Source: an uncultured Acidobacteriota bacterium
Lineage (GTDB): Bacteria > Acidobacteriota > Thermoanaerobaculia > UBA5066 > DATFVB01
Assembly (NCBI GenBank): GCA_963813155.1
Contig: CAWEYG010000002.1
Span: 1-64,000, forward strand
Length of the DNA: 64,000 nucleotides
Direction of reading: 5' to 3'
The stretch's first letter is position 1, and every line of letters starts with the position of its first letter. The position numbers and the translations under genes were made by a program. The notes under the pieces were generated by a model. The model was not told the origin of the DNA. It searched no databases and saw only the letters and a list, made by a program, of their open reading frames with translations. Below are positions 1 through 64,000 of the stretch, one piece after another.

Positions 1-1590
1 GCCGTGGGCCGGGTTCGCTTCCCCGCCGGGATAGAAACCCTGCTCGAAATAATCGCGGACGAGAGCCCCGGCGCCGGCCGCGGTCGGAGCCGCGAACGAG
101 GTGCCGGCCGCGGCCGCCACGGTGCAGTTGTCGGTCAGGATCGAGAAATCGGACGACGCCGAGACGTTCACGCCGGGGGCCACGAGGTCCGGCTTCCAGC
201 GCCCGTCGGCGGCGGGACCGATGGCGGAGAAATCGGAGAGGTCCTCGTCGGAGCCGTCGGGAGTGTTCCGAGTCGAGCCCACGCACACGACGTTCTTCCC
301 GTTTCCGGGAGACGGCACGGAACGCGGCCCGCTCTCCCCGGCGTTGCCCGCGACGAAGAACGGCAGGAAATCGGGGTGGCGGAAGGCAAAATCGTCCACG
401 TCGCGGGCGGTGAGCGAATATCCCGAATTGAAAGGAGCCGGCCCGCTCGTGTCGTCCGCCCAGGAATCGGAGTGGATCCGGACTCCCTGCGCGTAGGCCT
501 GCTCGAAGATGGGCTCGAGGCCGCTGGGCGAGCATCCGAGCCCCGGCAGGTTCCCGCACTCCGATCCGTCGGCCGCGAAACCCGCGTCCTGGATGACGAG
601 GCGCGCGCCCGGGGCCATCCCGTCTCCGGAATCGTGGACGAGAAGATGCGCGAAATTGTCGCCCGCCGCGTTTCCCGCCACGTGGGTTCCGTGCCCCTCG
701 TCGTCGTACGCTTCCGGGTCGTTCGGCCGATCGCACGGAGCCGGAAACTGGTCGCACGAGTGCAGGAAGTCGTAGGCGGCGATCTTTCGATGCTGCGCGG
801 CCGTCTCGATTCCGTACTGCCCGGAGGAGTACGTGTTGACCGCGAAGGAATTCGCCGGGTCCGCGAAGTAGCACGAATCGACGTCCAGCCCCGTGTCGAG
901 AATCCCGATCGTCTGTGTCGAGCCGAAAATCCCGTGAGCGAAGATCGGCGTCGGTCCGAGCGGAGTTCCCGACTGAATCGTGCCGATCGAGCGGTCGTTC
1001 GCGAGGCTGGGGTTCGCGCGCGGAAAGGCCGCGAACACGGCGTCGCCGGCCAGGAATCGGCGCAGACCCTCGCGGGGTGCACCCGCCGCGAGCTCCAGCC
1101 TGGCCCCGAACGGCGAATCCCGCGAGCCGAGGACGGCCAGCCCGGCTGCCCGAGCGCCCTTCGAGAGCTCGGCGGCAGTCGAACCGGGATGCCCGAGGAC
1201 CGAGATTCGCCGCGGAAACGGGCGCGGACCGTCCTGGAGCAACTCGGGGGACGCCTTGTCCGCCGGCTCGAGCGGGCCGGCCCACGCGATCTCGGCCGGG
1301 CCCGAAGACTGTCCCGGCCGGGCGAAAAGAACTGCCGAATCGCGCGACAGGACTGTCTCGAGAATCCAGCCGGATCTCTCGAGGGCGGCCTGCAGGTCGG
1401 GACCGATCGGAGCCGAAAACTTCGCGAGCAGATGCCCGGAGGGAACCGGACCGGCCGCTTCCGTCGGGGATCCGGGCGCCACCGAGAGATCTCGAAGTCT
1501 TCCGGGGGCCGGAATCGTCAGATCAGAGGCGGCCAGGAGACCCGGCAGGAGGAACACCGGGACGAGAGCCGAACGACGCACCTGCGGCAC
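1..1590 (-). CDS. S8 family subtilisin-like serine peptidase, secreted, truncated by the window edge
   Basis: Not in the ORF track because it runs off the edge; read manually on the minus strand. Catalytic triad motifs ILDTGLD, HGTHVAG and GTSFAAP, plus FVAGN and KPDLVAPG. GTG start at 1590 with a hydrophobic N-terminus. Confidence 0.9.
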   Translation of the reverse strand, partial: MPQVRRSALVPVFLLPGLLAASDLTIPAPGRLRDLSVAPGSPTEAAGPVPSGHLLAKFSAPIGPDLQAALERSGWILETVLSRDSAVLFARPGQSSGPAEIAWAGPLEPADKASPELLQDGPRPFPRRISVLGHPGSTAAELSKGARAAGLAVLGSRDSPFGARLELAAGAPREGLRRFLAGDAVFAAFPRANPSLANDRSIGTIQSGTPLGPTPIFAHGIFGSTQTIGILDTGLDVDSCYFADPANSFAVNTYSSGQYGIETAAQHRKIAAYDFLHSCDQFPAPCDRPNDPEAYDDEGHGTHVAGNAAGDNFAHLLVHDSGDGMAPGARLVIQDAGFAADGSECGNLPGLGCSPSGLEPIFEQAYAQGVRIHSDSWADDTSGPAPFNSGYSLTARDVDDFAFRHPDFLPFFVAGNAGESGPRSVPSPGNGKNVVCVGSTRNTPDGSDEDLSDFSAIGPAADGRWKPDLVAPGVNVSASSDFSILTDNCTVAAAAGTSFAAPTAAGAGALVRDYFEQGFYPGGEANPAHG

Positions 1591-1594
1591 GATA

Positions 1595-3637
1595 TCACCG
1601 CAAAGAAAGCGACCGAACGGCCTCGAGGACGACCGGATCGGAGAAGAGCGCGGGCTGGAGACGCTTCCATTTTCCCCAGTGCGACCGGACGGTTCGGGCG
1701 GCTTCCGGCGAACGCGAGGCGTCCCGGAGCAGAAGAAGGAGGTCGGAGCGCTCGCGATCGGCCTCGAAGAGCTTGAGCCGAATCCCGGCAGCCTCCTCGA
1801 AGTCGTCTCGCTGCTCGGCGATCCTCGCCAGGCCCGAGAGCGCGACTCCGTCGGTCTCGAAGTCGTCGACCGATTCGTCCCACTCCTCTTCCGCCTTTTC
1901 CGACCACCCCTTCGACGCGAACAGGCGGCCGAGGTCGTCGTGGTTCAGGGCCATGTCGGGCTCGAGCTCGATCGCGCGAGCGAACGCGGCCGCCGCCTCG
2001 TCCCCTCTCCCCCGCCGCCACAGAAAGACCGCCCAGTGATAGGCGAGCGGATAGGATTTCGGGCAGAGGCGAACCCCTTCGCGGTAGTCGCTCTCGGCCT
2101 CGGCGAAATCGCCGCGCCGTTCCGCGCAGAACGCGGAAGTGAACCAGCCGTTCTCGTAGGTCGGAAAGATCTGGACCGCCTTGCGCCCGTCGGCGACCGC
2201 CTCGGAAAGGTCTCCCAGCTCTCCCGCCATCCGGCCGCGCCCGGCCCAGGCATCGTAGTAGTTCGCGAAAATCTCGGTCGCGCGGCGATACTCGCGGTAG
2301 GCCGAGGGATACCTCTTCTTGTCCGCGTCCTCGTACGCCAGGTCGTAATGCGCCTTCGCGCTGTCGGGCGACGTGACCACCAGGTTGGAAAACAGAGTCC
2401 GGTCGTCCAGCCAAACGGTGTTTCGAACGATCGTTCGCGCCAGGAATGCGAGAGTCACGACGGCCAGCGCCGCGACGGCCCGACGCCGCCGGAGCAGTCC
2501 CGGCCCGTCGGACGGAAAGCACGACGCCGCGACGAGCGCGATCCCGGCCGAGGGCAGGTAGAGAAGTCGCTCCGCCATGAGGGTTCCGGTGACGAAAAGG
2601 AAGTTCGACGTCGGAAGAGCGGCCAGGAGAAAGAGGAGCAGGCCGAACCCGGCGGCAGGCCTCTTGCGAAAGAGGCCGACGCCGGCCGCCGCGAGAATCG
2701 CGACCCCCAGCATCGCCCCCCAGAAGAGCGGCGAGCGAAAACCGTACAGGGGCAGCTGCCAGGCCGACTCGTCCGCCGAAAGGCGCAGGGGAAAGACCAC
2801 GCGCCCGGCGCCGCGCAGAAGGATCGCCGCCGCGTTGCCTGCCCTCCGCGCGAAAGACAACGTCACGAGCGGGTTTTCCAGCTCGAAGAATCCCGCCTTC
2901 TTCGAGATCAGAAAGCCCTTCAGGACGGCCGCGCGAATCGCGAACGTCGCCGCGAGGGGCAAGGCGAAAGAAATGAAAAACAACGCCCGCTTCCTCAAGA
3001 GCGAGGCCATTCGGCGGACGAAGCTCCCGTTCTCGTCGAGCATCGCGCCGAGAAAGAGCAGCCCGGGAAAGACGACCGCGCTCTCTTTCGTTTCGATCGC
3101 GAGGAAATAGAGGGCCCAAGCGAGAGCAAGCCATCGAAACTTCGAGCCCGCCCGCAGCGCCGAATGCCAGGCGAGCAGAAGGAAGAACGTCGACAGGACC
3201 TCCGCCCGGCCCACGATCGAGGTCACGGCTTCGACGTGCGCCGGCATGACGGCGAACAGCAGCGAAGCGACCCCCGCCGTGGTCTCGCCGAATCCCCGGC
3301 GGAGGAGAAGAAAGAGGAGCAGCACGTTCCCCGCGTGGAGGAGGACGTTCGTCAGGTGGTATCCGAACGTCGATTTTCCGTGGATCGCGAAATTCGCCGC
3401 GAAGGAAAGGAGATCCACCGGACGGTAGGCGGTACCGGTCGCGAGCGTCCCGCCGAAGTAGTGTGTCGTGAAAATCTTCGGAAGCTCCGACCACGATTGA
3501 ATTCGGGGGTCGTCCCGCACGATCGCCTTGTCGTCGTAGGTGAATCCCCCGTTCAGGCCGTTCGCGTACGCGAGGACGCAGGCCGCGACGAGAAGCCACG
3601 GCCAGGGACGTTTCTCCCAGGGCCAGGAAGAAGACAT
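1595..3637 (-). CDS. TMTC-like (DUF1736/GT-C type) multipass membrane protein with C-terminal TPRs
   Basis: Motifs FTYDD, YRP, HVEAVTSIVGRAE, KE and AERLLYLPS, followed by TPR-like repeats. Likely start MSSSWPW at 3637. Confidence 0.8.
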   Translation of the reverse strand: MSSSWPWEKRPWPWLLVAACVLAYANGLNGGFTYDDKAIVRDDPRIQSWSELPKIFTTHYFGGTLATGTAYRPVDLLSFAANFAIHGKSTFGYHLTNVLLHAGNVLLLFLLLRRGFGETTAGVASLLFAVMPAHVEAVTSIVGRAEVLSTFFLLLAWHSALRAGSKFRWLALAWALYFLAIETKESAVVFPGLLFLGAMLDENGSFVRRMASLLRKRALFFISFALPLAATFAIRAAVLKGFLISKKAGFFELENPLVTLSFARRAGNAAAILLRGAGRVVFPLRLSADESAWQLPLYGFRSPLFWGAMLGVAILAAAGVGLFRKRPAAGFGLLLFLLAALPTSNFLFVTGTLMAERLLYLPSAGIALVAASCFPSDGPGLLRRRRAVAALAVVTLAFLARTIVRNTVWLDDRTLFSNLVVTSPDSAKAHYDLAYEDADKKRYPSAYREYRRATEIFANYYDAWAGRGRMAGELGDLSEAVADGRKAVQIFPTYENGWFTSAFCAERRGDFAEAESDYREGVRLCPKSYPLAYHWAVFLWRRGRGDEAAAAFARAIELEPDMALNHDDLGRLFASKGWSEKAEEEWDESVDDFETDGVALSGLARIAEQRDDFEEAAGIRLKLFEADRERSDLLLLLRDASRSPEAARTVRSHWGKWKRLQPALFSDPVVLEAVRSLSLR

Positions 3638-3764
3638 GACGGCGCGGAACTGTATCGCAGGCCACGGGACGATAGCGGAGTAATGGCTATGCCGAATCGA
3701 CGATAAATGGCTATTGTCGCGAGCCTGAAGACTCTGGCAGATTCCTTCAAAGGAGGTACGACCC

Positions 3765-4370
3765 ATGACAATGCAGCACAAGACGAGGCTTCTTTCGAGT
3801 TTGCTGGTGGCTCTGTTCTGGACGGGAATTCCGGCGCTCCTGAGGGCCGCTCCGGACGCGTCGGCCGGGGGCCCCGCCGAGGTGCGCGACGGGCAGCACG
3901 ACTTCGATTTCGAGATCGGGAGCTGGAAAATCCACCTCAAGCGTCTCAAGGACCGCCTCGCGGGATCGCACGAATGGGTCGATTACGACGGGACCTCGAT
4001 CACGCGGAAGGTCTGGAACGGCAAATCCAACCTCAATGAGTTCGAATCCGACGGCGGGGGGGGCCACATCGAAGGCCTCACGCTGCGCACCTACAATCCC
4101 CAGACGCACGAGTGGAGCATCTACTGGGCCAACAGCAAGGACGGCAAGATCGACGTTCCGCAGGTCGGCACGTTCAAGGACGGGGTCGGCGAGTTCTACG
4201 CGATGGATACCTGGAAAGGCCGCAGCGTCCTCGTTCGCTTCCGCTGGACGAAAACCGATTCGACCTCGCCCCATTTCGAGCAGTCGTATTCGGACGACGG
4301 CGGCAAGACCTGGGAAGTCAACTGGATCACGGACCAGACCCGGACGGACGGATCGGACAAGTCCCGCTGA
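3765..4370 (+). CDS. Secreted DUF1579-like protein
   Basis: AAGGAGG RBS, signal peptide, motifs DGQHDFDFEIGSW and FEQSYSDDGGKTWEVNW. Confidence 0.7.
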   Translation: MTMQHKTRLLSSLLVALFWTGIPALLRAAPDASAGGPAEVRDGQHDFDFEIGSWKIHLKRLKDRLAGSHEWVDYDGTSITRKVWNGKSNLNEFESDGGGGHIEGLTLRTYNPQTHEWSIYWANSKDGKIDVPQVGTFKDGVGEFYAMDTWKGRSVLVRFRWTKTDSTSPHFEQSYSDDGGKTWEVNWITDQTRTDGSDKSR

Positions 4371-4402
4371 TGGCCTCCCGGCCGCGCTAAGATTCGGCCC
4401 GC

Positions 4403-5812
4403 ATGGCTCTCGCTCTGTTCTTCGGACTGCTTGCGGCGGCTCCGCCGGCCTCGCCGAGGCTGGCCGTCGGCTCGGTCGTCGAGCGCGTCGAGTGCGCGGA
4501 CACCCCGGAGCAGAGCTACGCGCTCTACCTGCCGGCCGGCTATTCGCCCGATCGCGCATGGCCGATCCTGTTTCTCTTCGACCCCGGAGCGCGGGGGCCG
4601 CTCGCGGCGCGGCTCTTTTCGGAAAGCGCCGCGAGCTACGGATGGATCCTCGCGAGCTCGAACAACACCGAGAGCGACGGCCCCCTCGATCCGAACATCA
4701 CGGCCTTTCGGGCGATGTGGAGAGACACGCACGCGCGCTTCTCGATCGACCCGAAACGCGTCTACGCCGGGGGCTTCTCCGGCGGCGCGCGGGTCGCGAC
4801 TCTGATGGGCACGACGGCGCCCGGGACGGTCGCGGGAGTGATCGGCTGCGGCGCGGGATTTCACACGACGGTGAAGAGAAAGCCGCCGTTCGTCTATTTC
4901 GGAACGATCGGCGAACTCGATTTCAACTTCACGGAAATGCGCGCGCTCGACGACACGCTGGCCTCTCTGGCGGTTCCTCACCGGATCGAGACCTTCGGGG
5001 GCGAGCACGACTGGCCCCCGAAGGAGCTCTGCCGGGACGCGGTCGAGTGGATGGAGATCCAGGCGATCCGGGCCGGCACGGCGCCGCGCCGGGCCGAAGA
5101 GGTGGAATCGATCTTTGCCCGGCGCCGGGAGAGGGCGCGCGCGCTCGAAACCGAGCGTCCGGCAGAAGCTCTCGCCGAGTACCGGTCGATCGAGGCGGAT
5201 TTTTCCGGGCTTCGCGACGTCTCGACGGCAAGCGCGGCGGCCGAGGCGCTGGAGCGCGAGCCCGCGACGCGCAAGGCCCTCTCGGAGGAGAAGAAGCGGG
5301 TGATCGAAGAAGACCGGACGAGGGCGGCGCAAACCGCCGTCTGGGCGGAGATCCGCTCGGGCGACGCGATTCCCCTGAAGCGCCTCGTCCAGGAGCTTCG
5401 CATCCCGGAGATGCGCGAAAGAGCCGCGCGGCGGCCGGTCTCCGAGGACTCCCGCTCGGCGCAGAGGATCCTGAACGAGATCGCTACCCAGACTTCGTTC
5501 TACCTGGCGCGCGGGTACCGGGGCGAGAAGAAGCTCGACCGCGAGGTCCTGTGCCTTTCAATCGCGATCGAGGCGAGGCCGGACTGGCCGGCCGGCTGGT
5601 ATCGCCGGGCGGCGGCGTTCGCGGCCGCGGGAGACGGATCGAAGGCGATCGAGGATCTCTCGACGTCGGTCGCAAAGGGATTCGCGAAGCCCGAGTCGCT
5701 CGAGACGGACGAAGACTTCGCGGCGATCCGCTCGTCCGAGCGTTTTGGCTCGCGCTTCGCCGCGCTCCTCGCCGCGGTTCGCGCCCGGGCCGAGACGAAA
5801 CCCGCGCGGTGA
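4403..5812 (+). CDS. Secreted alpha/beta hydrolase with helical/TPR-like C-terminus
   Basis: Signal peptide, YALYLP motif, GFSGG nucleophile elbow, D (GELDFN) and H (GGEHDW) catalytic candidates. Confidence 0.7.
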   Translation: MALALFFGLLAAAPPASPRLAVGSVVERVECADTPEQSYALYLPAGYSPDRAWPILFLFDPGARGPLAARLFSESAASYGWILASSNNTESDGPLDPNITAFRAMWRDTHARFSIDPKRVYAGGFSGGARVATLMGTTAPGTVAGVIGCGAGFHTTVKRKPPFVYFGTIGELDFNFTEMRALDDTLASLAVPHRIETFGGEHDWPPKELCRDAVEWMEIQAIRAGTAPRRAEEVESIFARRRERARALETERPAEALAEYRSIEADFSGLRDVSTASAAAEALEREPATRKALSEEKKRVIEEDRTRAAQTAVWAEIRSGDAIPLKRLVQELRIPEMRERAARRPVSEDSRSAQRILNEIATQTSFYLARGYRGEKKLDREVLCLSIAIEARPDWPAGWYRRAAAFAAAGDGSKAIEDLSTSVAKGFAKPESLETDEDFAAIRSSERFGSRFAALLAAVRARAETKPAR

Positions 5813-5855
5813 CCGGCTGGCTTCCCGTCTCCGTTTCGGAGAGAATCGCGCTTTC

Positions 5856-7889
5856 ATGCCGCACGACGAAGGCTCGAAAAGCCGTCATACCCTCAAGGAC
5901 ATCGTTCTCGGCAAGCCGCTGAGGGCGACCGACCCGGGAGTTTTCCACCACGTTTCGCTCGTCGCGTTTCTCGCCTGGGTCGGCCTCGGCGCGGACGGGC
6001 TCTCTTCCTCGTCCTACGGCCCCGAAGAAGCCTACAAAGCGCTCGGCGCGCACGCCCCGCTCGCCGTGATCCTCGTCGCGATGACCGCGTTCACGGTCTT
6101 CGTCATCTCCTTCGCGTACAGCAAAGTGATCGAGGAGTTTCCCGGCGGCGGGGGCGGCTACCTCGTCGCGACGAAACTGCTGGGACCGCGCTTCGGAGTC
6201 GTCTCCGGGTGCGCGCTCATCGTCGACTACATCCTGACGATTTCGGTCTCCGTCGTTTCCGGCGTCGACGCGATCTTCAACCTCCTCCCCCGCCACTTCC
6301 ATTCTCTCAAGCTCGAAACCTGCTTTGCGGTCCTCGCTCTGCTCGTCATCCTGAATCTTCGCGGCGTGAAAGAGTCCGTGACCGTGCTCCTGCCGATCTT
6401 TCTCATCTTCTGCCTCACCCACCTCGTGCTCATCCTGACCGCGGTGCTGGGCCATTTCACGGAGCTTCCGATCGTTCTGCGGGGAACCGCCAGCGACTTC
6501 CACGGGGGAGTGTCCGCGATCGGGTTCGTTCCGATGCTTTTCATTCTCCTTCGCGCGTATTCGATGGGCGGCGGGACCTACACGGGAATCGAGGCCGTTT
6601 CCAACGGAGTCCAGATCCTGCGCGAGCCGCGAGTCCACAACGCGAAGAAGACGATGCTCTACATGGCGCTTTCGCTCGCGTTCACGGCCGGCGGCATCCT
6701 CTTCGCGTACCTCCTCGTGCACGCTCGCCCCACACCCGGCAAGACGATGAACGGCGTGCTCGCGGAGATCGTCTTCTCCGGCTGGAAGGTTGCAGGCGCT
6801 CCGTTCGGAAAGTGGCTCGTCGTCGCGACGCTCGTCTCGGAGGGCCTCCTGCTCTTCGTCGCGGCACAGACCGGATTCCTCGACGGGCCGCGCGTCCTCG
6901 CGAACATGGGAGTCGATTCGTGGGCGCCGCACCGTTTCGCGCAGCTCTCGGACCGGCTCGTCACGAAAAACGGCGTCCTTCTGATCGGTCTCGCTTCCGG
7001 CGCCGTGATGCTCTACGCGCGCGGCGCCCTCGACCTCCTCGTGACGATGTACGCGATCAACGTGTTTTTGACTTTCACCCTGACAGAGCTCGGCATGTCG
7101 ATGCACTGGATCCAGGACCGGCGGGAGAAACCCCAGTGGAAGAGGAATCTTCCGATCCACTTCACCGGGCTCGTCCTCTGTTTTTCGATTCTGTGCGTGA
7201 CGCTCTACGAAAAACTCCTCGAGGGCGGCTGGGTGACGGTCGCCGTCACGAGCGCGTTCATCCTGCTCGCGTTCTCGATTCACAGCCACTACCGCAACGT
7301 CCGCGATCGCTTGAAGTATCTCGACGAGGTTCTGACGAGCGTGCCGCTCCACGAGCACCCGGTCGAAAAGGAGCCGATGGACCGGAAAGCGCCGACGGCC
7401 GCGATCCTCGTCGGAGGTTTCAACGGCCTCGGCGTCCATTCGTTTCTCTCGATCCAGGCGCTTTTCCCCCGTTATTACGAGAACTACCTCTTCATTTCCG
7501 TCGGCGTGATCGACTCGGCCCGATTCAAGGGCGAGTCCGAAATCGCCGCCCTCAAGGCCTCGACCGAAGCCGACCTGCGCCAGTACGTCGAATTCGCCCG
7601 CAAGCTCGGGATGAAGGCGGATTTTCGCTATTCGCTCGGAACCGAGGCAGTCGACGAGGCGGAGAACCTCGCCCTGCAGGTCAAGAAGGAATTTCCCCGG
7701 ACGATCTTCTATCTCGGGAAGCTCGTTTTCGAACGGGACCGGTTCGTCTACCGGTTCCTGCACAACCAGACCGCGCACGCGATCCAGCGCCGGCTCCAGT
7801 TCTCCGGACTGCAGAGCGTGATTCTCCCGATCCGCGTGAGCGAGAAAGAGCTGCACGCCCCTTCCCGCCCGGCGACCTCGGCCGCCTAG
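5856..7889 (+). CDS. APC-superfamily permease (KimA-like K+/amino acid transporter)
   Basis: Motifs ADGLSSSSYGPEE, PGGGGGY and TGIEAVSNG; about 12 TM helices; cytoplasmic C-terminal domain. Confidence 0.8.
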   Translation: MPHDEGSKSRHTLKDIVLGKPLRATDPGVFHHVSLVAFLAWVGLGADGLSSSSYGPEEAYKALGAHAPLAVILVAMTAFTVFVISFAYSKVIEEFPGGGGGYLVATKLLGPRFGVVSGCALIVDYILTISVSVVSGVDAIFNLLPRHFHSLKLETCFAVLALLVILNLRGVKESVTVLLPIFLIFCLTHLVLILTAVLGHFTELPIVLRGTASDFHGGVSAIGFVPMLFILLRAYSMGGGTYTGIEAVSNGVQILREPRVHNAKKTMLYMALSLAFTAGGILFAYLLVHARPTPGKTMNGVLAEIVFSGWKVAGAPFGKWLVVATLVSEGLLLFVAAQTGFLDGPRVLANMGVDSWAPHRFAQLSDRLVTKNGVLLIGLASGAVMLYARGALDLLVTMYAINVFLTFTLTELGMSMHWIQDRREKPQWKRNLPIHFTGLVLCFSILCVTLYEKLLEGGWVTVAVTSAFILLAFSIHSHYRNVRDRLKYLDEVLTSVPLHEHPVEKEPMDRKAPTAAILVGGFNGLGVHSFLSIQALFPRYYENYLFISVGVIDSARFKGESEIAALKASTEADLRQYVEFARKLGMKADFRYSLGTEAVDEAENLALQVKKEFPRTIFYLGKLVFERDRFVYRFLHNQTAHAIQRRLQFSGLQSVILPIRVSEKELHAPSRPATSAA

Positions 7890-7903
7890 GAATCGCCCGC
7901 GGG

Positions 7904-8944
7904 CTACCCCCCGTCGAGCCGCAGTCTTCCGATCAGCGATTTCCACCATCGCGGCGCGTACAGCCGTTGCAGGAACTCCCGCGCGTCCGCGCGCGCGACC
8001 CGCCGGATCAGCAGCGCGTACCCGAGATCGCCAGCTCGCCCGTACAGCCTCCGGTTCGCCAACGAGGCGGCGAGCAGCCCTCCGAGCCTCTCGCGCCACA
8101 GACGGTCGTACTCGCGAGGACGGCCGGAGACGAGGGCGCGCGCGGCAAGGTGACCCGAGACGATCGCCATCCGGATTCCGAAACCCCACAGGGCGTCCTG
8201 AAATCCCGCGGCCTCGCCGACGCGCAGGGCCTCGCCGTCGCGCGAGTTGCGCGGCCAGTGAACGTTCCCGAGGCCTCCGAAGCGGCGCGGATTGAGCATC
8301 TCCAGCGCCGCCCGCCCCCGAAAGAACTCGACCGTGCGGTCGAGGTATCCGTTCGCCTCGCGAAAGCGGTCGAACAGGCAGCAGGCCAGCGTGCCGCGGC
8401 CCCGGGAAACGAGCAGGTACGCGTATCCCTTCGGCGCGATCCTGTTCGCCATCACGGCGAACACGCCGTCGGGCATCCGGGTCTCGAACACGTATCCAAC
8501 GTCGATGGCGTCGGCCCGCTCCGGCCCCGCGGCGACGATCCCGCCGCAGAGCGCCGTCGCCTCCGTTTCATACCGGATCTCGACTCCCGCGCGCAGCGCC
8601 TGCGCCTCGAGCGCTCGATCGAGCGTCCCCGGCTCCGGCCCGCGGCGGATCAGGTAGAAGGGGGTGTCCCGCGAGGCCAGCCGGCGCCGTCTTCCCCACG
8701 CGTCGAAGAAAAACCCCTCATGGACCTTCGCGTGCTCGAAATCCGGCTCGATTCCGATCGCCCGAAGCTCGTCGAGGGCGTCGTGTTTCGAAGTCCAGTT
8801 CTCGATCGCCTCGAAGTCGCCGTGAAACCGGCTTCCGACGGTTTTCGCCCTTTCGAACACGACGGCCGGAAGGCCCGCGCGCGCGAGCGTGATGGCCGCG
8901 GAGAGCCCTGCCGGGCCCGCTCCGACGATGGGGATGGGTTCCAT
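7904..8944 (-). CDS. FAD-dependent oxidoreductase, geranylgeranyl reductase-like
   Basis: GAGPAG Rossmann motif, GYAY, and VGEAAGFQD..GFGI..A..SG. Confidence 0.8.
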   Translation of the reverse strand: MEPIPIVGAGPAGLSAAITLARAGLPAVVFERAKTVGSRFHGDFEAIENWTSKHDALDELRAIGIEPDFEHAKVHEGFFFDAWGRRRRLASRDTPFYLIRRGPEPGTLDRALEAQALRAGVEIRYETEATALCGGIVAAGPERADAIDVGYVFETRMPDGVFAVMANRIAPKGYAYLLVSRGRGTLACCLFDRFREANGYLDRTVEFFRGRAALEMLNPRRFGGLGNVHWPRNSRDGEALRVGEAAGFQDALWGFGIRMAIVSGHLAARALVSGRPREYDRLWRERLGGLLAASLANRRLYGRAGDLGYALLIRRVARADAREFLQRLYAPRWWKSLIGRLRLDGG

Positions 8945-8974
8945 CGAGACGAATTATGCCTCGGGGGGATGCCT

Positions 8975-10367
8975 TCAGCGCCCCGAGTACAGCGAAATGA
9001 TGCGCTCGATGGCCGACCGACAAACCGCGCAGAACGTCATGTCGCGCGTGAACATGATGCAGTCCTCCTGGGGGCGGAAGTATCCCTTCGCAAAATAGTC
9101 GGCGCCTTCGAAGGCTCCGACCTTTCCCGAGAAGGAGTCGCTTCCGAGAAGCTTCGTCGTCCAGGCTCTTTCTTCGGTGAAGAGAGCGTCCATCTCCGAC
9201 TCGGGGCGGTTCTTCGCCCGGATCTCGCGGCGCCTCGCCTGAATCTCGGCCTCGTGCTTTTCGAACTCCTCTTTCTTCCAGGGCGTCGGCACGGGCGTGC
9301 CCGAGACGAGAAGATCTTTCCACTTCAACTCGCCGGGATGGTTCGTGACGTTCGGCTCCCACGGCTCGGGGCGCGGGCGATTCGCGTCGTAGTACGACGC
9401 CGACGTGTAGTACTCGTCCGCGAGCCCCGCGAACTGGTGGCCGAATTCGTGGACGAAGAGGTACGGCGACCAGAGGCTGTCGGCGGCGACCGTCGAATAG
9501 AGATTGAAGATCCCGCCGCCCCCGTACGTCTTTCCGTTGACGAGAATCTCGATGAATTCGTACGGCGCGAACTGCGCGACGTCGCGAAGGGCGCGGTTGT
9601 CGAAGCTGAGGATGTAGCGCTCCGAGCCGAACGAATCGTACGTCGACCCCACGGGGCTGCGGCGGTGAACGCCGGTCGAGGGTCTCGAGATCCCGGATTC
9701 GGCCGACGGCGGGCACAGCCCCCACACGTTGAAATCGATTTCGACGTTCCTTGAAAGGCGGCGTCGAAAAGAGGATCTCCATCAATCGCCGCGCGTCCTT
9801 CTCGAACTTCGGAATTTCCTGCTTCGTGTAGCCGTCGCCGAGAATCAGAAAATCCACCTTCATCGACGGATCGCCCGATTTCTGCAGGGCGAGCAGCGGG
9901 GCCGGAGCCGGCGGGAAGGACGGATCGACGACAGCGCTCGCGGGATCGACCGTCGTCGTCCAGACCTCGCGAAACGTGTTCTCGCCGTCGCGCCGTTTCA
10001 CGACGATCTGCGCCGTCCGCTCCGGAGCGGGGAATCGGAGAGACTCGGAAAAGGTCCGCGCCATGCGAGCCGGCTCGTCGGTCTCCGACCAGTCGCTGTA
10101 GAGCGAGTCGAATCCGCGCGAATAGACGACCCGGTTCGTCGCCCGGTCCACGAGCTCGAAGAAATACCGCCCCAGGTTCGTGTCGTCGATCGCCTTCGCC
10201 GGGTTGCCCGGCCATGGGAGCGGCTCGACCACGATGCGGTCGACGCTGAAGATTTCGCGGGTGGCGTCGCCGGTGTGGAAATAGTCGAGCCGCATCGTCT
10301 TCGGCGCGGTCGCCGCAGCCGCGAACCGGGGCAGGACCAGGATGAACAGCCAGGCGATCTTTTTCAT
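8975..10367 (-). CDS. Peptidase M64 (IgA peptidase family), frameshift near 9740
   Basis: Signal peptide and LGDGYT in the 5' frame; HEFGHQFAGLADEY zinc motif and terminal C..M...FC..C in the 3' frame. Confidence 0.85.
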
Positions 10368-10468
10368 GGAGGGGATAATAGCGGAGCGTCGGCGGCCTCG
10401 GGAATGCCTGCCGGGGGTGATACGTTTATCGGACGCCCGAAAGCCGCCCTCGGGCCGGGAGAGAGACT

Positions 10469-13400
10469 TTGGCCGTTACTGACGTGAAGGAAAACCAGCT
10501 GTCCGAGAGGATCCTCGAAGAATACGGGATCAATGCCGACTACGTCCGCGAGCTGCTGGGCCAATACCGGACCGACCCGAATCTCGTGCCGGCGGACTGG
10601 CGAGAGTACTTCGCGACGCTGACGGGCGAAACGACCCCGGCCCCGCCCGCTCCCCCGCCCCCGATCGCCGCTCCCGCACATGCCGACGCGAAGCCGCTGA
10701 ATTCCCCTCTCCCGGCGGGCAGCCTCCAGAACGAAGCGTCAACGCGGGAGAGTGGCCGAAGGCCGGGTGAGGGGGGCGCGGCTGCGCCGCCGGCGGAGAC
10801 CCCGGGCCGACAAGCGATTCGCGGGGCCGCGCTGCGGACCGCCCAGAACATGATCGCGAGTCTCGAAGTGCCGACCGCGACCTCGCAGCGGATCGTCTCG
10901 ATCAAGCTGCTGGAGGAGAACCGGCGCCTCCTCAACGACTACCGGGCCGGCAACGACCAGTCAAAGATCTCGTTCACCCACCTGATCGCCTGGGCGGTCG
11001 TTCGGGCGCTCGTCGATTTTCCCCGCTTGAATGACGCGTTCACGGAAACCGCGGGCCAGCCGGAGCGCCTGTCGCGCGACCGCATCGCGCTGGGAATCGC
11101 CGTCGACGTCGAGCGGAAGGATGGAACGCGGTCGCTTCTCGTTCCGAACGTCAAGGACGCGGGGTCGATCGGCTTCGCCCGATTCCTCGCGGCTTCGGAC
11201 GACGCGATCGGGCGAGCCCGGGCCGGCAAATCGACGCTCGACGATTTCGCCGGCACCACGGTGTCGCTGACGAACCCGGGCCCCATGGGGACGACCGCCT
11301 CCGTCGCGCGCCTCATGCCCGGCCAGGGGCTGATCGTCGCGACGGGCGCGATCGACTATCCCGCGGGCTTCTCCGCGCTGGCGCCGGCCGCGATCTCGCG
11401 CCTCGGCGTCAGCAAGGTGATGACCCTCTCCTGCACGTACGACCATCGGATCATCCAGGGCGCGGAATCGGGGAGCTTCCTCGGCCGGATCGACGCGCTG
11501 CTGCACGGCGAAGACGGTTTCTACGAATCGATTTTTTCGGATCTGGAGATCCCCTACCGGCCGCTGAAGTGGGCCGTGGACAACAACCCCGCGATCCTCG
11601 GGAGCGAATCCTCGGGAACGCGGGAGATGGAAAAGCAGGCGCGGGTCCTGGAGCTCATCAACGCGTACCGCGTGCGCGGCCACCTGATTGCCGATATCGA
11701 CCCGCTCCGGGCCACGCAAGTTCGCAACGTCCCCGAGCTCGACCTCGAGACCTACGGCTTGACGATCTGGGACCTCGACCGGGAGTTCATCACCGGCGGC
11801 CTCGGCGGATCCGAGATGTTGCCCCTTCGGGCCATTCTCGAAATCCTCCGGCGCTCGTATTGCGGGAAGGTCGGCGTGGAATACCGGTTCATCCAGGACG
11901 CGGCGGAAAAGGAATGGCTCCGGCGCCGGATCGGAGCCGTGCCGGAGCCGCCGGCCGCCGAGGTGCGAAAGAAGATCCTCTGGAAGCTGCTGTCCGCCGA
12001 ATCCTTCGAGCGCTTTCTCCACAACCGTTTTCTCGGGCAGAAGCGATTCTCGATCGAAGGCAACGAGACGCTCATCCCTCTGCTGGACCAGCTCGTCGAC
12101 GGGGCGGGCCGCCGCGGCGTGGAGCAGATCACGATCGGCATGTCGCACCGGGGACGCCTCAACGTGATCGCGAACGTCGTCGGACATTTCTGCGAGCGGA
12201 TCTTCGCCAGCTTCGAGGGGATCGTCCACCCGGACTTTCCGACCGACGAAGGAGACGTGAAGTACCACCGCGGAGCGCGGGGCGAGCGCGCCGTCGAAGG
12301 CGGGCGCCGGGTCGCGATCGAGGTCGTTCCGAACCCGTCCCACCTCGAGTTCGTGGACCCGGTCGTGGAAGGCATCGTCCGGGCGCGGCAGGACGCGGCG
12401 GGCCACGGCCCGGAAGTCTGGAACCGGATGCTCCCCGTGCTCATCCACGGCGACGCGGCGTTTGCCGGGCAGGGAATCGTGGCGGAGACTTTCAATCTCT
12501 CGCAGTTGAAGGGATACCGCACCGGAGGAACGATTCACGTCGTCGTCAACAACCAGATCGGCTTCACGACGCTGCCCGACCAGAGCCGCTCGTCGCTGTA
12601 TTCCACCGACATGGCGAAGATCAATCAGGTTCCGATCTTCCACGTCAACGCCGACGACCCCGAGGCCGCGCACCGCGTGCTGCAGATCGCCCTCGACTAC
12701 CGGCAGGAGTTCCACAAGGACATCGTGCTCGACCTCGTCGGGTTCCGGCGACACGGCCACAACGAAGGCGACGAGCCGAGCTACACGCAGCCTCTCATGT
12801 ACGACAGGGTCCGGGAACACCCGGGGGTGTTTTCGATCTACGCGCGGAAACTCGTTCGCGAGAGAGTCCTCACGGAGCCGGAAATCGAAGAGCTCAAGGC
12901 CGAACGCCTCCGCCGGTACGAGGCCGCGCTTGTGCGAGCGAAGGAAATCGCCGCGAAGGAGGGGCCCGGCGCGGCCTCCGAACCGGACCGGAGCGCGGCC
13001 CCGGCTTCCTCGCCGGAAACGGGAGTCGCGGGCGACGCGCTCGAACGGATCGGAACCGCCCTGACGCGGGTGCCGGCGGGGTTCACCCTGAACCCGAAAG
13101 TCGTCGGCCTCCTCGGGCGGCGCGCGAAAATCACGGCCGGCCAGCAGCCAGCCGACTGGGCGGTGGCCGAATCGCTCGCGTTCGGCTCCCTGCTCGTCGA
13201 CGGCGTTTCGATCCGATTCTCGGGCGAGGACACGACCCGCGGCACGTTTTCGCAGAGGCACATGATCCTTCACGACACGAAGACCGGCCAGACGTGGACG
13301 CCGCTCGCGAAGCTCGCGGAATCCGCGCCGGCGGGCGCCCGGTTCGCGGTGTACGACAGCGCCCTCTCGGAAGCCGGCGTGCTCGGCTTCGAATACGGAT

Positions 13401-14164
13401 ACAGCGTCGCTTCCCCCCGGACGGTCACCCTCTGGGAAGCGCAGTACGGCGATTTCGTCAACGTCGCGCAGGTGATCGTCGATCAGTTCGTCGCGTCCGG
13501 GGAGGAGAAATGGGGCCAGAAGAGCCGGCTCGTGCTCCTTCTTCCGCACGGCCAGGAAGGGCAGGGCCCGGAGCACTCGAGCGCCCGGCCCGAACGGTTT
13601 CTCGAGCTTGCGGTCGGAGACAACCTCTCCGTATGCCAGCCCACGACGGCCGCGCAGTACTTCCATCTGCTTCGCCGACAGGGACGCCAGGAGCAGGCCC
13701 GGCCCCTCGTCGTTCTCACGCCGAAAAGCATGCTGCGGCTCGCGAGTTCGTTCTCCCCGCTCGAGGCCCTGACCGTGGGAAAGTTCGCTGCCGTGCTGCC
13801 CGATGAAGGACGAGACGGCGCGAAGCGTCTCGTCCTCTGCAGCGGGAAGCTCTACTACGACCTTGCCGCGGCGAGATCGAAAATGAGCGCTCCGGCGGCA
13901 ATCGCCCGCCTGGAGCAGCTCGCTCCCCTCGCGGAAGAGGAGATCGCGAAGCTCGCGTCACCCGCCGTCGAATCGATCGTCTGGGCCCAGGAAGAGCCCG
14001 AGAACATGGGAGCCTGGAACTTCCTCCGCCCGCGGCTCGCGAAGATCTTCCCCGGAATCGAGATCGAGGTCGTCGCCCGTCCCGCGAGCTCGAGCCCCGC
14101 GACGGGCACGTTTTCGGTCTTCCAGCGCGAACAGGAAGAGATCGTCCGGAAGGCGCTGGGGTAA
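10469..14164 (+). CDS. kgd: Multifunctional 2-oxoglutarate dehydrogenase E1 fused to an E2 acyltransferase domain (Kgd/OdhA type)
   Basis: N-terminal SucA helix, acyltransferase motif YDHRIIQGAESG, ThDP motif HGDAAFAGQG, GHNEGD, LWEAQYGDF and GPEHSSAR. Confidence 0.92.
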   Translation: MAVTDVKENQLSERILEEYGINADYVRELLGQYRTDPNLVPADWREYFATLTGETTPAPPAPPPPIAAPAHADAKPLNSPLPAGSLQNEASTRESGRRPGEGGAAAPPAETPGRQAIRGAALRTAQNMIASLEVPTATSQRIVSIKLLEENRRLLNDYRAGNDQSKISFTHLIAWAVVRALVDFPRLNDAFTETAGQPERLSRDRIALGIAVDVERKDGTRSLLVPNVKDAGSIGFARFLAASDDAIGRARAGKSTLDDFAGTTVSLTNPGPMGTTASVARLMPGQGLIVATGAIDYPAGFSALAPAAISRLGVSKVMTLSCTYDHRIIQGAESGSFLGRIDALLHGEDGFYESIFSDLEIPYRPLKWAVDNNPAILGSESSGTREMEKQARVLELINAYRVRGHLIADIDPLRATQVRNVPELDLETYGLTIWDLDREFITGGLGGSEMLPLRAILEILRRSYCGKVGVEYRFIQDAAEKEWLRRRIGAVPEPPAAEVRKKILWKLLSAESFERFLHNRFLGQKRFSIEGNETLIPLLDQLVDGAGRRGVEQITIGMSHRGRLNVIANVVGHFCERIFASFEGIVHPDFPTDEGDVKYHRGARGERAVEGGRRVAIEVVPNPSHLEFVDPVVEGIVRARQDAAGHGPEVWNRMLPVLIHGDAAFAGQGIVAETFNLSQLKGYRTGGTIHVVVNNQIGFTTLPDQSRSSLYSTDMAKINQVPIFHVNADDPEAAHRVLQIALDYRQEFHKDIVLDLVGFRRHGHNEGDEPSYTQPLMYDRVREHPGVFSIYARKLVRERVLTEPEIEELKAERLRRYEAALVRAKEIAAKEGPGAASEPDRSAAPASSPETGVAGDALERIGTALTRVPAGFTLNPKVVGLLGRRAKITAGQQPADWAVAESLAFGSLLVDGVSIRFSGEDTTRGTFSQRHMILHDTKTGQTWTPLAKLAESAPAGARFAVYDSALSEAGVLGFEYGYSVASPRTVTLWEAQYGDFVNVAQVIVDQFVASGEEKWGQKSRLVLLLPHGQEGQGPEHSSARPERFLELAVGDNLSVCQPTTAAQYFHLLRRQGRQEQARPLVVLTPKSMLRLASSFSPLEALTVGKFAAVLPDEGRDGAKRLVLCSGKLYYDLAAARSKMSAPAAIARLEQLAPLAEEEIAKLASPAVESIVWAQEEPENMGAWNFLRPRLAKIFPGIEIEVVARPASSSPATGTFSVFQREQEEIVRKALG
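10704..10774 (+). repeat. REP-like palindromic element inserted in-frame in kgd
   Basis: CCCCTCTCCCG..CGGGAGAG-TGGCCGAAGGCC-GGGTGAGGGG, the same architecture as the intergenic repeats at 44.7-46.4 kb. Confidence 0.75.
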
Positions 14165-14194
14165 ACCCCACTCCCGGCGCAATATCATTCACCC

Positions 14195-15900
14195 GTGATC
14201 GCCGCGCTTACGTTCCTGGCTGCAACCACGGCGCTCGCGCCGATCCGCGACGGTTATCTCGATCTCTACTTCCGGACCTTTCCCACCGCCGCCGTGCAGG
14301 CGGGGCGCCACGACCACGACCGCGAGCTGGAGCACCTGACTCCCGACGTCTTTCGCCGCTGGCTCGCGGCGAACCGGGAAATCCGCACGCGGCTGTCTCC
14401 CTGGCTCGGCCCGGCCGCGAACCGGTGGCTCGCTGGACGACCGGCTCGACGCCGAGGCGCTGGCCCGGCAGATCGACCGCGAAATTCACGATCTCGAGGT
14501 TCGAAGAGCGGCCCTGGAGGGATCCGCTGTACTGGACCGAGATCCTCGGGAACGCCGACGTGTTTCTCCTGGTTCGCGACGATCGCCCCGAGCCGGAACG
14601 GATCGCGGCGGTCCGGGAACGCACGCTCCGGGTTCCGAGGCTCGCGGCCGACGCCGAGGCCGCGATGTCGCGCACCCCGAAAACCGACATCGCGCCGGAG
14701 CTGTGCCGGATTGCCGCGGAGCAGGCCCGCGCGGGCGCGGCGTTCTTTCGGGACGGCCTTCCGAAATTCGCGCCGCGGGACTCCGGCCTGCGCCGCGCGG
14801 CTCTCGAGGCGGCGCCGGCGCTCGATCGCCTCGCGCGATTCTTCGACCGGTTGACGCGCGAGGCCACCGGATCTCCCCGGCTCGGACGCGAGTATGCCGA
14901 GACGTTTCGCCTGTCGACGGGGTGGACGGAGAGCCCCGACCAGGTTCTCGCGGAAGCGGAGCGGGAGCTCTCCGCGAAACGGGACGAGGCCGCGAGTTTC
15001 GGGCGATCGGCGTGGAACGGGATCTTTCCCGGCGAGGCCGCGCCGGCGAGCGACGTCGACGTGCTCCGCCGCCTGTTTTCCCGGGTGGCGGAGGACCGCG
15101 CGAGGAGCACCGAAGAGCTCGTCGGCGACTATCGCGACCTCGTGACGCGCCTCGACGCGTTCCTCCGGGAGAAAGACGTGATCACTCTTCCCGAGCCGCT
15201 GACGCTCTGGAGCGGGCCTTCGCCCGGATTTTTCGTCGGGCAGAGCGTCGGCGGAATCTATGCGGCCGGGCCCTACTCACCCGGAGCGAAAACGCTCTGG
15301 TTCCTGCCGACGCCTCCCGATTCCGCGAGCGCCGCGGAGAAGGACGCGTTCTTCCGCGATTTCAACCGCCACTTCGGCGTGATGATCACGCCGCACGAGA
15401 CGCTTCCGGGCCATTACGTCCAGCTGAAATACGCGGCGCGCTCGCCCCACAGGGTCCGGGCGCTTTTCGCCGACGGCGTCTTCGTCGAGGGGTGGGGAAC
15501 GTTTTGCGAGAGGCTGATGCTCGATCAGGGATGGGGAGGCCCGCTCGACAGAATCGCCCATTTGAAAAAACAGATGGAGAACATCGCCCGCACCGTCGCC
15601 GACATCCGCGTCCATACCCGGGGCATGACGCGGGAGGAGCTCGTCCGCTTCGCCCGGGAAGACGCCCTTCAGGACGACCAGTTCGCGGGAAACATGTGGA
15701 CGCGTTCGATCACGAGCGCGCCGCAGCTCACGTTCTATTCTCTCGGCTACCGGGAAGTCCGGGGGCTCTTCGACGAAGTCCGCGCGGCCCGCGGTCCCGC
15801 GTTCCGGCTCAAGGAATTCATGGATGGGATGATGGCGCTGGGTCCGGTGCCGATCCGGCACTACCGGGCCCTCTTTGGTCTGGAGGACGAATCGCGATGA
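14195..15900 (+). CDS. DUF885 family putative metallopeptidase, frameshift near 14430-14470
   Basis: Signal peptide in the 5' frame; HETLPGHYVQ, FVEGWG and PQLTFYSLG in the 3' frame. Confidence 0.8.
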
Positions 15901-16834
15901 GCGGCTGGCCGTCCACCGGATAGCCGGCTTCGACCCACGCGTCGAATCCGCCCGCGAGAGGCCGCACCCGAACGAATCCTTTGTCCATCAGAAGGCGCGC
16001 CACACGGGCGGCCGATGCTTCGTTGGGTCAGGTGCAGTAGAGAACGATCTCCCGGTTCATCGGAAGGGCGGCGACCTCCTGGTCGAGATCCTCGAGCACG
16101 ATCCGCAACGCCCCGGGGACATGGCGCGGGTCCCGAAGGAACGAAGCCTGGCTCCGAGCATCGACGATCACGGGATCGCGCCCCTCGTCGATGAGCCGGC
16201 GGACCTCGTCGACCGAAATCCTGGCCATTCGGAGGAAATGGTAGAACCGGCGCCGCTGCCACCACTTCCAGGCGACGAAAAGGACGAGCGCCGCTCCGGC
16301 GGCGATCAGCGCCCAGAAGCCCATCCCCTCGAGAAATTCCGCGACCCGGTCGATCGCGCGGTGAAACAGGTGGCCCGCGAGAAGGCCCGAGCCGGCCCAC
16401 AGCAGGGCTCCGCCGCCGTCGTAGAGGAGAAAAGGGAGAAATCCCGCTCCCACGGCTCCCGCCAGAGGCGGCGCCACGGTCGAGAAGCCGGGAACGAATT
16501 TCGCGAAGAGCAGAGAGCGCAACCCGTGGCGCTCGAAGAGAGATTCGGTCTGGCGCACGCACGAGTCGGGAGAGAGCGAGACGCTGCAAACCGTCTTCAG
16601 AATCCGGTAGCCGTGTCTTCGGCCGAGGAGGAACCACACGGCGTCGGCGAGCAGAGAGGCGACGAGCGCGAGAAGGATCAGGATCGGGCCGGAGAGCTTC
16701 CCCTCGGCCGCGAGAGCGCCGGCCGCGACGAGCGTCGGAATGGCCGGGATCGGCAGTCCGATCTGTTCGAGGAAAACATTGGCGAAAACGAGCGGAAGCC
16801 CGTACCGCGCGACGTGGAGAAACAATTCGTGCAT
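15818..16834 (-). CDS. DedA/VTT membrane protein fused to a rhodanese domain; putative selenoprotein (UGA at 16028-16030)
   Basis: DedA motifs (EQIGLPIPA, AKFVPG). Reading through the TGA gives IVLYCT-U-PNEASAARVARLLMDKGF..VRPLAGGFDAW, a complete rhodanese domain in the same frame. Confidence 0.85.
15974..16018 (-). promoter_or_regulatory. Candidate bacterial SECIS hairpin
   Basis: After the UGA the mRNA reads CAUC-GGC-CGCC-[CGUGU]-GGCG-C-GCC-UUCU-GAUG. The G-containing apical loop begins about 21 nt after the UGA. Folded by eye only. Confidence 0.55.
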
Positions 16835-16859
16835 CGACCGTGGATGCTACACCGGCGGA

Positions 16860-17030
16860 TCAGTCTTCTTCGGTCGGCTTCTCCGGGGGTCGGGGACGTT
16901 CTTTGGGAAAGTCGACATTTCCGCATTTCGGACAACGGAAATAGTCCTCCAGAATCGCTCGATCGGTCAGGTTGATGAGCGTCGTCTCCCCGCATTTCGA
17001 ACACTTCACCGCAATCCGTGGCTCGCTCAT
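16860..17030 (-). CDS. 56-aa zinc-ribbon microprotein (CSKCG...CPKCG)
   Basis: Absent from the ORF track. Sequence MSEPRIAVKCSKCGETTLINLTDRAILEDYFRCPKCGNVDFPKERPRPPEKPTEED, with a strong GGAGGTG SD just upstream of the ATG. Confidence 0.75.
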   Translation of the reverse strand: MSEPRIAVKCSKCGETTLINLTDRAILEDYFRCPKCGNVDFPKERPRPPEKPTEED

Positions 17031-17287
17031 TTCACCTCCAAGGCGGAGTTGCCAATAGTCGGTACCCCACCCAGAATTCAGCTTGAGCGTTTCACCAGAT
17101 TAGCATCGCAAGACTCACGCCAAAAATTGATCTTCCGTAACTTATTGAAAAAGAATAAACAATAACGGAACTCACTCATTAACCGACGATTTCTGTCACC
17201 ATGAATACGTCAGGAATGACAAATCGGATTCAAAAGCCCGGCGGCAGGTGTCGACTTAATGTGCTCACCCGCCAGACCATTTCGCGT

Positions 17288-17956
17288 TCACTCTTTTGCC
17301 GGTCTCAGATGCCGGGCGCGCGCCTCCGCGACTCCGAAAACGAGCGCGAGCCAGCCGAATCCCAGGGCCCACCCGCCGAGCACGTCGGTGGGCCAGTGCA
17401 CCCCCAGGGCGATCCTCGAAAGTCCGATGAGGGAGGTCGCGAAGAACCCGAGAAAGAGAGCGCGGGCCGCGCACCGCTTCGATCGGCACGAGGCGGCCGC
17501 CAGCCCGGCGACGGCGCCGTAGAACACGGCGGACAGCGTCGAATGGCCGCTCGGGAACGAGAAGCCGATCGCCCGTGTCAGCGGATCGAACAGGTCGGGG
17601 CGCGCGCGCCGAAAAACCTGCTTCAGGACCTGCACCCAGATTTCGGCCCCGACGACGGCCACCAGGAACGCCCTCAGCCTCTGCGGAGCGCCGATTCGCG
17701 CGAGATAGACGGCGACGGCCGCCGAGGCCACGGCGAGGAACGGGGGGCCTCCGAGGAACGAAATCGCCCGGAGCAATCCGATGCCGGCGGACTGGAACCC
17801 GGTGTGAAAGCGGGTTTCGACCGTCGTGTCCACCCGAATCGAAAGAGCGAGCCTTCCCTGGCCGCGCGCCACCAGGCAGAAGAGAAACGCGAGCACCGCA
17901 GCCGCGAGAAAGAGCGTTTCCGCGAGCCGCCAGCCGCGGGCGGAGGAACGTGCCAT
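17288..17956 (-). CDS. PAP2 family phosphatase (undecaprenyl-PP phosphatase-like)
   Basis: Motifs KQVFRRARP, FPSGHS and SRIALGVHWPTDV. Confidence 0.9.
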   Translation of the reverse strand: MARSSARGWRLAETLFLAAAVLAFLFCLVARGQGRLALSIRVDTTVETRFHTGFQSAGIGLLRAISFLGGPPFLAVASAAVAVYLARIGAPQRLRAFLVAVVGAEIWVQVLKQVFRRARPDLFDPLTRAIGFSFPSGHSTLSAVFYGAVAGLAAASCRSKRCAARALFLGFFATSLIGLSRIALGVHWPTDVLGGWALGFGWLALVFGVAEARARHLRPAKE

Positions 17957-18023
17957 CCGATCATTCTACGAACTTTGCTGCGCCTCGGGCGCCGGTGGCA
18001 GTCGTCTTGCACACGGCCTCCCC

Positions 18024-18596
18024 GTGGCTCGCACGAAATCCTGGCCCGCGGCCCTGTCGGTGCTCGTGTTCTTTCTCGCCGGCGCAGCCGGCGCGATTTT
18101 CTGGGACCTTCGCGAACGCGCGGCGCCGCAGAAGAGCCTCTCCCCGGACCCCGTCCTCGTGCCGAAGGCTTCGAAGCCCGAGGCCCGCCCGCCGCAACGC
18201 GCGGCCGCCCCCTCCCACCCCGTCGCGCGTCCCGAAGCCAGGCGGTCCGACTCGGCGCCGCGGCCTCGAAAGACCGAGTCCCGGTTCGAAAGGGTCGGGA
18301 TCCCGATGGAATCGCGGGCGGCCTCCTCGGAGCACCCTGCCGCTGCGCTGAGCGAGGCGCGGGCGGCGAGGATTCTGAAGAGCCTCATCGAGACGCGCGG
18401 ATACTACGGCCTCTCCGCCGACTGTCTCCGGGAACGGCCGCTCGGATTTCGAAACGCCAGCTACGAATTCGAAATCGTCGCGACCAACTGCGCTTCGATC
18501 GCCCGCGGAGGCGTGATCGGCCGGTGGATCGTCGACGCAAACAGCGGCGAAGCCTCCTACCGCACCCCCGAAGGAACCTACCAGAGCGCGCCCTGA
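18024..18596 (+). CDS. Hypothetical membrane-anchored protein
   Basis: N-terminal TM segment, Pro/Arg-rich linker and a small C-terminal domain with two Cys. Start is uncertain. Confidence 0.5.
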   Translation: MARTKSWPAALSVLVFFLAGAAGAIFWDLRERAAPQKSLSPDPVLVPKASKPEARPPQRAAAPSHPVARPEARRSDSAPRPRKTESRFERVGIPMESRAASSEHPAAALSEARAARILKSLIETRGYYGLSADCLRERPLGFRNASYEFEIVATNCASIARGGVIGRWIVDANSGEASYRTPEGTYQSAP

Positions 18597-18606
18597 CCCT
18601 CCGACG

Positions 18607-19923
18607 TCAGGGTTTTGCGAACAGGTCGAGGAGCACCGCGGTTTCGGCTTCGATTCCCGTCCGGATCGTCGCGTCGGCGTCGGGAGCGAAAAACGGCGAG
18701 TGCAGGGAAGGGAGGATTTCCCCGGAGGCCTCCGCGCGGGCGAAGCGCTCGGGCTCCGTTGCGCCGAGGCGAAAGATGACGGACGGGACTCCCGCGATCG
18801 AGTACACGCTGAAATCTTCGGACGCGGTCTCGGGTGGGACCTCGAACACTCTCGTCGCCCCGAATTTCCCGCGGAGAGCGGCCGCCACCCGGGCCGTGAG
18901 AGCGGGATCGTTCACGGTCACCGAGGAGCTCACGTCGACGATCTTCATCTCGGGCGGACGAGGCGCGCCGGCGGCTTCCGCCTCGGCCTTCGCGATTCGT
19001 TCGATTCCGGAGAGCAGGCGGCGGCGCACGGGCTCGCGAAACGCGCGCACCGTGAGCTGCAGCTTCACGGAATCGGAGATGATGTTGTGTTTGGTGCCTC
19101 CATGGATCGAGCCGACCGTCACGATGGCCGGATCGAGAGGGTTGTTCTCGCGCGACACGAGCGTCTGGAGCGCCAGGATCGTCCGCGCCGCGATGACGAT
19201 CGGATCCACCGTCGCCTCCGGGTGCGCGCCGTGCCCCCCTTTTCCGTAGATCGTCAGATCGACCGAATCGGCGCTCGAAAGGGCCGGGCCCGACGTGTAT
19301 CCGACCGTCCCCGAAGCGAGTGAAGGAATGTCGTGCAGCGCAATGCAGAAGTCCGGCTTCGGGAACCTGGTGAAGAGGCCGTCGGCGAGCATTGCCTTTG
19401 CCCCCATCCCCCGTTCCTCCGCGGGTTGCGCGATGAAGACGAGCGTCCCTCGCCAGCCCGATTTCGATCTCGCCATCGCCTCGGCCGTCCCGACCCAGCA
19501 GGTCATGTGCACGTCGTGCCCGCAGGCATGCATCACCGGGACGTCGGCGCCCTGATCGTCTTTCGTGCGGACGCGGCTCGCGTACGGCAGGCCGGTCTTC
19601 TCTTCGACCGGCAGCGCATCGAGCTCGGTGCGGAGCATGACCGTCGGGCCGGCGCCGTTTCGCAGGACGCCGACGACGCCCGTTCCGCCCACGCGCTCCG
19701 TGACATCGAACCCGAGCCGGCGAAGCCGCTCCGCCATTTTCGCGGCCGTCTTCTCCTCGTGGAGCGACAGTTCCGGATTGCGGTGAAGGTCCACGTACAG
19801 GTCGTGGAGCTCGGGCGAGAGCGCGGCGGACGAAGCCGGCGCGGCGTTCGGCTGGCCGAGAACCGCGCCGGAAAAAGCGAAGAGAAGCGACCCGACGAGC
19901 ACCGCCAGCGGGGTTCCACGCAT
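18607..19923 (-). CDS. M20 family amidohydrolase
   Basis: Motifs LHRNPELS, ELDALP, MHACGHD, QPAEE and SEDFS; GGAGG RBS; signal peptide. Confidence 0.92.
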   Translation of the reverse strand: MRGTPLAVLVGSLLFAFSGAVLGQPNAAPASSAALSPELHDLYVDLHRNPELSLHEEKTAAKMAERLRRLGFDVTERVGGTGVVGVLRNGAGPTVMLRTELDALPVEEKTGLPYASRVRTKDDQGADVPVMHACGHDVHMTCWVGTAEAMARSKSGWRGTLVFIAQPAEERGMGAKAMLADGLFTRFPKPDFCIALHDIPSLASGTVGYTSGPALSSADSVDLTIYGKGGHGAHPEATVDPIVIAARTILALQTLVSRENNPLDPAIVTVGSIHGGTKHNIISDSVKLQLTVRAFREPVRRRLLSGIERIAKAEAEAAGAPRPPEMKIVDVSSSVTVNDPALTARVAAALRGKFGATRVFEVPPETASEDFSVYSIAGVPSVIFRLGATEPERFARAEASGEILPSLHSPFFAPDADATIRTGIEAETAVLLDLFAKP

Positions 19924-19962
19924 GCGCACCTCCGGGAAAAGGCCGGTCTTTCGATATCCATC

Positions 19963-20049
19963 TGGTGCGAGAACCCGGACTTGAACCGGGACGGGGTTTC
20001 CCCCACGAGGTCCTAAGCCTCGCGCGTCTGCCAATTCCGCCATTCTCGC
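19963..20049 (-). tRNA. tRNA-Leu(UAG)
   Basis: GCGAGAATGGCGGAATTGGCAGACGC; anticodon arm CGAGG-CTTAGGA-CCTCG; long variable arm; GGTTCAAGTCC; encoded CCA. Confidence 0.96.
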
Positions 20050-20078
20050 GGCGGGGAAATGGTACCGCGAAGGCGGGC

Positions 20079-20585
20079 CTACTGCTGAATTAAAACGTTC
20101 ACCTGGGCCACCGCCTCACCCGCGTGGACTTCGTCGGAGGTCAGCTGCGCGGTGACCGTCGCCGTCACGTTGTTCTGCCCCGTCGCGAGAGTGCCGTGCG
20201 CGTGAATTGTTCCGGTCGACTGCGAGCTCTTGTCGATCGTGCCGAACGCATAGTCGACCGTCGCGCCGTTGACACCGTTGGCGAACACCACCGTTCCGCC
20301 TCCGCCTGTCACCTCCGCCGAATCGACCGTCAGCGGCGGCGCCAGGACGAGATGGACGACCGTGTTGTGAAGCACCGAGAATCCCGCATTCCGGCCCTTC
20401 ACGTCGAGATTGAACGACGTGCCGCTCGTGACCGCCCCGCTCGGGCCGCCGATCTCCACCTGGGCGAGAGAGCCGTTCGCTGTCGTCGTGGAGTGGTCGC
20501 TGTTGTCGTTGCACCCGGCTCCCGCGAGCAGAATCGCGCCGAGAACCCCCAGAAGCGCGGGATATTTCAATTTCGAAAAAGGCAT
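20079..20585 (-). CDS. Lipoprotein with an Ig-like (DUF11-like) beta domain
   Basis: Lipobox LAGAG-C, beta-rich body, GGAGGT RBS. Confidence 0.65.
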   Translation of the reverse strand: MPFSKLKYPALLGVLGAILLAGAGCNDNSDHSTTTANGSLAQVEIGGPSGAVTSGTSFNLDVKGRNAGFSVLHNTVVHLVLAPPLTVDSAEVTGGGGTVVFANGVNGATVDYAFGTIDKSSQSTGTIHAHGTLATGQNNVTATVTAQLTSDEVHAGEAVAQVNVLIQQ

Positions 20586-20603
20586 GACACACCTCCGTTC
20601 CCG

Positions 20604-22427
20604 TCATCGGGACGGAGCAACTCGTGTGCCAGCCCAGTCGATGTCGCCTGAAATCTCGATCCAGTCCACTCCGCTCTTCACCGCGGCGATCGAGAACGGG
20701 ACGCCGTCGGGGATGCGGAAGAGAGTCACGTCGTTGTAGCTCTTCGCGAAAAACGGGGCAATTCGGTTGGCAAACCAGCCGAGCACGCCCTCGCAATGGG
20801 TCTCGACGGCGATCTTCCGAAGCTGGAACGACCGCGCCTTCGGATCGATGAACAGCTCCGCTTTCCCTTCCGGCTCGCAGATCTGCCGGAAGAGCCGGCT
20901 CCGGCCGCTGCCCTTCTCCGCGACGAAACGGAACTTCGAAAGGAAGCACGAGCCGCCGCACGGCGTGAACCGCATCGGCTCGATGCTGAATTCGACCTGA
21001 TGGACGGCCGAAACGTCCTGCGTCCATTTCGCGCGAAGGATCTCGAGCGCGGCCTTTTCGATGGGAGGCCAGGGAACCTTGAACGAATACGTGCCCTCGA
21101 CGGTCCCGGTTCCACCCGGGCCGGCGCCGGAGAGGCGCATCTCGGCCGAGAGGGGCCCTTCGAACGTCAGCGGCAAGCGCCGCTCGGGCAGCTCGGCGAC
21201 GGGGTAGCGAATCACCATCGGGTAGTCGACCCGATAGTCGAAGCCGAGCGCGACGACGCCCGTCGCGGCTCCCTTCGCGAAGCGCAGACCCTGCGCCGTC
21301 ACGTGAACCTGTTTGAGAGCGACGCGGGCTTCCGCGGTCGCGAACTCGCCCGTCTCCCCTTTCAGGTCGAGGTCGAGCGAGCCCGACAGAGCGCCGTCGG
21401 GCTCGACCTGAAGGTCCCGGGCGGACAGGCGAGACGGGGACGCGAGCGAGACCGACATTCCGCCGGGGACGACGAATCGGCCCGACGTGAGATCGAGGTC
21501 CAGGCGCTTCGCTTCGATGCTCGTCTGCGCCCCCGCCGCCGTCGTCCGGACGCGGACGGCCGCCCCCTCGAACCGGCCGCTGCGAAACGCAACGCGATCC
21601 GCCCCGAACCTCATCGTCCCCGCCTGGAGATTTCCTTCGAGACGGGCGTCGAGATCGAGGCCGCCGGGCTCGCCTTCCCGGGCGAGCCGATATTCGCCCG
21701 AGTCGAACCGGATCGACAGCGGCGCCGGGCCGCTTTCCGCCGACGACGTCTGGAACGAACAGAACGAGCCGAACGAGAGCCGGCGATCCGGAAACGCCGA
21801 AAGGGTCGAGTCGTGGAAACGGATCGCGCTGACGAGGTCCAGGAACGAGCCGGACGGTTGCGCCGGGGCCGCCGGCGGGGACGGCGGCGAGGGGCCCGAC
21901 GCGGCGGCACGGGGAGGAGCCGGCGCGGCCGCCGACGGTTCCGTCCGGATCAGGTCTCCCCGAAACAGCGACGGGAGGTCCGTGTGGAATTTCATCTTCC
22001 GGACGGCGGCGAGCGCCGGGCCCCGGAAAATCGCGACGATCAGGCGCCCGAAACCGCGCCCGTGGAAACGCGCGGCGGTCACGGTGCCTTCCCCGTTGAC
22101 GCCGATCTCCTGGAGCACGATCGACGGCATGAGCCCGCGCCCCACGAGCACGACGTCGCCTCCCTCGATCGTGAGATCGAAAGTCGTGATCCGGCCGCCG
22201 GCGGCCTTCGCGGCGATGAGCACGCGGGGCGTTCCGGCGACCTCGAGGGCCCAGCCCGGGTTGACCGGCTTGCGCCCGGGAACGAGCGCGAGCTCGATCG
22301 AAACGTCGCCCTTGTCGACGGCAGCTCCCAGCTCGTCCAGCATCGAATCCGCCCGGGCGATCACCGAACCGGACAGGATCAGCGCGAGGAACGCGAAAAA
22401 GAGGAACGTCTTGCCGGAGCACCGCAT
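20604..22427 (-). CDS. Hypothetical secreted beta-strand-rich protein
   Basis: 607-aa ORF with signal peptide, coherent amino-acid composition and a TAGAAT box before the ATG. Confidence 0.65.
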   Translation of the reverse strand: MRCSGKTFLFFAFLALILSGSVIARADSMLDELGAAVDKGDVSIELALVPGRKPVNPGWALEVAGTPRVLIAAKAAGGRITTFDLTIEGGDVVLVGRGLMPSIVLQEIGVNGEGTVTAARFHGRGFGRLIVAIFRGPALAAVRKMKFHTDLPSLFRGDLIRTEPSAAAPAPPRAAASGPSPPSPPAAPAQPSGSFLDLVSAIRFHDSTLSAFPDRRLSFGSFCSFQTSSAESGPAPLSIRFDSGEYRLAREGEPGGLDLDARLEGNLQAGTMRFGADRVAFRSGRFEGAAVRVRTTAAGAQTSIEAKRLDLDLTSGRFVVPGGMSVSLASPSRLSARDLQVEPDGALSGSLDLDLKGETGEFATAEARVALKQVHVTAQGLRFAKGAATGVVALGFDYRVDYPMVIRYPVAELPERRLPLTFEGPLSAEMRLSGAGPGGTGTVEGTYSFKVPWPPIEKAALEILRAKWTQDVSAVHQVEFSIEPMRFTPCGGSCFLSKFRFVAEKGSGRSRLFRQICEPEGKAELFIDPKARSFQLRKIAVETHCEGVLGWFANRIAPFFAKSYNDVTLFRIPDGVPFSIAAVKSGVDWIEISGDIDWAGTRVAPSR

Positions 22428-22549
22428 GAGCGGGATTCTAGACCCTTCGCCGAACCGCTGCTTTCAAGGACTTAGACGCCGCTTCGTCCGCTTTCATTAA
22501 GAATTCCCCCGCCGCGGAAACGTTTCGACGGCCGGGCCGTACATTGAAT

Positions 22550-22756
22550 ATGGCGATGGACGCAGAGAAACTGGCCGGGCCGACCAAGATTCCCTCGGAG
22601 AGCACGCGCCTGATCCACTGGTTCTGCGCCTATTGCGGCGTCTGGTTTTTCGCGCCGGCCGGCGGCGACCCGGATCGCTGCCCCACGAAAGGCTGCAGCC
22701 GGCCCTTCGGCTTCGGGACGATGAGCCGCATCCGCCGTCCCGACCTCCACCAGTAA
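22550..22756 (+). CDS. Small zinc-finger-like protein (CAYC...CPTKGC)
   Basis: About 68 aa with four Cys in zinc-ribbon spacing. It fills the gap directly before the radical SAM gene. Confidence 0.55.
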   Translation: MAMDAEKLAGPTKIPSESTRLIHWFCAYCGVWFFAPAGGDPDRCPTKGCSRPFGFGTMSRIRRPDLHQ

Positions 22757-22798
22757 AAAGGTCGGAAGGATATAGACTGGAGCCAATCCGGAGGCTCT

Positions 22799-24361
22799 CT
22801 GCGCAAACTTCGCATTGGCATCATCGACCTCGTCACGAAGGGCCCCACCCGCGCGCTGTACGCGCGAGTCATGCACGCGAACCTCGCGAGCATCATGCCC
22901 CAGGTCCTGGGAGTGTGGTGCGAAGCCGAGGGTCATGACGTGACTTTCGTGTGCTACACCGGCCTCGAGAACCTCGTCGACGAGCTCCCGGACCCGGTCG
23001 ATCTCGTTTTCATCGGCGCGTTCACGGAGGCCGCGCTTCTCGCCTACTCGCTATCGAACCTCTTCCGTTCGAAGGGCGCCGTGACCGTCCTCGGCGGCCC
23101 CCACGCGCGCTGCTACCCGGAAGACGCCCGAAAGTATTTCGACTACGTCGCCGGGTTCACGGACAAGGCCGTTATCCACGAAATTCTGAAGGACTGCTCG
23201 CCCCACCGGCCTCTCGGCATGCGCGTCGCGGCGACCCGACAGCCCGCCGAGCTGCCCGGCGTGCGCGAGCGCTGGAAGTTCATCGAGCCGACACTCCGCA
23301 AGGCGCCGCTCTTCCAGCTCGTTCCGATGCTCGGAAGCCTGGGCTGCCCGTACACGTGCAGTTTCTGCATCGACTCCGTCGTTCCCTATCAGCCCCTCGA
23401 CTTCGGCGTTCTCTCCGACGACCTTCGATTCCTCGCGCGCACCCTGAAGCACCCGCGCGTCGGCTGGCACGACCCGAATTTCGGCGTCCGCTTCGACGAC
23501 TATCTCAACGCGATCGAAGCGGCCGTCCCGCCCGGCCGGATCGACTTCGCCGCGGAGAGCAGCCTGTCGCTCCTCTCGGAGCCGCACCTCGCGAGGCTCA
23601 AGCGGAACGGGTTCAAAGCGCTGCTGCCCGGGGTCGAGTCGTGGTACGAGCTCGGCAACAAGTCGAAGACGGGCGAGCACCGGGGAATGGACAAGGTCCG
23701 CCAGGTCTCCGAGCACGTGAACATGATCCTGCGCTACGTCCCGTACGTGCAGACGAATTTCGTGCTGGGCCTCGACTCGGATTCCGGCGCGGAGCCGTTC
23801 GAGCTGACGAAGCGATTCGTGGACACGACTCCCGGGGCCTTTCCCGGCTACTCGCTGCTCTCGGCGTTCGGCCGGGCGGCGCCGCTCAATCTCGAATACC
23901 AGCGGGCGAATCGCGTGCTCCCGTTCCCGTTCCATTTCCTGGACAACAACCACGCGATGAACATCAAGCCGAAGAACTATCCGTGGCGCGATTTCTACGA
24001 CCAGGTGATCGGCCTGACGAAGCACACCTTCTCCCCGCGGGCGATCCTCAACCGCTTTCGGGCGACGCGCGCCGCGATCCCGCGATGGATGAACGTCGTC
24101 CGCGCCGTCTCTTCCGAAGGCTACGGGCGGCTCCGGTACTACCGCGAGCTGCGGCATCGCCTGGACTCCGACGCGGACCTGCGCCGCTATTTCGATCAGG
24201 AGTCGACGGTGCTCCCGGCGTTTTACGTCGACCAGATTCGAAGAGACCTCGGCTCGCTCTGGGAATGGCTGCCCGCGGGCGCGATCGAGCACGATCCCAA
24301 CGCATACCGAAAGTCGGAGGAGATCGGCTTGCCGCTGCCCGCGGCGGCGACTTCGGGATGA
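22799..24361 (+). CDS. Radical SAM protein with an N-terminal B12-binding-like domain
   Basis: CPYTCSFC cluster motif and GGPHA in the N-domain. The frame extends upstream to a CTG at 22799, which follows GGAGG. Confidence 0.85.
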   Translation: MRKLRIGIIDLVTKGPTRALYARVMHANLASIMPQVLGVWCEAEGHDVTFVCYTGLENLVDELPDPVDLVFIGAFTEAALLAYSLSNLFRSKGAVTVLGGPHARCYPEDARKYFDYVAGFTDKAVIHEILKDCSPHRPLGMRVAATRQPAELPGVRERWKFIEPTLRKAPLFQLVPMLGSLGCPYTCSFCIDSVVPYQPLDFGVLSDDLRFLARTLKHPRVGWHDPNFGVRFDDYLNAIEAAVPPGRIDFAAESSLSLLSEPHLARLKRNGFKALLPGVESWYELGNKSKTGEHRGMDKVRQVSEHVNMILRYVPYVQTNFVLGLDSDSGAEPFELTKRFVDTTPGAFPGYSLLSAFGRAAPLNLEYQRANRVLPFPFHFLDNNHAMNIKPKNYPWRDFYDQVIGLTKHTFSPRAILNRFRATRAAIPRWMNVVRAVSSEGYGRLRYYRELRHRLDSDADLRRYFDQESTVLPAFYVDQIRRDLGSLWEWLPAGAIEHDPNAYRKSEEIGLPLPAAATSG

Positions 24362-26076
24362 ATTTGGTGAGGCGGCCTCGCGCTCTCCTGCTCACGTTGG
24401 TCCTACCGGTTCTCCTGACTTCGGTTGATTCCGTCAACGCACAGGACACCCCGTCCATCATCCCGGACTTCTCGGTTCCCTCGACCGTGCAGCTTAATCA
24501 GGATTTCAACGTTCAGAACCTGTGTCAGCTGGCGTCGGGAGTGTCGATCACCGGCATCTCATACACGAGGGACTCGAACCCGACCGGGACGGGGGCGACC
24601 GCGCTTCCGAGCGCGTTCGACGCGATCAACGCGACGACGGCGCTGCCCGGCCCGTCGAGCTCGGGCACTTACTACGTCCACTTCCAGGTCGCCTACAACG
24701 ACGGCTCCGCGAAGACGATCAACTGGGATTCGGGAGCGATCATCGGGACAAACGTCACCTACGCGCCCGCGATCAATTTCGGCAGCCCCGCGACGTTCAA
24801 CCAATTCAACGGTGCCTGGAGCGCGCCGATGAACCAGTCGATCCCGATGAACGATTCGGGAGACAGCAGCAAGCCGGCGACCGCGGACTCCTGGGACTTC
24901 GGCGACGGCAGCGCGGTTGTGAACTCTTCCACGAACCTGACCGTCAGTCATACGTTTTCCTCGGCAGCGACCCGTACGGTGAAGCTGACCGTGGGAGGCA
25001 TCGTCATGAATCAGGCGATCACCATTCAGTCGTCGGCGCCGCCTCCGCCGCCGCCACCACCTCCTCCTCCCACGGGGACGCCTTCTGCCGATTTCACGGT
25101 GACGGGCGCGGCGTTCAGCCAGTTCGGCCAAACCTATTCTGCGAAGGTGGGCGATGTCATCGCGTTTCAAGCCGAGGAGACACAGAACAGCCCGGCCTTC
25201 AACTGGGCTCTCGGCGACGGTTCCATCGCATCAGGCGCCCACGTGACGCACGGCTACAGCACCGCAGGCACCTTCCAGGTGACCTTGAGCGTGACGAACA
25301 ACCTTTCGCTGACCGCAACGAGCTCCGTAACCATGAAGATCAGTGCCCGGATATACACACCGACGATTACGTTCGGCAGCCCGGCGGGCCTCAACCTGAT
25401 CACGGCTTGGGTCGGGCCGATAAATACTTCAATCCCGATGAGCGATACCGGGGACACAGGTAACCCGGCCATTGCGGATACGTGGGACTTTGGTGACGGT
25501 TCGGGAACTATCGGCTCGACCACCACACAGGCCGTCTCGCATAAGTATCTATCCGCGAAAGTGTTTACGGTCGAATTGACGGCCGGCGGGATGACGACAT
25601 CGCAGCAGATCACGATCCAGTCTTCGGCTCCGCCGCCACCGCCGCCACCACCACCGCCACCACCATCGCCGCCTCCCCCTCCGCCAGTTGCATCGGTATG
25701 CACTCCCAGCGCGACGATTCTCTGCATCGACGATCAGCAGGGAGACAAGCGTTTCCAGGTCGAGGCGACATACCAGACGACTCAGTCAGGCGGTTCGTTC
25801 GGGTTCGGGCAGACCATTCCGTTGGCGAGTCTCGGCGTGACGCATGGTGGTCTCTTCTGGTTCTTCTCGGCGGACAACCCAGAATTGCTGGTGAAGGTGT
25901 TGAACACTTGCTCGTTCAGCAACCGTTTCTGGGTTTTTGCGTCGGCCGGCACGAACGTCGCTGTGACGCTGACGATCACCGACACGAAGACGGGCGAGAA
26001 AAGGATCTACGCCAATGCAGATCTCCACGTCATGGATCCGATCCAGGACACCGACGCGTTCGCGACCTGTCCGTAA
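24358..26076 (+). CDS. Secreted PKD-repeat surface protein with polyproline linkers and a Cys-flanked C-terminal domain
   Basis: Signal peptide, three W(D/A)(F/L)GDG PKD motifs, two poly-P tracts, terminal FWFFSADNPELLVKVL...DTDAFATCP. Confidence 0.8.
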   Translation: MNLVRRPRALLLTLVLPVLLTSVDSVNAQDTPSIIPDFSVPSTVQLNQDFNVQNLCQLASGVSITGISYTRDSNPTGTGATALPSAFDAINATTALPGPSSSGTYYVHFQVAYNDGSAKTINWDSGAIIGTNVTYAPAINFGSPATFNQFNGAWSAPMNQSIPMNDSGDSSKPATADSWDFGDGSAVVNSSTNLTVSHTFSSAATRTVKLTVGGIVMNQAITIQSSAPPPPPPPPPPPTGTPSADFTVTGAAFSQFGQTYSAKVGDVIAFQAEETQNSPAFNWALGDGSIASGAHVTHGYSTAGTFQVTLSVTNNLSLTATSSVTMKISARIYTPTITFGSPAGLNLITAWVGPINTSIPMSDTGDTGNPAIADTWDFGDGSGTIGSTTTQAVSHKYLSAKVFTVELTAGGMTTSQQITIQSSAPPPPPPPPPPPPSPPPPPPVASVCTPSATILCIDDQQGDKRFQVEATYQTTQSGGSFGFGQTIPLASLGVTHGGLFWFFSADNPELLVKVLNTCSFSNRFWVFASAGTNVAVTLTITDTKTGEKRIYANADLHVMDPIQDTDAFATCP

Positions 26077-26192
26077 GGGTCCACCACCTCCTGACCCTAC
26101 TCGTCACCACACTCAAAGCGAGCGAACCCTTACAGAGAGTGCGGGGTAGCCCGACCGGGCGGCGACCCGAAAGAAGAATCTCTTTCTGGCTA

Positions 26193-26588
26193 TCAAAGCT
26201 GTTTGAATCGGCCAGTAAATCGATGAGGGATCTCGAACAACGCCCCGGGCTCTACGTGACTGGCCACATTCATGATCTCAGGCCAGTGTCGAATCAGCCT
26301 GTGAGATTGGTCCCACAACTTTGCGCTTGCAAGACCCTTCGAGTAGAAAAAGGTTGTGAGCTTCGCCGCAACAAAAATACGCCTTTCGCTCTTTCTAAAC
26401 CAGTCACCAGAAATGATCGTCCAACCGCCTTCGCGTCCCAACTCCGGCAGCCATTCCTCGTCCTTCTTGTCCGCTGTCCATCGATCGGTCAGGTGAATGA
26501 CTTTGTGCTGATCGCCTTCGGCGGAAACCAGGCTCGCTACGGCGTGTGCGAGCCGAAAGGACGTGTTGTTGTCGAAAAAAAACTTCAA
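26193..26588 (-). CDS. PIN-like toxin (VapC45-like)
   Basis: Motifs MKFFFDNN, KDEEWL and IISGD. The TTG start overlaps the antitoxin stop (TTGA). Confidence 0.75.
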   Translation of the reverse strand: MKFFFDNNTSFRLAHAVASLVSAEGDQHKVIHLTDRWTADKKDEEWLPELGREGGWTIISGDWFRKSERRIFVAAKLTTFFYSKGLASAKLWDQSHRLIRHWPEIMNVASHVEPGALFEIPHRFTGRFKQL

Positions 26589-27262
26589 GCCGCCAGGCTG
26601 GTCTCGTACTGAACGGCGTATTTCACGGATTGCACTTCCGCCCCGTACCATCGGGCTACCCGTTGAAATGACTCTTCAGCCTTATAAGCCGCGAAGAGAA
26701 CGCGCGTCGGAACCGAGCTCCGGGAGTCTATTGGACGTCCAAATGACCGATGGGGATCGATCACGATCCTGCGGCGCTCTCCCAGCGGCCACCACCTTTC
26801 CGCCTGGTCGTTCTTGAAATCAACGCCATGAAGGAGAGGCTCGATTATTTTCTTGAGGGCGTATTGACCGTCGGACAAATTTAGGACGGCCTTCCGCCCT
26901 CTCGTCTCGACGACTTGTGCAAAAAGTTTATTGCCGGCGATCAGCACCTTTCGAGTCGAGAAGGGGTGCGTCACGTGGAATTCTTCCCTGAAACGTTCTG
27001 CAGATCGACGGAGGGTGTTCCACCTCACGCCGCTGAGTAGATAAGCGTTTACGAACCTGATCTCAATCAGATCCTTGAACGTCAAAAGAACCTCAGCGGT
27101 CCCCTCGATTTGAGGGTTCCAAACAGGCTCCGACCAGCGCGTCCCGCTGCGCGTGGTAAACGAATAGCCCTTGACCCACCTCCGAATGCGACGCGCAGGA
27201 ACCTTGGTCAGGAGCGAGGCTTCAGGTACCGAGTACATCCCCAAGCCCAAGAACTCGCTCAT
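26585..27262 (-). CDS. HTH + DUF433 antitoxin (VapB45-like)
   Basis: N-terminal HTH (YSVPEASLL..IRRWVKG), TFKDLIE and IVIDPHRSFGRP. Confidence 0.8.
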   Translation of the reverse strand: MSEFLGLGMYSVPEASLLTKVPARRIRRWVKGYSFTTRSGTRWSEPVWNPQIEGTAEVLLTFKDLIEIRFVNAYLLSGVRWNTLRRSAERFREEFHVTHPFSTRKVLIAGNKLFAQVVETRGRKAVLNLSDGQYALKKIIEPLLHGVDFKNDQAERWWPLGERRRIVIDPHRSFGRPIDSRSSVPTRVLFAAYKAEESFQRVARWYGAEVQSVKYAVQYETSLAA

Positions 27263-27452
27263 CATCGATATTCTAGTGCCTCAGGACTGCCAAGCGTGTC
27301 ACCTATCTCGCCGAGGCGCCCCCAAGATTCCAAGCCACTGGTTCCGCTCAGCCGGCCGCCCCGGGCGCCCTTCGGCTGCGACTCTTCAAGCATTTACCTG
27401 TGATACCCGATAATTCCTGCGGGCTTCTCTTGCCGTCTCATCGCACGCAAGG

Positions 27453-27484
27453 AAAAAAGAGCGGGCCCTCGTTTCAGGGCCGCC
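27453..27484 (-). terminator. Intrinsic terminator downstream of tRNA-Lys
   Basis: The minus strand reads GGCGGCCCT-GAAACG-AGGGCCCGC-TC-TTTTTTT. Confidence 0.7.
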
Positions 27485-27522
27485 TTTACTTATCGAAAGC
27501 GCTCTGTGCTTCGCTGAAATGT

Positions 27523-27598
27523 TGGTGAGGCGTCGGGGACTCGAACCCCGAACCTAGAGATTAAGAGTCTCTTGCTCTACCAGTTGAGCTAACGCCCC
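27523..27598 (-). tRNA. tRNA-Lys(CUU)
   Basis: GGGGCGTTAGCTCAACTGGTAGAGC; anticodon arm AGAGA-CTCTTAA-TCTCT; GGTTCGAGTCC; encoded CCA; 76 nt. Confidence 0.96.
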
Positions 27599-27665
27599 AA
27601 CGGAATGCGGAAGAATAGAGGAAGACGCCCCCCGCGCGCAAGTCGCGGGAGAAACCCCTTCGCCT

Positions 27666-27893
27666 CTATCCGCCTCCCACGAACTGCACGATCTCGAGCC
27701 GGTCGTCCTCCCGCAGGAGGGTGTCCGCGTAACTCGGTTTCGGAAGGATCTCGCGGTTGAATTCCACCGCGACGCGGGAAATCGAGAGGCCGAGCTCTTC
27801 CAGGAGATCCGCGACCGACATGGCGGAAGTCAGCACGCGCTCTTCCCCGTTGACCCGGACTCGGACGCCCTCCGCTGCCCCGGCCGGCGTCAC
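27666..27893 (-). CDS. thiS: Sulfur carrier protein ThiS
   Basis: VNGE..VAVEFN..D.LEIVQFVGGG with C-terminal GG. GTG start overlaps the upstream stop. Confidence 0.9.
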   Translation of the reverse strand: MTPAGAAEGVRVRVNGEERVLTSAMSVADLLEELGLSISRVAVEFNREILPKPSYADTLLREDDRLEIVQFVGGG

Positions 27894-28621
27894 TTGCGGG
27901 CCCTCAACAGGTACTTGATCTCGCTGTTGCCGGAGTCGGAGGTCGCCTGGATGATGAGCGCCGCGTTTCCCGACTTGTACTTCGGAAGCTTGCAGGTCGC
28001 CGTGCAGGATCCGTCCGAAGTCGTCTTCCCCTGATAAACGATCACCGGCTTGTCGACGGTCGAAATGACTTTCACGAGGATCGCCGCCCCGATGATCGGG
28101 CGCCGCGAAAGAGACGTTTCCGCCTTCAACCGCATTTCGACCGTTTCGCCGAGGTAAAAGTCGGGCGTCGAATAGAGCGTGAGGTCGAGGTGCTCCTGCG
28201 AAACCTCCGAGGCGAGGTAGTCGAGGATCACCTGGTCGAGGGTCTTCTCGTCGGTCTTCGAAGCCTTGTCGACGACGACGACCCCCGGCGGGATCTCGAC
28301 GCCGAGGCTCGAGGGAGGCGGAAGGTCGAACGAGTCGCTTTTTTCGCGGGGCCGGGCGTTCTTCGTGTCGCTGTCGAAGCGCCCGCGCTGCACCGCCGCG
28401 ATCATCTTGCGGTGCTGCGTTTCCATCATCTCCTGAATCGCGGCCATCCCGCCTTCGCGGGTCGACTCGTCGTACGGAGTTTTTTTCGAACCGACGATCT
28501 CGCCGCCGACGTACACGAGCGACTCCACGAAGGGGTTTTCCGCTCCCTTGTCTTCGGTCTGAACATGGAACACAAGGTTCCCGTGCTTGATGTCGGTGTT
28601 GAATCCGGTGATCAAGCGCAC
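27890..28621 (-). CDS. Hypothetical protein (N-terminal GFNTDI..HVQTEDKG domain, C-terminal Ig-like part)
   Basis: Clean ORF, translationally coupled to thiS. Confidence 0.7.
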   Translation of the reverse strand: MRLITGFNTDIKHGNLVFHVQTEDKGAENPFVESLVYVGGEIVGSKKTPYDESTREGGMAAIQEMMETQHRKMIAAVQRGRFDSDTKNARPREKSDSFDLPPPSSLGVEIPPGVVVVDKASKTDEKTLDQVILDYLASEVSQEHLDLTLYSTPDFYLGETVEMRLKAETSLSRRPIIGAAILVKVISTVDKPVIVYQGKTTSDGSCTATCKLPKYKSGNAALIIQATSDSGNSEIKYLLRARK

Positions 28622-28639
28622 CCCTTTTCGAAAATGATT

Positions 28640-30052
28640 TTATCCCACCTGGGTCTGGGGCGTTGCGCCCAGGAGCTCGAACTCCGCGGTGAAGTGGCGC
28701 AGGTAGGGCGCCTGATGGACGATCCGGACACCGCGGATCTTTTCGCGGCTGAGAAAACACTCGACGACGACCTGCGCGACGTAGTCCAGGTGCGAATTCG
28801 AGTAGGCGCGCCGCGGAATCGTCAGCCGGACGAGCTCGAGCTCCGGCGGGATTTCCTGGCCGGACTTCGGATCGCGGCGTCCGAACATGACTCCGCCGAT
28901 CTCGACGGAGCGGATGCCCCCCTCGCGGTAGAGCGCGATCGACAGCGCCTGCGCGGGATAGGCGTGCACCGGGACGTGCGGAAGAAACGATTTCGCGTCG
29001 AGGTACACGGCGTGGCCGCCGACCGGCAGGACGATCGGCACGCCCGCTTCGGCGAGTCGCTCGCCGAGACGGCGCACCTGCCCGATCCGGAATTCGAGGT
29101 ACTTCTCGTCGAGGACCTCGCGAAGGCCTCGCGCGATGACCTCGAGGTCGCGCCCCGCGAGCCCTCCGTAGGTCGGAAAACCCTCGATCAGGATCAGCTT
29201 GTTCTTGATGTTCGGAACCCAGCGGTCGTGGCGCAGCGCGACGAAGCCCCCGATGTTCGCGAGCCCGTCTTTCTTCGCGCTCATCGTGCAGCCGTCCGCG
29301 AACGTGAACACTTCGCGCACGATCGAGATGACCGACCAGTTCCGGCATGCTTCCTCGCGCTCGCGGATGAAAAACGCGTTCTCCGCGAAGCGGCACGCGT
29401 CGATGATCAGCGGAACGTCGTGGCTTTCGCAGGCGGCCTTCACGGCCCGGACGTTTTCCAGCGAAACCGGCTGCCCGCCGCCGGAGTTGTTCGTCATCGT
29501 GAGCATGACGAGCGGGACTTTGCCAGGGTTCTTCTGGAGGAGCTCGGCGAGGCGGGGCACGTCCATGTTGCCCTTGAAGGGATACGACGAGCGAAGGTCC
29601 CGGCCCTCGGGCACGAGGAGATCGACGGCAACGCCGCCGTTGGCCTCCACGTTGGCGCGGGTCGTGTCGAAGTGGGTGTTGCTCGGCACGATGTGCCCCG
29701 GCTTGAGGACCGTGGAGAACAGGAGATTTTCCGCCACCCGGCCCTGGTGCGTCGGGATCACGTGCGGGAAGCCGAAGATCTCGCGAATCGTCGCCTCGAA
29801 AACGTAGAAGTTCCGGCTCCCGGCGTACGACTCGTCGCCGCGCATCATGGCGGCCCACTGCTCGTCGGACATCGCGGAGGTCCCGGAATCGGTCAACAGA
29901 TCGATGAAGACCGCGTCGGAGGGGATCGAGAAAAGATTGTAACCCGCCTTCTTCAAGTGCTTTTCGCGCGTCCTGCGGTCGGGCAGGCGGATCGGCTCGA
30001 CGACCTTGACCCGCCAGGGCTCCGGCATGATCAGGGAATAGGGGTCGTTCAT
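28640..30052 (-). CDS. tnaA: Tryptophanase (beta-eliminating lyase; tyrosine phenol-lyase is the alternative)
   Basis: IDLLTDSGT, GDESYAG, HQGR, SAKKD PLP-lysine motif, TYGGLAGRD and LRHFTA. Confidence 0.8.
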   Translation of the reverse strand: MNDPYSLIMPEPWRVKVVEPIRLPDRRTREKHLKKAGYNLFSIPSDAVFIDLLTDSGTSAMSDEQWAAMMRGDESYAGSRNFYVFEATIREIFGFPHVIPTHQGRVAENLLFSTVLKPGHIVPSNTHFDTTRANVEANGGVAVDLLVPEGRDLRSSYPFKGNMDVPRLAELLQKNPGKVPLVMLTMTNNSGGGQPVSLENVRAVKAACESHDVPLIIDACRFAENAFFIREREEACRNWSVISIVREVFTFADGCTMSAKKDGLANIGGFVALRHDRWVPNIKNKLILIEGFPTYGGLAGRDLEVIARGLREVLDEKYLEFRIGQVRRLGERLAEAGVPIVLPVGGHAVYLDAKSFLPHVPVHAYPAQALSIALYREGGIRSVEIGGVMFGRRDPKSGQEIPPELELVRLTIPRRAYSNSHLDYVAQVVVECFLSREKIRGVRIVHQAPYLRHFTAEFELLGATPQTQVG

Positions 30053-30056
30053 ACTG

Positions 30057-31346
30057 TTAACGAGAGATTATCGCAGCGTTGTCCACCACATCCCCCACAG
30101 AGATGCCGCCGCGGTAATTTCCGAGGTATTTCAGGCCCGGATGGGCCGATTCGGCCGCCTCCAGCCGCGCCATGCGACCGAGGTGCCCGGCCTCGTACTG
30201 GGGAATCGAATTCCGGTAAACCTGCCGGTGAACGAGCTCCGGGAGGTCGGAAACTCCGAGCGGATCGCGCACCTCCGCGGCGATCAGGTTCGGAATCTGC
30301 GAGGCCTCGACGTCGCTCCACTCGGGAGAGCGGCGGCCCCCGAGGAAAAAGGTCATCAGCACGCGGCCCGCGGGAGCCCGGCCGGGAAAGATCGAAGAGC
30401 TCCAGACGGCGCCCAGAATCCTTCGCCGCTCGGAAGGCGTGCAGAGGTGGCCGAATCCACGCGGAACGCGGCGAAACGAGCTCGCGTGCCAGGAGCAATG
30501 CGCGACGCACAGCTGGGGGGAAGGGATGTCGCGAAGCCCCGCCGCGGCCTCGGGCGCGAACGGCTCGCACAGGCGGGCGGCCTCGATCGCAGACGTCGCG
30601 ACGACGAGGCGCTCGGCGGAGAACTTCCCGGCCGGGGTTTCCGCCACCCATCCCGAGGCAGCGCGGCCCACGGAATCGACCGCGACCCCCGGCCGGAATC
30701 GTTCGCCGAGCGACGCCGCGAGCGCCCTCGGAAGCGTCGAAAGGCCTCTCCGGAACGAAAGGAGGCCGCGAGCTCCCGTTTTCGGCCTCGTCCTGCGCGT
30801 GCGCCAGCTCCAGCGGATCACGCTGCCGGAGTCGCGCTCCCCGCCGGAGAACTTCGGGAAGGCGGCGGCCATGGAGAGAAGCCGGGCGTCGCCCGCGAAG
30901 ATCCCCGACACGAACGGCTCGAAGACGTGCTCCGCCAGTTTCGGCCCGAACCGCCGGCTGACCCAGTCGAACGCGGACTCGTCCTCCCGCCAGGGGCCTT
31001 TCGGCACGAACAATTCCCCGGCCGCCCGCAGCGCCGCGAGCGGCCCGAGCGCCGGAAACGGCAGCCTGCGCAGCCGGCCTCCCCGGTCGACGAAGCGAGG
31101 AAGCGAGGGATCGGAAAGAAGGATCTCGTTCTCGATGCCGAGCTCGCGGCAGAGCGCGAGCAGCTTCGCGCTCGGGCGGACCGTGTTCGGCCCGAGCTCC
31201 AGCAGAAAGCCGTCCTGCTCGATCGTTCGGACGGCACCGCCGGGCTCGGTCCCCCTCTCCAGCACGAGGACGTCTTCCCCGGTCTTCGCACGCTCGTAAG
31301 CGTGGACGAGCCCGGACAGGCCGCCTCCGATGACGAGGGTGCTCAT
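30057..31346 (-). CDS. hemG: Protoporphyrinogen oxidase (HemY-type flavoprotein)
   Basis: GGGLSG, ELGPNT, SGIFAGD, IPQY and GNY..GISV; located in the heme operon. Confidence 0.9.
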   Translation of the reverse strand: MSTLVIGGGLSGLVHAYERAKTGEDVLVLERGTEPGGAVRTIEQDGFLLELGPNTVRPSAKLLALCRELGIENEILLSDPSLPRFVDRGGRLRRLPFPALGPLAALRAAGELFVPKGPWREDESAFDWVSRRFGPKLAEHVFEPFVSGIFAGDARLLSMAAAFPKFSGGERDSGSVIRWSWRTRRTRPKTGARGLLSFRRGLSTLPRALAASLGERFRPGVAVDSVGRAASGWVAETPAGKFSAERLVVATSAIEAARLCEPFAPEAAAGLRDIPSPQLCVAHCSWHASSFRRVPRGFGHLCTPSERRRILGAVWSSSIFPGRAPAGRVLMTFFLGGRRSPEWSDVEASQIPNLIAAEVRDPLGVSDLPELVHRQVYRNSIPQYEAGHLGRMARLEAAESAHPGLKYLGNYRGGISVGDVVDNAAIISR

Positions 31347-32320
31347 GCCCAGAACTCTTTCTGCGCCAGCGCGATGTCCCGGAGTGCTTCCAGGAAAGCC
31401 GGATGGGAGTTCAGGCCCGGAGTGCGCCGGAAATGCGGAATTCCCGCCTTCCGCGCCGCTTCCCCGAAAAGCTGGTCGATCTCGAACAACGTCTCGATGT
31501 GATCCGTGACGAACGCGATCGGAACGACGAGCATCTGTTTTTCCCCTTTGCGCCCAAGCTCCGGAATCACGTCAGCGGTCGCGGGACCGAGCCACTCGAC
31601 CGGCCCGAGCCGGGACTGATACGCGAGCGTCGTTCGAATTCCCGGCCCGAGGAGCCTCGAGATTCCCGCGCAGGTCCGCTCGATTTCCTTCGGGTACGGA
31701 TCGCCTTCTTTCGTCACGAGCTTCTTCGGGATCGAGTGCGCGGAGAAAAGCACGAGAGTGGCCCCGGGAGTCCGATCGGGAAAGGCATCGAGGCCCTTCT
31801 GAATCTGATCCGCATGCGCCCGAAGGAAACCCGGGACGTCCGGGAAAGATCCGACCTCGAAAACCCCGGCCCCGGGCGCGAAACGCCGCACGGACTCCCG
31901 CGCCCGGTCGCGGGCGCCCTTCGTCGTCGTCAGCGAATACTGCGGGTAGAGCGGAAACGCGAGGAACCGGGCGTACCCGTCTCCCGCCAGTTCCTCCACG
32001 ACGTCTTCGACGAGCGGGCGCGAGCAGGTCATCGCCGTGCGGACGACGACATCTTTGCCCGCCTCTCGCAGGAGGCCCTCGACGCCTCGCGATTGTTCGT
32101 CCGTCAGACGGCGGATCGGAGAACCGCCGCCGATCTTCTCGTACATCTTCTTCGACGTTCCGCTGCGCGTCACGGCAATCGCCGCCGCGATGGACTTTCG
32201 CAGCACGTTCGACTTCACGCGAATCACTTCCGGGTCCGCGAACAGGCGGTACAGGAACCCGCGGACGTCCGAGAGCTTCTCCGGACCGCCGAGCTGGAGG
32301 AAGAGGATCGCCCGCTTCAC
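31343..32320 (-). CDS. hemH: Ferrochelatase
   Basis: LGGPE, PLYPQYS, FSAHSIP, QSRLGPVEWL and DHIETLFEID. Confidence 0.95.
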   Translation of the reverse strand: MKRAILFLQLGGPEKLSDVRGFLYRLFADPEVIRVKSNVLRKSIAAAIAVTRSGTSKKMYEKIGGGSPIRRLTDEQSRGVEGLLREAGKDVVVRTAMTCSRPLVEDVVEELAGDGYARFLAFPLYPQYSLTTTKGARDRARESVRRFAPGAGVFEVGSFPDVPGFLRAHADQIQKGLDAFPDRTPGATLVLFSAHSIPKKLVTKEGDPYPKEIERTCAGISRLLGPGIRTTLAYQSRLGPVEWLGPATADVIPELGRKGEKQMLVVPIAFVTDHIETLFEIDQLFGEAARKAGIPHFRRTPGLNSHPAFLEALRDIALAQKEFWA

Positions 32321-33702
32321 AGCGTGCGCGAGAACATCGGCTTTTCCGCCTTTTCGCCCGGAGAGACCAGGTGGGCGTCGAACGGCATCGCGAGGTTGCG
32401 CAGGAACACGCGCCCGAGCGCCGTCGCGCGAATCTCGCCCGTCGAAAGCTCGACGAGCCCGTCTTCGCGGCACCCGGCGAGCCGTTCGATCGCGCCGGCG
32501 AACGTCTCGTCGAATCGAATGCCGAACTCGTCCTCGATCTCTTTCTTGACGATGACCCCATGGCAGAGGAGGTTCTGGATCACGCGGCGCCGCAGCTCGT
32601 CGTCCGCCGTCAGCCGGTAGCCCCGCATCGTCGCCGGGCCGCCCTCCGAAAGCGCCTTTGCATAGGCATGGAGATCGCGGTGGTTCTGCACGTACGCGGG
32701 CCCGATGCCGCCGATCGAGCTCATCCCGAGCCCGAAAAGGTCCGTCCCGGCCTTCGTCGTGTACCCCTGGAAGTTCCGCCAGAGGGTCCGATTGGCCCGG
32801 GCCCGCGCCAGCTCGTCCTCCGGCCGCGCGAAGTGGTCCATGCCGATGTACTCGTAGCCAGCGCCGGCAAACTGCTCGAGCGCCGTCTTGAAGATCTCGA
32901 ATTTTTGCCGTTCGCCGGGAAGATGGGGCTCGAGAACCCGCTGGTGCTTCTTCATCCAGGGAACGTTCGCGTACGAATAGACCGCGAGCCGGTCGGGGCC
33001 GATCGAGAGGATCTGGTCGATCGTGACGCGAAACGAGCCGGGCGTCTGGTGCGGAAGCCCGAAGATCAGGTCCATGTTGATGCTGTCGAACCCGAGATCG
33101 CGCGCGGCGAGCGTCAGGTCGCGCGTGGCCTCGAACGGCTGAACCCGGTTGATCGCCTCCTGAACGCGCGGGTCGAAATCCTGGACCCCCATGGAGAGAC
33201 GGTTGAATCCGACTTTCCGGAGCACCCTCAGGTGGTCCAGCGTCGTCACGCGCGGGTCGACCTCGACCCCGATCTCGGCGTCCGGCGCGAGGCGGAACCG
33301 CTCCCGCAGCCTCGCCGCGAGCACTTCGAGCCGCTCGGGCGCGAAGTATGTCGGCGTGCCTCCGCCCAGGTGCAGCTGGACGACGTTTCGCTCCGGAGAA
33401 ATTCGCGACGACAACCAGTCGATCTCCGAAAGCAGGACCGACAGGTACGAATCCTCCTGTTGATGGTTCTTCCCCGTGATCATCACGGTGCAGCCGCAGA
33501 AGTAGCAGAGCCGCTCGCAGAAAGGAAGGTGAAGGTAGAGCGAGAGCGGCGCGGGATTCTTCGACCGGTTCGATTCGTCGATCACGCTCTCGTAGTCTCG
33601 CCCGCCGAAGCTCTCGCGGAAGGCCGGCGCGGGAGGGTACGACGTGTACCGGGGCCCGGGAACGTTGTACTTGTGGAGCAGCTCGTACGAGACGTCGCTC
33701 AT
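32317..33702 (-). CDS. hemN: Oxygen-independent coproporphyrinogen III oxidase
   Basis: GPRYTSYP, HLPFCERLCYFCGC, GGGTP and RNFQGY. Confidence 0.95.
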   Translation of the reverse strand: MSDVSYELLHKYNVPGPRYTSYPPAPAFRESFGGRDYESVIDESNRSKNPAPLSLYLHLPFCERLCYFCGCTVMITGKNHQQEDSYLSVLLSEIDWLSSRISPERNVVQLHLGGGTPTYFAPERLEVLAARLRERFRLAPDAEIGVEVDPRVTTLDHLRVLRKVGFNRLSMGVQDFDPRVQEAINRVQPFEATRDLTLAARDLGFDSINMDLIFGLPHQTPGSFRVTIDQILSIGPDRLAVYSYANVPWMKKHQRVLEPHLPGERQKFEIFKTALEQFAGAGYEYIGMDHFARPEDELARARANRTLWRNFQGYTTKAGTDLFGLGMSSIGGIGPAYVQNHRDLHAYAKALSEGGPATMRGYRLTADDELRRRVIQNLLCHGVIVKKEIEDEFGIRFDETFAGAIERLAGCREDGLVELSTGEIRATALGRVFLRNLAMPFDAHLVSPGEKAEKPMFSRTL

Positions 33703-34745
33703 GCGTCCGGCCTTCGAAAAGCCCGGACCGCCTCGTAGAACGCCTCGACGCTCTCGACGGGCGTCTCCGGCAGAATCCCGTGACCGAGGTTCAGAATGTG
33801 GCCCTCTCCCCCGGTCTCGGCGAGGATTTCCGCGACGCGGGCCCCCACGCTCTCGGGAGTTCCGAGCAGCAGGGCGGGATCGAGATTGCCCTGCAGCGGC
33901 CGCCCCGGCACGCGGCGGCGCACCTCGTCGAGACGGCAGCGCCAGTCGATCGACAGGACGTCCGCGCCCGTCTGCGCGGCCAGGTCGAGGATTCCCGACA
34001 CTCCGTTGACGAAGTAGATCACCGGCTTTCCCCGGCGGCGGATCCGCGCGATCGCGTCGCGGGCATACGGAAGGGCGAATTCCCGATACTCGGAGGGAGA
34101 GAGCTCCCCCGCCCAGGTGTCGAAGAGCTGCACGGCGTCGGCTCCCGCTTCGATCTGGGCCTCCAGGTATTCCTCCACCATTCGCGAAAGCTTCGTCAGC
34201 AGCGCCCGGAGCGCATGGGGATCGCGCGAGATCATCGCCTTGATCGCCGTGAAGTTCTTCGAGCCCCCTCCCTCGACCAGGTACGAGGCGAGCGTCCACG
34301 GGGCGCCCGCGAATCCGAGAAGGGCCGCGGAGTCTCCCACCGATCGCCGCAGCGAAGAGAGGATGTCGAGGACGAATCGCGTCTCCCGCGAGGGGTCGAA
34401 TTCGTGAAGCATCCCGACGTCCTTCGCCGAGCGCACGGGGCGTCCCAGCTTCGGGCCGGAATCTCCGATCTCGACCGGAGCGCCCATCGCCCGCACGGGC
34501 ACGAGGATGTCCGAAAAGAGGATCACGGCGTCGGGCCGAAAGCGCTCGAACGGCTGCAGCGAGACCTCGACGGCCGCGTCCACGTTCTCGCAGAGGCCGA
34601 AAAACGAGAATTTCTCGCGGATCTTTCGATATTCGGGGAGATAACGCCCCGCCTGCCGCATCATCCACGCGGGCGGGCGGTCGGTTTTCCGGCAGGCCGC
34701 GGCGTCCAGAAACCTCTGGCGCGACGGGCGATCGGGCGTCGTCAT
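33699..34745 (-). CDS. hemE: Uroporphyrinogen decarboxylase
   Basis: WMMRQAGRYLPEY, FSDIL, GFAGAPWT and NLGHG. Confidence 0.96.
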   Translation of the reverse strand: MTTPDRPSRQRFLDAAACRKTDRPPAWMMRQAGRYLPEYRKIREKFSFFGLCENVDAAVEVSLQPFERFRPDAVILFSDILVPVRAMGAPVEIGDSGPKLGRPVRSAKDVGMLHEFDPSRETRFVLDILSSLRRSVGDSAALLGFAGAPWTLASYLVEGGGSKNFTAIKAMISRDPHALRALLTKLSRMVEEYLEAQIEAGADAVQLFDTWAGELSPSEYREFALPYARDAIARIRRRGKPVIYFVNGVSGILDLAAQTGADVLSIDWRCRLDEVRRRVPGRPLQGNLDPALLLGTPESVGARVAEILAETGGEGHILNLGHGILPETPVESVEAFYEAVRAFRRPDA

Positions 34746-34785
34746 CGCGCCCATTCTATGGGAGAGAACCTACAATACGGGCCGG

Positions 34786-35595
34786 ATGAACATCAGCCCG
34801 GTCGGCCTTCTGGCCCTGCTCGTTTACGTCGGCGCCGAGGCGCTCGCGATCGCCCACCTGCGAAAGAGCTCCCCGGCGTACGGGCGGGCCACGACCGCTC
34901 TGCTCGGGGCGGGAATGCTGCTGCACTTCGTCGCGCTCCAGATCCGTGCCCGCCACCTGCACTCGGTGCCGTATCGCGACCTGCCCGATTCGATGTCCCT
35001 GTTCGCCTGGATGCTGGCGGCCACGTACGGCATCCTCCTGATCCGCCACCGCGAGCGATCGACCGCGCCGTTCCTGCTGCCGCTCGTGATCCTGTTCCTC
35101 GCGGTCTCGTTTCTCACGCCGACGAGGCTCCGCCCGGCGAACCCGAAGCTCGCGGGCTCCCTCTTCGCGTTCCACGTGACGCTCGCGATCCTCGGCTACG
35201 CGGCCCTCTCGCTGTCCTTCGTCCTCGCCCTGCTCTACCTCGTGCAGACGCGGCAGCTCCGGCGCCGCAAAACGGGACTGCTCTTCTCGCGCCTTCCGGC
35301 GCTCGACGTGCTCGACGGGCTCCAGCGCACGACAATCGGAATCGGCGTCATCGCCCTGTCGGTCGCCTCGGTGCTCGGGGGCCTCTGGGCCCGGGAGGCG
35401 TGGGGCAGCGTGTGGGACGCGAAAGTCGTCTGGACCGTCCTGACGATTCTCGTGTACGCCGTCGTGCTGCTGGCCGGACCGCTCGGCCTGCGCGGGAAAA
35501 AGACCGCGTTCCTCTCGATTACCGGATTTTGCCTGATCCTCTTCTCCTACACGATCGTGAATCTCGTCTTCAGCCAGGAGCACGTGTTCCGGTGA
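34786..35595 (+). CDS. Cytochrome c assembly protein family (CcsA/HemX-like) membrane protein
   Basis: About 8 TM helices, conserved His residues, W-rich motif GGLWAREAWGSVWDAK; directly upstream of hemA. Confidence 0.8.
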   Translation: MNISPVGLLALLVYVGAEALAIAHLRKSSPAYGRATTALLGAGMLLHFVALQIRARHLHSVPYRDLPDSMSLFAWMLAATYGILLIRHRERSTAPFLLPLVILFLAVSFLTPTRLRPANPKLAGSLFAFHVTLAILGYAALSLSFVLALLYLVQTRQLRRRKTGLLFSRLPALDVLDGLQRTTIGIGVIALSVASVLGGLWAREAWGSVWDAKVVWTVLTILVYAVVLLAGPLGLRGKKTAFLSITGFCLILFSYTIVNLVFSQEHVFR

Positions 35596-35602
35596 GGGCG
35601 CA

Positions 35603-36898
35603 ATGAGCCCGAGCTTCGACTCGTCCCTCGTCCTGATCGGGTGGGACTACCGCAACACTCCCGTGGCGCTGCGCGAGAGGCTCGCGTTTTCGCCCGACAA
35701 AGTCCGGGAAGCCCTCGGCCGCATCACCCGCGAGGGCGTGCTCGCCGAGGGCGTGATCGTCTCGACCTGCAACCGAAGCGAGATCTACGGAGTGGCGGGA
35801 GCGGCCGGAGACTCGGCGACCGACGCGCTGACCGATTTCGTGGCCGGCTTCCACGCTCTTCCCCGTCCCGAAATCGCCGGCGTGCGGTACGGGCTCTCCG
35901 GCGCCGACGCGGCGCGGCACCTCTTCCGCGTCGCGGCCGGGCTGGAATCGATGGTCGTCGGGGAGGACCAGATCCTCGGCCAGGTAAAAGAGGCGCTCCG
36001 ACTTGCGACGAGCGCCGGCTCGACGCGAGCGGTTCTTCACCGGCTGTTCGAGCGGGCGTTCGCGGCGGGCAAGCGCGTTCGCACGGAGACCGGCGTGGGC
36101 TCCCGGCCGACGTCGATTCCCGGCGTCGCGCTGGAGCTCGCCCGGAAGGTGTACGAGGACATCGACCGGAAAAAGTTCCTGATCGTCGGCGCGGGCGAGA
36201 CCGCCTCGATCTTCTACGACCTGCTCTGGAGCCGCGGCGCTCGGAAAATCGAGGTCGTGAACCGCACGCACGCGCGCGCGGAGCAGGTCGTCGCGCGGGG
36301 CGGAACGGCGCGGCGTTGGGACGAGCTTCGCAAGCGGCTGCCGCACGCCGACGTCGTCGTCTGCGCGGTTTCGAGCCCGGAGCCGGTCCTCTCGGCGAAA
36401 GACGTTGCGCTCGCGGTGTCGTCGCGGCGGGGATCTCCCGTGCTGTTCCTCGATCTCGGAATTCCCCGAAACATCGAGCCGGAGGCTCGGGCTGTCGCCG
36501 ACGCGTTCCTGTACGGCGTCGACGACCTGCAGGAGATCGCGAAGCGAAACCGCTCCGAGCGCGAGAGGGACATCCCGCGCGCCGAAAAGATCGTCGAAGA
36601 GGAAGTCTCCGATTTTCTCGCCTGGTACGGGTCGCTCGCCGTCGTTCCGACCGTCACTGCGCTGCGCGCCGAGTTCGAAAGGATCCGCAAAGAATCGTTC
36701 GACCGGGAGCTCGAGCGGCTGGAAGCCATTCCTCCCGACCAGAGGGAGAAAGTGCGGCTCCTCGCGCAGTCGATGGTTCGAAAGCTCCTGAGCCATCCGA
36801 CCTCCGCCCTGAAGGACGAAGAGGACCCCGCGCTGCGGATCGCGCGCGCGGAGGCGATCCGTCACCTCTTCCGTCTCGACGAAGAGCCTTCGGAATGA
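35603..36898 (+). CDS. hemA: Glutamyl-tRNA reductase
   Basis: STCNRSE, SMVVGEDQILGQ, GAGE and DLGIPRNI. Confidence 0.95.
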   Translation: MSPSFDSSLVLIGWDYRNTPVALRERLAFSPDKVREALGRITREGVLAEGVIVSTCNRSEIYGVAGAAGDSATDALTDFVAGFHALPRPEIAGVRYGLSGADAARHLFRVAAGLESMVVGEDQILGQVKEALRLATSAGSTRAVLHRLFERAFAAGKRVRTETGVGSRPTSIPGVALELARKVYEDIDRKKFLIVGAGETASIFYDLLWSRGARKIEVVNRTHARAEQVVARGGTARRWDELRKRLPHADVVVCAVSSPEPVLSAKDVALAVSSRRGSPVLFLDLGIPRNIEPEARAVADAFLYGVDDLQEIAKRNRSERERDIPRAEKIVEEEVSDFLAWYGSLAVVPTVTALRAEFERIRKESFDRELERLEAIPPDQREKVRLLAQSMVRKLLSHPTSALKDEEDPALRIARAEAIRHLFRLDEEPSE

Positions 36899-36908
36899 AG
36901 CCCGGCAA

Positions 36909-37820
36909 GTGAAGCTTTCCCTCGGAACGCGAGGCTCCGCGCTTGCGAAGGCGCAGGCCGGCCTGATCGCGGACTGGATTCGCCGACAGGGTCACGACGT
37001 CGAGGTCAACGAGTTCAAGACCACGGGCGATTGGATCTCCGAGCTCCAGCAGCCGATCGAAGGGAAAGGGATCTTCACGAAGGAGCTGGACGAGGCCCTG
37101 ATCGACCGCCGCATCGACGTCGCCGTGCACAGCCTGAAAGACCTTCCCTCCGAGATCGCGCCCGGGCTCCGGCTCGCGGCCGTGCCCGTCCGAGAGGACC
37201 CCCGCGACGTCCTGATCTCGAAAAACGGCCTCCACCTGCGCGCGCTGCCGAGCGGCGCACGAATCGGAACCGGAAGCCCGCGCCGCGCCGGCCAGCTCTG
37301 CGCCGCGCGACCCGACATCGTGTGCGCCGAGGCGCGCGGAAACGTCGACACGCGGATCCGGAAGCTGCGCGAAGGCCAGTGGGACGCGATCGTGCTTGCA
37401 CGCGCCGGCCTCGTTCGGCTCGGGCGGCTCGACGAGGCAACCGAAACCCTCGAATTCGCGGACATGATCCCGGCTGTCGGGCAGGGCGCGCTCGCAATCC
37501 TGACGCGCGACGACGAGACCGCGGACGTCTTTGGCCCGCTCGACGACCCCGACTCGCGCGCCGCGATCCTCTGCGAGCGAAGGGTCCTGCGCGACCTCCA
37601 GGGGGGATGCCGCGCGCCGATCGCCGCCCATGCATGGAAAGAAAATGGAACGATGCGCGTGTTGGCCGCGGTCTTCTCCGTTGACGGCAAGGATTTTCTG
37701 CGCGAGGAACGAACCGGACCGGACGCGGAAGGGCTCGGGAAGGAAGTCGCTGAGGCTCTTCTCGCTCGCGGCGCCGCCGCGATCGTCGCGGCGGCGAGAG
37801 AGACCGGTGGCGGCGAATGA
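36909..37820 (+). CDS. hemC: Hydroxymethylbilane synthase
   Basis: GTRGSALA, KGIFTKE, VHSLKD, RGNVDTR and GGC cofactor site. Confidence 0.95.
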   Translation: MKLSLGTRGSALAKAQAGLIADWIRRQGHDVEVNEFKTTGDWISELQQPIEGKGIFTKELDEALIDRRIDVAVHSLKDLPSEIAPGLRLAAVPVREDPRDVLISKNGLHLRALPSGARIGTGSPRRAGQLCAARPDIVCAEARGNVDTRIRKLREGQWDAIVLARAGLVRLGRLDEATETLEFADMIPAVGQGALAILTRDDETADVFGPLDDPDSRAAILCERRVLRDLQGGCRAPIAAHAWKENGTMRVLAAVFSVDGKDFLREERTGPDAEGLGKEVAEALLARGAAAIVAAARETGGGE

Positions 37821-37874
37821 CTAGCTGCGCATCCACCTGCCCCACCACCCCATCCAAACCGGGCAGCAAGCCCC

Positions 37875-38138
37875 TTACCGAGAAGGCGCCTTTCGAATGG
37901 CAGGGACTTCTTCCCGAATCACTTTGCGGAGAGTGTCCTCGAGCCGGCCGCCCCGGATGTGATCCCTCAAGGCGAGATTGATGAGGGTCTGATAGTTTCC
38001 GCCACCGGCCGCGTGGACCTGACGGCGAAACCAGGCCAGGATCTCGTCGTCGAGCCGAATCGTAATTCGAGTCTTCCCCGGACCGGTCCGAATGACCGGG
38101 CCCCGCTTTCCCTTTTGAAAATCGTATTCTGCTTTCAT
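37875..38138 (-). CDS. brnA: BrnA antitoxin
   Basis: EYDF..G.RG, ITIRLD..ILAWF and YQTLINLAL. Confidence 0.85.
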   Translation of the reverse strand: MKAEYDFQKGKRGPVIRTGPGKTRITIRLDDEILAWFRRQVHAAGGGNYQTLINLALRDHIRGGRLEDTLRKVIREEVPAIRKAPSR

Positions 38139-38422
38139 CGCGTTCTCTCATACTCCTTTCGTTCACCACGGGTCGCTTTCCGAGCCGAAATGATTCGAAT
38201 GTCGTCTTCGCGCCATGCGTAGACGACGACGAGAATTCTGCCTAGAGCATCAGTCCCCAACGTCACGAACCGCTCTTCTTCCGAGGACTCATCGGCAAGG
38301 GTGATCGCAAGTTCATCGAATAAGACGGAAGTCGCGTCGGCAAAATCGACGCGATGCTTGCGAAGATTCGAAGCAGCCTTGACCGCATCCCACTCGAAGC
38401 CCACGCTTTCGAGTATATGCAC
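38135..38422 (-). CDS. brnT: BrnT toxin
   Basis: FEWD..KAASNLRKH.VDF, EERF..G and IRIISARKAT..E. Start could be slightly downstream. Confidence 0.88.
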   Translation of the reverse strand: MHILESVGFEWDAVKAASNLRKHRVDFADATSVLFDELAITLADESSEEERFVTLGTDALGRILVVVYAWREDDIRIISARKATRGERKEYERTR

Positions 38423-38473
38423 ATTTGTGCACCGTCGTCAAATCTTACGCTCGGTTCCGAGCGCGCGCTCGAG

Positions 38474-40228
38474 CTAGGGCGAAGCCGGGCTCGCCTTCTT
38501 CTCCGCCGCGATCCACTCGTCGATCTTCACTTCCAGCACGTCCATCGGCAGGGCGCCGCTCCCGAGGACGGCTTCGTGGAACTTCCGGATGTCGAATTTC
38601 TCGCCGAGCGCGGCGTGCGCCTTTTCCCGCAGCTCGAAGAATTTCCGCGCGCCCATCTTGTACGCGAGCGCCTGCCCCGGGATGTCGCACGAGTAGCGCA
38701 GCGTCTCGGTCGAGATCTGGAGATCGGTCTCGAACGTGTTCTCGCGCATGTACGCGATCGCGCGATCGCGCGTCCAGCCGAGCAGGTTCATACCCGTGTC
38801 CACGACGAGCCGGTTGCAGATGAACGCCTCCATCGCGAGCCGCCCGGCGCGGTCGTACGGATCGTCGTAGAGACCCATTTCGCCGGCGATCGCGGAGGAA
38901 TACTCGCCCCAGCCCTCGACGTACGCCGTCACGTCGGTCAGGTGGCGGCGCCACTCGGGAAGCTCCGTGTTCTCCTGCTGGAGATTGAGCTGGAAGTGGT
39001 GGCCGGGAATGAGCTCGTGGGCGATCAGCGCCGGCGCGTTCAGGAGCGAGCGCTCGGAAAGCCGCGAGGCGTTGAACATGTAGTCGCCCTCGGGCGACTG
39101 CGGCGTGGGCATCTGGTAGTAGCCGAACGTCATCGCCCCTTCCAGCGCCGGGTCCAGCCGCTTCACGCCGTACGGAGCCTTCGGCATTCGCGAGAAATAC
39201 GCGGGAATCTTCGGCTCGAGCTTGCGCACCGCCGCCATCAGGCGCTGCCCGATCTCCTCCGGAGTCTTCGGGAAGAACCGCGGGTCGGTCTTCAGGAAAT
39301 GGCGGAAGTCCGCGAGCGTTCCGGCGAAACCGACCTTCTTTCGAACCTCGTCGAGGTCCCGGTTGATGCGCTCCATCTCCGAAAGCCCGATGCGGTGGAT
39401 CTCCTCCGGGGCGAGCGAGCTCCCCGTGTGGTATCGGACGAGAAACCGGTAGCAGTCGGCGCCGCCCGGGTACTGCGACAGGCCCACGCCCGCGGGAGCC
39501 TGCCGCCGGTAGTCGGAGACCAGGTAGGTCATCAGACGAGCGAAGGCCGGCGCGATCTTCAGATCGATCTTCGCCGCCACGTCCTTCCGGAACTTGTCGG
39601 CTTTCAGGCCGCGCGCGGAGAGTCGCGAGGCGGCGACCTGGAACGGGCTCTCGCTGGAGGAATGGGTGAGCGGATCGATGGACGGGACGACGAGGTCGAT
39701 TTCGTCGCGCGCGAGGACGATCCCGCGGGCGGCCGAGCCGTGGAGCTTGGCTTCGACCGTCGCCTCCTGGCGGACGAGGTCGTCGAGCAGCTTGAGATAC
39801 CGCGTCTCGTCCTCGACGCTCGAGAACCGGTAGGCGCCGAGGATGCGCCGGACCCCCGAGAAAGGGCTCGAGTACGGCGTCACCGGAAGGAAGAACGAGG
39901 AATACCGCGCCGTGTCCTGCCACGTCGTGAGCTCCCGTCGCAGCACGAGGAGCGAGATCCGCTCCTCCAGCGGCAGCGACTCCGGCGAGATCGGCGCGAG
40001 CCGGGCGAGCATCGTCGTCGCCTTCGCCGCCAGGGCGTTCGCGTGGGTGTCGGAGAGGTCCGGCAGGGCCTCGATCGGAAGTCCGAGCTCCTCGCGCAGC
40101 GCGATGTCGTCGGCCAGCGCAAGGTCCCAGTACTGCTTCGCGACCTCGGTGACGACGGGATTTTCGGCCATCGCCGGCGTCGAAAGAGCGAAGAGGGCGG
40201 CCGCCACGCAGAACAGTTTCATTTTCAC
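38474..40228 (-). CDS. DUF885 family secreted protein
   Basis: Signal peptide, HELIPGHHFQ, YVEGWGEY, RLVVDTG and PGQALAYK. Confidence 0.9.
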   Translation of the reverse strand: MKMKLFCVAAALFALSTPAMAENPVVTEVAKQYWDLALADDIALREELGLPIEALPDLSDTHANALAAKATTMLARLAPISPESLPLEERISLLVLRRELTTWQDTARYSSFFLPVTPYSSPFSGVRRILGAYRFSSVEDETRYLKLLDDLVRQEATVEAKLHGSAARGIVLARDEIDLVVPSIDPLTHSSSESPFQVAASRLSARGLKADKFRKDVAAKIDLKIAPAFARLMTYLVSDYRRQAPAGVGLSQYPGGADCYRFLVRYHTGSSLAPEEIHRIGLSEMERINRDLDEVRKKVGFAGTLADFRHFLKTDPRFFPKTPEEIGQRLMAAVRKLEPKIPAYFSRMPKAPYGVKRLDPALEGAMTFGYYQMPTPQSPEGDYMFNASRLSERSLLNAPALIAHELIPGHHFQLNLQQENTELPEWRRHLTDVTAYVEGWGEYSSAIAGEMGLYDDPYDRAGRLAMEAFICNRLVVDTGMNLLGWTRDRAIAYMRENTFETDLQISTETLRYSCDIPGQALAYKMGARKFFELREKAHAALGEKFDIRKFHEAVLGSGALPMDVLEVKIDEWIAAEKKASPASP

Positions 40229-40605
40229 AGCGAATACTCCAACACGTAAGAGTGTTTTCCGCCTTCGATCTGAATGTCCATCTTGCCCGCGATCCCGGAG
40301 AGCTCTCCCGTGCCGGAATCGGGCACGACCGTAATCGTCAGTTGCTGCGTGCCGCGCGTCATCGTGCCGCTGTGCTGCAAGACGAGGCTCCCCGACTTGC
40401 CATCGAGCTTCCCCGTGAATTTCTCGATCGCGACGTAGCCAGCCGAGCCGGATGCGACGTTGCCGGCCGTCAGCATCTCGCCCCGGCTCGTTCCCTCCAG
40501 GCCGCCCTGGTAGTGCTTGTCGAGGGACAGGCTCGAGGGAGTTTCCTGGCCAGTTCCCTGCGGCGTCAACTTGACCTCGAAGGTACCCGTGGCGCGATGA
40601 TTCAT
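40225..40605 (-). CDS. DUF3224 family protein
   Basis: ATGTFEV, SAGYVAIE, G.LDGK.GS and VVPDSGTGEL.GIAG. Confidence 0.85.
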   Translation of the reverse strand: MNHRATGTFEVKLTPQGTGQETPSSLSLDKHYQGGLEGTSRGEMLTAGNVASGSAGYVAIEKFTGKLDGKSGSLVLQHSGTMTRGTQQLTITVVPDSGTGELSGIAGKMDIQIEGGKHSYVLEYSL

Positions 40606-40670
40606 TTTCACTTCCTTTGTTATTGGAAGGATCGTAGCACCGACCGAGGCGGGGGTGGACCGGCTCGCCC

Positions 40671-41465
40671 TTACTTCACCTGCGCCGGCAACGCCTGGAT
40701 CTGCGGCACCAGAATGTCGCGGACGTAGTGCCAGTCGGGGACCGCGGCCAGGGCCCCGTCCGCATAGGCCCGAGCGACATCCCGGTTCTGGATCGCGCTG
40801 TGCGAATAGACGTACGCGAGTGTCATGAGGAGCTCGGGCGCTCCCCAGGCCGGGACCCAGTCCGCAGGCTTCTCCTTCCGCAACGACTCCGCGCGCGCAG
40901 CCTCGAGGCCTCGCCGGTAGGTGGCCGACGCCCCGACCGGATCGCTCCCTTTGGGCGACCACAGCTGGGTTCCTCCGACGAGCCACAGGGCGCGCGGATT
41001 CTCCGGTCCCCGCTCTTTCAGCTCCTTCATCAAGGGAATCATCTCTGCAAGGATCGTGGATTTCTGCTTCGCGTCGATGTCGAGGTACATCAATGCGGCC
41101 GAACAGCCGAACAGGCCGACTTTGGCCTCGATCCAGTCAGGCTTGTTTTCGAGCGACGCGCGGAAGCTCGCGACTCCGCTCTTCAAGTCGTCGCCCGCGT
41201 CGTTCGGAGTCGGGGTCTCGTTCATGCCGTTGAGCGCCCGGCGCCAGAACGCGAAACCTCGCCAGTACTCCCGGTAGCCGGCGAGCTTCGGATCCTTCAC
41301 GTCGTCCAGCGCCGGGGCGAGCCGCCGCAGCTCTTCCCGATCTCCGCGGTAGTCCGCGGCGCGGATCGAGCCCGCGAGCATCGAAAGCCGGGACTCGTCC
41401 TTCGATTGCGGAAAAGCGGGGGATGCCAGGGTCAGGGCCGCGAGCGTCAGCAATACCAGCTTCAT
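40671..41465 (-). CDS. Secreted helical (TPR-like) hypothetical protein
   Basis: GGAGGAGG RBS, signal peptide MKLVLLTLAALTLASPAF, motifs PENPR and PAWG. Confidence 0.7.
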   Translation of the reverse strand: MKLVLLTLAALTLASPAFPQSKDESRLSMLAGSIRAADYRGDREELRRLAPALDDVKDPKLAGYREYWRGFAFWRRALNGMNETPTPNDAGDDLKSGVASFRASLENKPDWIEAKVGLFGCSAALMYLDIDAKQKSTILAEMIPLMKELKERGPENPRALWLVGGTQLWSPKGSDPVGASATYRRGLEAARAESLRKEKPADWVPAWGAPELLMTLAYVYSHSAIQNRDVARAYADGALAAVPDWHYVRDILVPQIQALPAQVK

Positions 41466-41479
41466 CGTCCGACCTCCTC

Positions 41480-42073
41480 CTACTCCAGCGCCGATCTGTA
41501 GATCGAATTCTTCGGCTGCGCGAAGACGTTCCGGAGCATCGGCTCGAAGAACGCGAGCGGAAGCGTCTCTCCCTTCGGGTCGAACGCGGGGCCGTCGTAG
41601 CGCGCGCAGAACTCCTCCGTCTGCCCGTACCAGGGGGAGCCCTTCAGCGCGTCGCGCATGTCGCGATTCATGCCGATGTGGTGGAAGAAGTAGTAACCCT
41701 GGAAGATCCCGTGCTTCTCGACCATCCAGTGGTTCGCTTCGGAGACGAACGGCTTCAGGATCGCGGCCGCGATGTCCGGGTGGTTGTACGTCCCGAGCGT
41801 GTCGCCGATGTCGTGCAGAAGCGCGCACACCGTGTACTCCTCGTCGCGCCCGTCCCGATGAGCGCGTGTCGCCGTCTGCAGCGAGTGCGTCAGCCGGTCG
41901 ACGGGAAATCCCCCGAAATCGCCGTCGAGCAGGCGCAGGTGGGACAGCACGCGGTCCGGAAGCGCCTTCGCGAACGGCGCGAAGTGCGACACGATGATCT
42001 TCCAGTCGTCCTGGCTGCTCGCCTCCATCGTCGTGAAGGCGGCTCGAACGGCGGAATCGGCTTCGGTCTTCAT
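41480..42073 (-). CDS. HD-domain protein (PhnZ-like predicted phosphohydrolase/oxygenase)
   Basis: HSLQTA, LLHDIG, NH, KH and terminal YD metal ligands. Confidence 0.8.
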   Translation of the reverse strand: MKTEADSAVRAAFTTMEASSQDDWKIIVSHFAPFAKALPDRVLSHLRLLDGDFGGFPVDRLTHSLQTATRAHRDGRDEEYTVCALLHDIGDTLGTYNHPDIAAAILKPFVSEANHWMVEKHGIFQGYYFFHHIGMNRDMRDALKGSPWYGQTEEFCARYDGPAFDPKGETLPLAFFEPMLRNVFAQPKNSIYRSALE

Positions 42074-44131
42074 GGCCTTCCTCCGTGGCGAAGGCGGATG
42101 GTAGCGGCGCCGGCTTGCCGAGAACGTAATGCTCGAGCCAATCCACCTCCGAGCGGATCTTCGTTTTCTTGTGCGACGGCTTCGCGAAGATGTGGCTTTC
42201 GCCCGGGAACAGCAGCAGCTCCGCCGGCACGCCGCGCCACAGAAGGTTGTTGTACATCTCTTTCGCCTGAGCGGGCGAAACGCCGTCGCGTTCCCCGGCC
42301 ACGATCAGCGTGGGCGTCTTCGCGGTCTGGACGCTTCCGATCGGCGTCTCGTTCCACCAGTGCTGGAAATCCTCCCAGGGGGCCTTGCCGCCGAAAAAGA
42401 CGTCGGCCCAGAACCTTCCCCTGCCCGTTGCGCAGAGCGAAATGCCGTCCCACACGCCCGCTCCGGTCACGATCGCCTGAAAAATGTTCGTTCGCCCGAC
42501 GAGGCACTTCGTGAGGCCGCCTCCGCCGCTGTAGCCAATCACGCCGACGCGCTTCGGGTCCGCCCAGCCGCGCGCGACGAGGCTCTCGACGCCGCGGATC
42601 ACGTCTTCGGAAGGAAGAGAGCAGAAGTGATCCTGGATCCCGCGCGTGAATTCGTCGCCGCGCCCGCCGCTGCCGCGGTAGTTCGCGTTGAGCACGAGAA
42701 AGCCGCGCGCGGCCAGGAGCGACGGATAGGACGTGTACGAGCTATAGAGATCGAGGGCTTCGATCCGCGCCACGCCGAACGGACCGCCGTGGAGATCGAC
42801 GATCAGCGGCAGCCCGCGCTCTCCCTTGTGACCCGGCGGCCAGTCGAGGACGCCTTCGACGGTCGCGCCGTCTTCACTCTTCCAGGAGACGGTCTCGATC
42901 TCCGGCAGAGGGCTTTTCGAGAGGACGGCGTTGAACGCGGTGACGGCCTTCGCCGTCGCGGCGCCGGCAGGCCCCTCGGCGACGTAGAGCTCCGCGAAAT
43001 GACCGGGATCGCCCGCGACGAACGCGATGCGCTTTCCGTCCCGGGAAGCCGAGAGATTCGAGACCCAGCCCCGCTGATCGCGCAGGTGCCGCGTCTTTCC
43101 GGTCGCGGGATCGATCAGGAACACTCGCATGCGGGTGGAAACGCTCGCGCTCGTGAGGAGAGTGCCGTCCGCGAGCGGGACGACCTCGCCGAGGCTGCCC
43201 TCCATCGCGGGCGCGACGCGAGAAAGACCCAGTTCTCCCGCCCGGGCGTTCGGCGTCCGCTCGGAACAGGCGCGGCTCCGTCACCACGAATCGCCCGTCC
43301 CGGGCCTCGCCCATGCCGGACACGAAGAGGTTGTCCCCCACCCAGAAGACGTGATCCTCCAGAATCGAGGTTGTGGGTCCGCCGCACCGAGGAGGCCGGA
43401 TCGCCCCCGGCCAGCGGCAGAAGCGCCACCTCCGAGCTCTCGATCGATTCGCTCGCGCCGCTTCCGAGGACAGCGACCGAGCGCCCGTCGGGAGAAACCG
43501 CGAGCGCCTCGAGCTCGTCGAAGGGCGCCGCGAAAAGGCGCTCGACGCGGCCGTCGGCCAGGGCAATTTTCGAGAGAGACGATCCGAGCCGGCGGCGCCG
43601 GAAGCCGCATCGACGTCGCCGTCGGGATTCTTCGTCCCCGGCGAGGTTTCCGGCGCCGGGTCCGCGGCCGAGACGACGAAGCCCGATCCGTCCGGGAAGC
43701 CAGTCGTAGAGATCGATTCCATCCGGAAAACGATCGGCGCTCGTGACCGCTCGCGGCTTGCTTTCCGGAGAAGGCGCGATCGTGACGACCTGAGCGCCCG
43801 CGCCCGGAGCGGAAGACTCGAGATACGACAGAAGCTTGCCGTCGGGAGACCAATGAATGTTCGAAGAGCGTCCCGTCTCCGCGATCCGAACGGGAGGTCC
43901 CGTCCGGCCTCCCCCCGGGAAATCGATCCGCCACAGCGTGAACACCTCGCGATCCTTCCCGAAATCGTTTTCGCGAAGCAGAAAGGCGAGCCGCGAACCG
44001 TCGGGCGAAACCTGGACTTCGTCGAACGATTTCTCGCCGAGAAACGTCTCGATGTCCGAAAGGTCCGCGGCGGCGGCCGAGAGAGCGCGCAGACACACGA
44101 GGACGGCGAAGCACAACGCGGCCTTTTTCAT
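42070..44131 (-). CDS. S9 prolyl oligopeptidase family peptidase with several frameshifts
   Basis: Signal peptide, PD40-like SPDG repeats, HGGP, NYRGS, GYSGGG, catalytic D (ERDG) and H (GESH). Pieces are spread over three frames. Confidence 0.75.
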
Positions 44132-44671
44132 GTTCGAACCTCGAGACAACTCTACAAGAGGAAGGTGGCCGGCGTCCGGGGCACCGTATTTCAAATAGGG
44201 CAGCAGATCCGTGTGGTGGCCGATCATCTTCCACTTCCCGCTTTCCTTGCGGAAGACGTTCGTCGCGCGGATGGAGAGCTTCTGCCGCTCCCCTTTCGCG
44301 TTCGTGTTTTCGCCGTTTTCGAAGTTGCTCGTCACCGCGATGTCGCGGCCGACGGTGACCCGCATGTCCGCCGCCTCGACGGAGCCCCCGAGCTTCATCG
44401 CGGCCTGCGCCTTCCAGTTTTCGAGAACCTTCGGCCACCCGACCTGGAACCCGCCGCCGGGCCCCATGTACGTCACGTCGTCCGCGTGCGACCAGACTTC
44501 CGTCATCGGGCCCAGGTCTCCCGTGAACATCCGGTTCAACGCGGCGTAGAACTGCGCGGCGGCCGCCCGCACCGCTTTTTCGTCGCCTGCCGCCGCTTTC
44601 GGAGAGGCGGAGGCGACGCTCCCGCATGCGAGGAGAAACAGCGAAACCCAGACCGCCAACCTATTCTTCAT
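44132..44671 (-). CDS. Secreted SnoaL/NTF2-like (DUF4440) protein; 3' end uncertain
   Basis: FYAALN..GD..M..VW and RATNVFR..G.WKMIGHH. No stop codon before the S9 ATG in this read. Confidence 0.75.
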
Positions 44672-44701
44672 GTGATACCTCATTTGAATTCTCCCACTTC
44701 G

Positions 44702-44745
44702 CCCTCTCCATCTGGAGAGGGGGGACCGCGCAGCGGTGGGTGAGG
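44702..44745 (+). repeat. REP-like palindrome (CCCTCTCC..GGAGAGGG..GGGTGAGG)
   Basis: Read directly from the sequence; same family as the repeats at 45595-46421. Confidence 0.8.
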
Positions 44746-44762
44746 TCGAGGCCACCCGGAGC

Positions 44763-44787
44763 GATTCCCGCGTTCGCGGGAATGACG
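44763..44787 (-). repeat. CGTC-tagged REP (CGTCATTCCCGCGAACGCGGGAATC)
   Basis: Perfect ATTCCCGCG/CGCGGGAAT palindrome preceded by a CGTC tag. Confidence 0.75.
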
Positions 44788-44800
44788 GGGCGCCGAGCCT

Positions 44801-45109
44801 TTACGGCAGCAGCGTCCCCATTGTTTTCGCGATTTCTTCCGCGGCCATACGATCGAAGACCCCGCTCAACGGGACTTCCGGGTAGCCCTTCGCGTCGTAC
44901 CACATGAACCAGAAGGCTTCCCGATCCGGGTTCTTGCGGTCGCGCACGTGCTCGAGCCACAGGCTGCGGTCGGTGTCGGCGTAGAGAGACCCGGCGAAGA
45001 CGCTTCCCTTGAACGTTCCCTTCCCATGGGCATGCCCCTCGGGCTTCGTCTCGAAAAAGCGGTTCTGACAGGTGAATGGGATTGCGTTGATGCGATGGTC
45101 GACTGGCAT
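44801..45109 (-). CDS. Hypothetical protein, 102 aa
   Basis: GGAGG RBS and a globular, aromatic-rich sequence. Confidence 0.6.
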   Translation of the reverse strand: MPVDHRINAIPFTCQNRFFETKPEGHAHGKGTFKGSVFAGSLYADTDRSLWLEHVRDRKNPDREAFWFMWYDAKGYPEVPLSGVFDRMAAEEIAKTMGTLLP

Positions 45110-45224
45110 GTCGCCTCCGTTCCGGACTCGTTTGGCAGACCCAGTCTACTCTTCTGCGGATGTTGCCTCTCTCACCCGGCCAACGACATCCCTTTCGCGG
45201 GAACCTGGGCTACGCTTCGACGGA

Positions 45225-45593
45225 ATGCCACGATTGCCAAAATTCAAATCCGTTCTCGCAAACGCAAGAAGCCTCCGGGTCTCCCAGACGAGAGCGGAAA
45301 CGAGGCTCTGGCGCGAACTTCGAGGACGCCGCTTCGATGGCTTCAAATTCCGCCGTCAACAGCCGATCGGTCCGTACATCGCGGATTTTTGCTGTTTCGA
45401 GGCAAAACTGACGATTGAGCTCGATGGAGGAGGGCACTCCGACAAAGACGTCGCCGCCTATGACCGGCAGCGAACGGAATACATGACGAGCCTCGGCCTC
45501 CGCGAGCTCCGTTTCTGGAACAGTTACGTGTCGGACAATCTTGAGGAGACGCTGCGGGTGATCGAGCGAGCGTTGGAAGAGGCACGCACCTGA
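45225..45593 (+). CDS. DUF559 / Vsr-like endonuclease
   Basis: AR.LR..T.AE..LW, KFRRQQPIGPYIADF, IELDGGGH and RFWN. Confidence 0.9.
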   Translation: MPRLPKFKSVLANARSLRVSQTRAETRLWRELRGRRFDGFKFRRQQPIGPYIADFCCFEAKLTIELDGGGHSDKDVAAYDRQRTEYMTSLGLRELRFWNSYVSDNLEETLRVIERALEEART

Positions 45594-45594
45594 G

Positions 45595-45711
45595 CCCACC
45601 CTCACCCGCGCACCTTACGGTGCTTGCCCTCTCCCATCGAGGGAGAGGGCGGAAGAACCCCTCTCCCCCTGTGGGAGAGGGAAGAGCGCCGCAGGCGCGA
45701 AGGGTGAGGGG
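45595..45711. repeat. Inverted REP doublet directly after DUF559
   Basis: CCCTCACCC..CCCTCTCCCATCGAGGGAGAGGG followed by CCCTCTCCCCCTGTGGGAGAGGG..GGGTGAGGGG. Confidence 0.85.
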
Positions 45712-45724
45712 TAGGCGCCCGGGG

Positions 45725-46270
45725 TTACTTCTCTTTCGGCATCGACCAGGGCGGCACGACGCCGTTCATCCGGGCGTAGGCGATCGACTGCCCCAGGTGC
45801 TCGTGGAGGTGGCTCATGGTGACGGAGTAGACCCCCCGGACGGTCGTGTCGTTGCCGAACAGCTTCGCCGGCTTCTCGAGGTCCGCGTCCGACGCGTTCG
45901 TGATCGCCTGCCGCAGGTTCGCGAAAGAGGCTTTCAGGGCTTCCGCGACCTTCGCCTTGTCGGTGATCTTCTCCATGTCGGGGGAAAGACCGGCCGGCTT
46001 CGGAACGCCTGCGAACCCGAGCAGGAAGTAGTTCGCGCCCGCGATGTGCATGTACACCTCGGAGATGGAGCGCACGCCCTCCGCGGGACGCCACGTGTAC
46101 TTTGCCTCGGGCACCGCGGCCGCGAGGCCTTCGATCTTCTTTTCGACGTCGTCGAGCTGCCAGAGGTACTCGCCGCGGTAGCCTTTCGGCATGTCCGCCG
46201 CGCGGAGGCGCGGTGCGGCGAGGGTCGCGGTCATCGTCAGCAGGAGGAAGGCCAGGATCGTTCGTTTCAT
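45725..46270 (-). CDS. Secreted DinB family protein
   Basis: WRPAEGVRS..E..H, H..EH.GQ...Y.R and VPPW. Confidence 0.88.
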   Translation of the reverse strand: MKRTILAFLLLTMTATLAAPRLRAADMPKGYRGEYLWQLDDVEKKIEGLAAAVPEAKYTWRPAEGVRSISEVYMHIAGANYFLLGFAGVPKPAGLSPDMEKITDKAKVAEALKASFANLRQAITNASDADLEKPAKLFGNDTTVRGVYSVTMSHLHEHLGQSIAYARMNGVVPPWSMPKEK

Positions 46271-46306
46271 TTTTTCTCCTTTTCGAACTTGAGAATCTTA
46301 CCCTTA

Positions 46307-46421
46307 CCCTCTCCCCTTGTGGGAGAGGATAGAGCGAAGCGAGGGTGAGGGGTAGCCGCCGGAACACCCCACCCTCACCCGCGCACCTTCGGTGCTTGCC
46401 CTCTCCCATCGAGGGAGAGGG
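46307..46421. repeat. Second REP doublet
   Basis: 46368-46421 matches 45595-45649 apart from a 1-nt indel. Confidence 0.85.
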
Positions 46422-47145
46422 AGACTCTCCCCTTCTCCCGCAGCCGCAGCACGGCTTCCCGCGACGCGTTCAGGAGCTCATCGCGGTCCGCGACGGTTTT
46501 TCCCGCGGTCGCGATCGGGTCACCGATCTCGATTGCGACGGGACCGGGCGTCAGGAAGAACGAGCCCTTCTTCAGGATCGGGAACGTCCCGGCGAGGCCG
46601 ACCGGCACGATCGGGTGGCCCGTCTTCAGCGCGATCAGCACTCCTCCCTTTTTGAACGGCAGCAGCTCACCGGTCTGCGTGCGCGTCTGCTCCGGAAAGA
46701 TGATCAGCGATTTCCCCCGCTTCAGCTTCTTCGCGGCCTTCTCCAGCGATGCGGCCGCGTTCCTGCGGTCGAAGCGGTCGACCGGCACGAAGCCTGCCGC
46801 GGCCATCGACCAGCCCAGGATCGGAAGGTAGAAGAGCCCCTGTTTCGCGAGGAAGCGGATCTGGCCCGGGAGATACGCGAACAACACGAGGATGTCGTAG
46901 AACGATTCGTGGTTCGCGAAGTAGATGTAGCTCGCGGACGGATCGATCCTGTCCCCTCCGGCCGCTTTGACCTTCACGCCCGTCGCGAACAGGAGGGTCC
47001 GCGCCCAGCCGCGCGCGAACATGAGGTACCAGTCGCCCCGCGGCGGCACGAACGCGGCGAAAATCGAAGGAATTCCGAACAAGATCGTCGCTCCGACGAT
47101 GACGAACCACGCGAACAGCGAGCGGAAGAACCGCAATCGCTTCAT
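46375..47145 (-). CDS. plsC: 1-acyl-sn-glycerol-3-phosphate acyltransferase
   Basis: NHESFYD, FLAK, VDR and FPEQTR motifs. The C-terminus and stop codon are supplied by a REP. Confidence 0.88.
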   Translation of the reverse strand: MKRLRFFRSLFAWFVIVGATILFGIPSIFAAFVPPRGDWYLMFARGWARTLLFATGVKVKAAGGDRIDPSASYIYFANHESFYDILVLFAYLPGQIRFLAKQGLFYLPILGWSMAAAGFVPVDRFDRRNAAASLEKAAKKLKRGKSLIIFPEQTRTQTGELLPFKKGGVLIALKTGHPIVPVGLAGTFPILKKGSFFLTPGPVAIEIGDPIATAGKTVADRDELLNASREAVLRLREKGRVSLSLDGRGQAPKVRG

Positions 47146-47182
47146 CTTAACGCGGCCCCTTCATTTGATACGATCGGCCGGA

Positions 47183-48004
47183 ATGGGCGAACAGGGCGAG
47201 ACGACCGTTTTCTACCGCAATTTGCGGTGGTTCCGCTTCATCGACCGCTTCGGGCGGAAGGGGTCGTCGATGCTCGACTACCTCGGCGGGATCACCGAGT
47301 TGACGGGCGCCGCGATCGCGGGCGCGTTTCGCCGCCCGTTCTACCAGCAGGAAATCCTCCACCAGATGGACGAAAACGGCGTCAAGTCCTTGGGAATCAC
47401 GAACATCACCGCTCTCTTCACGGGGATGGTGCTGGCCCTGCAAACCGCTTATTCGCTGGCGGCGTTCGGCGGAAAGCTGTTCATCGGGAGGGTCGTCTCC
47501 CTGTCGCTCGTGCGCGAGCTCGGGCCGGTGCTGACCGCGCTGATGGTCGGCGGCCGCGTGGGGGCGGGCATCACCGCGGAGCTCGGCTCGATGACCGTGA
47601 CGGAGCAGGTCGACGCTCTGCGCGCCATGGCCGTTTCTCCGGTGAAGCGGCTCGTGACGCCGCGCGTCATCGCCGTGTTCTTCATGCTGCCGCTGCTGAC
47701 GGCGCTCGCCGATCTGCTCGGCATCCTGGGCGGCCTCGCGATCGCGGTCTGGGAGCTGTCGATGACGGCATCCTTCTACTTCAACAGCATCTGGAACCAG
47801 CTGCGGATCTCCGACATCGCGAGCGGCCTCGGGAAGTCGTTCTTCTTCGCTCTGGAGATCGCGTTGATCGGCTGCTACAACGGCCTGAACGTCAAAGGCG
47901 GCGCTGCCTCGGTCGGGCGCGCCACGACGCAGACGGTCGTCGCGGCGTCGATCTCGATTCTCGTGTCGGACTTCTTCCTCACGAAGCTGTTCCTCGCCCT
48001 ATGA
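47183..48004 (+). CDS. mlaE: MlaE lipid ABC permease
   Basis: RELGPVLTA, AELGSM..EQVDAL and VG.ATT..VV. Confidence 0.92.
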   Translation: MGEQGETTVFYRNLRWFRFIDRFGRKGSSMLDYLGGITELTGAAIAGAFRRPFYQQEILHQMDENGVKSLGITNITALFTGMVLALQTAYSLAAFGGKLFIGRVVSLSLVRELGPVLTALMVGGRVGAGITAELGSMTVTEQVDALRAMAVSPVKRLVTPRVIAVFFMLPLLTALADLLGILGGLAIAVWELSMTASFYFNSIWNQLRISDIASGLGKSFFFALEIALIGCYNGLNVKGGAASVGRATTQTVVAASISILVSDFFLTKLFLAL

Positions 48005-48903
48005 GCAGCGCGACAGAAACCTCCGCGCGGCCCGCCGCCGAATCCCCGGTTTCGCCGGACGACGCCGTCGTGCTCCGGAACGTCCGCAAGACGTACGAGG
48101 GAAAGTCGGTCCTCTCCGGCGCGACGCTCGCGATCCGGCGGGGCGAAACGATGGTCGTGCTGGGACCGTCGGGAACGGGCAAGAGCGTGCTGCTGCGCCA
48201 TATCAACGGGCTCACGAAGCCCGACTCGGGAAACGTGTTCGTCTGCGGCGAGGACATCGTTCCGCTCGCCGAGGAAGACATGGCGCACGTGCGGCTTCGC
48301 GTTTCGATGCTCTTCCAGGGGGGCGCGCTTTTCGATTCGATGAACGTTCTCGAGAACGTCGCGTTCCCGATGCGGGAACACACGCAGATGAGCAACCAGG
48401 AGATCGCCGAACGCGTCGCCGAGAAGCTCGCGATGGTGGGCCTCCCGGGCACGCAGCGAAAGATGCCGTCGGAGCTCTCGGGCGGCATGCGCAAGCGCGT
48501 CGCGCTCGCACGCTCGATCGCGCTCGACCCGGAGATCATCCTGTTCGACGAGCCGACGACCGGGCTCGACCCGATCAACTCCGAGAAGATCAACGAGCTG
48601 ATCGCCGACCTGAACTCGCGGCTGAAGGCGACATTCGTCGTCGTCACGCACGACATCGTCTCCGCGAGAGCGATCGCGGACCGCGTCGCGTTCCTGCACG
48701 GCGGAACGTTCGAGTTCGTCGGAAGCTTCGACGAAGCCGCCCTCGGAGCCCACCCCATCCTGTCCGACTTCTTCCGGTCCCAGGGCTTTCCCTGCAAGAC
48801 CGAGACGGCGGCGATGTCCGCCGCCGCGCTGCGCGCGCTTTCGGCCGCGCCGCACCCGTCCGAAGCGGGGTCTGTCCGAAAACCGAAATCCGAGGGGGCG
48901 TAA
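48001..48903 (+). CDS. mlaF: MlaF ABC ATPase
   Basis: GPSGTGKS, FQGGALFDS, LSGGMRKR and DEPTTGLDP. Confidence 0.92.
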   Translation: MSSATETSARPAAESPVSPDDAVVLRNVRKTYEGKSVLSGATLAIRRGETMVVLGPSGTGKSVLLRHINGLTKPDSGNVFVCGEDIVPLAEEDMAHVRLRVSMLFQGGALFDSMNVLENVAFPMREHTQMSNQEIAERVAEKLAMVGLPGTQRKMPSELSGGMRKRVALARSIALDPEIILFDEPTTGLDPINSEKINELIADLNSRLKATFVVVTHDIVSARAIADRVAFLHGGTFEFVGSFDEAALGAHPILSDFFRSQGFPCKTETAAMSAAALRALSAAPHPSEAGSVRKPKSEGA

Positions 48904-50090
48904 TGCGCGGCAGTGAGATCGTTCAACGGCGTTTTCGGGTCGGCCTCGTCGTCCTCGTCGCGCTCTTCGCGTTCGCGATCGGGGTCTTCATGGTCGGCAA
49001 GCGGGCGAGCCTCTTCACCCGGAAGGTCGACTACCAGATCCGCTTCGCGAGCGCGTCCGGGCTCACCGCCGGCAACGCCGTGCGGCTCGCCGGCGTCACG
49101 GTCGGCACGGTGACCGACGTCGCGCTGTCGGAGAAGCCGGGAGACACGACCGTCACCGTACAGGTCAACGTCGAGCGGCGCATGACGTCGCGCATCCGGG
49201 CAGACACGCGGGCGTCGATCAAGACGATCGGCCTGCTTGGCGACAAGTACATCGAGCTCGAAGGCGGGTCCGACGCCTCGCCGGAAATCCCCCCGGGCGG
49301 CGAGATCGCCGCCGCGCAGGAAGCGGGGATCGAGAAGCTGCTCGCCGGCGGAGAAGGCTTGCTCGGCGATCTCACGGAGATCGCCCGCTCGCTCAAGATC
49401 ATTCTCGCGCGCACCGAAAAAGGAAAGGGGCTCGTCGGGGAGCTCACGAGCGATTCCGAGCGCGGAAAGCAGATCGGCTCGAACCTCAACCAGACGTTGA
49501 AACAGCTTTCGGTGACGCTCGAAAAGATCAACTCGGGCAAGAGCCTCGCCGGCAAGCTCATTGCGGACGAAAAGTACGGCCGCGATAACGGGCAGGCGCT
49601 TTCGAGCGCGATTACTTCGGCGTCGAAGCTGTTTGGAAAGCTCTCGACCGCGATGGACAAGCGCGACGGCGCCCTCCCCGCGCTCATCGCCGATCCCGAC
49701 GGAAAAAAGAAAATCTACGCGCTGATCGACAACCTCTCGCAGGCCGGCGTTTCCCTCGCGCGGGTCTCATCGGAGCTCGACCGGGGCAAGGGGCTGCTTC
49801 CGGTGCTGCTGCACGACGAGTCCTTCTCCCGCGACTTCCGGCAGCACCTCTCGAACCTCGCGGAACACCTCGACGCCGTTTCAGCGAAGCTCGACAGCCG
49901 GGACGGAACGCTCGGAAAGTTCCTGACCGACCCGTCGCTCTACGACGCCGCCAACGACATCGTCGTGGGCGTCAACGAGTCCAAGCTCCTGAAGTGGCTG
50001 ATTCGCGACCGCCAGAAGCGGGGCATCAAGGAACGCTACGACAAAGAACACGCGAAATCCGCGGGGAAGGCGGACGCCGAGCCGCAATGA
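48903..50090 (+). CDS. mlaD: MlaD/MCE family protein with long helical extension
   Basis: N-terminal [21 protein letters not shown] and repeated G..G.L..D helical units. Confidence 0.88.
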
Positions 50091-51034
50091 ACGTTCTCAT
50101 CACGGGGGGAGCCGGTTTCATCGGATCGCACCTCGCGGACCGCCGTCTGGCGCGGGGGGATTCGGTCACGGTCCTCGACGACTTCAACGACTACTACGAC
50201 CCGGCCGTCAAGCGCCGCAACGTGGCCCCGCATCTCGGCAATCCGTGCTACCGGCTGGTCGAAGGGGACATCCGCGACCGGGCGCTCGTGCTCGGCCTGT
50301 TCGAAACGGGACGATTCGACGCGGTCGTTCACCTCGCCGCGCGCGCCGGCGTGCGCCCGTCGCTCAAAGACCCCGTTCTCTACGAAGAGGTCAACTGCGT
50401 CGCGAGCCTGCACCTCCTGGACGCGGCGGTGAAGTTCGGAAAGCCGAGGTTCGTCTTCGCGTCGTCCTCGTCGGTGTACGGCGTGAACTCGAAGCTGCCG
50501 TTTTCCGAGGACGACCCGATCGACCGCCCCGTCTCGCCCTACGCGACGACGAAGCGCAGCGGCGAGCTGCTCGCGTTCAACTACCACCACCTCTACGGCC
50601 TCGACGTGTTCTGCCTGCGCTTCTTCACCGTCTACGGCCCGCGGCAGCGTCCCGAAATGGCGATCGCCCGGTTCACCGAGGCGATCGAGCGGGGGAAGGA
50701 ATTCCCGTTCTACGGAGACGGCGGATCGCGCCGCGACTACACGTTCATCGAAGACATCCTCGACGGCGTCGAGGCCTCCCTCGACCGGTGCCGCGGGTTC
50801 GAGATCGTCAACCTGGGCGGCTCGCACCCGGTCACGCTGTCGGAGCTCGTCGCCGCGCTCGAGGCCGCGACCGGAAAGAAGGCGAAGCTCTCGCGCCAAC
50901 CGGAGCAGCCGGGGGACGTCCCGGTCACGTTCGCGGACGTGAGCAAGGCGAAACGAGTCCTCGGCTACGAGGCGAAGGTCCCGCTCGAAGAGGGCCTGCG
51001 GCGCTACGTCGAGTGGTATCGGAGGGAAGCTTGA
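50087..51034 (+). CDS. NAD-dependent epimerase (UDP-glucuronate 4-epimerase-like)
   Basis: [28 protein letters not shown] and RFFTVYGP. Confidence 0.88.
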
Positions 51035-52330
51035 ACATCTGCATGGTGGGCACCGGCTACGTGGGCCTCGTGACCGGAACGTGCCTGGCGGACTTCGGCA
51101 TGCACGTCGTCTGCGTCGACATCGACGAGGAGAAGATCCGCTCGCTCCAGGCGGGCAGAGATCCCGATCTACGAGCCCGGCCTCGAGGAGCTCGTCGCGA
51201 AGAACGAGCGCGCGGGAAGGCTGCGCTTCTCGACGGACCTGAAGTCCGCCGTCGAGGGTTCGCTGGCGATCTTCATCGCGGTCGGAACTCCCCCGCTGCC
51301 CGACGGGTCCGCGGACCTCACCTACGTCCGGCAGGTCGCGGAATCGATCGCCGGCCACGCGAACGGCTACAAGGTCGTCGTCACGAAGTCGACGGTCCCG
51401 ACCGGCACCGGCAAGATGATCGAGGAGATCCTGAAGGCCGGCATCGGCTCGCACGAGTTCTCCGTCGTGTCGAACCCGGAATTCCTGCGCGAAGGGTCCG
51501 CGATCTCCGATTTCCTGCGCCCGGACCGCGTCGTCATCGGCGCCCGGGACGAAAGGGCGATCGCCGTGATGCGCGAGATCTATTCGCCTCTCTACCTCAT
51601 CGAAACGCCGTTCATCGTCACGGACGTGGAATCGGCCGAGATGATCAAGTACGCGTCCAACGGGTTCCTCTCGGTGAAAATCTCTTTCATCAACGAGATC
51701 GCGCGGATCTGCGAGCTCGTGGGGGCGGACGTCCACGCCGTCGCGAGGGGGATGGGCCTCGACAAGCGGATCGGGTCGAAATTCCTGCATCCCGGCCCGG
51801 GCTTCGGCGGCTCCTGCTTCCCGAAGGACACGCAAGCCGTCGCGGACCTGGCGAGAAGACACGACTACCGGTTCGAGATCATCGAGGCGGCGATCTCCGC
51901 CAACGAGGCCACGAAGGCGCGGATGATCGAAAAGATCGAAAAGGCCGTTGGCGGGGTGGGGGGAAAGACGATCGGAATCCTCGGGATCTCGTTCAAGCCC
52001 GAAACGGACGACATCCGCGAGTCGGCCGCGCTGAAGATCATCGCGGACCTGCAGCAGCGCGGCGCGGCCGTCCGGGCGTTCGACCCCGCCGCGATCGAGA
52101 ACGCCCGGAAGGTCCTGGGAGGCGTCGAGTACGCGAAGGACGCGTATGATTGCGCCCGCGGTTGCGACGCGCTCGTGATCGTGACGGAGTGGAACGAGTT
52201 CCGCGCGCTCGATTTCGGCGTCCTGGCGGCGTCCATGCGCTCGAAAGCGCTCGTGGACCTTCGAAACATTTACGACCCGGACGAGGTCCGGGCGCTCGGC
52301 TGGACTTATGAGGGGGTGGGACGTGGCTAG
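51031..52330 (+). CDS. ugd: UDP-glucose 6-dehydrogenase, frameshift near 51155
   Basis: TTG start and GTGYVG in the 5' frame; [30 protein letters not shown] and [11 protein letters not shown] in the 3' frame. Confidence 0.9.
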
Positions 52331-53690
52331 ATTCTCTCGGTATTTCGCGGCGGCGGCCGCGCTCTCGGCGGCGGTGAGGCTCGGCGCGGCGGAATTCCGC
52401 GTGCCGGTCGAGCAGTTCACTCTCGACAACGGCCTTCGAGTCGCGTTCTCGCAGGACCACGCGAGCCCGGTGGTCGCCGTCGCTTTGTACTACCACGTGG
52501 GGTCACGCGACGAGGAGAAGGGGCGCAGCGGATTCGCCCACCTTTTCGAACACATGATGTTTCAGGGCTCGGCCCACGTGAAAAAGGCCGAGATCAACTC
52601 CCTCGTCGAAAACAACGGCGGGATCCTGAACGGGTCCACCCACGCCGAGTACACGAACTATTTCGAGATGATGCCCTCCGACCGGCTCGAGCTCGCGCTG
52701 TGGCTCGAGGCGGACCGGATGCGCTCCCTCGCGGTGACCGCCGAGAATCTCAAGAACCAGCAGGAAGTCGTGAAGGAGGAAAAACGCCTCCGGATCGACA
52801 ACCAGCCGTACGTGCCGTCCTTCCTCGAAATGGACGAAATGCTCTTCCGCAACTGGTCCAACGCCCACTCGGCGATCGGCTCGATGGAGGACCTCGACGC
52901 GGCGAAGCTCGAGGACGTGCAGAACTTCTTCCGGATCCACTACGCGCCGAACAACGCCGTCCTCGTCATCGCGGGCGATTTCGAGCCGAAGCAGGCGCGT
53001 GCGTGGGTCGAAAAGCACTTCGGGCCCATTCCCCGGCAGGCGGCGCCCGCCCGCCCCGACCTCGCGGATCCCGACGGCGCCGCGACCGCGGAACGAACGA
53101 CGCAGGACAAGCTCGCGAAGGTCCCGGCTGTGCTGATCGGCTGGAAGGTCCCGGGCAAGCTCGATCGTTCCGCGGCGGCGATCGACCTTCTCTCGAATCT
53201 CCTCGGCGACGGCGAGTCGTCGATGCTCTACCAGACGCTCGTCAAGCAGAAGCAGATCGCGGTTTCGGCGCGCGCCGGCTACGACGAGAGCGCCGGGCCG
53301 TCTACGTTCACGGCGTTCGTCGTCGAGAGGCCGGGGACGGACGCAAAGAAGACGGTCGCGGAAGTCGAAGCCTTGATTCACCGGATCCAGGAAAAAGGCG
53401 TCACGCCGGAAGAGCTCGCCCGCGCGAGAGCCATGTACAAGTCGGAACGCTTCAGCTCCGGATTCGAGAGCCTCCAGACGCCGCTCGGCCGCGCGGAAGC
53501 GATCGGGTGGTCGGCGCTCTTCGACCCGGACGGCGCCGAAGGGGTCAACAGCGACGTCGCGCGCTACGACGCGGTCGTGCCCGCCGACATCCAGGAGGCG
53601 GCGCGAAAATCCTTCGTGTTGGCGAACCGATCGGTCATCGAAATCGTTCCGGCCGCGAAAGCAGCGGCCGCTCCCGGAGGTGCAAAATGA
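52323..53690 (+). CDS. M16 zinc peptidase, catalytic subunit
   Basis: HLFEH inverted zinc motif, EEKR and YAPNNA. Confidence 0.9.
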   Translation: MARFSRYFAAAAALSAAVRLGAAEFRVPVEQFTLDNGLRVAFSQDHASPVVAVALYYHVGSRDEEKGRSGFAHLFEHMMFQGSAHVKKAEINSLVENNGGILNGSTHAEYTNYFEMMPSDRLELALWLEADRMRSLAVTAENLKNQQEVVKEEKRLRIDNQPYVPSFLEMDEMLFRNWSNAHSAIGSMEDLDAAKLEDVQNFFRIHYAPNNAVLVIAGDFEPKQARAWVEKHFGPIPRQAAPARPDLADPDGAATAERTTQDKLAKVPAVLIGWKVPGKLDRSAAAIDLLSNLLGDGESSMLYQTLVKQKQIAVSARAGYDESAGPSTFTAFVVERPGTDAKKTVAEVEALIHRIQEKGVTPEELARARAMYKSERFSSGFESLQTPLGRAEAIGWSALFDPDGAEGVNSDVARYDAVVPADIQEAARKSFVLANRSVIEIVPAAKAAAAPGGAK

Positions 53691-55124
53691 AGACCGCGCT
53701 CGCCCTGCTCGTCTCGCTCTCGGCCGCTTCGGTAGGGTTCGCCGCGTCCCCCGCGCCCGACGCCGACGCGACGCCCCCGCCCGCTTCCGCGCCCCGAAGA
53801 CTCGAGCTCCCGAAAATCTCGAAGTCGCGACTCGCCAACGGCCTCGCGCTCGAAATCGTCGAAGATCACCGGATCCCTCTCGTGACGGTCCGCCTCGGCC
53901 TCCCCGCCGGATCCGTGCGAGACGCGAGCGGCGAAGAGGGAACGGCCGAAGCGGTTGCCGCGTCCCTGACGGACGGAGTTCCGGGGTTGACTTCCGCCCA
54001 GATCGCCGAAAAGGTGGCCGCGCTCGGCGCCTCGCTCGACGCTTCGGCCAGCTCGGATGCGGCCACGATTTCGGGCTCCGTGCTGTCGGAGAACTTCGAG
54101 GACGTTCTTCCGCCTCTTCTCCCGCGTCGTCGTCGAGCCCTCGTTCCCCGCGGACGAGCTCGAAATCTACCGCGACAACGCGGTTCAAAGGCTCACCCTC
54201 GCGCACACGCAGCCGGCGTTCCTGGGGCAGGAGCGCCTCTCCGCGATCCTGTTCGGCGCGCACCCCTATGCGCGGGTGGCGACGGAGACTTCCCTGAAGT
54301 CGCTGACCCGCGAACGCCTCGAGAAGTTCTATCGCGCCTGCTACAAGCCATCCGGCGCGGTCCTCGTCCTCTACGGCGACGTCACGCCCGCGGCGGCGCG
54401 CGCACTCGCCGAGAAGTCCTTCGCGGAATGGAAGGGCGCGCCCCCGGCCAGCGGGACTTTTCCGCCCCTGCCTCGCCGATCGGGCCGCACCGTCGCCCTC
54501 GTCGACCGGCCCGGCAGCGTTCAGGCGCGAATCGTGATCGGATCGGTCGCTCCGACGGAGAAGAGCCCCGTGTATTTCCCCCTCCAGCTCGCGAACAACG
54601 TTTTCGGCGGGGGAAGCGCTTCGCGCCTCTTCATGGACATCCGCGAAAAGAAGGGCTACACGTACGATCCCGACTCCTCGTTTTCGACGCGAAAACAGTA
54701 CGGAACGTTCGTCGCCGACTGCACCGTGCGCAACGACGTCGCGATCCCGGCGGTCGGGGTCTTCTTCGACTTGTTCGATTCGTCCGCGAAGACCCCTCCT
54801 TCGGCCGAGGAGCTGGACCACTCGAAAACGTTTCTGAACGGAATCTTCGCGCTGCGGCTCGCGACGCAATCCGGAGTCGCGAACCAGCTGCTCCGCATCG
54901 AGCTGTTCGGGCTCCCCGCCGACTGGCTCGAGACGTACCGGGCGAAGATCGCCAAGGTGACGCCCGCGGAAGCCGCGTCGGCAACGAAGACCTACATCGA
55001 CGCGCCGAACCCCGTTCTCGTCGTGGTCGGAGACGCGAAACTCCTGAAAGAAGGGCTCGCGAAGTACGGGAAAGTCGCCGTGTACGACACGGAAGGAAAG
55101 ACGATCGGGACCCCAAAGAAATAA
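53687..55124 (+). CDS. M16 peptidase, non-catalytic partner subunit, frameshift near 54100
   Basis: LANGL, HPY and SRLF..IREKKGYTY (R/Y pair); no HxxEH; coupled to the upstream gene. Confidence 0.85.
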
Positions 55125-55189
55125 CGGTGTCGCGTCTCTGACAAGCCGCAAGGCGTCAGTCAGATAGCCGCGAGAAAGGGTCAGTCAGC

Positions 55190-56125
55190 ATGCGGGTACT
55201 CGTCACCGGAGGGGCCGGTTTCCTGGGGAGCCATCTCTGCGACCGGCTCCTGCGCGAGGGGCACGACGTCGTCGCGATGGACAACCTGATCACCGGAAAC
55301 ACGCGCAACATCTCGCATCTGGCGGGGAACCCGCGGTTCAAGTTCATCCACCACGACATCACGGAATACATCTACGTCGACGGAGCGCTCGACGCGATCC
55401 TCCACTTCGCTTCGCCCGCTTCGCCGATCGACTACCTGGAGCTGCCGATCCAGACGATGAAGGTCGGCGCGCTCGGAACGCACAAAGCCCTCGGCGTCGC
55501 GAAGGAAAAGAAGGCGCGAATTCTCCTCGCCTCGACTTCGGAGGTGTACGGCGACCCGCTCGTCCACCCGCAGCCCGAAACGTACTGGGGCAACGTGAAC
55601 CCGATCGGGCCGCGCGGCGTCTACGACGAGGCGAAGCGCTTCGCCGAGGCCCTCACGATGGCCTACCGGCGAAGCCACGGCGTCGACACCCGAATCGTGC
55701 GCATCTTCAACACGTACGGCCCGCGCATGCGGCCCAACGACGGCCGAGTCGTGCCGGCGCTCATCGGTCAGGCGATCGGCGGGAAGCCGATGACGGTTTT
55801 CGGCGATGGATCGCAGACCCGGTCGTTCTGCTACGTCGACGACCTGATCGACGGGATCTACCGCCTGCTCCTCTCCAACGAGCCCGATCCGACGAACGTC
55901 GGGAACCCCGCCGAGATGACGGTCCTGCAGTTCGCAAAGGTGATCCAGAAGCTGACCGGAACGAAGTCGGAGATCGTCTTCCAGTCGCTGCCGACCGACG
56001 ACCCGAAAGTCCGACAGCCGGACATCTCGAAGGCGCGGCGCGTGCTCGGCTGGGAGCCGAAAGTGCCGCTCGAGGAAGGGCTCGTCCAGACGATCGCGTA
56101 TTTCCGGGAGCTCGCGAAGAGCTAG
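55190..56125 (+). CDS. UDP-glucuronic acid decarboxylase (UDP-xylose synthase) family SDR
   Basis: [28 protein letters not shown] and RIFNTYGP. Confidence 0.9.
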
Positions 56126-56296
56126 GCTTCGCTCGATCCGCTCGGGCTTAGCCCCAGCGCCGGTCTCGGCAAGTCTCTTCGACCCTCGGCCGCAGTTCGC
56201 TTTCCCTCGGGATCTCAGAGACCAGCCTGCGCCGGCGCGTTGGCCCGGACCCTCGCGGATCTTCGCTCAGGGATGGGGCCCCAACCCTTGAGCGAA
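56126..56296. repeat. Structured intergenic repeat, copy 1
   Basis: Shares 5' and 3' blocks with 57458-57698 and is extensively self-complementary. Confidence 0.65.
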
Positions 56297-56320
56297 ACCG
56301 GGGCAGCGGTCGGGGCTGAA

Positions 56321-56486
56321 GGCGGGTCGAAGGTGCCTCGCAAGAGGAGCGTATGTTTTTTCGCTGGTACAGCCTGCACGCCAAGCAGAAGTCCTCTTGC
56401 GAAAAAACTTGCCCGAGGAGCGCGCACGGACAGATGCCACCGCCAGGCGCGCTGCGTCTCCTCGAGGGAGGCACCGAGGATCCGCC
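56321..56486. other. Multi-stem structured element (candidate ncRNA or MITE)
   Basis: Basal stem GGCGGGTC/GATCCGCC plus GGTGCCTC/GAGGCACC, enclosing two hairpins. Confidence 0.45.
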
Positions 56487-56514
56487 TGGGGCTGGCCGCG
56501 AATCAGGCTGAGCG

Positions 56515-57432
56515 CTACGCCTTTTCGACCCTCGTCCCGGAGATCCTGTCCGCGAGGCCGCGCCCTTCGCGGTTGAAGGCGGCCGTCAGGAACAGCAGCC
56601 CCGCCGTCGCGACGTAAAGAAGCAGGCCGAGAAGCCGCGTCAGCACGGCGCCGCTCCGCGGACTCCCCCCCTCCTCGGTCACGACGCGCAGATGGAAAAT
56701 CTTCTCTCCGAGCGTGGACCCGCTTCCCGCGAGGGTCGCAAGGAAGTAGACGCAGACCGCCGCGACCGCGACCGTTCCGCAGAAGACGAGAAGAGTCCAG
56801 AAAACCGGCTCCCCTCCCGAGTGCTCGCGAAGGCTCGAGTGCGTCACGATCCCGACGAGCGCGGGCGCAAAGCAGAGGGTCGCGATCGCGCCGGACACGA
56901 CGAGGTCGACGACGCCCGAGAGCCATCGGGAAACGACTCCCGGGACTTCTGCGACGACCGCGGTGACCCGCGACGGCATCACAGGCTCTTCCACTTCCGG
57001 CCGGATGATGACGTCTTCGGCGGATCGAGTCGGAGAGGCGGGGCGGACGAGCACTTCGGGCTCGGGCCGGATGAACTGCGTGACGCTGTGGCTCGGGCGG
57101 ACCGGGATGCTGATCATCGCGGTTTTCGCCTCCACGTCAGGAGGCGGAATCGCGACGAACGAGAGCAGCGCGCTTCCGAGCGAAACGGTGTCGCCGTTTT
57201 TCAGCGGCGTCTCCTTGCTGACCCTCCGGCCGTTGACGAACAGACCGTTCGAAGAGCCGAGGTCACGCACCTGGGCTTCTTCGCCGTGGATCGAAAGCAG
57301 AGCGTGGGAGCGGGAGACGCATTCCTCGTCGACCCGAACTCCGCAGCCCCGGCTCCTGCCGAGGACGGTGTCGCCTTCGGCCAGAGGGATCTCACGTCCG
57401 CCGTGGCGAAGCAGGAAAGTCCATTCGGGCAT
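56515..57432 (-). CDS. FHA domain + RDD family membrane protein
   Basis: FHA motifs LGR, VSRSHA and DLGSSNG; RDD motifs R..VVD, TLGEKIFHLRVV and D.ISGT.V. Confidence 0.85.
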   Translation of the reverse strand: MPEWTFLLRHGGREIPLAEGDTVLGRSRGCGVRVDEECVSRSHALLSIHGEEAQVRDLGSSNGLFVNGRRVSKETPLKNGDTVSLGSALLSFVAIPPPDVEAKTAMISIPVRPSHSVTQFIRPEPEVLVRPASPTRSAEDVIIRPEVEEPVMPSRVTAVVAEVPGVVSRWLSGVVDLVVSGAIATLCFAPALVGIVTHSSLREHSGGEPVFWTLLVFCGTVAVAAVCVYFLATLAGSGSTLGEKIFHLRVVTEEGGSPRSGAVLTRLLGLLLYVATAGLLFLTAAFNREGRGLADRISGTRVEKA

Positions 57433-57457
57433 CTGCCTGATTTTACCGTGATTTGAG

Positions 57458-57698
57458 GGGGCTCGCTCGGCCCGTTCGGGTCCAGCCCCGGCGCGGGCTC
57501 GGCGAGCGGGTCCTGTCGCGGGACTCGCTCCTCTTTTCCGCTCGCCGCGAGCCTGAGGACTTTGCTACACCCGCGTCGCGAGCGGCAAAAGGGAGTCTCG
57601 CCCCGCGCCACCCGGCCTCTATTGCGCCAGCGCGTTGGCCCCGACCCTCATGGGCCTTCGCTCGGGGGTAGGCTGCGACCGCGGGCCGAGCGAGCCCC
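57458..57698. repeat. Structured intergenic repeat, copy 2, with 17-bp terminal inverted repeats
   Basis: GGGGCTCGCTCGGCCCG (57458-57474) and CGGGCCGAGCGAGCCCC (57682-57698). Confidence 0.7.
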
Positions 57699-60548
57699 TA
57701 CCCCGGTGCGACCGTTCCCGCGCTGCCGGCCAGCACGATCTCGCCCGCGCGCTCGGCGAGATAGCGCCCGGTCACGCTGCGGGAGAACTTCGGCAGCTCC
57801 GACGGCGGCCCCTCGGCCACGATCTCTCCCCCGCGGTCTCCGCCGCCCGGACCGAGGTCGATGACCCAGTCCGAAGCCGCGATGAAGTCGAGGTGGTGCT
57901 CGATCGCGACGACCGAGTGTCCTCGCGAGATCAGTCGGCGGAGCGTGCGGAGCAGGACCTCGACGTCGCTCGAATGGAGGCCGGTCGTCGGCTCGTCGAA
58001 GAGGAACAGGCTCCCGCGCGGGGAGGTTCTCTCCTCGAGAAAGGACGCGAGCTTCAGGCGCTGAGCCTCGCCCCCCGAAAGCGTCGCCGTCGGCTGTCCC
58101 AGCGGCAGGTACGAAAGGCCCACTTCCGCGAGCGGCGAGAGGCGCCGGACGATCTTCGGAGCGTCGGCGAAGAACGAGAGCGCTTCCGCGACCGTCATCC
58201 GGAGAATGTCGTCCACGTTCTTTCCACGGTACCGCACGCCGAGGACCTTCGGGCTGAAGCGCCGGCCGTCGCAGCGGTCGCACGTCACGACCACGTCCGC
58301 CAGGAACTGCATGTCGATCGTGAGGACGCCCGTTCCCTGGCAGGCCTCGCAGCGGCCTCCGGACGTGTTGAAGGAGAAATCGCGCGCGCCGACGCGAAAC
58401 GCCCGGGCCCTCGCGGTCTTCGCGAGCAGCGCGCGAACTTCCTCGTAGGCTTTCGTGTACGTCACCGGGTTCGACCGCGCGGAACGGCCCAGGGGGCTCT
58501 GGTCGACGAACAGGAGATCTCCGACGTTCTCGAGCCCGCGGATCTCGTCGACCTGGCCGACGTCGACGTTGGCGACCCCTTTGACCTTCCTCTGAAAGAC
58601 GTTGAAAAAGCAGTCGCGCAGAAGCGTCGACTTTCCGGAGCCCGACACGCCGGTGACGCAGACCAGGCGGCCGAGCGGAATGCGTGCCGTGACGCCCCGC
58701 AGGTTGTGCTCGCGCGCGTTGACGATCGCGACCGCGGCCTCGGCGCCCCGGCGAAACGACACGACCTGTCCGCCGGAAATCGGTCCCCGCCGGCGGCGAA
58801 TCGCCGCCGCGGTCTTGTTGTGGGGGAGCCTTCGAATGGCGGCCGGCGTTCCGGCGAAGAGCAGCTCGCCCCCGCGCGCTCCTGCCTCGGGCCCGAGATC
58901 GATCACCCGATCGGCCGCGGCAATGACGTCCGGGTCGTGCTCCACGACGACGACCGTATTGCCGCGCTGAGCCAGCTTGCGAAGGATCGCGAGGAGGAGA
59001 CCCGTGTCCCGGGGATGAAGACCGATCGTCGGCTCATCGAGAACGTACAGCGTGCTCGTCAACGCCCCTCCGAGCGCGCAGGCGAGCCCGATCCTCTGCG
59101 CCTCTCCCCCGGAGAGTGTCCGCGCGGAGCGGGACAGAGTCAGGTAATCGAGACCGACGTCGTTCAGGTACCTCAGCCGCGACCGGATCTCGCCGAACAC
59201 CGACGAGAGGCGCGCCTGCTCGGCCGCGGAGAGCTCGACGCGATCGAACCAGGCGTTGAGCTCCCCGACCGGCATCTCGCTCAGCTCGGAGATCGTCTGG
59301 CCGCGAAAGACGACGTTGGCCGCGTCGGGAGCGAGGCGGCTTCCGCCGCACGCCGAGCAGCGCGTGTACGCGCGATAGCGCGAGAGAAGGACGCGCACGT
59401 GAACCTTGTACCGCTTCGTCTCGAGCCACTCGAAGAAACCCGCGATTCCGTAGAAGTCTTTCGTGCCCCTGTCCACGACGGCCCGCTCCGCGACGGTCAA
59501 CCGCGAATACGGCACGCTCTTTCGAACGCCGGCCTTGCGGCACGCCTTGAAGAGATCGTCGTACGCCGACTCGTACGCGGGGGTGTTCCAGGGAGCGATC
59601 GGCCGTTCCTCCAGCGTGAGGTCGCGGTTGGGCACGACCTTTTCCCAGTCGATCCCGATCACGCGCCCGAATCCCTGGCACGTCGCGCACGCCCCGAGCG
59701 GGGAGTTGAACGCAAAGGTGGCCGGCGTCGGCTCGCGGAACTCGCGGCCGCAGCGCGGGCAGAAAAGGCCGCGGCGGAAGATTCTCTCCTCGATCGCCCG
59801 ACTCGGAATGGATCAGCGCTCGCAGCTCGCCGGAGAGCCGGAACGCGGCCGCGACCGCCGTCTCCATCTCCGGCCGGGCCTCCGGCGAAACGGAAAAGCG
59901 CCCCACGAGCACCGGAAGGCGGCCGTCCGCGCCGAGGAGGGCCGAAAGCGCTTTCGGATCGGAAGGAATCTCGACAGGCGCGTTTTCCGAATCGAGCGCC
60001 CGAAAGAATCCCGCCCGCGACAGCTCCGCCAGGAATCCTTCCCGCCCCCGGTCGCCTTCGTCGGGAAGGGCAACGGGAGCGGCGAGAGTCACCCGCGTGC
60101 GGGAGGGAAGCATCGCGAGCGAGTCGAGCGCGAAGTCGACGCCCCCGCGGCGGGCCGGCGTGCCGTCGTCGGGACAGATCGTCTCGCCGCCGTGGGCGAA
60201 GAGCAGCCGCAACGAGTCGGCGATCTCGGTCTGCGTGCCGACGGTGGAGCGGGCGTTCGTGACGCCGTTTTTCTGTTCGAGCGCAATGGCGGGCGGAACC
60301 GGCTCGATCGAATCGACGTCCGGCCGGTCGAGCCTCTCCAGGAACTGGCGCGCGTACGTCGACATCGATTCCGCGTAGCGCCGCTGCCCCTCCGCGTACA
60401 GCGTGTCGAACGCGAGCGACGATTTGCCGGAGCCGGAGACGCCCGTGATCACCGTGAGCTTCCCCTGCGGGATGTCCACGGAGACGTTCTTCAGGTTGTG
60501 GGTCCGGGCCCCCACGATATGGATCGCGTTGGAACGTTTCTTTGCCAA
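57698..60548 (-). CDS. uvrA: Excinuclease ABC subunit A-like ATPase, frameshift near 59785
   Basis: GARTHNLKN, two GVSGSGKS, two LSGGEAQR and zinc-finger CxxC pairs. Confidence 0.88.
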
Positions 60549-60557
60549 ACCCCCATT

Positions 60558-63500
60558 CTACTCGTCCTCGTCCTTCTTTTCCTTCTCCTTGCCGAACTCC
60601 GGCAGGACTTCCTTGACCGGCGAGATCGCGCCCATTCCCTTCGCTTCCATCGTCTTGTTGAACTCCGGAACGCCCTCGTCGTAGAGCGACCGGAATTTTT
60701 TCTTCGTCTCGTCGAGCTGGCGGTCGAGCAGCTCGAACACGTCGCGCTCCGGCTGGGTCGGCCCGAGGTCGGCGTTTCCGGAGACGTCGGCCGCCCCCGT
60801 CGCGGCCTCGGAGTTGAGCCACACGAACTTCAGGTAGAGGCCGAGCGGCCCCCGGAACGACTTCTGGTCCTCCTCCGCGATCGTCGGCTGAAGCAGGACC
60901 GCCTCCACGTCCTCGGCCCTCTTGCGCAGGTCTGCGACCGCCGCGAGCAGCGAGTCGTCTCCCTTCGAAGCCGAGAGCCGCCTCTTCAGCTGTTCCAGCT
61001 GGACGCGCGTCCATTCGAGCTCTCCGATCATCTCCGCCGAAACGCTCGCGTCGAGGTAGATCGAATACGCGAGCCTCGAGGCCGCCGTGATGTCGGCGGG
61101 CGTGCCGGCCGAATTCGGGTCCTTCCGGACTTCGACGGTCGTCGTGGACTCGTGGTCACCCGCCTGGAGCTTCACCGTGTACGTGCCGGGAGGCACGAGC
61201 GGCCCCCTCGTCGCGTCTTCGATGCCGTAGTAGAGCACCGGCCGGCGATCCTTCCCGACGAAACGCTTCTCCTCCCAGACGTGGGGGTTCCCTTTCGGGG
61301 TCGCGCGGAGGCGGACTTCGCGGATCGAGTCGTAGCGCAGGTCCCAGACGACCCGGTTCATGCCGGCCTCGTTGCTCCCCCGCAGCGACCGCACCTTCGC
61401 GCCGGTGGAATCGAAGATCCGGATGGCCACGAGCGGAGGCTTCGCCGCCGTTTCGTCTTCCTCGGCCGCCTTCTTCTTCTTCGGTTTCGCGACTTCCTTC
61501 TTCAGCCAGTAGCTCAGGAGAGCTCCCTCGGGCGCATTCTTGCCTTCCGCCGTCCCGGTCGGAGCGTAGGCGGGCTGAGAGACCGAACGGAAGCGATACG
61601 CCGGGACCGGCGCGAACAGGTGATCCGCCGACTCGCGGACGCTCTCGCTCCATTCCTCGAGGGGCGTCACGTCGTCCAGGATGTAGAAGCCGCGCCCGTA
61701 GGTCCCGACGACGAGATCGTGGAAACGCGGCTCGACGGTCAGCCAGTAGACGGGGGTGTGCGGCAGCTTCGCCTGCAGGGGGCGCCAGCGGCCTCCGTCG
61801 TCGAACGAGACGTACAGGCCGTTCTCCGTCCCGGCGTACAGCATCCCGTTGCGGAACGGATCTTCGCGGACGACGTGGACGTAAGAGAACGCGCTCTTCG
61901 GAATCCCCCCGCCGATCGCCTTCCAGGTCTTGCCGTAGTCGGTCGTCTTGAAGATGAACGGATTGCGGTTGTCGACCTGGTGGAGGTCGACGGAGACGTA
62001 GCAGGTCCCCTTCTCGCGGCTCGAAGGCTCGACCGATTCGACCGTTCCCTTCGCCGGGAGGATCGCCTTTCCGGGCGTGACGTTCGACCAGTGCGCGCCG
62101 CCGTCCCGCGTCACCTGCACGAGGCCGTCGTTGGTGCCCGCCCAGATCTCGCCTTTCTCCAGGGGAGACTCGGCGATCGAGAACACGACGCCCGCGTACT
62201 CGACCGAGAGGTTGTCGATCGTCAGGCCCCCCGAGTCTCCCATCATCGACGGGTCGTTCAGCGTCAGGTCGGGGCTGATCTCTTTCCAGTGCTCGCCGCC
62301 GTCGGTCGTCTCGTGGACGTGCTGGCTCCCGACGTACACGGTGTTGTGGTCGTGCGGCGAGATCGCGATCGGGAACGTCCAGTTCATCCGGTACTTCACC
62401 TGGCCGGCGTTGGCGCCCATCGTGCGCTCCGGCCAGACGGAGACCGAACGCGACATCCGCGTGCGCGCGTCGTAGCGCTCGACGACGCCGGCGTAGCAGC
62501 CTCCCCAGACGATGTTCGGATCGACCGGGTCGGGCGTGTTCCAGCCGGTTTCGCACCCGGCCGTCGTCGTCCAGAGCGCCGGCAGGATCGTGTCGCCTCC
62601 CGGGTTGCGGCTGGGCCCGCGCATCGAGCCGCCGTCCTGCATCTGCCCGTAGACGTTGTACGGAATGCGCGTGTCCGTCGCGACGTGGTACATCTGCGCG
62701 ATCGGAAGGCGGATCCAGCTCCACTTCTTTCCGCGCGTCGTCGAGATCACGACGCCGATGTCGCTGCCGATCATCATGCGGCTCGGGTTCATCGGATCGG
62801 CCCACATGTCGTGGTTGTCGCCCGCCCAGTCCACCTGGTCGGTCGTTTCGCCGCCGTCGTACGTCGCGCCCATCGAATTCGAGGGGAAGTAGATCTCGTT
62901 CGCGTTGTCGGGCATGACGAGCATTCGCGAGTAGTAGTGCGGGCGCTCGTTCAGGAGCCGGCTGTGGCTCACGAGCTTCCACTTCTTTCCGCCGTTGTCG
63001 GATCGCCAGAGGGAGCCCTTGTCTCCTGTTTCGATCAGCGCGTAGACCCGGTCGCGGTCGCTCGGGGCGACGGCCACGGCGATCTTTCCGAGAGGCGATT
63101 CGGGGAGCCCGTCGTCCTCCGTCAGGCGCTTCCACTTCGCGCCTCCGTCGTGGGTGACCCAGACGCCGCTTCCGGGGCCGCCGCTCTTTCTCCCCCACGT
63201 CTTGATGTCGATCTGCCACGTGCCCGCGAAGAGCGTGCGCGAATCCGTCGGATCCATCGTCAGGTCGGAAGCGCCCGTGTTTTCGTCGACGAAGAGCACG
63301 CGCTCCCAGTTCTTCCCGCCGTCCCGGGTCCGGTAGACGCCCCGCTCCGGCTGCGGGCCGTAGCAGGTTCCGAGCGCGGCCGCGTAAACGACGTTCGGGT
63401 CGCTCGGGTCGATGATCATGCGGCCGATGCGGCCGGTCTTTTCGAGGCCCATGTGCTTCCACGTCCGCCCGGCGTCGGTCGACTTGTACACGCCGTCCCC

Positions 63501-63960
63501 GATCGAGACGTTGCTGCGGATGAACGTCTCGCCCGTGCCGACCCACACGATCGAGTGGTCGGACGGCGCGATCGCGATCGAGCCGATCGACTGCGCCGGC
63601 ATCTCGTCGAACACCGGCTTCCATTCCGTTCCGCCGTCGATCGACTTCCAGACTCCTCCGGATGCCGCGCCCGCGTAATAGACGTTCGGGTCGCCCGGGC
63701 ACGCCGACGACGGCCGAGACGCGGTTGCCGGGAGGGCCGATGAATCGGAACTTCAACCCGGCGAACGGGCCCTTCCCCTCTTCGCCTTCTTCCTCTCCGG
63801 GCGACGGGGCCTCCGGCTTCTTGACGTCGCCAACACCCGTCCGGGGCGTCGGCTTCTCCTTTTTCTGCGCCGGTTCGTCCGCGGCGATCGCGATCGAGCC
63901 GAGGGCCATCGCGCCGAGGAGAGCCGCTCCGAGCCAGAGGATTCCCGCATTCCGCTTCAT
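60558..63960 (-). CDS. Secreted VPS10/BNR (Asp-box) beta-propeller glycosyl hydrolase-like protein, frameshift near 63695
   Basis: AAGGAG RBS, signal peptide, FRFIGP..GNRV and many S.DGG.TW Asp-box repeats. Confidence 0.88.
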
Positions 63961-64000
63961 TCGATCTCCTTCATGATTGAAAAAAGGATTCTAGCGCGGA

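What the first reader, a model, noticed from the sequence alone, without database searches (positions are those of the whole stretch)
15818..16834. Putative membrane selenoprotein: DedA-rhodanese fusion with a CxU active site and SECIS-like hairpin
Seen: the 268-aa DedA ORF stops at TGA (16028-16030) right after IVLYCT. The same frame continues PNEASAARVARLLMDKGFVRVRPLAGGFDAW, completing a rhodanese domain. A hairpin (CAUC-GGCCGCC-CGUGU-GGCGCGCC-..-GAUG) follows, with its loop about 21 nt past the UGA. Known: DedA-rhodanese fusions typically carry YCxCPNE here, and bacterial Sec insertion uses a SECIS immediately 3' of UGA. Sec-containing rhodanese-like families are known; I cannot confirm whether this DedA-fused form is described. 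Inference: a 338-aa selenoprotein coupling a DedA transport/flippase domain to sulfur or selenium transfer. Standard callers would split it or call it a pseudogene.
Basis: partly seen in the sequence, partly recalled or inferred. Interest (0 to 1): 0.82.

Follow-up and report, generated by a model that had tools for sequence, protein, structure and literature searches.

The report
Unannotated DedA-rhodanese membrane selenoprotein gene
The apparent stop codon inside this membrane-protein gene almost certainly encodes selenocysteine, so gene callers cut short a widespread protein that joins a DedA membrane domain to a sulfur-transfer (rhodanese) domain.

Summary

The minus-strand gene 16834..15818 encodes 338 residues. 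These are a DedA/VTT membrane domain, a linker helix and a rhodanese domain whose active loop reads Cys267-Thr-Sec269.

- **Codon alternation:** in 92 homologous loci this codon is TGA in 61, Cys in 28 and another residue in 3.
- **Downstream selection:** the sequence after the TGA is under purifying selection.
- **Hairpin:** a hairpin with a C-G-K-G-Y pentaloop lies 21 nt after UGA in all 60 Sec forms analysed. It is mostly absent from Cys forms. Its loop-closing codons are the only two of 106 conserved columns with no synonymous variation.
- **Machinery:** the genome has selA, selB, tRNA-Sec and a Sec-containing selD.

Public databases list the close relatives as 268-residue truncations.

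The Cys-x-Sec rhodanese type is already catalogued (NCBIfam NF041203, "form 3"). The DedA-fused form was not found in two selenoproteome reviews or in my literature searches. I therefore rate it a new variant of a known kind.

The biochemical role is inferred only, and no conserved operon partner was found. This scan has already noted the same family in at least 24 other genomes.

The parts
15818..16834 (-). Whole selenoprotein gene. ATG at 16834-16832, Sec codon 269, final stop TGA at 15820-15818. 338 residues.
   Evidence: Full-length orthologues with the same in-frame TGA. AlphaFold2 model: mean pLDDT 91.3, pTM 0.76.
16376..16747 (-). DedA/VTT membrane domain (residues 30-153 by Pfam). The helical membrane part runs to about residue 203.
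   Evidence: PF09335, 46.3 bits against a cut-off of 33.9. Helices are taken from the model.
16559..16588 (-). Cys83-x8-Cys92 stretch (CSVSLSPDSC) inside the DedA domain. It is specific to the rhodanese-fused subfamily.
   Evidence: C83 is invariant and C92 is at least 90% conserved in 89 sequences. The genome's only other DedA paralogue has a 7-residue gap here.
15929..16216 (-). Rhodanese domain (residues 207-302), interrupted by the TGA for standard gene callers.
   Evidence: PF00581, 54.8 bits. Best NCBIfam hit is NF041203, 83.1 bits. PDB sequence and fold matches are to rhodanese domains.
16034..16036 (-). Cys267 (TGC), the canonical rhodanese catalytic cysteine.
   Evidence: It aligns with the C of YCGGGFRS in PDB 6mxv. 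It is invariant in 89 sequences.
16028..16030 (-). UGA read as selenocysteine 269 (motif C-T-U).
   Evidence: The same column is TGA in 61, TGC/TGT in 28 and another codon in 3 of 92 loci. X1 and X2 contigs match this place with no differences, and none is listed here for the X3 contig.
15994..16013 (-). SECIS-like hairpin, conserved upper part. Stem GGCCGCC / GGCG(C)GCC with one bulged C. Pentaloop CGUGU at 16006-16002, 21 nt after the UGA.
   Evidence: Same-genome comparison with the SelD and FdnG hairpins.
15986..16017 (-).
   Evidence: It is present in the window, but the outer stem is poorly conserved: 54% of cells pair.

Best explanation
This is one gene for a 338-residue inner-membrane selenoprotein. 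Codon 269 (UGA) is decoded as selenocysteine by the organism's SelA/SelB/tRNA-Sec/SelD system. A short G+C-rich hairpin inside the coding sequence directs this; its pentaloop starts 21 nt after the UGA.

The protein has three parts:
- an N-terminal DedA/VTT membrane domain carrying a subfamily-specific Cys83-x8-Cys92 stretch;
- a long linker helix;
- a C-terminal rhodanese domain whose active loop is Cys267-Thr-Sec269-Pro-Asn-Glu.

**Shown:** the recoding signature, the domain architecture and the conserved cysteines.

**Inferred:**
- Both the C-x8-C stretch and the rhodanese domain face the cytoplasm. This follows from the positive-inside rule: GRRHGYRILK lies before C83 and KWWQRRRF follows the last membrane helix.
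- The Cys267/Sec269 pair forms a reversible selenenylsulfide, or carries a sulfane sulfur or selenium atom.
- That atom or those reducing equivalents are exchanged with the C-x8-C stretch at the cytoplasmic face of the DedA domain. A small sulfur or selenium species, or a thiol-reactive substrate, handled by the membrane domain would thus be captured or released covalently.

When selenium is scarce, termination at the UGA would give the 268-residue truncated product that databases list.
For: **Recoding**
- All 49 matches with E <= 1.5e-86 in the window's order carry at least one in-frame TGA.
- All 20 loci fetched from that search have TGA in the same column, LYCT-U-PNEA.
- Over 92 loci in the phylum the column is TGA 61, TGC 25, TGT 3, other 3.
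- On a 91-row tree, Sec and Cys forms interleave with at least 3-4 changes.
- Codons after the TGA are under purifying selection. Against L023 there are 16 synonymous and 3 non-synonymous changes downstream, and 102 and 35 upstream. Summed over 59 Sec forms, the synonymous share is 0.42 downstream and 0.34 upstream.

**SECIS-like hairpin**
- In 60 Sec forms the pairs 22-32, 23-31 and 24-30 form in 60 of 60, and 21-33 in 52 of 60.
- In 31 Cys/other forms, 24-30 pairs in 12 and 21-33 in 13.
- The MFE fold shows this pentaloop in 40 of 60 Sec forms and 2 of 31 Cys/other forms. Mean hairpin energy is -12.5 against -6.6 kcal/mol.
- Of 106 conserved codon columns, only A276 (GCC 59/59) and V278 (GTG 52/52) have zero synonymous variation. 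Their third bases form the loop-closing pair.
- Where base 21 is C, base 33 is G in 6 of 6 sequences of the window's group.
- The two other selenoprotein genes checked in this genome have the same kind of hairpin. SelD has loop AGUUC 16 nt after UGA. The FdnG-like gene has loop AGUUU 18 nt after UGA. The one here has CGUGU at 21 nt.

**Machinery**
- tRNA-Sec scores 71.3 bits and has anticodon tca.
- selB scores 351 bits, selA 456 bits, and selD 332 bits with its own in-frame TGA.

**Architecture and relatives**
- Domains.
- Stand-alone rhodanese selenoproteins in relatives have the same YCTU motif and the same AGC GCC CGT GTG GCG hairpin. They score 111.3 and 107.5 bits on NF041203.
Against: - There is no direct evidence of selenium incorporation or of expression.
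- The hairpin in the single window sequence is no more stable than shuffled sequence (z = -0.12).
- Part of the pairing pattern is a by-product of Ala codons. Cys/other forms still pair in 65.6% of cells against 76.7% in Sec forms.
- No Rfam family matches, and I had no dedicated bacterial SECIS predictor.
- Related genomes are not independent, so shuffle counts and rank tests overstate significance.
- For the functional part, no conserved neighbouring gene was found. Synteny holds only within the window's family, and other neighbourhoods are heterogeneous.
- The active loop (C-T-U-P-N-E) lacks the basic residues I recall as typical of thiosulfate-binding rhodanese loops. That comparison is from my own knowledge, not from a call.
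Confidence: 0.93

Rival explanations
1. The TGA is a true stop. The locus is a pseudogene or a split gene, giving a 268-residue DedA protein with a dead rhodanese stub and an untranslated remnant downstream.
For: Standard callers and public databases annotate it this way: 268-aa entries named 'VTT domain-containing protein' or 'membrane protein DedA'. The single-sequence hairpin energy is unremarkable.
Against: - The TGA sits in the same column in 61 loci that are down to about 34% identical.
- The downstream 42 codons are at least as constrained as the upstream part, and they complete a rhodanese fold modelled with high confidence.
- Cys replaces the TGA in 28 homologues.
- The Sec machinery is present.
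Confidence: 0.03
2. UGA is read through by something other than Sec insertion: a near-cognate tRNA (Trp or Cys), a suppressor tRNA, or a deviant genetic code.
For: Full-length translation alone would explain the downstream conservation. Cys at this position is functional in homologues.
Against: - The gene itself ends in TGA, so the code is not one in which TGA is a sense codon throughout.
- In the FdnG-like gene the in-frame TGA sits at the canonical Sec site RVUHGPTVA.
- The conserved hairpin is at SECIS-like spacing (21 nt against 16 and 18 nt in SelD and FdnG). It is specific to TGA forms and matches those of SelD and FdnG in this genome.
- A complete Sec pathway is present.
Confidence: 0.03
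3. It is a genuine selenoprotein, but the rhodanese domain is a redox or selenium sensor that regulates the DedA domain. It would not be a catalytic carrier in a sulfur or selenium relay.
For: - The active loop C-T-U-P-N-E is acidic, unlike the basic thiosulfate-binding loops I recall (not tested here).
- No sulfur-metabolism partner is conserved nearby.
- Three paralogues keep C83 and C267 but have R or S in place of Sec/Cys269.
Against: Sec is usually found at catalytic redox sites, as the reviews read state. C83, C92, C267 and U/C269 are co-conserved across 89 sequences. That fits a relay as well as it fits a sensor, so nothing here separates the two.
Confidence: 0.25

Closest known systems
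Rhodanese-related (seleno)protein, NCBIfam NF041203 'rhodanese_LYCAU'. [quoted passage not shown]
   Same: - Same domain, and the same Cys-x-Sec position in the active loop.
- It is the best NCBIfam hit for the window protein.
- Stand-alone members or near-members in relatives of this organism carry YCTU[KP]NE..SSARVAQ. They also have the same AGC GCC CGT GTG GCG hairpin at the same spacing.
   Different: - The window protein scores 83.1 bits, below the 115-bit cut-off.
- NF041203 is a 126-position stand-alone model. Here the domain is the C-terminal third of a 338-residue membrane protein with a DedA domain and an extra C-x8-C stretch.
- The words 'DedA' and 'VTT' do not occur in either review.
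Cys-form orthologues named 'DedA family protein/thiosulfate sulfurtransferase GlpE', for example P0113 from Thermithiobacillus tepidarius DSM 3134. JGI names them 'membrane protein DedA with SNARE-associated domain/rhodanese-related sulfurtransferase'.
   Same: Same full-length architecture, 54-61% identity, and the same YCTCPNEASAARVAR motif and C-x8-C stretch.
   Different: They have Cys (TGC/TGT) where the window has UGA. The Cys forms sampled in this phylum mostly lack the hairpin. Their function is not characterised either, as far as my searches show.
TsoB, the rhodanese/DsbD fusion-like selenoprotein (NF045694; table row in PMC13188914)
   Same: It is a selenoprotein that joins a rhodanese domain to a cysteine-bearing membrane domain. 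This is a precedent for a membrane-coupled Sec rhodanese.
   Different: It has a different membrane domain (DsbD-like, not DedA), a different motif (UxxxxU, two Sec) and only a weak match to the window protein: 19.4 bits against a cut-off of 805.
YgaP of E. coli, a membrane-anchored rhodanese (PDB 5hbo/5hbl)
   Same: A single rhodanese domain tethered to the inner membrane. Its fold matches the model's rhodanese domain (rank 39).
   Different: By my recollection, not a call, YgaP has the rhodanese at the N-terminus and two C-terminal helices. It has no DedA domain and no Sec.
DedA-family transporters: UptA undecaprenyl-phosphate transporter models NF052604/NF052605, and the DedA linked to selenite uptake in Ralstonia metallidurans
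   Same: VTT/DedA domain. A review passage links a DedA mutant to selenite transport (PMC11422209).
   Different: - The scores are far below the cut-offs: 27.1 against 250, and 24.6 against 300.
- Those proteins have no rhodanese domain. The genome's other DedA paralogue lacks the C-x8-C stretch.
- The review attributes the selenite work to a 2023 paper on Xanthomonas XdfA. I recall the original as Ledgham et al. 2005, which I did not see.

Membership tests
Bacterial selenoprotein gene (Sec-decoded UGA) | In-frame UGA aligned with Cys in homologues | tested here: met
   TGA 61, TGC 25, TGT 3, other 3, out of 92 loci.
Bacterial selenoprotein gene (Sec-decoded UGA) | Protein-level conservation continues after the UGA | tested here: met
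   Rhodanese domain 207-302 spans the UGA. There are 16 synonymous and 3 non-synonymous changes downstream against L023.
Bacterial selenoprotein gene (Sec-decoded UGA) | SECIS stem-loop shortly 3' of the UGA with G near the start of the apical loop. The 16-37 nt spacing rule of bSECISearch is recalled, not from a call. | tested here: met
   - The pentaloop C-G-K-G-Y lies 21 nt after the UGA, and its three closing pairs form in 60 of 60 Sec forms.
- It is specific to Sec forms.
- The loop-closing codons have zero synonymous variation.
- No dedicated SECIS predictor was available, and Rfam gave no match.
Bacterial selenoprotein gene (Sec-decoded UGA) | Genome encodes selA, selB, selC and selD | tested here: met
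   All four score over the curated cut-offs.
Bacterial selenoprotein gene (Sec-decoded UGA) | Selenium is physically incorporated at this residue | not testable with these tools
   This needs 75Se labelling or mass spectrometry.
NF041203 rhodanese_LYCAU (rhodanese selenoprotein form 3) | Score at or above the curated cut-off of 115 bits | tested here: not met
   83.1 bits. The query carried C in place of U.
NF041203 rhodanese_LYCAU (rhodanese selenoprotein form 3) | L-Y-C-x-U motif in the active loop | tested here: met
   LYCTU.
NF041203 rhodanese_LYCAU (rhodanese selenoprotein form 3) | Stand-alone single-domain protein of about 126 residues | tested here: not met
   The protein has 338 residues with an N-terminal DedA domain.
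Rhodanese domain (PF00581) | Pfam gathering score, and a Cys at the canonical catalytic position | tested here: met
   54.8 bits against 22.2. C267 aligns with the catalytic-loop Cys of PDB 6mxv.
Rhodanese domain (PF00581) | Sulfurtransferase activity (persulfide on the catalytic Cys) | not testable with these tools
   This needs an enzyme assay.
DedA / VTT family (PF09335) | Pfam gathering score | tested here: met
   46.3 bits against 33.9.
DedA equivalogs with assigned function (NF008102, UptA NF052604/NF052605) | Score at or above the curated cut-off | tested here: not met
   51.8 against 236, 27.1 against 250, and 24.6 against 300.

The most novel reading that the evidence does not exclude
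The DedA-rhodanese protein is a dedicated uptake-and-capture device for a selenium or sulfane-sulfur species. The DedA domain moves the species, for example selenite, thiosulfate or a polysulfide, across the membrane. The cytoplasmic C-x8-C stretch and the Cys-x-Sec loop trap it at once as a covalent selenotrisulfide or persulfide and hand it to downstream acceptors such as SelD.

That would supply the specific prokaryotic selenium transport system that the 2026 review says has not been identified (passage in PMC13188914).
Probability: 0.1. Interest if true: 0.85.

Novelty: new variant of a known kind. Interest (0 to 1): 0.55.

Why it matters
- **Annotation:** the gene is systematically mis-annotated. 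Among the 120 best database hits, the closest relatives (62-93% identity) are 268-270-residue truncations. The read-through form occurs in many soil Acidobacteriota genomes: 61 TGA loci among the 92 I examined. Correcting this adds a membrane protein to bacterial selenoproteomes.
- **Function:** it gives the uncharacterised DedA-rhodanese family a chemically informative clue. The residue two places after the catalytic Cys is important enough to be Sec, and it co-occurs with a subfamily-specific Cys pair in the membrane domain.
- **Testability:** DedA proteins have been linked to selenite handling, and no specific prokaryotic selenium transporter is known. The family is therefore a testable candidate for membrane-coupled sulfur or selenium trafficking. 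Cys-form orthologues exist in cultivable bacteria, for example Thermithiobacillus tepidarius, so genetics is feasible.

Tried and rejected
- **Single-sequence folding:** z = -0.12, so energy alone does not single out the hairpin.
- **Rfam, E up to 10, on 15700-16300:** only a chance miRNA hit and no SECIS family.
- **Outer stem CAUC/GAUG:** 54% of cells pair, and the 15-44 pair forms in 17 of 60. I do not count it as part of the conserved element.
- **Neighbourhood:** DUF885, a 56-aa zinc-ribbon ORF and a PAP2 phosphatase flank the gene, but they recur only in the 5 loci of the same family.
  - An all-against-all clustering of flank ORFs was swamped by shadow frames of high-G+C DNA.
  - Pfam on 148 flank ORFs from 15 diverse loci showed unrelated neighbours: KDO/SIS, PAS-GAF, methyltransferase, Pyr_redox plus Rieske, Pirin, P-type ATPase, Usp, redoxin, PALP and others. 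I generated 183 ORFs from 17 loci and left out L028 and L036 to fit the limit.
  - So there is no operon clue.
- **Foldseek against PDB:** only rhodanese domains matched. No solved DedA structure was found, so nothing was learned about the membrane part.
- **Model coordinates:** they are not available to scripts, so Cys-Cys/Sec distances could not be measured.
- **The look-up of sequencing runs:** no RNA holder was listed, so nothing can be said on expression.
- **G000:C3:970623-970979:** this rhodanese hit 'with 1 TGA' is an ordinary rhodanese whose TGA is its stop codon.
Full report
**1. The observation**

On the minus strand an ORF runs from ATG 16834 to TGA 16030-16028. It has 268 codons and ends ...EIVLYCT. 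The same frame continues PNEASAARVARLLMDKGFVRVRPLAGGFDAWVEAGYPVDGQPLIAIRPP... to TGA 15820-15818, which gives 338 residues.

Pfam places a VTT/DedA domain at residues 30-153 (46.3 bits). It places a rhodanese domain at 207-302 (54.8 bits), which spans the TGA.

On this sequence alone it is no more stable than shuffles (z = -0.12).

**2. Is the TGA conserved, and does it alternate with Cys?**

I searched the read-through protein against 60 relatives of the window's genome. All 49 matches with E <= 1.5e-86 carry at least one in-frame TGA. All 20 loci fetched from that search have TGA in the same column, LYCT-U-PNEA.

A phylum-wide sample of 401 genomes gave 71 with a match at E <= 1e-40. Some rows show '1 TGA' and others 'none'. 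I fetched every listed place except the two pieces of a split copy in G014.

Over the resulting 92 loci, the window's own included, the aligned codon is TGA 61, TGC 25, TGT 3, CGC 1, TCG 1 and TCC 1.

On a quick maximum-likelihood tree of 91 rows, built without the Sec column, Sec and Cys forms interleave. At least 3-4 changes of state are needed. One row was dropped because a contig end cuts it. The tree is unrooted, so I claim no direction of change.

Codons after the TGA evolve under purifying selection.
- Against the closest orthologue there are 16 synonymous and 3 non-synonymous codon differences in the 42 aligned codons downstream. Upstream the figures are 102 and 35.
- Summed over 59 Sec forms, the synonymous share of differences is 0.42 downstream and 0.34 upstream.

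A pseudogene or a sequencing error cannot explain this.

Independent soil-metagenome contigs also keep the sequence:
- X1 covers 15600-16325 with 0 differences.
- X2 covers 15800-16038 with 0 differences.
- X3 covers the whole stretch with 50 differences. None is listed at 16028-16030, although 33 rows of that table were not shown.
- X1 may be the sample the window came from.

**3. The SECIS-like element**

I aligned 63 nt starting at the TGA for 60 Sec forms (A1), and the same stretch for 31 Cys/other forms (A2).

In the Sec forms:
- Pairs 22-32, 23-31 and 24-30 form in 60 of 60, and 21-33 in 52 of 60. They close a pentaloop C-G-K-G-Y at nt 25-29.
- More distant Sec forms extend this to a perfect six-pair stem, AGCGCC/GGCGCU.
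- In the window's group the stem continues after a one-base bulge. There, base 21 = C goes with base 33 = G in 6 of 6 sequences, while base 21 = G tolerates any base 33.

In the Cys/other forms, pair 24-30 forms in 12 of 31 and pair 21-33 in 13 of 31. Some pairing persists there because Ala codons are self-complementary: 65.6% of cells pair, against 76.7% in Sec forms. This is a caution against reading too much into raw pair counts.

Energy points the same way. The MFE fold has exactly this loop in 40 of 60 Sec forms and 2 of 31 Cys/other forms. The mean energy of the hairpin is -12.5 against -6.6 kcal/mol. Kin are not independent, so the rank-test p-values are overstated.

The most telling result concerns synonymous sites. 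Among 106 codon columns with a conserved amino acid across the whole gene, only two have no synonymous variation. They are A276 (GCC 59/59) and V278 (GTG 52/52). Their third bases are the loop-closing pair 24-30. R277 between them uses only CGT (41) or CGG (18).

Rfam has no match.

Two other selenoprotein genes of the same genome carry the same kind of element:
- SelD (GSAGUACKLG) has a stem with loop AGUUC 16 nt after UGA.
- An FdnG-like formate dehydrogenase (RVUHGPTVA) has a stem with loop AGUUU 18 nt after UGA.

All three have G+C-rich stems capped by a pentaloop N-G-U-N-N.

**4. The machinery**

The genome is 90.8% complete. It has the following:
- tRNA-Sec: 71.3 bits against a cut-off of 47, with ARAGORN anticodon tca.
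- selB: 351 bits against 242.
- selA: 456 bits against 268, on the window's own contig.
- selD: 332 bits against 125, itself with an in-frame TGA.

**5. What the protein is**

The AlphaFold2 model, built on an 89-row alignment, is confident: mean pLDDT 91.3 and pTM 0.76. The last ~30 residues are at 60-70.

It shows an all-helical membrane part (residues 2-171), a long helix (173-203) and an alpha/beta rhodanese domain.

Foldseek against the PDB matches only rhodanese domains: Alr3790, 6mxv, GlpE and YgaP. In the phmmer alignment to 6mxv, C267 aligns with the Cys of the catalytic loop YCGGGFRS. Sec269 is therefore two residues into the loop, not the canonical catalytic residue itself.

Across 89 sequences, C83 and C267 are invariant, while C92 and C/U269 are at least 90% conserved. 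C83-x8-C92 (CSVSLSPDSC) is absent from the only other DedA paralogue of this genome, which has a 7-residue gap there. The stretch is thus a signature of the rhodanese-fused subfamily.

By the positive-inside rule, which is my inference and not a tool result, both the C-x8-C stretch and the rhodanese domain are cytoplasmic.

**6. How it most likely works**

Shown: one gene, Sec-decoded, with a DedA domain and a Cys-x-Sec rhodanese domain.

Inferred:
- The Cys267/Sec269 pair cycles through a selenenylsulfide, or carries a sulfane sulfur or selenium atom.
- It exchanges that atom or those electrons with the C-x8-C stretch at the cytoplasmic face of the DedA domain.
- Whatever the membrane domain moves is thereby coupled to covalent capture.

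A regulatory (sensor) role for the rhodanese domain is a live alternative. Gene context does not help: neighbours are conserved only within the window's family and are heterogeneous elsewhere.

**7. Comparison with what is known**

Two selenoproteome reviews list a rhodanese selenoprotein with a CxU motif. PMC13188914 (2026) calls it 'form 3, NF041203'. PMC9312934 (2022) calls it 'COG0607 form 2'. I read passages and table rows of both, not the whole texts.

NF041203 is the best NCBIfam hit here, but at 83.1 bits it is under the 115-bit cut-off.

Stand-alone rhodanese selenoproteins in three relatives carry the same YCTU motif and the same hairpin. They score 111.3 and 107.5 bits. The fused domain and its SECIS are therefore homologous to that known family.

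On whether the fused form is in print:
- Neither review contains 'DedA' or 'VTT'.
- The search 'DedA + rhodanese + selenoprotein' found 0 papers.
- The search 'selenocysteine + DedA' found 29 papers. None of the 15 listed concerns this by title or abstract.
- In the search for selenoprotein, 'SNARE-associated' and rhodanese, none of the 15 papers listed contains 'SNARE-associated'.
- Supplementary tables of selenoproteome surveys were not examined and could list it.

Public databases hold close relatives only as 268-residue truncations, named 'VTT domain-containing protein [Thermoanaerobaculia bacterium]' or 'membrane protein DedA...'. Cys forms of 311-342 residues are named 'DedA family protein/thiosulfate sulfurtransferase GlpE'.

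**8. Earlier notes of this scan**

After reaching this reading I looked up earlier notes. At least 24 findings in other genomes describe the same DedA-rhodanese TGA and reach the same conclusion, with the same closest known family. They agree with my result but are not independent evidence.

**9. Unpublished genomes**

G002 (locus L023, the closest orthologue) and G008 (locus L048) are flagged unpublished.
- They contribute 2 of the 61 TGA loci.
- L023 supplies the L023 comparison, one of the five syntenic loci, and one row of the alignment behind the model.
- Without them the counts become 59 TGA of 90 loci, and no conclusion changes.

**10. Verdict**

This is a real and convincingly supported selenoprotein gene. 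It is a new domain architecture of a known Sec-rhodanese type, it is mis-annotated in databases, and its function is unknown.

Noticed in passing
G000:C3:921620-922561 (-), locus L018: The genome's selenophosphate synthetase SelD is itself a selenoprotein (GSAG-U-ACKLG). It has a hairpin with loop AGUUC 16 nt after the UGA.
   Followed up: partly
G000:C19:7331-10401 (-), loci L117-L119: An FdnG-like formate dehydrogenase has the canonical Sec site RV-U-HGPTVA and a strong SECIS hairpin with loop AGUUU. The family match is broken into pieces in different frames, and part of the N-terminal translation looks out of frame. This suggests frameshifts or assembly errors in this contig.
   Followed up: partly
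window 16860-17030 (-): A 56-codon ORF for a small zinc-ribbon protein (two CxxC pairs; weak Pfam zinc-ribbon hits) ends 25 nt upstream of the selenoprotein start. It recurs in this position in the 5 loci of the same family only. It may be co-transcribed.
   Followed up: partly
window 17288-17956 (-): A PAP2-superfamily phosphatase gene (78.4 bits) lies on the same strand upstream. DedA proteins such as UptA recycle undecaprenyl phosphate, and PAP2 enzymes dephosphorylate its pyrophosphate (my recollection). The pairing is suggestive, but it is conserved only within the window's family.
   Followed up: partly
window 15818-15900: The non-conserved, low-confidence C-terminal tail of the selenoprotein overlaps the 3' end of the convergent DUF885 gene (14425-15900, +) by 83 nt. 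Many orthologues share a short PLIAIRP motif just after the rhodanese domain.
   Followed up: no
L094, L095, L096 (paralogues in G344, G226, G363): Three paralogues of the fusion keep C83 and C267 but have Arg or Ser in place of Sec/Cys269. They form one well-supported clade. This may be a subfamily that works without the second chalcogen.
   Followed up: no
window 15974-16048, records 4 and 11: Contigs of other organisms in two soil runs match only this 75-nt stretch (7 differences). It holds the Sec codon and the hairpin, which shows how strongly this piece is conserved at the nucleotide level.
   Followed up: no
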